Below, in pieces: positions 1 to 10,929 of a stretch of DNA of 10,929 nucleotides. The position numbers and the translations under genes were made by a program. Numbering within the stretch: the stretch's first letter is position 1; each line of letters opens with the position of its first letter. The stretch comes from Nitrosotalea sp. (GTDB lineage Archaea > Thermoproteota > Nitrososphaeria > Nitrososphaerales > Nitrosopumilaceae), in assembly GCA_050749285.1 (NCBI GenBank), contig JBOGQX010000022.1, forward strand, positions 1 through 10,929, given 5' to 3'. Under the pieces are notes generated by a model. The model was given only the letters and a program-made list of their open reading frames with translations. It did not search any database and was not told where the DNA came from.

Positions 1-155
1 AGCTAAAGGGCAAGTATCCAAGATTCTCAAAAGGCAAAAAGGAACAACTTGCAATTGATCTCTCCCACATGTACTATGATACAAGAGTTCAGGTTGTTAG
101 GGTCTTTGAACTGTTGGGCAAGGAACCGATGTTAGGCGAATATGATAATCTGTGA
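1..155 (+). CDS. 3' end of an unidentified protein-coding gene, truncated by the window edge
   Basis: Frame 3 is open from position 3 to TGA at 153-155 and translates to LKGKYPRFSKGKKEQLAIDLSHMYYDTRVQVVRVFELLGKEPMLGEYDNL*. No motif recognised. It is too short and partial to appear in the ORF track. Confidence 0.3.
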   Translation, partial: LKGKYPRFSKGKKEQLAIDLSHMYYDTRVQVVRVFELLGKEPMLGEYDNL

Positions 156-242
156 CCAACCTTCCTGTAATCTTATGAATCCCAAATAAGACTATCCTGA
201 ATCCATCCAAACCTTTCCTTGTCGTTAATTGTTGCTTCTTGG

Positions 243-424
243 TTGATCAACGAACCTTCTTTGAGCCTTGCAAGTCGTCTGTTGAACGTTACCTGAACGT
301 TGTAAAATCTTTCTTGAACCTTTGTTATTTCTTGTTGAACCCTTCTTATTCCCTCTTGAATCCCACTTGGAAGGACTTGATTTCTCTTGGAATGTGCTTT
401 AATGTTGCTTGATTTTGCTTAATT
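243..424. repeat. degenerate 21-bp periodic repeat array with a TTGAAC-like core
   Basis: Cores (TTGAAC, CTGAAC, TTGAAT, TTGATT, TTGGAA, TTGAGC) start at 261, 282, 293, 314, 335, 356, 367, 377, 387 and 409. The series 293-314-335-356-377 is spaced exactly 21 bp, as is 261-282. Extra copies sit 10-11 bp out of phase. No ORF with an ATG or GTG start covers it on either strand. Confidence 0.6.
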
Positions 425-510
425 TTTGTTAGAATTTGCTTGCAATACCGTCACGAACAAATCGAGCTAAAAATGGTTTTTTAATGGTCTTACATCAATG
501 TTGACAGAAA

Positions 511-660
511 CTACAATTCTGTCATCAGAATAATCTTACCATGTTCTTCTGTAAATACCAGAGTTTGCCCAACCTCTACCTTCATCAGCTTTCTTACCTC
601 TTCTGGAATGGTTACCTGATATCGTACAGTTACCTTGCTTGCGCCTAGTATCTTTGCCAT
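511..660 (-). CDS. AbrB/SpoVT/MazE-type swapped-hairpin DNA-binding protein (49 aa)
   Basis: Hand translation from ATG (660-658) to TAG (513-511): MAKILGASKVTVRYQVTIPEEVRKLMKVEVGQTLVFTEEHGKIILMTEL. The pattern (K-V-T-V-x-x-Q-V-T-I-P-x-E-V-R-x-x-M-x-V-x-x-G-x-x-L) is typical of SpoVT-AbrB domains. It falls below the 60-aa ORF-track cutoff. Confidence 0.75.
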   Translation of the reverse strand: MAKILGASKVTVRYQVTIPEEVRKLMKVEVGQTLVFTEEHGKIILMTEL

Positions 661-757
661 CCATCAAGACAAGTAAGATAATCAAGCATTATATGTAGCC
701 ATGAATACCAAGATTACCAAGATAAATCTTATAATCAGATAATTTTACCACAATACA

Positions 758-1528
758 ATGAAAATCAGAACGCTAACAATACTAGCTACAATTCTGACCA
801 TCACAGGAGGTGTCTTCTTTTCAGCACATGCCCAAACCGAACAGGGACAGGTTCCAACATGGTTCAAGGGTGTTGCTGGATATTGGGCAGAGGGAAAGAT
901 CTCACAAGGTGATTTCATTAATGCGATACAATTTCTAGTTAGCCAAAAAGTCATCACCCTCCCAAGCGAAGTTCCTTCTGCAAATGCTCAGACAACAAAC
1001 CAACAAAGTACAGGACAAACCAGTTCAACAACAGTTCAAGGACCACCGGGTCCGCAAGGACCAAAAGGTGACAAAGGAGATACTGGTCCACAGGGAATAG
1101 CCGGACCTCAAGGACCGGCAGGACCACAGGGATCAAAAGGAGATACCGGTCCGCAAGGACCAGTAGGACCACAAGGTGCAGTAGGTCCACAAGGACCTAT
1201 TGGACCGCAGGGACCACCTGCTAAGATCGTGCATCTTAATGCAGGAACATGTGGTTCCACAGTATCTTATGGTGGAGTTTCGGCATCAAGTGGATGGTGT
1301 CCTGCTGGTCTTGGTGTGTCAAATCCAATGTTTTTTATTGCAGATACCACTGTTACAGCAAACTCGGTGGTTTTGGTTACTACAAGTAATCCACCATCTT
1401 CCATTGGAGCTAATTGCTATGTCCTTCAAATATTTCCGGCACAAGGATTTGACCTACTTTGTAGTGGTTCTACATACAACAGTGTGCCAGTTGGTACAAC
1501 ACTAAACTATGCTATACTAAACCCATAG
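758..1528 (+). CDS. secreted collagen-like triple-helix repeat protein with a C-terminal globular domain
   Basis: Signal-peptide-like N-terminus [29 protein letters not shown]-rich motif follows ([34 protein letters not shown]), then an S/T/Q-rich linker, 20 uninterrupted Gly-X-Y triplets, and a 102-aa tail with 4 Cys. Confidence 0.85.
1040..1219 (+). repeat. Gly-X-Y (collagen-like) coding triplet repeat, 20 units
   Basis: [60 protein letters not shown], read directly in the frame of the 758 ORF. At DNA level it is an imperfect GGNCCNCAR-type periodicity. Confidence 0.9.
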
Positions 1529-1535
1529 CATAATC

Positions 1536-1549
1536 TTTTTTTTCTTTTT
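1536..1549 (+). terminator. oligo-T tract, candidate archaeal-type terminator of the collagen-like gene
   Basis: TTTTTTTTCTTTTT begins 8 nt after the TAG stop (1526-1528). Confidence 0.4.
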
Positions 1550-1642
1550 AATTATAACAAATACCCTTATTGGTGCAATACAATTATGGCTGATTCGTTC
1601 ATTCTATTTTTCAAAACTATTCTCTATCTTTGAGATTGATAG

Positions 1643-1667
1643 AAACTCCGTAGCCACGAAGGAGTTT
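1643..1667. other. 7-bp-stem hairpin between convergent genes
   Basis: AAACTCC (1643-1649) and GGAGTTT (1661-1667) are exact reverse complements separated by an 11-nt loop. It lies between the 3' ends of the 758 (+) and 1700 (-) genes. Confidence 0.3.
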
Positions 1668-1699
1668 GATATTGTAATGGTTTTTCTTATTTTTGAGAG

Positions 1700-2167
1700 T
1701 CAAAACGGATAATCAAATAGGGCGTTTCTATTTTGTTCTAGGGCATTTTTTATTTCTTTAACGGTATTAACTGCTATTATTTGGTATCTTGCATATTGAT
1801 TCATCTCTGACAGAAATTTTTCTTGTATCCATGGAATTCGCAATGATCTGATCTTATCCTCGATTTTCTTATCAGCAGGATTAAGATTATGTGCAAATTG
1901 ATTTCTTATTTCGTTCATAGCCTTTGCATATGTGAACAGCCATTTATCCAGAAACCCCAAACCGTGCAAAATTTTTATTTTATAATTAAATGTGAAATGA
2001 GCATCATCAATTAATTCGTTAGAATTAGAGAACTTTTTTTCTATTGCAAGGTTAACGTAATGCTCTAGATAGAGATGCCCACGAATGAATAAGATGAGTT
2101 GGTTATCAGCTTTTATCACTTCTTCTATCATTTTATCAGTAAGATCCACAGATCCTTCTGAAGTCAT
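1700..2167 (-). CDS. HEPN-domain protein, MtlR/YggD-like (Rx4H motif)
   Basis: 155 aa with an ATG start at 2167. The motif IRNQFAH (R88-x4-H93, nt 1889-1906) is preceded by KIKILHGLGFLDKWLFTYAKAMNE. This matches the helix-loop-RNxFAH pattern of MtlR-like HEPN domains. The whole protein reads as helical. Confidence 0.55.
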   Translation of the reverse strand: MTSEGSVDLTDKMIEEVIKADNQLILFIRGHLYLEHYVNLAIEKKFSNSNELIDDAHFTFNYKIKILHGLGFLDKWLFTYAKAMNEIRNQFAHNLNPADKKIEDKIRSLRIPWIQEKFLSEMNQYARYQIIAVNTVKEIKNALEQNRNALFDYPF

Positions 2168-2375
2168 GATTGTTGTTTTAATTCTGAACTTCTAAAGTTT
2201 TACGACACACCGCAGATTTTTACTCGTCCGAGGGGGGCAGACTATTTTTACTCTTTGTCAATGAACTCCTTTGGGACTAATTCTAGGGTGCGGACCTATG
2301 AAAGTCTGCTTGCGTCAAATGGATCACTTTGATTCAAAACGTAAGTCAAAAAGCGTAGAAATAGTCGAGTTTGTA

Positions 2376-2999
2376 ATGTCTGATATGAGTAACATTTGGA
2401 ATAAGATATACGAAAATGATGCTTCATTTTTTGGTGAAGAATCAAGCAATTTTGCCATATCCTGTTATGATACCATGAAAGACAAAGTCAAGACAATACT
2501 AGAGTTAGGTTGTGGTCAAGGGCGAGATTCCTTATTTTTTGCATCAAAAGGCATCAAAGTAAAGGCATTGGATTATTCACAACTTGCAATAGAACAATTA
2601 TCACAACTTGCAAAACAAAAAGGCCTTTCCATCAATGCGTCTACATATGACGCAACTAAACCACTTCCGTTTAGTGACAGTGAATTTGATGCAGTATATT
2701 CGCACATGCTATTTAGCATGGGATTTACTCAGGAACAATTGAAGTTCATTTTTCAAGAGATTAAAAGAGTTTTGAAAAATAATGGATTCCATTTCTTTTC
2801 TGTTAGAAACCACAACGACAAATTCTATGGAACTGGAACTAGACTAGATGATGAAATATATGATATCAATGGATTTCAGATTCGATTTTTTACTAAACAG
2901 GAAATAGAGAATCTTTCTGAGGGCTTCAAGATAATTGAGATCAGAGAAGAATATGAAGAACCTGTGACACTTTATCTTGTTACCGCTAGAAAAGAATAG
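2376..2999 (+). CDS. class I SAM-dependent methyltransferase
   Basis: Motif I is ILELGCGQGRDSLFFA, the acidic motif II is KALDYS, followed by FDAVYSHMLF and LKNNGFHFFSV. I place the start at ATG 2376 (MSDMSNIW...). The ORF-track start at 2271 is a TTG that adds 35 residues with no domain. Confidence 0.85.
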   Translation: MSDMSNIWNKIYENDASFFGEESSNFAISCYDTMKDKVKTILELGCGQGRDSLFFASKGIKVKALDYSQLAIEQLSQLAKQKGLSINASTYDATKPLPFSDSEFDAVYSHMLFSMGFTQEQLKFIFQEIKRVLKNNGFHFFSVRNHNDKFYGTGTRLDDEIYDINGFQIRFFTKQEIENLSEGFKIIEIREEYEEPVTLYLVTARKE

Positions 3000-3044
3000 T
3001 AATTGTTGGATTAACTTTAAATTCATTTTCAAAGGATAGATAGT

Positions 3045-3350
3045 ATGGTAGAAACCATTAGTGCAGAGAAGTTAAAGGAACAAAAAGATAATTTTGTTAT
3101 AATAGATGTTCGTGAACCTGATGAACTTGCAGGAAGACAAATTGAAGGCTCGGTAAATATTCCATTAGGACTTGTTATAAGAAATGTAAGACAGGGAAAA
3201 TTAGATCATCTCAAAGGCAAGAAGATTGTCTGTCATTGTTCTGCTGGATATAGGGGAAATATTGGAGCTGAGGAACTAAGCAAATCTGGCTTTCAAGCAT
3301 TAAATCTTGAAGGTGGCTTTGAGGCTTGGAATAAGTTAAATCAAAAATGA
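3045..3350 (+). CDS. single-domain rhodanese-like sulfurtransferase
   Basis: 101 aa. It has VIIDVREPDELAGRQIEGSVNIPL and the active-site loop CHCSAGYRG (Cys followed by an Arg-containing loop), typical of stand-alone rhodanese domains. Confidence 0.85.
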   Translation: MVETISAEKLKEQKDNFVIIDVREPDELAGRQIEGSVNIPLGLVIRNVRQGKLDHLKGKKIVCHCSAGYRGNIGAEELSKSGFQALNLEGGFEAWNKLNQK

Positions 3351-3374
3351 GTATTTCTTCTCAAGTTTCTGGGT

Positions 3375-4031
3375 TTAGGATTCTGCTTTTCTATAAGCCT
3401 CTAATGCGGTAATCGCAAACGCGCCAGCAAGTAAGGAAAGTGGAATTGACAACCATAAAGCGTGTCTAAAGAAAACAAGATTGACAGTTTCAGCAGTCAA
3501 GATACAAACACTCTCGGCTGTAATCAAGACATACAGCGTTGTTTTCATTATTTGTTTAAAGTCAGGTGATTTGTATAATTGAGGAATCGACTTAACACCA
3601 ATTACAAAGTTGTTGAAGGTTGTTTTGATATTAGATACAAATCCATTATGTCCATCCTCTAAAGCAGAACAACAGCCATCAACTACTCGTTTTAAGTTAT
3701 ATCTTCCAAGTATCGTGGCAAATGTGGTAAATCCAGCAAGACCATAACCCAAAAGGTATGACATGGTAATTCCAAAAGGAGTTTTGAAACCAAACAAAAG
3801 GAAACTGCTATTCTGCCCTATCTCTGCTGATAAGATACAAAGGATCTCAATCCCTAATGCGGAAGCGTACATATTTTTTACATTACAAAAGAATCTAACG
3901 GTAGTATTGGATTCTTTTAGATGAATCTCTATACAGCAACAATCGTCTTTAATACAGAACTTACAGTCTTGTAGAGTTTGTTTACTGCATAATTCTGGAA
4001 TACATTCACAATCAGCACACTTGACGGACAA
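3375..4031 (-). CDS. membrane protein with a Cys-rich N-terminal segment (function unknown)
   Basis: About 4 hydrophobic helices (ALGIEILCILSAEIG, MSYLLGYGLAGFTTFATILG, TTLYVLITAESVCILTA, ALWLSIPLSLLAGAFAITAL). There are 9 Cys in the first 33 residues (CADCECIPELCSKQTLQDCKFCIKDDCCC). The start at 4031 is a TTG. The first ATG (3872) would remove the Cys-rich part. Confidence 0.5.
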   Translation of the reverse strand: MSVKCADCECIPELCSKQTLQDCKFCIKDDCCCIEIHLKESNTTVRFFCNVKNMYASALGIEILCILSAEIGQNSSFLLFGFKTPFGITMSYLLGYGLAGFTTFATILGRYNLKRVVDGCCSALEDGHNGFVSNIKTTFNNFVIGVKSIPQLYKSPDFKQIMKTTLYVLITAESVCILTAETVNLVFFRHALWLSIPLSLLAGAFAITALEAYRKAES

Positions 4032-4191
4032 TAGATGATGAATGTAGATTTACCTATTAAAACCATGTTTTGAATTTTTTGAGGCTAGTTTAATTAGATT
4101 TTGTGTTTCTTAATATGAAAATAAAAAATTGGGAGAGGGTTTTTTGGTTTCACCCAAATCACCTTCGGATTTTCCGGTTTGGAATGGATCC

Positions 4192-4218
4192 TGTCTCGGT
4201 CATGTGTGAGCCGAGACA
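4192..4218. other. 8-bp-stem inverted repeat in the GC-rich leader upstream of the integrase
   Basis: TGTCTCGG (4192-4199) and CCGAGACA (4211-4218) are exact reverse complements. The inner TCA/TGA can extend the stem with one bulged G. Confidence 0.5.
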
Positions 4219-4279
4219 CCACCCGGTCCACTTTTTGTATCGTTCGGAACCCCTTAAAAGCAACGAAAACTTTCACAAC

Positions 4280-5593
4280 ATGCAAAAATGTTTTAGACTT
4301 TTAGAAGACGATGATGTCAGAAGATGGTACGAGAATCTTTGTCGGGGAAGCAAGCTTACTGCCTCGGTAAGGCTGCGAAGACTGAACCTCTTCTGTATAC
4401 AGCACAAAACAACTCCAAAGGACCTGGTATCTATCGGAAAAGAGGATCCAAAAAAGCTTGAGGATATTTTACATGATCACGTGACAGATCTTGAATCAAA
4501 AAAATATGCGCCAAGCTACATCGAGGATATACTAAAGGCAGTCAGGTCGTGGTTCTCATACAACTATATCGAGCTGAAAAGAAAGATCAAGATAGCAAAC
4601 TCTGACATACCGGTAACACTACAGGACGAGAAGGTACCGTCAAAGCAGGAGCTCAAAGATATCCTAAATGCCGCAACAAGAAGGGCAAGAGCCAGTATCA
4701 GCCTGATGGCATTTGCAGGACTGCGACCTCAGGTTCTTGGAAAAGATGACGGCTCTGACGCATTGAGGATATCAGACATACCCGATCTAGTTGTGGAAAA
4801 AGATGCAGTACACTTCAAAAGAGTTCCTGCAATGATAACAGTACGACAGTCTCTTTCAAAGGCAGGACACAAGTACATCACATTTCTTACAAGCCAGGGG
4901 TGCCAGTATCTTCTTGGGTATCTCAAGGGTCGCATCATGACAGGAGAATCACTTGGACCAGACTCTCCTGTGATATCAGTAAGCAAGGGCTATGATAAAA
5001 AAGGAGGCAGAACAAGCAATCCAATAATCACAACGAAATGCATCACTGCAGAGATAAGAGATGCAATCTGGTCTGTCAAAAAGGCAAGGCCGTATGTGCT
5101 GAGATCATACTTTGATACCCAGCTTCTGCTGGCAGAAAGTCATGGAAGAATTGCACATGCATACAGGCAGTTCTTCATGGGACACAAGGGCGACATGGAA
5201 TCAAGGTACACAACTAACAAGGGAAGGCTGTCTGACGAGATGATAGAGGACATGAGAAGAACCTTTCAGCAAAGCGAGCAGTTTCTCTCCACAGACGAGA
5301 TACAGGAAAAGGACAAGAAGGAACTCCTCCTTGAGATGTGGCGCGAGCAGGCAAAACTCTACGGAATCAATCCACTAAAGATCAAGATAGAGAAGCAGAG
5401 AGATGAAGAAGGCACACCTGGTCTTGATGATGAAATTCTTGCAATAAAGGATGCAATTGTAAAATCAAGAGAGGAAAGGTATGAGGGAAAGCTGGTATCA
5501 GAAGACGAGCTTGTTGCGTTTATAGAGCAAGGGTGGGATATCATAAAAGAACTACAGAACGGCAAGGTCCTTGTGCGAAAGAGGGCTCTGTAG
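4280..5593 (+). CDS. tyrosine recombinase / integrase with a long C-terminal extension
   Basis: Catalytic signature read in order: AFAGLRPQVL (Arg I), HKYITFL (Lys region), YVLRSYFDT (Arg II box), FMGHKGDMESRYT (His and the nucleophilic Tyr at nt 5207-5209). A helical core-binding-like N-domain starts at MQKCFRLLEDDDVRRWYENL. The start is uncertain: ATG 4280 is preferred, with alternatives ATG 4184, ATG 4115 and GTG 4103. Confidence 0.85.
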   Translation: MQKCFRLLEDDDVRRWYENLCRGSKLTASVRLRRLNLFCIQHKTTPKDLVSIGKEDPKKLEDILHDHVTDLESKKYAPSYIEDILKAVRSWFSYNYIELKRKIKIANSDIPVTLQDEKVPSKQELKDILNAATRRARASISLMAFAGLRPQVLGKDDGSDALRISDIPDLVVEKDAVHFKRVPAMITVRQSLSKAGHKYITFLTSQGCQYLLGYLKGRIMTGESLGPDSPVISVSKGYDKKGGRTSNPIITTKCITAEIRDAIWSVKKARPYVLRSYFDTQLLLAESHGRIAHAYRQFFMGHKGDMESRYTTNKGRLSDEMIEDMRRTFQQSEQFLSTDEIQEKDKKELLLEMWREQAKLYGINPLKIKIEKQRDEEGTPGLDDEILAIKDAIVKSREERYEGKLVSEDELVAFIEQGWDIIKELQNGKVLVRKRAL

Positions 5594-5896
5594 AATCTTT
5601 AGTATGGATTCGATAACCTCTTCTTTTCTTCTGTAGGCCTTTTCTGATAGTACCGCAAGAAGTGCATTTACCAGTTCCTGATATGGCTCTATGGTATTAC
5701 AGACAAGATAATCGAGAAATTCGTGCCTTAGTGTCTGTACTGCTTTGTCGATCGTTTCAGAGTAGATGTATACCGTCCTTCCACATACCTCGCCCTCTTT
5801 TGTAGAATTGATATCAGGAATCCATCTGACCTGCAGTTCTTTTCCCTTTCCAGAGACTGCCCTGAGCCACGCAAGCTCTTCTTCAAGTCTGTCCAA
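5552..5896 (-). CDS. hypothetical protein (114 aa)
   Basis: ORF with only a TTG start (5896) and no internal Met. The sequence looks protein-like (…GRTVYIYSETIDKAVQTLRHEFLDYLV…), unlike its antisense partner 5766-5990. No family recognised. Its 3' end overlaps the integrase 3' end by 42 nt. Confidence 0.35.
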   Translation of the reverse strand: MDRLEEELAWLRAVSGKGKELQVRWIPDINSTKEGEVCGRTVYIYSETIDKAVQTLRHEFLDYLVCNTIEPYQELVNALLAVLSEKAYRRKEEVIESILKILQSPLSHKDLAVL

Positions 5897-6000
5897 TACA
5901 GATGATTCGGCTATTGCTTTTAAGGAGTTCAGCGATACGTGTCATCATGACATTCAAGATCTCTTACTCCATTATAGGGCCTCTGTATAACACTCAAATT

Positions 6001-6040
6001 CCTAAAGGTAGACTGAAAATTTTTTTAGCGTACCTTTAGG
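6001..6040. repeat. palindromic site A (10-bp perfect arms, 20-bp spacer)
   Basis: CCTAAAGGTA (6001-6010) and TACCTTTAGG (6031-6040) are exact reverse complements. The spacer is GACTGAAAATTTTTTTAGCG. It shares the core GACTGAAAATTTTTT and the half-site AAAGGTA with site B at 7870-7909. Confidence 0.8.
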
Positions 6041-6169
6041 AAAATCATTTCATGGAAACTCGCTGTTATGAAGAGCTTCTTGTTTTACACCATGGGAGCC
6101 AAGAGAAGTAAAAAAATTCTTCTGCTGAACTGAAAACGCGGGACAAAAGGCCTGAAATTATTGGTCGAT

Positions 6170-6203
6170 ATATACCAATCCGTATATATACGAGATGGTA
6201 TAT
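6170..6203. repeat. TATA-rich composite palindrome
   Basis: ATATACCA (6170-6177) and TGGTATAT (6196-6203) are reverse complements. They flank the self-complementary GTATATATAC (6182-6191). Confidence 0.7.
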
Positions 6204-6265
6204 GGTTTGAAAGTCTCACCACTTTGCCAAGATCTTTTCCAATAACAGCTCACTCTAAAGGGTCC

Positions 6266-6300
6266 ATTACGCCAAATGGCGTTACGCTAAACGGCGTAAC
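6266..6300. repeat. GC-rich cluster of four TTACGCC/GGCGTAA half-sites, able to form alternative hairpins
   Basis: ACGCCA (6269-6274) pairs with TGGCGT (6277-6282). GTTACGC (6281-6287) pairs with GCGTAAC (6294-6300). TTACGCC (6267-6273) can also pair with GGCGTAA (6293-6299). Confidence 0.7.
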
Positions 6301-6417
6301 ATGTGAAGATTCATTTGTCATAAAGTTCTGATTCCCGATTTTACTTTATAAAGCTATTTTACTTTATCAAATAATCCGCCCATCAATACATACTAATTCC
6401 TATAACAGGCGCCAAAT

Positions 6418-6456
6418 TGTAGACAATGTAGACATTTTTTGTCTACATTGTCGACT
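6418..6456. promoter_or_regulatory. 39-bp palindromic octamer array L at the 3' end of the ATPase gene
   Basis: TGTAGACA (6418-6425), A, TGTAGACA (6427-6434), TTTTT, TGTCTACA (6440-6447), T, TGTCGACT (6449-6456). The layout is 8-1-8-5-8-1-8. The ATPase stop codon (6443-6445) lies inside the third octamer. Confidence 0.8.
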
Positions 6457-7621
6457 TTCGTACAAGATACTGCTTTAGCAATGGAACAGAAAAACGGTAA
6501 ATTCCACGTTTGTAGTTATAAATCAGACCTTTCTCCTCAAGCCTTTTCATGTATTTTGACAATGTAGTTCGTTCCATTCTTGTCCTTTTCTTGATAAAAT
6601 CAAACGGGATGTCAGTAACAGTTGCGCCCGCCATGGCAATAATCACTTTTTGCTCATCGTCACTCAATATCTCTAGTCTAGGATCAAAAAAGTCATCATC
6701 AAGTTGTTTTGTAATCATAGGACTGATTCTGTCATAATTACTTAGGGAAATTTTCTTCTTATCACTCATATTGATTAACTCCTTACAGTAAAATTGAATA
6801 AAATATGGATACTGACCAGTTTCGGTGACAATCTTTTCAACAAGAGGTTTTTCAAATTTGTACTCGCTTTTATCTAGCGGCTTTGTAATTGCAAATGCTG
6901 CTTCTTCCTTGCCTAGATTTCCAACCTCCAATGATTTGTACATGCGTTCAGAATATGATCTTGCTTCTTTAATATTGAGATGGAGGTTTGGTAGACCGGA
7001 AAAAACTGCAAAATATTTACAGCCAGCCTTTTGCACTTCATTTAGCACTCCCATGAAATCAGAAAGAACAAACCACTTTTTGTATGGCACATCGTAGATT
7101 GAATGAAATTCGTCAAAAAGGAAGATGACTCCTTTGTAATTACTGTTTTCAAAGATTTTCCAATTCTTGGTAAGATACTCCTTCAGATGATCCTCAAATG
7201 GTACACCAGAAGCTGAACTGTATGACGGTTCATAATAGAAAACATCTGGAATTCCTACATGTTTCGGTCTAACATAAGAGAGAATTGAAGTAAACTTGTC
7301 TTTTATTCGCTTGACTCTGGAAAATGTACCCATTGCAGTCTTTATGTCGTATTTTAATGCCTTGGTAAACTCATCTGGATCACAGTATTTCTTACTAAAC
7401 TGTGCTCTCTTAATAGGAAGAAATCCATGACTTACACACAACTTACTAAATTCTTCCATGAGAACCGTTTTTCCAGTACCTCGTAAACCATATACTATCA
7501 GATTCTCAACATGACCGTCATTAATGCTCTTTAACATTTGTTCAAACCTTGCCAAATGTTCTTGCCTCCCAGCAAGATAAGGAGGAGGCGCTCCTGAACC
7601 GGGATTGAATGGATTATTCAT
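6443..7621 (-). CDS. AAA+ ATPase with C-terminal winged-helix domain (archaeal ATPase / Orc1-Cdc6-like architecture)
   Basis: N-terminal FNPGSGAPPPYLAGRQEHLARFEQML, Walker A GLRGTGKT, Walker B VIFLFDEFH. The C-terminal wHTH-like segment is DEQKVIIAMAGA…TTLSKYMKRLEEKGLIYNYKRGIYRFSVPLLKQYL. I place the start at ATG 7621-7619 (MNNPFNPG). The track start at 7639 is a TTG inside the upstream palindrome. Confidence 0.85.
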   Translation of the reverse strand: MNNPFNPGSGAPPPYLAGRQEHLARFEQMLKSINDGHVENLIVYGLRGTGKTVLMEEFSKLCVSHGFLPIKRAQFSKKYCDPDEFTKALKYDIKTAMGTFSRVKRIKDKFTSILSYVRPKHVGIPDVFYYEPSYSSASGVPFEDHLKEYLTKNWKIFENSNYKGVIFLFDEFHSIYDVPYKKWFVLSDFMGVLNEVQKAGCKYFAVFSGLPNLHLNIKEARSYSERMYKSLEVGNLGKEEAAFAITKPLDKSEYKFEKPLVEKIVTETGQYPYFIQFYCKELINMSDKKKISLSNYDRISPMITKQLDDDFFDPRLEILSDDEQKVIIAMAGATVTDIPFDFIKKRTRMERTTLSKYMKRLEEKGLIYNYKRGIYRFSVPLLKQYLVRKSTM

Positions 7622-7660
7622 TGTAGACAATGTCGACAAATAATGTCTACATTGTCTACA
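7622..7660. promoter_or_regulatory. 39-bp palindromic octamer array R abutting the ATPase start codon (candidate operator)
   Basis: TGTAGACA (7622-7629), A, TGTCGACA (7631-7638), AATAA, TGTCTACA (7644-7651), T, TGTCTACA (7653-7660). It has the same 8-1-8-5-8-1-8 layout as array L and starts one base after the ATG (7619-7621). Confidence 0.8.
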
Positions 7661-7736
7661 TTATAAGCAGTGTGGAGTCTATGGATTCACTGATGAATTA
7701 TTTGCAGAATGGCTTAAACTGTCTGATTCCTTGTAA
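7644..7736 (+). pseudogene. relic of the C-terminus of a second, paralogous ATPase/wHTH gene
   Basis: The plus frame is open from 7644 to TAA (7734-7736) with no start codon. It ends …YKQCGVYGFTDELFAEWLKLSDSL*, which aligns with the intact ATPase C-terminus YKR-GIYRFSVPLLKQYLVRKSTM*. That gives 7 identities in 23 aligned positions plus V/I, T/S, F/L, W/Y and Q/R pairs, with stops in the same column. Confidence 0.4.
7661..7666 (-). promoter_or_regulatory. candidate TATA box for the ATPase gene
   Basis: TTATAA lies immediately upstream (minus-strand sense) of palindrome R, about 40 nt from the ATG. A start site roughly 25 nt downstream would fall inside the palindrome. Confidence 0.35.
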
Positions 7737-7761
7737 ACTTTACAACTTGTAAACTTTACAA
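7730..7761. repeat. perfect 16-bp tandem duplication forming a 35-bp near-palindrome
   Basis: CTTGTAAACTTTACAA occurs at 7730-7745 and again at 7746-7761. Each unit contains TTGTA-N6-TACAA. The span 7729-7763 equals its reverse complement except at three central C/G positions. Confidence 0.85.
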
Positions 7762-7869
7762 GGATCGGCTACCATGGTCTGACAAGGCAGATCTAATAGT
7801 CAAAGAAGACCCCATACTGTCAAACAAGAGAGGTTTTTGAAAAATGTGATACCTCCACAAGGTAATTTT

Positions 7870-7909
7870 CCTACGTTTGGACTGAAAATTTTTTCAGCCC
7901 AAAGGTAGG
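7870..7909. repeat. palindromic site B (related to site A)
   Basis: CCTACGTTTGG (7870-7880) and CCAAAGGTAGG (7899-7909) match 10 of 11 as reverse complements. The centre is ACTGAAAATTTTTTCAGC, with CTGAAAA/TTTTCAG itself palindromic. It shares GACTGAAAATTTTTT with site A. Confidence 0.75.
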
Positions 7910-8078
7910 ATTTTGGGTATTACACGGGCTTGGTGTATGTGATAAACAAAGAGGTGACATTATAACAGAAAAAATTACATTATTGAAATCTTCACACAAC
8001 GAGTTCTTTAAAGCATGCAAATCACCTCCCGTATTTTTCTCCTTTTAACTTGTTGCAAACTGTATTTCTGAAGATATT

Positions 8079-9017
8079 GTGTACTTTATCAGAAAGATAA
8101 GAAGGACCAAAAAGCGTATAGACAAGAGCTCGTTTATCGTATCTATTCCAAAAAAGTTACAACAAAAGCTGGAATCTCACAATCAAGAAATAGCAGCAAG
8201 GCTTGCAAATTTTTCACGGTTACGCTATTTTTACGATGATACCGAAGGCTCTAGGTGCTTTCTATTGGTACTATGGAGCAGCGAACTGCCACCAAATTAT
8301 GCATCTGACAAGACCAAGACAACCACAATACAGAAGAGCGGCAGGACAAGCAGGTATGTTATCATACCAAGGAAGGTGTGCTACAGGTACGGGTGGGGCG
8401 CGGGAACCGAGCTTGTGATTGGACTTGATTATGATATGGATGAATATGTGCAGGGTACAATATACAAGGACGGTGACTTTGTACCATCAGAAAAAGATCC
8501 TGAGCCCTGTGTCATAAAATTCCAGAGGTACCAGGACATGAAGAAGTTGTACAGTGCAAGACTTGAAAAGAAAAAGGAAGATCTTGCAAGGCAGGAAAGT
8601 GACGCATACTGGTCTACCCGCAACAAACCATCCAATTATGGTATCATCATGGACAGGATAAATTATGAAAGAAAGAACATACACAAGCTTGTCTGGAACC
8701 GACTGTTGCAGATGAACCTTGTCGCAATATCGTACACTGACTTTGTAAAGCTCAGGTCAGAGAAGGAAAGGGAGAAGAAGAAAAAGAGAAAAGAATTTCT
8801 GCAGAAAAGATATGGTAACAGGTCAACGTGGCAATACAGAAAGGATATCGTCAGGACCGGCAAGAGTTATGGATATGATTACGATGCACGGCGCGAGAGC
8901 ATCTTGGATGATCCTGATGCGTATCTAGAGGCAAAGAGTGACGATCCTGAGCTATACGGAGAGGAAAGATCTGAGAGCAAAAGCTCGTACCATGAAGATG
9001 AATCTGAAGACTTCTAG
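8079..9017 (+). CDS. hypothetical protein with two AbrB-like motifs, a K/E-rich central region and an acidic C-terminal tail (candidate adaptor of the actin-like ATPase)
   Basis: GTG start, 312 aa. SSFIVSIPKKLQQKL and TSRYVIIPRKVCYRYGWGAGTELVIGL resemble the x-V-x-I-P-K/R-K strand-turn of SpoVT/AbrB domains. A charged helical segment follows (EKEREKKKKRKEFLQKR). The tail is DDPELYGEERSESKSSYHEDESEDF. It stops 32 nt before the next gene. Confidence 0.5.
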   Translation: MYFIRKIRRTKKRIDKSSFIVSIPKKLQQKLESHNQEIAARLANFSRLRYFYDDTEGSRCFLLVLWSSELPPNYASDKTKTTTIQKSGRTSRYVIIPRKVCYRYGWGAGTELVIGLDYDMDEYVQGTIYKDGDFVPSEKDPEPCVIKFQRYQDMKKLYSARLEKKKEDLARQESDAYWSTRNKPSNYGIIMDRINYERKNIHKLVWNRLLQMNLVAISYTDFVKLRSEKEREKKKKRKEFLQKRYGNRSTWQYRKDIVRTGKSYGYDYDARRESILDDPDAYLEAKSDDPELYGEERSESKSSYHEDESEDF

Positions 9018-9049
9018 TTTCCTTTTAAACTATATTCGATTTCTATAAC

Positions 9050-9916
9050 ATGGCATGCGAGAACCATGATGATATAGTAGCAATAGATGCTGGAACGGGA
9101 TTTGTAAAATGTGTCTCTGCGCACATGCGGGTATCATTCCCATCCATATATGGAACAAGACGACTGACAAGATGGGAGGATCCAAAGGAAGGAACGGTCG
9201 AAGCTGTAGGATACGAGGCAGTCAAGATGTCAACCTATCCTGATACCGTATTGGTAAGGGCTGTGCTTGAGGGCAGGATAGCAGAAGAGAAGGCCTTTGT
9301 AGCTATCATCAGGGAGGCAGTTAGAATGCTTGGATGTGAGCGCGATCTTGGATCGTTTGTTGTTGTAATGGGCCTTCCATATGGTGCAGCGCAGCAGAAA
9401 CAGTACCTTGAGAAATTAGTAGAGCGAATCTTAAAGCCAAGGCAGGTGCTTGTCATACCGCAATCGATTGGCACGCTCCTGTCGGAAGATGCAAGGACTG
9501 GTATGGTACTCTCGATAGGGCAGGGAACTACAGAGCTTGTCCTCTTTGAAGACCTCAAGCCAGTTGCCGGAATCTCGATTCCGCAAGCTTGTGACTATCT
9601 GTACGAAGATCTTGCATATCTTGAACATGAAAAAAATACTGCAGACAAGAAAAAAATAGATGCACTGACTACAATTCTTGCCAACAAGCTTGCAGTCTTC
9701 AAGACCAGACTGAACAAGGAATATGACATCTACATGTCAGGTGGGGGAGTGCTTGTAGAGGGACTGTGCGAGTCTTTACATGCCAAGGTCCACGACAAAC
9801 TCAAGATTGTAAAAGATCCACTCTACTCTAACGCGACAGGACTCTACAAGCTTGGCGGGATGGTATCGTTACCATCATCTAGTACTGAAGGTCAGCAAGC
9901 GATATTCCACCCATAA
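9050..9916 (+). CDS. actin-fold ATPase, ParM/MreB-like (candidate segregation NTPase)
   Basis: Actin-fold motifs appear in order: phosphate-1 IVAIDAGTGFVK, SFPSIYG, VVVMGLPYG, VLVIPQSIGTLL, phosphate-2 VLSIGQGTTELVLF, adenosine IYMSGGGVLV, and the C-terminal DPLYSNATGLYKLG. Confidence 0.75.
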   Translation: MACENHDDIVAIDAGTGFVKCVSAHMRVSFPSIYGTRRLTRWEDPKEGTVEAVGYEAVKMSTYPDTVLVRAVLEGRIAEEKAFVAIIREAVRMLGCERDLGSFVVVMGLPYGAAQQKQYLEKLVERILKPRQVLVIPQSIGTLLSEDARTGMVLSIGQGTTELVLFEDLKPVAGISIPQACDYLYEDLAYLEHEKNTADKKKIDALTTILANKLAVFKTRLNKEYDIYMSGGGVLVEGLCESLHAKVHDKLKIVKDPLYSNATGLYKLGGMVSLPSSSTEGQQAIFHP

Positions 9917-10187
9917 TGACGTTCTCCTTTTCTTTTGTTACTTGATTTACGGATTCGACTGTGACAGTATCATGCTTGTTACTTTCTGTACTACCGCCAA
10001 GAATCCTATTTTCTTTTGATACTACAAACCTGTTCTCTTCAAGCTTGAAGTAGAGTACGCCACCTTTCTCAATATGCAGCGCTTTGCAGATCTTTCTTGG
10101 TATCGTGACCGCAAGCGAGTGCTTGGGCTCACGCCCAATCTTTACCACACGTCTTGCATAGATTTTGGATATAGTACTATACAACAA
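9879..10187 (-). CDS. AbrB/SpoVT-type DNA-binding protein (102 aa)
   Basis: ARRVVKIGREPKHSLAVTIPRKICKALHIEKGGVLYFKLEENRFVVSKE matches the SpoVT-AbrB swapped-hairpin pattern. TTG start at 10187, with GTG 10151 as an alternative. Its 3' end overlaps the actin-like gene by 38 nt. Confidence 0.65.
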   Translation of the reverse strand: MLYSTISKIYARRVVKIGREPKHSLAVTIPRKICKALHIEKGGVLYFKLEENRFVVSKENRILGGSTESNKHDTVTVESVNQVTKEKENVIMGGISLADLQY

Positions 10188-10217
10188 GATGAAAACTACA
10201 GAAACTTAAAAACCATA

Positions 10218-10257
10218 AAAAACTATATGGTTTTGCCTCCAAAAACTATATGGTTTT
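10218..10257. promoter_or_regulatory. two direct copies of the 17-bp near-palindrome AAAAACTATATGGTTTT (candidate operator/centromere, overlapping the AbrB promoter)
   Basis: Copies lie at 10218-10234 and 10241-10257, 23 bp apart. A partial inverted half-site AAAACCATA sits at 10209-10217. Copy 1 lies 31-47 bp upstream of the TTG start of the minus-strand AbrB gene and contains a TATA-like core. Confidence 0.6.
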
Positions 10258-10473
10258 TCCTGCTGCACTATGTAGCTTTTCCGACAAAACCAAGGTATCC
10301 ATTCAGAAAAAAGTAAGGAAATCTGATGCTCAAGAACAGTCCATGCGTAAAAATTTCCTTGTTTTTGCCAAAAAAGCGCTTTACCGCCATATTATACGTA
10401 TTTTATTTTTTATTTTCTTTTTTCTTTGTGCAGTTTTACCATCTTGACTTTCTATCTAGTTTTCTTTCTCTTG

Positions 10474-10490
10474 AAAACCATATAGTTTTT
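10474..10490. repeat. inverted third copy of the 17-bp near-palindrome
   Basis: AAAACCATATAGTTTTT is the exact reverse complement of AAAAACTATATGGTTTT. Confidence 0.8.
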
Positions 10491-10680
10491 AGATTACCAT
10501 TTTTCTGTTGTTTTTACATTTGATCTGCAATCTCTTTTCTCCTAGAATTCTCCTTTCTGCTTATTCTACTCTAATTCTCATCTCTCTAACTTTTTCTTTT
10601 CCATTATCATTCCTGCCTATCTGAATACTGCACCAAGATCTAATACATCAAGTACGCCATCACCATTGATATCACCAGAT

Positions 10681-10929
10681 TCAATAGTTCCTTTCCTTTC
10701 GTGTTCTTCGTATACCAGCTTTAGGTACTTTGCCTAACACAAGACGAGGAATATCATATCGTTTTTCCTTCCCGTACCACTCGTACAGGTCCTTGTCGCT
10801 CTTTGAGAGGTTGCATCTCTGGCAAGCCTGTGCCATGTTGTCTATAGTATCTGGACCTCCTTTTGACCTTGGAATGATATGTTCCCAGTGAAGATTCTCG
10901 GTACTTCGGACGCTTGTACGTCCATACAT
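10681..10929 (-). CDS. HNH endonuclease (probably truncated at the window edge)
   Basis: HWEHIIPRSKGGPDTIDNMAQACQRCNLSKSDK matches the HNH pattern (H-x-x-H-I-x-P-x-x-x-G-G…N…C-x-x-C-N-x-x-K). The reading frame reaches the last base of the window, so the true start may lie beyond it. Confidence 0.8.
   Translation of the reverse strand: MYGRTSVRSTENLHWEHIIPRSKGGPDTIDNMAQACQRCNLSKSDKDLYEWYGKEKRYDIPRLVLGKVPKAGIRRTRKERNY

Follow-up and report, generated by a model that had tools for sequence, protein, structure and literature searches.

Archaeal Orc1/Cdc6 proteins with their ORB sites are similar to the ATPase studied here in that an AAA+ domain is followed by a C-terminal winged helix for a short motif, and the sites lie near the gene. 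Unlike Orc1/Cdc6, our ATPase is not a sequence member of that family, its sites bracket a gene and not an origin, no AT-rich unwinding element is present, and the gene is stand-alone, sometimes multicopy and compositionally foreign. One AAA+/winged-helix protein, Saccharolobus Orc1-2, is a sequence-specific transcription regulator and not an initiator (PMC6061795, PMC9738581). The archaeal PF01637/AAA_16 ATPases SSO1545 (2fna) and PAB2304 (2qen) share size and domain order with the protein studied here and give the best TM-scores. None of the papers searched describes binding arrays beside the genes of these ATPases.

STAND/AAA+ factors of the MalT type multimerise in a nucleotide-dependent manner and then bind repeated boxes. 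They too combine a P-loop NTPase, a helical domain and a C-terminal DNA-binding domain with sites in direct and inverted repeats. By contrast, our ATPase has no sensor repeat domain, is much smaller and carries a winged helix instead of a LuxR HTH.

A DNA-binding protein encoded between its own sites is familiar from phages and plasmids. The lambda CI repressor gene lies between its operator clusters OR and OL, and cooperative looping tightens autoregulation. OR and OL control PR and PL, and the loop spans 2.4 kb and three genes, whereas the locus studied here has no other visibly controlled gene and its second site lies on the stop codon. In iteron-type replicons a promoter array gives autorepression, a second array lies directly downstream and specificity diverges between paralogs. 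F has the order incB-repE-incC, with the sopC centromere downstream of sopB. Likewise, P1 has the order incA, repA, incC (PMC6906374). Iteron replicons and sopC share with our locus a binder gene between two arrays, here of predicted own sites, and with some of its relatives tandem repeats of about 40 bp that each contain a site. The ATPase differs in being an AAA+ protein and not RepA/RepE or ParB, in showing no origin features and in having many chromosomal copies. The literature searched on PF01637, COG1672, AAA_16 with a winged helix and archaeal flanking operators did not describe this architecture, and a survey of thaumarchaeal iMGEs made no mention of an array-flanked ATPase.

The ATPase gene and its flanking arrays

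We analysed a window of 10,929 nucleotides from a Nitrosotalea MAG, which contains the following features.

6391-6417, no strand assigned: flank outside array L (ccaaat...), homologous to the sequence after solo arrays in related elements
6418-6456, minus strand: array L, read directly as TGTAGACA a TGTAGACA ttttt TGTCTACA t TGTCGACT; in gene orientation AGTCGACA a TGTAGACA aaaaa TGTCTACA t TGTCTACA
6443-7621, minus strand: AAA+ ATPase with a C-terminal winged helix-turn-helix, 392 aa
7622-7660, minus strand: array R, read directly as TGTAGACA a TGTCGACA aataa TGTCTACA t TGTCTACA
7661-7666, minus strand: TATA-like box TTATAA directly upstream of R, its TATA role suggested by position
7672-7736, plus strand: relic, the last 21 codons of another winged-helix gene, translation GVYGFTDELFAEWLKLSDSL and stop

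Direct reading confirmed the initial annotation of two arrays with the same 8-1-8-5-8-1-8 layout, built from the octamers TGTAGACA, TGTCTACA and TGTCGACA and with the ATPase gene exactly between them. The four clean octamers it described in each array hold for R, whilst the last octamer of L is a 7/8 match, being TGTCGACT and not a perfect TGTCGACA. R occupies the gap between the TTATAA box and the ATG (7619-7621) of the minus-strand ORF, abutting both, and L covers the last four ATPase codons and the stop codon TAG (cta, 6443-6445), which lies inside its third octamer; both placements were correctly annotated. An alternative in-frame TTG start lies within R at 7637-7639. The two arrays are 84% identical as a direct repeat over 43 nt and match at 92% as an inverted repeat over 38 nt. 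The consensus TGTMKACA occurs eight times in the window, seven times in the arrays and once as an unrelated TGTATACA at 4394. Chance is a poor explanation, as shuffled windows averaged 0.67 copies and never exceeded 3 (0/200 reached 8). The ATPase is the sole ORF within the array-bounded unit.

Known archaeal promoter geometry places the start of transcription about 26 nt past the TATA centre. By this rule transcription would begin near 7637-7640, inside R. This bears on the idea that the palindromes act as RNA, with L forming a 3' stabilising or terminator hairpin and R a 5' hairpin. Predicted folding is strong (-21 and -22 kcal/mol, z about -6 (-5.8)) and the spacers, which vary among orthologs, would serve as loops. 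With a start inside R, however, the 5' hairpin would not be transcribed whole, and no T-run follows L. An RNA role also leaves unexplained why the 5' and 3' elements share sequence, why a fourth octamer lies outside the hairpin core and why other lineages carry non-palindromic direct doublets. We therefore regard it as very unlikely. Rfam found no RNA family over the window.

The protein is 100% identical to the database entry 'AAA family ATPase [Nitrosotalea sp.]' and belongs to Pfam PF13191 AAA_16 (40.5 bits against a cut-off of 32.6), with PF01637 ATPase_2 below threshold (22.4 bits against 33.2). Residues G48, G50, K51, D170, E171, E225 and R226 are invariant across 50 homologs. Walker A, Walker B and arginine-finger-type residues are thus conserved, in a fold of AAA+ core, lid and winged helix-turn-helix. 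The C-terminal region weakly matches the DNA-binding winged helices of LrpA, MarR, AbiEi and Csa3, the MarR match covering residues 338-370; the recognition helix comprises residues 351-363 and the wing 367-377. An AlphaFold model (pLDDT 87) matched the fold of DNA-bound Orc1/Cdc6 (2qby_A) and that of the archaeal ATPases 2fna and 2qen, the latter two at TM 0.54-0.63. The Orc1/Cdc6 model TIGR02928 aligned with residues 14-60 alone and reached 21.7 bits, far below its cut-off of 181.3, and the Pfam search gave no Cdc6_C match, indicating that the ATPase is not an Orc1/Cdc6 member by sequence. There were weak nSTAND1 and nSTAND6 matches and a conserved GLP motif. Sequence search of the PDB returned just P-loop or HTH-level noise, and PADLOC and PHROGs gave no informative family.

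Conservation of the arrays and covariation with the recognition helix

We found orthologs with TGTAGACA-type arrays at 89% (L111), 81% (L001), 79% (L112), 69% (L009), 62% (L018) and 60% (L010) identity. They lie in different contexts, and each has the TATA-array-start arrangement together with an array over the stop codon. Both arrays were thus retained in 60-89% orthologs across at least six unrelated contexts that have no window integrase. Octamers 2-4 are nearly invariant among them, whilst the linkers and 5-nt spacers vary, the ten spacers being ttatt, aaaaa, aataa, taatt, aatca, aattt, ttttt, gaatc, acaag and tttct. The R counterpart is conserved in all six orthologs with variable spacers, and the non-coding octamers 3 and 4 of L are kept down to 60% identity. 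This is the pattern of a phylogenetic footprint, with recognition positions conserved and spacers free. Every TGTAGACA-type ortholog has an A/T-rich box (TTATAA, TTTATAA, TTTATAT or TTCTTAAA) at the equivalent position, and in L010 and L018 this box takes the place of octamer 1. The conserved core is three octamers (1+2) and not four, and the dimer-of-dimers binder first proposed was too specific. The 1+2 asymmetry has identical polarity at both gene ends. The TATA-array-start arrangement, an operator position, is alike in seven orthologous lineages. The genes around the ATPase are not conserved; among 1363 neighbouring ORFs at 74 loci, no family was shared by more than three loci.

More distant orthologs from Bathyarchaeia, Micrarchaeota, Nitrospirae, Actinobacteria and Akkermansia retain the layout with different motifs, and within each such locus the upstream and downstream motifs agree. 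Ca. Nitrosotalea devanaterra, a cultured carrier, has an ortholog (L052). The motif is GTATCCA/TGGATAC in Bathyarchaeia, TGGAGACA, GGTAAACA and TGTAAACA in N. devanaterra and Micrarchaeota, GTGTAGTA in Nitrospirae, GCGTAGCA in Solirubrobacteraceae and ATTTATGC in Akkermansia. A word of at least 10 nt is common to the upstream and downstream regions at 18 of 74 loci, compared with 2.9% of 5402 mismatched pairs, and one of at least 12 nt at 9 of 74 compared with 0.6% of mismatched pairs. At loci of at least 33% identity, the best downstream 7-mer was found again upstream in 14 of 38 and inside the gene in 3 of 38. This upstream-versus-inside comparison is the only one used from the permissive 7-mer run, because the 3'-array statistic itself (7-mer, one mismatch, at least 3 copies) was uninformative, control regions scoring alike.

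Changes in the motif broadly accompany changes in the wing and in the first, N-terminal half of the recognition helix. Helices with LSKY pair with GT(A/C)GACA, LMEL with GTAAACA, ASRS with GGAGACA, IQTH with AGTTGTCAAA and (T/G)KNL with AGTTG(A/G)CA; the N. devanaterra ortholog is of the LMEL type. Paralogs in the same genome differ in both helix and motif. This covariation runs along one phylogeny, so that the pairs are not independent trials. There is one exception, L031, in which the helix is DASVSL yet the motif is GTC(G/T)ACA, and judged from the sequences compared the helix-to-motif correspondence is no strict code.

The upstream array of bacterial members coincides in part with the promoter or start region; in L060 it overlaps two boxes, TTGACA and a TATA-like one, and in L066 the start codon. 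About one third of the loci of at least 33% identity have a clear 3' array and no clear upstream array (L007, L024, L030, L038, L041, L042, L044, L054 and L056). Thus, autorepression at the promoter cannot be what the sites serve throughout the family.

The initial annotation had offered an operator reading, with the winged helix of the ATPase as the candidate binder. Comparative evidence strongly supports this prediction because the arrays follow the gene, the octamers are fixed whilst the spacers are free, the motif tracks the helix and the two ends match. The arrays might instead be bound by another regulator of the host or element, of the AbrB or RHH type, which silences or insulates an acquired gene, the ATPase winged helix being used otherwise. 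Octamer arrays with a 9-bp period do resemble the sites of MetJ or omega, which are small multimeric repressors. AbrB/MazE-like genes are present in the window and in L001, and solo arrays persist in elements without the ATPase. However, no candidate gene accompanies the arrays from one context to another, and the motif follows the lineage and recognition helix of the ATPase, differing even between paralogs of the same genome. Because the motif tracks the ATPase helix, an unlinked factor would need to co-evolve in step, and we consider this explanation improbable.

Boundaries and alleles of the unit

When contexts are compared, their homology ends with the outer edge of L on one side and with the TATA box beside R on the other. 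The gene relic reported initially is real. Five nt separate it from the TATA box, on the outer side. It corresponds to the end of a winged-helix ORF of 65 aa in L015 (79% at the DNA level over 92 nt) and marks the upstream unit edge as a breakpoint. On the other side, window positions 6391-6455 match L015 3207-3270 at 85%, and an 'atttgg/gtttag' flank is common to L011-L020 and L111. L015 was considered as a clean empty site and rejected, as its homolog of 7672-7763 is inverted and 70 nt away.

One site has three alleles with junctions in the array: filled (L111), empty with one array (L016 and L020) and relic. Filled L111 differs from empty L016 and L020 by the gene plus one array, a difference that homologous recombination between direct repeats of 39 bp would produce just as readily as a site-specific recombinase. 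The solo arrays of L016 and L020 precede a 428-aa gene, and no ATPase is found on those contigs; they are either fossils or read by another factor. The window unit is inverted relative to L111. We rejected array-mediated inversion as the source of this orientation, since the inverted segment also takes in the TATA box and the 'atttgg' flank beyond the unit.

Of the mobile or exchangeable cassette proposed in the initial annotation, the unit boundaries and the filled, empty and relic alleles stand, and site-specific recombination is not supported. The alleles look like the product of recombination between the two arrays. The cassette is best read as a stand-alone module that was probably moved horizontally. 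With its promoter, putative operator, gene and 3' site side by side, such a module would work in any context. The low GC put forward as a sign of exchange is a weak one. At 0.35-0.38 the ATPase gene is lower than the integrase and the 8.0-10.0 kb region (0.41-0.49), but the 1.4-4.2 kb region is similarly low (0.31-0.38).

The alternative is that the arrays are core sites of the nearby tyrosine integrase, or of another site-specific recombinase, and that the cassette is excised, inverted or exchanged. The inverted repeat about a short spacer, the relic at the unit edge and the three alleles with junctions in the array are all in keeping with this. An integrase ORF does end 824 nt from L, although its identification is weak (23.8 bits with the XerA model against a cut-off of 220); some sources label its homologs 'site-specific integrase'. 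By tblastn, however, these homologs are confined to the window's own element family, and none lies beside L001, L009, L010, L018, L025 or the other array-flanked orthologs. A tyrosine recombinase would have an identical crossover spacer of 6-8 bp in both partners, whereas the spacer here is 5 bp, reads TTTTT in one array and AATAA in the other, and is unequal between partners in every ortholog pair. In addition, array asymmetry has the same polarity at both ends, the breakpoints of the inversion between the window and L111 lie outside the arrays, and the motif covaries with the ATPase and not with a recombinase. We consider recombinase core sites highly improbable. ARAGORN found no tRNA over the window and therefore no tRNA-type attachment site is present in it.

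Could the arrays instead be the terminal inverted repeats of a non-autonomous transposon, with the ATPase as passenger or accessory factor? Their 92% complementarity over 38 nt would fit, as would the loss of homology to other contexts at the arrays and the faint matches of the ATPase to TniB and IstB-type ATPases. Yet no target-site duplication was found at the unit edges in seven contexts and no transposase is encoded within the unit. The TATA box always travels with R although it lies beyond it, and the asymmetric arrays are in direct and not inverted orientation. A transposon is thus extremely unlikely.

The filled, empty and relic alleles present short arrays, predicted to bind protein, as module boundaries in archaeal mobile elements and as a source of mosaicism.

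Proposed action of the ATPase at its arrays

The comparative evidence favours L and R as the ATPase's own binding sites, and we think this is probably what they are, R serving autorepression and L acting as a 3' site within a mobile unit. One ATPase protomer would use its C-terminal winged helix to read one octamer, or one doublet with a period of 9 bp. The AAA+ domains would associate head to tail in an ATP-dependent manner, so that binding to a doublet is cooperative, with two doublets opposed across the variable 5-bp spacer. Because R takes up the whole stretch from the TATA box to the start codon, ATPase bound there would block recruitment of TFB and RNA polymerase, giving negative autoregulation. 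L would be a second assembly site beside the protein's own gene. It could be an auxiliary operator that contacts R through a loop of 1.2 kb, it could buffer free protein as a sink, or it could end the transcription unit as a roadblock. Recombination of the two near-identical arrays would delete the gene and leave one array. Against this reading, a regulator with itself as its only visible target brings no evident benefit, and something appears to be missing.

A 3' site is a wider property of the family. A tandem repeat begins between -20 and +120 nt from the stop codon at 16 of 74 loci, the largest being 73 bp x 21.8. L028 and L036 are examples of the tandem-array version. In Nitrosopumilaceae these 3' arrays include 43 bp x 11, 38 bp x 9, 112 bp x 5 and 73 bp x ~22 and reach 1.6 kb. 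In other lineages non-palindromic direct doublets lie within long tandem arrays. The window has one set of three to four octamers at each gene end, compared with tandem copies elsewhere in the family, and on the best reading L would be a minimal form of this family-wide 3' cis-array.

Such arrays raise the question of whether they are maintenance sites of a mobile replicon, either iterons of an Orc1/Cdc6-like initiator or a sopC-like centromere. R would then also be an autoregulatory operator and L an origin, handcuffing site or centromere. The ATPase fold comes closest to that of DNA-bound Orc1/Cdc6, the long Nitrosopumilaceae tandem arrays are built like sopC or an iteron cluster, and the P1 gene order is comparable. 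The window element carries an integrase and an actin-like partition cassette, and domain and profile searches found no recognisable replication gene in it. Homologs of the ATPase also occur on 99 bacterial plasmids. However, those examined (25-28% identity) have upstream direct repeats only, uninformative neighbour genes and no adjacent rep or par genes. No AT-rich unwinding element lies beside the arrays at 13 loci or at the window's unit edges, and at the 13 loci the 100 nt after each array is close to the locus average in AT content. The ATPase is far under the TIGR02928 cut-off. Its copies lie amid housekeeping genes on large chromosomal contigs, with at most three paralogs per genome, and the 'empty' elements L016 and L020 have the slot without the ATPase. 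A replicon role is therefore unlikely. Viral contigs searched with two array patterns gave nothing, and a distant ATPase homolog was found in one phage record only.

A broader reading of self-binding is less likely, and we hold it only tentatively. The Orc-like AAA+/winged-helix protein and a co-evolving cis-array could form a previously undescribed two-part system in which the nucleoprotein complex is the point and not mere autoregulation. It would range from 39-bp palindromes to 1.6-kb tandem arrays and would have spread horizontally through archaea and some bacteria. The complex might serve as a novel type of origin, centromere or integrated-element anchor, as a self-delimiting selfish cassette with a product that synapses the cassette ends, or as a defence-island device. 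Thaumarchaeal mobile elements may prove to use the Nitrosopumilaceae tandem arrays as origins, centromeres or titration loci. 'Cryptic integrated elements' without identifiable replication functions are a noted gap (PMC6563490), which such a role, if true, would fill.

The matched helix-motif pairs provide a data set for winged-helix recognition and for orthogonal archaeal regulators. Each ATPase lineage now has a defined cis-element together with predictions of its DNA motif and of the helix that reads it, and so offers a testable handle on a sizeable family, which at the 50%-identity level comprises 648 clusters at E <= 1e-30 and 4524 at E <= 1e-10.

ATPase gene and its two arrays

The two octamer arrays, L and R, at the stop-codon and promoter ends of the AAA+/winged-helix ATPase gene were confirmed by direct reading of the sequence, at the positions given in the initial annotation.

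Features of the ATPase unit (arrays from direct reading of the sequence)
6418-6456, array L: TGTAGACA a TGTAGACA ttttt TGTCTACA t TGTCGACT
6443-7621, minus strand, ATPase ORF, enclosed by L and R, its ATG abutting R
7622-7660, array R: TGTAGACA a TGTCGACA aataa TGTCTACA t TGTCTACA

Of the eight matches to the degenerate octamer TGTMKACA in 10.9 kb, seven lie in the arrays; shuffled sequence has a mean of 0.67 and a maximum of 3. Compared in direct orientation, L and R match at 84% over 43 nt; as inverted repeats they match at 92% over 38 nt. A TTATAA box abuts R on the side away from the ATG, and the ORF ends in a TAG codon that falls within octamer 3 of L.

The encoded protein has the same sequence as an 'AAA family ATPase' from a Nitrosotalea MAG. 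Its AAA_16 ATPase domain scored above the Pfam threshold, and its C-terminal region weakly matched DNA-binding winged helices (MarR, LrpA, AbiEi, Csa3). A confident structure model with 50 homologs as input (pLDDT 87) had its closest structural matches in Orc1/Cdc6 bound to DNA (2qby_A) and in two uncharacterised archaeal ATPases, 2fna and 2qen (TM 0.5-0.63). The ATPase is thus like Orc1/Cdc6 in fold, but neither its sequence nor a search of the locus for an unwinding element placed it in that group. Saccharolobus Orc1-2 is an Orc1/Cdc6-fold protein able to act as a sequence-specific regulator (PMC6061795, PMC9738581). The family comprises 648 clusters at E <= 1e-30, and distant homologs are found on 99 plasmids. 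On Rhodococcus linear plasmids (matches H13 and H14) such homologs lie 3-7 kb from the record ends in 2-3 copies per plasmid, and may fall within terminal repeats.

Conservation of the arrays and covariation with the recognition helix

Orthologs of 89% (L111), 81% (L001), 79% (L112), 69% (L009), 62% (L018) and 60% (L010) identity were compared. Their surroundings differ, one lying between ApeA-HEPN and SIR2 genes, one beside Mrr and IS genes and the others elsewhere, and the ATPase is the sole feature common to the six contexts. In all of them an A/T-rich box, an array and the start codon follow in fixed order, and a second array begins in the last codons. In L001, CCA stands where the window has its ATG, and translation of this ortholog must therefore begin at a TTG within the array. 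The window and L001 are homologous at the DNA level from 6418 to 7666 (80% over 1251 nt), a span bounded by L's outer edge and by the TATA box next to R, and the homology then ends; the limits against L009 are the same. These comparisons indicate that the arrays belong to the ATPase gene rather than to its neighbourhood.

When 23 arrays were aligned in register, octamers 2, 3 and 4 were nearly invariant, whilst the 5-nt spacer took ten different sequences and the 1-nt linkers also varied, a classic footprint. The conserved core is one octamer plus an inverted doublet with a 9-bp period. A fourth (outermost) octamer is kept upstream in closer relatives, with the TATA box in its place in L010 and L018; downstream it is degenerate where coding.

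A further 79 loci, whose gene ends were read, came from a protein-guided scan in which each species was represented by one genome. The two-ended design is a family trait and the motif itself varies by lineage. In each tabulated lineage, the upstream motif matches that over or just past the stop codon.

Array motifs by lineage
Bathyarchaeial ortholog: GTATCCA/TGGATAC
Nitrososphaerales: TGGAGACA
Ca. N. devanaterra and Micrarchaeota: TGTAAACA/TGTTTACA
Nitrospirae: GTGTAGTA
Solirubrobacteraceae: GCGTAGCA
Akkermansia: ATTTATGC

In 18 of 74 non-identical loci, the upstream and downstream regions of the same locus had a word of at least 10 nt in common, compared with 2.9% of 5402 mismatched pairs. 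Among the 38 loci with at least 33% identity, the best downstream 7-mer recurred upstream in 14 and inside the gene in three. In the C-terminal domain alignment, which covers loci that are not phylogenetically independent, residues 351-358 (the N-terminal half of the predicted recognition helix) and the wing vary along with the motif and the remaining domain is constant. Three paralogs of one Nitrosopumilaceae genome each have their own helix and motif. The correspondence is not a strict code, locus L031 being an exception. Since no neighbouring gene family is common to more than three of the 74 loci, no protein but the ATPase itself would plausibly read its arrays. The proposal that L and R are operators for its winged helix is thus well supported: the arrays follow the gene, and the motif varies with the recognition helix.

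Paralogs with a motif each were seen at L038/L041/L042 (one Nitrosopumilaceae MAG), L044/L063, L056/L059 and L062/L077/L085.

The layout recalls sopC downstream of sopB and the lambda cI gene between OR and OL. It also recalls the P1 order incA-repA-incC, an initiator gene flanked by its own iterons (PMC6906374). No description of an array-bracketed ATPase was found in the literature searched, which is not proof of novelty. For a functionally blank, sizeable family, a predicted protein-DNA code with a conserved cis-array is a useful and fairly unusual lead.

Putative roles of R and L

R fills the entire gap between the TATA box and the start codon. The TATA centre of archaeal promoters lies ~26 nt upstream of the start site; assuming this geometry, transcription would start inside R, and a protein bound there would keep TFB and RNA polymerase off the promoter, as archaeal repressors typically do. 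We infer that protein bound at R represses the ATPase gene. In bacterial family members, the upstream array overlaps the promoter or start codon.

In the Nitrosopumilaceae/Cenarchaeum branch, long tandem arrays lie a few nt past the ATPase stop codon, each unit carrying a 9-bp-period doublet of the lineage's motif.

Tandem arrays 3' of ATPase genes (locus, unit and copies)
L028: 43 bp x 11
L036: 38 bp x 9
L040: 112 bp x 5
L042: 63 bp x 5.5
L037: 73 bp x 22 (1.6 kb)
L039: 9 bp x 12

TRF placed the start of a tandem array between -20 and +120 nt from the stop in 16 of 74 loci, and the 3' site is commoner across the family than the upstream site. Because tandem arrays follow family genes and the 3' site is the more widespread, the window's L is best seen as a family-wide 3' cis-array in its minimal form. 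Its role could be that of an auxiliary operator looping to R, a protein-buffering sink, a transcriptional roadblock or the system's real working site. The arrays do fold as RNA hairpins, and might act as such, but this would leave unexplained both the sequence common to 5' and 3' elements and the non-palindromic tandem versions.

Such 3' arrays were observed in L028, L030, L036, L037, L039, L040, L041, L042, L044, L054 and L056 (9-112-bp units, 3-22 copies, up to 1.6 kb). They were rejected as CRISPR arrays, as whole units are repeated. In L039 a second, different array directly follows the first.

Mobility of the unit and neighbouring repeats

The alternative first proposed, a mobile cassette moved by the nearby integrase, was not supported. 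As recombinase core sites the arrays lack both recombinase co-occurrence, integrase homologs being confined to the window's own element family, and spacer identity, the spacers of partner arrays never matching. Their geometry, asymmetric arrays of the same polarity at both ends, also speaks against it. Neither target duplications nor a transposase marked the unit as a transposon. Low GC had been cited for mobility, but the contrast between the ATPase gene and the rest of the window is not distinctive. In GC-rich hosts, the AT content of ATPase genes clearly exceeds that of their surroundings (e.g. L042, 54 vs 35% AT), which would fit horizontal acquisition.

A scan of metagenome contigs found the array beside the ATPase, and as solo copies in relatives of the window's element. 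These relatives carry, in order, an integrase, F5 (114-119 aa), a variable slot, F2 (428 aa) and a partition-like cassette with an actin-like protein. One F5-F2 site has three alleles.

Alleles of the F5-F2 site
Filled (L111): TATA, R, ATPase gene (89% identical), L
Empty (L016, L020): TATA and a single array, whose spacer and third octamer are those of R and whose outer flank is that of L
Relic (L011-L014, L017, L019): last ~70 nt of the ATPase gene and an array

Recombination between two directly repeated arrays would be expected to leave the empty allele, much as a solo LTR arises. The relics of L012 and L017 have a different P-loop/winged-helix ATPase beside them. The window's unit has the opposite orientation relative to F5. 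Because the inversion takes in the unit's TATA box and outer flank, and its upstream edge truncates another winged-helix gene to the last 21 codons, the unit arrived by rearrangement with breakpoints at, not within, its ends. The cassette idea thus survives in a weaker form, as a self-contained module gained and lost with junctions at the arrays and not through the integrase.

The other ATPase in the variable slot (L012 2917-4185, L017 3414-4682) has 422 aa, a MarR-like C-terminus and weak AAA_22, AAA_16 and KAP matches; several kinds of ATPase/winged-helix genes appear to be exchanged there. In L012 a promoter-like module found at window 6310-6375 (CTTTATAAAG plus two ATTTTACTTTAT) stands directly before this gene and again before the F1 ATPase relic, and looks like a shuffled regulatory cassette. 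Two tandem TTACGCCnnnnGGCGTAA palindromes (6265-6307) have copies in L011, L012, L015, L017 and L111, variably placed relative to the 114-aa gene.

Two related ~44-nt palindromes centred on CTGAAAATTTTTTCAG (5999-6042 and 7867-7911; 81% alike over 31 nt) bracket the unit, lying ~375 nt from L and 205 nt from R, and among 110 loci occur only in the window's own contigs. A tandem and palindromic pair of TTGTAAACTTTACAA (7728-7764; 79% conserved in related locus L015) precedes a 312-aa gene (8079-9017) and an actin-like ALP/ParM-type gene (9050-9916), and is a candidate for the centromere or an operator of a type-II-like partition cassette. AAAAACTATATGGTTTT has two tandem copies and, 216 nt away, an inverted one (10218-10261, 10474-10493). 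The copies lie beside an AbrB/MazE-like gene (9879-10187, minus strand) and are probably another operator set.

Window 512-733 is a second segment common to two otherwise unrelated ATPase contexts, with 83% DNA identity to L001 2002-2222, where a 49-aa MazE/AbrB-like protein is encoded. The gene at 758-1528 specifies a secreted protein whose region of GPQ triplet repeats is collagen-like (Pfam Collagen, 36.7 bits), and its DNA has 9- to 36-nt repeat periodicity. The window's contig in another assembly (L005 1-5374) continues beyond the right end with a type I CRISPR-Cas set (cas6, a 500-aa gene, cas7/DevR, cas5, cas3) and a Holliday-junction-resolvase-like gene, placing the element in or beside a defence region.

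Follow-up and report, generated by a model that had tools for sequence, protein, structure and literature searches.

The window, that is, the whole analysed stretch of 10,929 nt from Nitrosotalea sp. (GCA_050749285.1 JBOGQX010000022.1:1-10929), contains three adjacent genes which an initial annotation had proposed to form an archaeal actin-based segregation module. Computational analysis confirmed the three open reading frames with their coordinates and strands: a gene for a lineage-restricted 312-aa accessory protein (8079..9017, plus strand), one for a 288-aa actin-like NTPase, the proposed filament-forming motor (9050..9916, plus strand), and one for a 102-aa predicted DNA-binding protein of the AbrB/MazE/SpoVT fold (9879..10187, minus strand). 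The 312-aa and actin genes are separated by 32 nt (9018-9049) and are presumably co-transcribed, and the actin and AbrB genes are convergent with an overlap of 38 nt (9879-9916).

The initial annotation would have been abandoned if the three genes did not travel together. The triad was found in 15 of 16 evaluable genome or MAG loci and in 15/16 evaluable metagenome loci, the latter located via a different gene than the former. It is kept in some 30 loci, without exception from Thaumarchaeota of the Nitrosotalea lineage, and its members are the best-conserved genes of the loci carrying this actin clade (clade A). The AbrB gene was present in every clade-A locus whose contig reaches far enough; in all evaluable loci it is convergent with the actin gene, and in nearly all the 3' ends overlap. 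Locus L014 has the actin and AbrB genes and lacks the 312-aa gene. Locus L092 retains the 312-aa gene, the AbrB gene and the palindromes described below and lacks the actin gene, which shows that these components can persist without the motor and counts against a partition reading. The same applies to a 384-aa ATPase gene lying between the AbrB gene and the palindromes in L016, L017, L097 and L099; the product of that in L097 was judged from its sequence to be a P-loop ATPase similar in type to the AAA_16/PF01637-type ATPase with a C-terminal winged helix which profile matches identified in the window (6443..7639, minus strand), a variable cargo gene.

The 288-aa protein contains all five nucleotide-binding motifs of the actin fold (phosphate 1, connect 1, phosphate 2, adenosine and connect 2), as had been noticed before, and in 38 family members the segments DxGTGFVK, IGQGTTE, SGGG and SNAxGLY do not vary. 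It matched the Pfam families MreB_Mbl with 36.8 bits (GA 27) and ALP_N with 31.7 bits (GA 26.3), both above cut-off in 38/38 members, and the best library match was the phage family phrog_691, 'partition protein' (55.7 bits, E 8.9e-15). In the AF2 model (pLDDT 87) the closest PDB structures found by Foldseek were MreB, MamK and actin (E about 1e-16); the top 50 matches consisted of these proteins save for two integrative MreB-family models, and included no kinases or Hsp70. A profile search of the PDB gave 48.7 bits for MreB versus 25 bits for EutJ, and the Foldseek and profile matches together comprised MreB, MamK, actin, Arp2 and ParM (3js6). The protein thus groups by sequence and predicted structure with filament formers, and not with Hsp70 or activases, nor with the sugar kinases, chaperones or EutJ that the initial annotation had kept in view; nucleotide-dependent polymerisation may be expected.

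The ParM/StbA profile, to which the initial annotation had pointed for comparison, was not recovered: PF06406 gave no match to the 288-aa protein at E<=1, which counts against a partition reading, nor to any of the 38 relatives at E<=0.01, and the NCBIfam ParM model scored 23 bits for a cut-off of 417, so that the protein falls outside the ParM/StbA family (PF06406/PRK13917). Some homologues are labelled 'ParM/StbA family protein' by NCBI. There is also the database label 'rod shape-determining protein MreB', and MreB ranks first among the Pfam and PDB sequence matches, as would befit a host cytoskeletal or cell-shape protein with unrelated neighbours. Such a role is very improbable: the NCBIfam MreB models score 29-37 bits versus cut-offs of 293-515, divergent copies occur several to a genome, up to six or more in some, the gene lies inside tRNA-bounded, integrase-bearing islands, nearly all genes of the clade-A elements are ORFans, and the fixed partners occur only with the actin-like protein, the exception being L092, where the partners stand without it.

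The initial annotation had also remarked that the protein is short for its fold. About 55 residues are indeed missing relative to MreB, at subdomain IIB, in place of which the AF2 model has two short helices, and the family as a whole measures 272-290 aa. The shortness is nevertheless no obstacle, since AlfA (275 aa), which lacks IIB, forms filaments and, aided by a small adaptor and a centromere of short repeats, segregates plasmid DNA (bioRxiv 10.1101/190744). The last 14 or so residues are disordered (pLDDT <50) and missing in some orthologues; in L013 and L014 the actin reading frame has 272 codons and stops before the AbrB overlap.

The 102-aa protein scored 24.1 bits against Pfam PF04014 (MazE/AbrB), just below the cut-off of 24.7. 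Of the 14 members of the AbrB family, 13 matched PF04014 at E<=0.01, the strongest at 6.6e-6; for one homologue the assignment to PF04014 is precomputed, and homologues carry AbrB/MazE/SpoVT names at NCBI. On these sequence matches the 102-aa protein is assigned to the swapped-hairpin DNA-binding domain of that superfamily. In its architecture the DNA-binding domain, which is conserved, is joined by a variable linker to a near-invariant C-terminal tail, G-I/V-S-L-A-D/E-L-Q-Y, encoded in the window as G-I-S-L-A-D-L-Q-Y by codons 9882..9908 (minus strand), which overlap the 3' end of the actin gene; this is the proposed actin-docking peptide. The tail is retained in L013 and L014, where the actin reading frame does not overlap its codons. 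In L092 an AbrB domain carries a tail of the type found in the sister clade B, LLASLENW, from which it follows that the tails are modular.

MazE-type antitoxins neutralise their toxins through C-terminal tails. Since MazE_antitoxin is the best Pfam family, and some homologues are listed by JGI as antitoxins, MazE or PrlF, the protein might be the antitoxin of a toxin-antitoxin system by which the element is stabilised through addiction. This is highly unlikely, as the operon holds no toxin gene, the AbrB gene running directly into the convergent actin gene as its only downstream neighbour; the MazF, VapC, Doc and YhaV families found no match among the neighbouring proteins scanned, and the NCBIfam doc_partner model reached 16 bits for a cut-off of 55.9.

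Upstream of the AbrB gene the near-palindromes noticed earlier in its promoter region proved to be real. The 16-bp palindrome AAAACYATATRGTTTT occurs at 10219-10234, 10242-10257 and 10474-10489, three matches where 0.04 would be expected, a number reached by 0/200 shuffles. The first two copies (AAAACTATATGGTTTT, 10219..10257), proposed AbrB binding sites in the sense of operator and/or centromere, are 23 bp apart from start to start and precede the AbrB start codon by 32 and 55 nt. The pair recurs at equal spacing in L002, L003, L005, L013, L014, L020, L023, L024 and L025 and in most metagenome loci. The third copy (AAAACCATATAGTTTT, 10474..10489) lies 232 bp beyond the second; in 12/15 listed loci its counterpart is 211-251 bp from the nearest proximal site, and it was seen in metagenome loci too. 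The 2+1 layout is therefore conserved in both position and number. The palindrome is nearly identical between co-resident elements whose proteins fell to 50-70% identity, and so few sites, kept so constant despite protein divergence, are more operator-like than typical fast-evolving centromeres. The palindromes are not located upstream of the actin operon, which likewise counts against a partition reading.

Between the palindromes, alignments revealed a highly conserved non-coding block (10305..10413) with an invariant 9-bp inverted repeat, AAGGAAAT.../...ATTTCCTT, around a 29-nt variable spacer, followed by a TATA-like, A/T-rich tract. It may represent a promoter, the binding site of another protein or an origin. 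Two further candidates were rejected. As an RNA, the block gave in RNAalifold a 9-bp invariant stem without covariation, and it matched no Rfam family apart from a chance mir-52 match (E 0.85); as a micro-ORF (MAVKRFFGKNKEIF...), it showed 91/139/126 substitutions at the three codon positions, early stops in 5/26 sequences and a frameshift in one.

The sister actin clades have parallel cassettes. In 24 loci of clade B1 the actin gene is directly followed by the gene of an unrelated protein of about 95 aa (hhalign probability versus AbrB 0.2%), whose tails read SLSKFENW, LLDALENW or SILDMNKMA. In 7 B1 loci this gene is immediately followed by 2-3 copies (3 in 6/7) of the repeat CTCCTTAAGCC at 30-31 bp spacing, a motif absent elsewhere among the 108 loci. 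The physical order of actin gene, small gene for a predicted DNA-binding protein and repeat array is thus common to clades A and B1. In clade B2 the actin gene is directly followed by one for a TrwB/VirD4-like coupling ATPase of about 1,040 aa, in ICE-like contexts with a prepilin-peptidase-like gene. No homologue of the 312-aa protein was found in clade B.

The initial annotation had placed the adaptor first, assigning that role to the 312-aa protein. This order is probably wrong: the analogue of ParR is probably the small convergent AbrB protein, a judgement based on its domain-linker-tail design and on its position, where the sister clade carries an unrelated, similarly tailed protein with its own repeats. 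DNA binding and contact of the tail with the actin would follow by analogy. A literature search found no paper connecting AbrB proteins with ParM adaptors.

The 312-aa protein is the best-conserved partner of the actin. Its reading frame begins with GTG in the window, the homologues beginning MYFIRK with ATG, and it was characterised from its homologues, the AF2 model and hhalign comparisons. The 72 homologues contain no Pfam domain, and all those with a named source come from Thaumarchaeota, Nitrosopumilaceae or Nitrosotalea; an exhaustive profile search of 1.84 billion representatives gave no relatives beyond the family, and sequence searches of the PDB, Pfam and NCBIfam gave no match. The AF2 model (pLDDT 77) has an order of secondary structures compatible with two β-β-α-β-β halves, and the N-terminal domain is predicted to be a tandem barrel of this kind with an AbrB-like second half. 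Of the two AbrB-like motifs claimed initially, the second (about 84-117) was upheld by hhalign against the small AbrB family (probability 85%, P 6.5e-6), and the first is merely suggestive (P 0.011 against the AbrB profile; P 0.042 for one half against the other). The model had no significant fold match in the PDB or BFVD, a riboflavin-synthase barrel and 2d9r appearing weakly at E 0.1-0.2. The K/E-rich helix and the acidic tail described before are both present in the AlphaFold model, as long basic helices at 151-259 and as a disordered region at 258-312 with the conserved motifs LDDPDxY...DDPExY.

These properties leave some room for an AbrB protein that is a mere repressor or autoregulator at its own operator, its tail serving oligomerisation or another partner, and for the 312-aa protein as the adaptor, if there is one. 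AbrB/SpoVT regulators are common on archaeal mobile elements (20 'AbrB' annotations in the iMGE supplement), two of the palindromes precede the AbrB start by a promoter-like distance of 30-60 bp, their consensus is common to co-resident elements, and in L092 the AbrB gene and its sites persist without actin. The 312-aa gene, for its part, is the close same-strand neighbour of the actin gene with near-perfect co-occurrence, and its product combines an AbrB-like half with conserved acidic and aromatic motifs in a disordered tail. We consider this arrangement unlikely, though worth keeping in mind. The AbrB gene is tied to the actin 3' end in the window and in nearly all clade-A loci, the protein has the design of known actin adaptors, in B1 its position is filled by small proteins that are unrelated to it yet similarly tailed, with repeat arrays of their own, and both clade B and L014 dispense with the 312-aa protein.

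The cassette does not stand alone as a chromosomal or plasmid system. It is cargo of small mobile elements that integrate at tRNA genes in ammonia-oxidising archaea of the Nitrosotalea lineage. The window encodes a tyrosine recombinase/integrase (4103..5593, plus strand; true start probably near 4280), recognised by a weak XerA match and by the context of its homologues, at which the G+C content rises. Its homologues adjoin tRNA genes and both actin clades. In clade-A loci the module is preceded at 3-5 kb by integrases and at a few kb by genes for tRNA-Ser, Val, Gly, His or Leu; among the loci with gene calls, the tRNA gene is directly beside the integrase in L003 and L005. The element of L005 measures 11.2 kb; a 19-bp repeat derived from the 3' end of tRNA-Val marks its boundaries, and the attachment repeat is located at the 5' end of the homologous integrase gene. 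The window itself contains no tRNA gene, and no direct repeat was found linking the integrase-proximal region with the 7.4 kb downstream (from L001). Two results count against a partition reading: no circular (episomal) form was found, none of the contigs of the 108 loci having terminal repeats, and the IMG/VR viral contigs contained no relatives of the 288-aa actin. The latter result also led to the rejection of a viral origin of the module.

An actin of this kind was listed inside the ICE NitNCS1-E3 by Krupovic et al. 2019, whose main text does not discuss it, and no papers were found for arCOG06187. This occurrence, together with the clade-B2 order of actin and coupling ATPase genes and the origin-like character of the A/T-rich tract and inverted repeat between the palindromes, would suit a machine that positions or transports excised DNA for replication or conjugative export rather than segregating it at division. 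AlpAC, a prophage-borne actin with its adaptor (AlpC/AlpA of CGP3), is reported to be needed for efficient viral DNA replication (PMC4446434, PMC5539076). Such a role is a minority possibility here: the clade-A elements are small, conjugation genes were not recognised in them and their other ORFs gave no Pfam match, and partition systems have this layout of motor, small tailed DNA-binding protein and repeats. Neither role precludes the other.

The cassette is best explained as a type II-like, that is, actin-driven, DNA partition or positioning module of tRNA-integrating elements, to which a probability of about one half may be given; segregation is proposed by analogy. As in type II loci, the motor gene adjoins that of a small predicted DNA-binding adaptor, and the linkage is conserved. 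The IIB-reduced 288-aa actin would polymerise with nucleotide, and the AbrB-fold protein would dimerise and bind the 16-bp palindromes, two adjacent and one about 230 bp away, to form a partition complex, probably also regulating its own expression. Its flexible linker would present the conserved tail to the actin, where it would dock most likely in the hydrophobic groove to which ParR and arcadin-2 bind and so couple filament ends with the element DNA. The system would matter during the excised, low-copy state of the element. The 312-aa protein may be a lineage-specific accessory, either regulating the filament or acting as a second factor in DNA binding or bridging.

This partition module resembles ParMRC of plasmids R1 and pSK41 in combining an actin-fold NTPase, a small site-specific DNA-binding protein (predicted here) and short repeated sites. 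ParR docks by its C-terminal peptide in the hydrophobic groove of ParM (ParM:ParR 4A62, in PMC5173319), and like docking of the AbrB peptide may be expected. The present cassette differs in an actin without PF06406 match and with reduced subdomain IIB, in an adaptor of AbrB instead of ribbon-helix-helix fold, whose gene is convergent and overlapping with that of the actin, in the location of the three palindromes (2+1) beyond the adaptor gene and not upstream of the motor gene, in a third conserved protein and in its archaeal host. The AlfA/AlfB/parN system of Bacillus plasmid pLS32 is similar in motor size and in the place of the deletion, but no sequence relationship was detected, two short helices replace IIB here, and adaptor fold and gene order differ.

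Integrating elements provide further parallels. SrpMRC of the SXT/R391 ICEs is an actin-type partition locus beside an integrase gene, needed only when the element is excised and low-copy, and SrpR is a small protein without recognisable domain that binds four repeats (PMC4489591). In contrast to the present cassette it is bacterial, has the order motor then adaptor, a centromere upstream of srpM and two proteins, and its function was determined experimentally, whereas here it is deduced from comparison. AlpC/AlpA/alpS of the Corynebacterium prophage CGP3 likewise joins an actin-like protein and a DNA-binding adaptor on an integrated element; this bacterial system is reported to serve viral DNA transport and replication (PMC5539076, PMC4446434), unlike the present actin with no IMG/VR relatives. 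Among archaea, arcadin-2 of Pyrobaculum shares with ParR the succession of domain, linker and C-terminal peptide docking in the actin hydrophobic groove (PMC5173319). Its core domain, non-conserved linker and small conserved C-terminal peptide recall the AbrB ...SLADLQY and clade-B ...SLSKFENW tails; however, arcadin-2 is encoded on the chromosome, regulates the cytoskeleton as a depolymeriser and is not a DNA-binding adaptor, and crenactin is a full-size, eukaryote-like actin, as opposed to 288 aa here. The AspA-ParB-ParA system of the Sulfolobus plasmid pNOB8 is a three-protein archaeal partition system with DNA binder, adaptor and motor, in which a Walker ParA ATPase takes the place of the actin motor and a winged-helix protein is the DNA binder; it has no homology to the cassette proteins.

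To our knowledge, actin-driven DNA segregation has not been demonstrated for any archaeal plasmid, virus or integrated element, the known partition systems of archaeal mobile elements and chromosomes having ParA-type motors (pNOB8, SegAB). Of archaeal actins suspected of a DNA role, just one is known to have been studied in vivo, the chromosomal Salactin (PMC10746226). The present cassette looks like an actin-filament machine for moving element DNA, with DNA-binding parts unlike those of the bacterial versions. If this is true, the AbrB fold would join RHH, HTH and wHTH among the centromere-binding folds, and a second working actin with reduced subdomain IIB would be known after AlfA. The cassette is compact, with three proteins and three sites in about 2.5 kb, and its natural variants are built-in controls, namely one locus that lacks actin, another that lacks the 312-aa gene, and loci with swapped adaptors and tails, which would make the positioning of mobile DNA testable in archaeal cells dividing by Cdv/ESCRT-III. 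Ammonia-oxidising archaea abound in soils and oceans, genetic tools for them are very scarce, and the cassette bears on the biology of their mobile elements.

It is tempting to speculate further, although the following picture is distinctly doubtful, that interchangeable adaptor cassettes, each a domain-linker-tail protein with its own repeats, serve the IIB-reduced actins of Nitrosopumilales elements in general. In Nitrosotalea the three proteins might then form an 'actin segrosome', in which the orphan 312-aa tandem-AbrB/coiled-coil protein would be a kinetochore-like bridge or a nucleator, and in the ICE clades actin and VirD4-like ATPase might deliver DNA to an archaeal conjugation pore.

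A family of about 300-aa proteins with the motif TVRQIFYRLVS was found to be common to clade A and B elements. Searches of the PDB and NCBIfam gave no match to it, and matches to JetD_C/DUF2399 were weak; by its motif it is perhaps Spo11/Top6A-like.

The module consists of a 312-aa ORF (8079-9017, plus strand, GTG start), a 288-aa actin-fold ORF that follows it after 32 nt on the same strand (9050-9916) and a 102-aa AbrB ORF (9879-10187, minus strand), which converges with the actin ORF and overlaps it by 38 nt. The coordinates, strands, sizes and 32-nt gap given in the initial annotation were all confirmed. Positions 5450-10929 were also found in a 12.9-kb contig of the Nitrosopumilaceae MAG GCA_975255945.1, with no mismatch in 5,480 nt. 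The right end of the window cuts a minus-strand ORF for an HNH endonuclease (10681-10929; PF01844, 45.6 bits), at whose position no gene was called on the identical MAG contig.

The comparison of related loci distinguished three actin clades. In clade A, with 65-100% actin identity to the window protein, the 312-aa gene lies upstream and the convergent AbrB gene downstream. In clade B1 (24 loci, identity 33-40%) an unrelated gene of 84-105 aa follows directly on the same strand, and in clade B2 (29-36%) the actin gene is directly followed by that of a ~1,040-aa TrwB/VirD4-like ATPase, in an ICE-like setting. The joint occurrence of the three genes in other genomes, on which the proposal of an actin-based segregation module had been staked, was found in 15 of 16 evaluable genome or MAG loci of clade A, and again in 15 of 16 evaluable loci when metagenomes were scanned independently, starting from the 312-aa protein. 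No other genes are as widely shared among clade A loci as those of the triad; the majority of the remaining genes of these elements could be assigned to no family.

The 288-aa protein matched the Pfam families MreB_Mbl (36.8 bits, gathering threshold 27) and ALP_N (31.7 bits, threshold 26.3), both above cut-off, and all 38 aligned relatives matched both at E<=0.01. The top profile match in any library was PHROG 691, "partition protein", with 55.7 bits over nearly the full length. The AlphaFold model was confident (pLDDT 87), and the top 50 Foldseek matches in the PDB were MreB, MamK and actin, with E about 1e-16. The family profile ranked PDB sequences in the order MreB, MamK, then Arp2 and ParM 3js6, followed by other actins, while EutJ reached only 25 bits. 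Neither the protein nor its 38 relatives matched PF06406 (ParM/StbA), and the protein fell far under the cut-offs of the NCBIfam MreB and ParM models. By these matches the protein falls within the polymerising branch of the superfamily, outside every named family, and not in the kinase, EutJ or chaperone class that would have spoken against the initial annotation.

Its length had been noted as short for the fold, and this holds: the difference maps to the region of subdomain IIB, which has ~31 residues compared with ~86 in MreB. AlfA (275 aa), which lacks IIB altogether, forms filaments and segregates plasmid pLS32 (bioRxiv 10.1101/190744), and therefore the shortness is no argument against filament formation.

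Actin homologues with a source name came from Thaumarchaeota (Nitrosotalea, Nitrosopumilaceae), with the exception of one locus, L066, in a record titled as an uncultured Gammaproteobacteria bin. Several divergent copies may occur in one genome, at least six in the MAG REEA70. That the protein serves as an MreB-like cytoskeleton of the host is considered extremely improbable.

Thirteen of the 14 members of the small AbrB family matched PF04014, and the NCBI names were AbrB/MazE/SpoVT; a toxin-antitoxin module is a very improbable reading of the locus. In the alignment the N-terminal domain is conserved (KIYARxVMKMGREPxHSLMVTIPRKICxxLQIEKGTxLYFKLEENRFVVSKD), a linker of ~30 residues varies, and the C-terminal tail, G-I/V-S-L-A-D/E-L-Q-Y, is near-invariant; the codons of this tail overlap the 3' end of the actin gene. 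The constraint in this overlap appears to act on the AbrB frame and not on that of the actin, because the tail of the actin varies, is modelled as disordered (pLDDT <50) and is absent from the sister clades, and because at two loci (L013, L014) the actin stops at 272 aa, yet the AbrB protein retains the ending ...DGISLADLQY. Exactly this design is seen in arcadin-2, where an unconserved linker joins the core to a short C-terminal peptide that is conserved; arcadin-2 docks into a hydrophobic groove of crenactin, the same groove being used by ParR on ParM (PMC5173319). A natural actin-less variant was found on a metagenome contig (L092, 1108-2730), where 111 nt separate the 312-aa gene from a convergent AbrB gene and the three palindromes come next. 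Its AbrB protein ends in ...WDERLLASLENW (LLASLENW), a clade B type of tail, in place of ...SLADLQY; the contig is too short to reveal any nearby clade B actin. An AbrB domain bearing such a tail points to the tails being modular units.

The small proteins of clade B1 are unrelated to AbrB (hhalign probability 0.2%), and likewise combine a conserved N-terminal domain with a linker that varies and with tails such as ...SLSKFENW, ...LLDALENW and ...SILDMNKMA. Directly after their genes lies a repeat containing CTCCTTAAGCC, with the core palindrome CTTAAG, in two to three copies at 30-31 bp spacing. It was found at seven B1 loci (L009:9183-9262; L027:7166-7249; L028:7149-7243; L029:7137-7220; also L010, L030 and L034), in three copies at six of the seven, and nowhere else among the 108 loci. 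The array is a candidate centromere of clade B1. Because it directly follows the small gene, clades A and B1 share the physical order of actin gene, small DNA-binding gene and repeat array; the domain that binds DNA, the orientation of its gene and the repeats appear to have been exchanged between them.

In clade A the corresponding sites are copies of AAAACYATATRGTTTT, of which the window holds three, none outside this group, against 0.04 expected. Two of them, 23 bp apart, precede the AbrB start by 32 and 55 nt and the third lies 232 bp further, so the near-palindromes previously noticed in the AbrB promoter region are borne out. The full layout, a pair 23-24 bp apart plus a distal site, was present in 9 of 15 non-redundant clade A loci and in about half of the metagenome loci; four further loci of the 15 keep two sites. 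The sites are usually the sole matches within 8-20 kb. In a sub-lineage of four loci (L016, L017, L097 and L099) the gene of a 384-aa ATPase sits between the AbrB gene and the site cluster, which argues for the cluster as a unit in its own right and against its being just the AbrB promoter.

A non-coding block of ~100 nt (window 10305-10413) separates the proximal pair from the third site; it is present in about 25 related loci and is better conserved than the flanking genes. It contains an invariant 9-bp inverted repeat with the arms AAGGAAAT and ATTTCCTT, separated by a 29-nt spacer of fixed length and variable sequence; CGTATAATATGGCGG and an A-rich tract precede the arms, and an A/T-rich, TATA-like tract is present. 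The block does not behave as coding sequence, and it gave no match in Rfam and no covariation. It could be a promoter, a binding site of the 312-aa protein or an origin.

The best-supported reading, to which we assign a probability of about one half, makes the module a type II-like cassette for partition or positioning, carried by integrative elements; its ParR analogue would be the small AbrB protein, with the palindromes as the sites it binds. A caveat to this reading is that the three sites look operator-like and hardly differ in sequence between co-resident elements. It is also conceivable, though unlikely, that the AbrB protein is a mere repressor and the 312-aa protein the real adaptor. 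The latter has 72 homologues, all those with a source name being thaumarchaeal and none containing a Pfam domain, and a profile search of 1.84 billion representatives returned only the family itself. Its AlphaFold model (pLDDT 77) comprises two successive β-β-α-β-β units (residues 1-150), long helices that are very basic around 230-245 (151-259) and a disordered tail (258-312) with the conserved motifs LDDPD(S/A)Y and DDPE(L/T)Y and an often acidic end. Two AbrB-like motifs had been proposed for it: the second unit aligned with the small AbrB family (probability 85%, P 6.5e-6), whereas the alignment of the first was weak. Foldseek with this model gave nothing significant. The gene is missing from clade B and from one further locus, L014. 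We regard the 312-aa protein as a clade-specific accessory, which may regulate the filament or may serve as a second protein that binds or bridges DNA.

The partition or positioning reading is set in a mobile-element context. Upstream of the triad the window has the ORFs of a tyrosine recombinase (4103-5593) and its conserved partner of 114 aa, as well as that of a winged-helix AAA_16 ATPase. Near ~4,000 the G+C content, about 0.30-0.36 before, climbs to 0.39-0.46. The recombinase (496 aa) and the 114-aa ORF, which overlaps it in antisense, are conserved together (window 4103-5896; L005, L022, L048, L056 and L091; identity 62-80%). This pair adjoins clade A as well as clade B actin loci and often abuts tRNA or tRNA-like sequence; the long N-terminal extension of the recombinase ORF, from 4103, is probably not translated. 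In clade A loci, tyrosine integrase genes precede the module by 3-5 kb and tRNA genes (Ser, Val, Gly, His or Leu) by a few kb, the tRNA gene being immediately beside the integrase gene in L003 and L005, the two loci whose gene calls allow the comparison. In L005, whose triad actin is 65% identical to that of the window, the triad lies in an 11.2-kb element flanked by 19-bp direct repeats of the 3' end of tRNA-Val (3531-3549 and 14713-14731), and a second integrase begins right at the second copy. On L091, from a near-identical contig of 46.5 kb in the same cluster, a homologous integrase is followed by a second triad, whose actin is 86% identical. Taken across the two contigs, rather than seen on one, these data suggest two related elements in tandem. 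No relatives were found in IMG/VR, and none of the 108 loci was a circular contig or showed an episomal form.

The closest functional precedent for the window module, whose function we infer, is srpMRC of SXT/R391 ICEs, an actin-type locus beside the integrase gene that matters for the excised low-copy form only (PMC4489591). Krupovic et al. 2019 catalogued one gene of this kind, in a supplement only and without discussion in the main text: arCOG06187 ("MreB, actin-like ATPase") of the ICE NitNCS1-E3, next to which comes a hypothetical protein of 94 aa. The system type, an actin motor with adaptor and repeats on a mobile element, is already known. New in combination are the archaeal host, an IIB-reduced actin outside named families, a proposed adaptor of AbrB fold in convergent and overlapping orientation, an orphan third protein and the evidence that adaptor cassettes have been swapped from clade to clade.

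A role in replication or transfer instead of partition would agree with an AlpAC-like system and with clade B2, where the actin is wired to the VirD4-like ATPase; for the window module it is regarded as rather unlikely. In B2 the ~1,040-aa protein, with TrwB_AAD_bind, TraG-D_C and FtsK-HerA-type P-loop matches, directly follows the actin with no small adaptor gene between (L007:8884-12003; L052, L053, L054, L059, L060, L064, L067, L068, L074 and L081), an order that suggests a link between actin and archaeal conjugation.

Several further features were observed. Three strong intergenic inverted repeats (7622-7660, 7728-7764 and 7869-7910) lie upstream of the 312-aa gene: a 17-nt repeat spanning the start of the ATPase gene, the self-palindromic CTTGTAAACTTTACAA in two tandem copies, and a hairpin with 20-nt arms. 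They are probably specific to the window's element, because the regions upstream of the 312-aa gene vary between loci. Outside the presumed mobile element, an ORF at 758-1528 encodes a 256-aa protein with a hydrophobic N-terminal segment and ~25 collagen-like G-x-y triplets, and lifts the local G+C content to 0.48. Elements of clade A (9 loci) and clade B (17 loci) have in common a ~300-aa family (L002:5305-6234, L005:5225-6136, L007:7075-7965 and relatives) with weak Pfam matches to JetD_C/DUF2399 (Toprim-type) and nothing found in the PDB or NCBIfam; its motif (L/M)TVRQI(F/Y)Y(R/Q)LVS presumably resembles the catalytic-tyrosine region of Top6A/Spo11. Past the right end of the window, the overlapping locus L001 (5879-12798) carries a gene of the Holliday-junction-endonuclease family and a type I CRISPR-Cas operon with Cas6, a 500-aa ORF, Cas7/DevR, Cas5d and Cas3.
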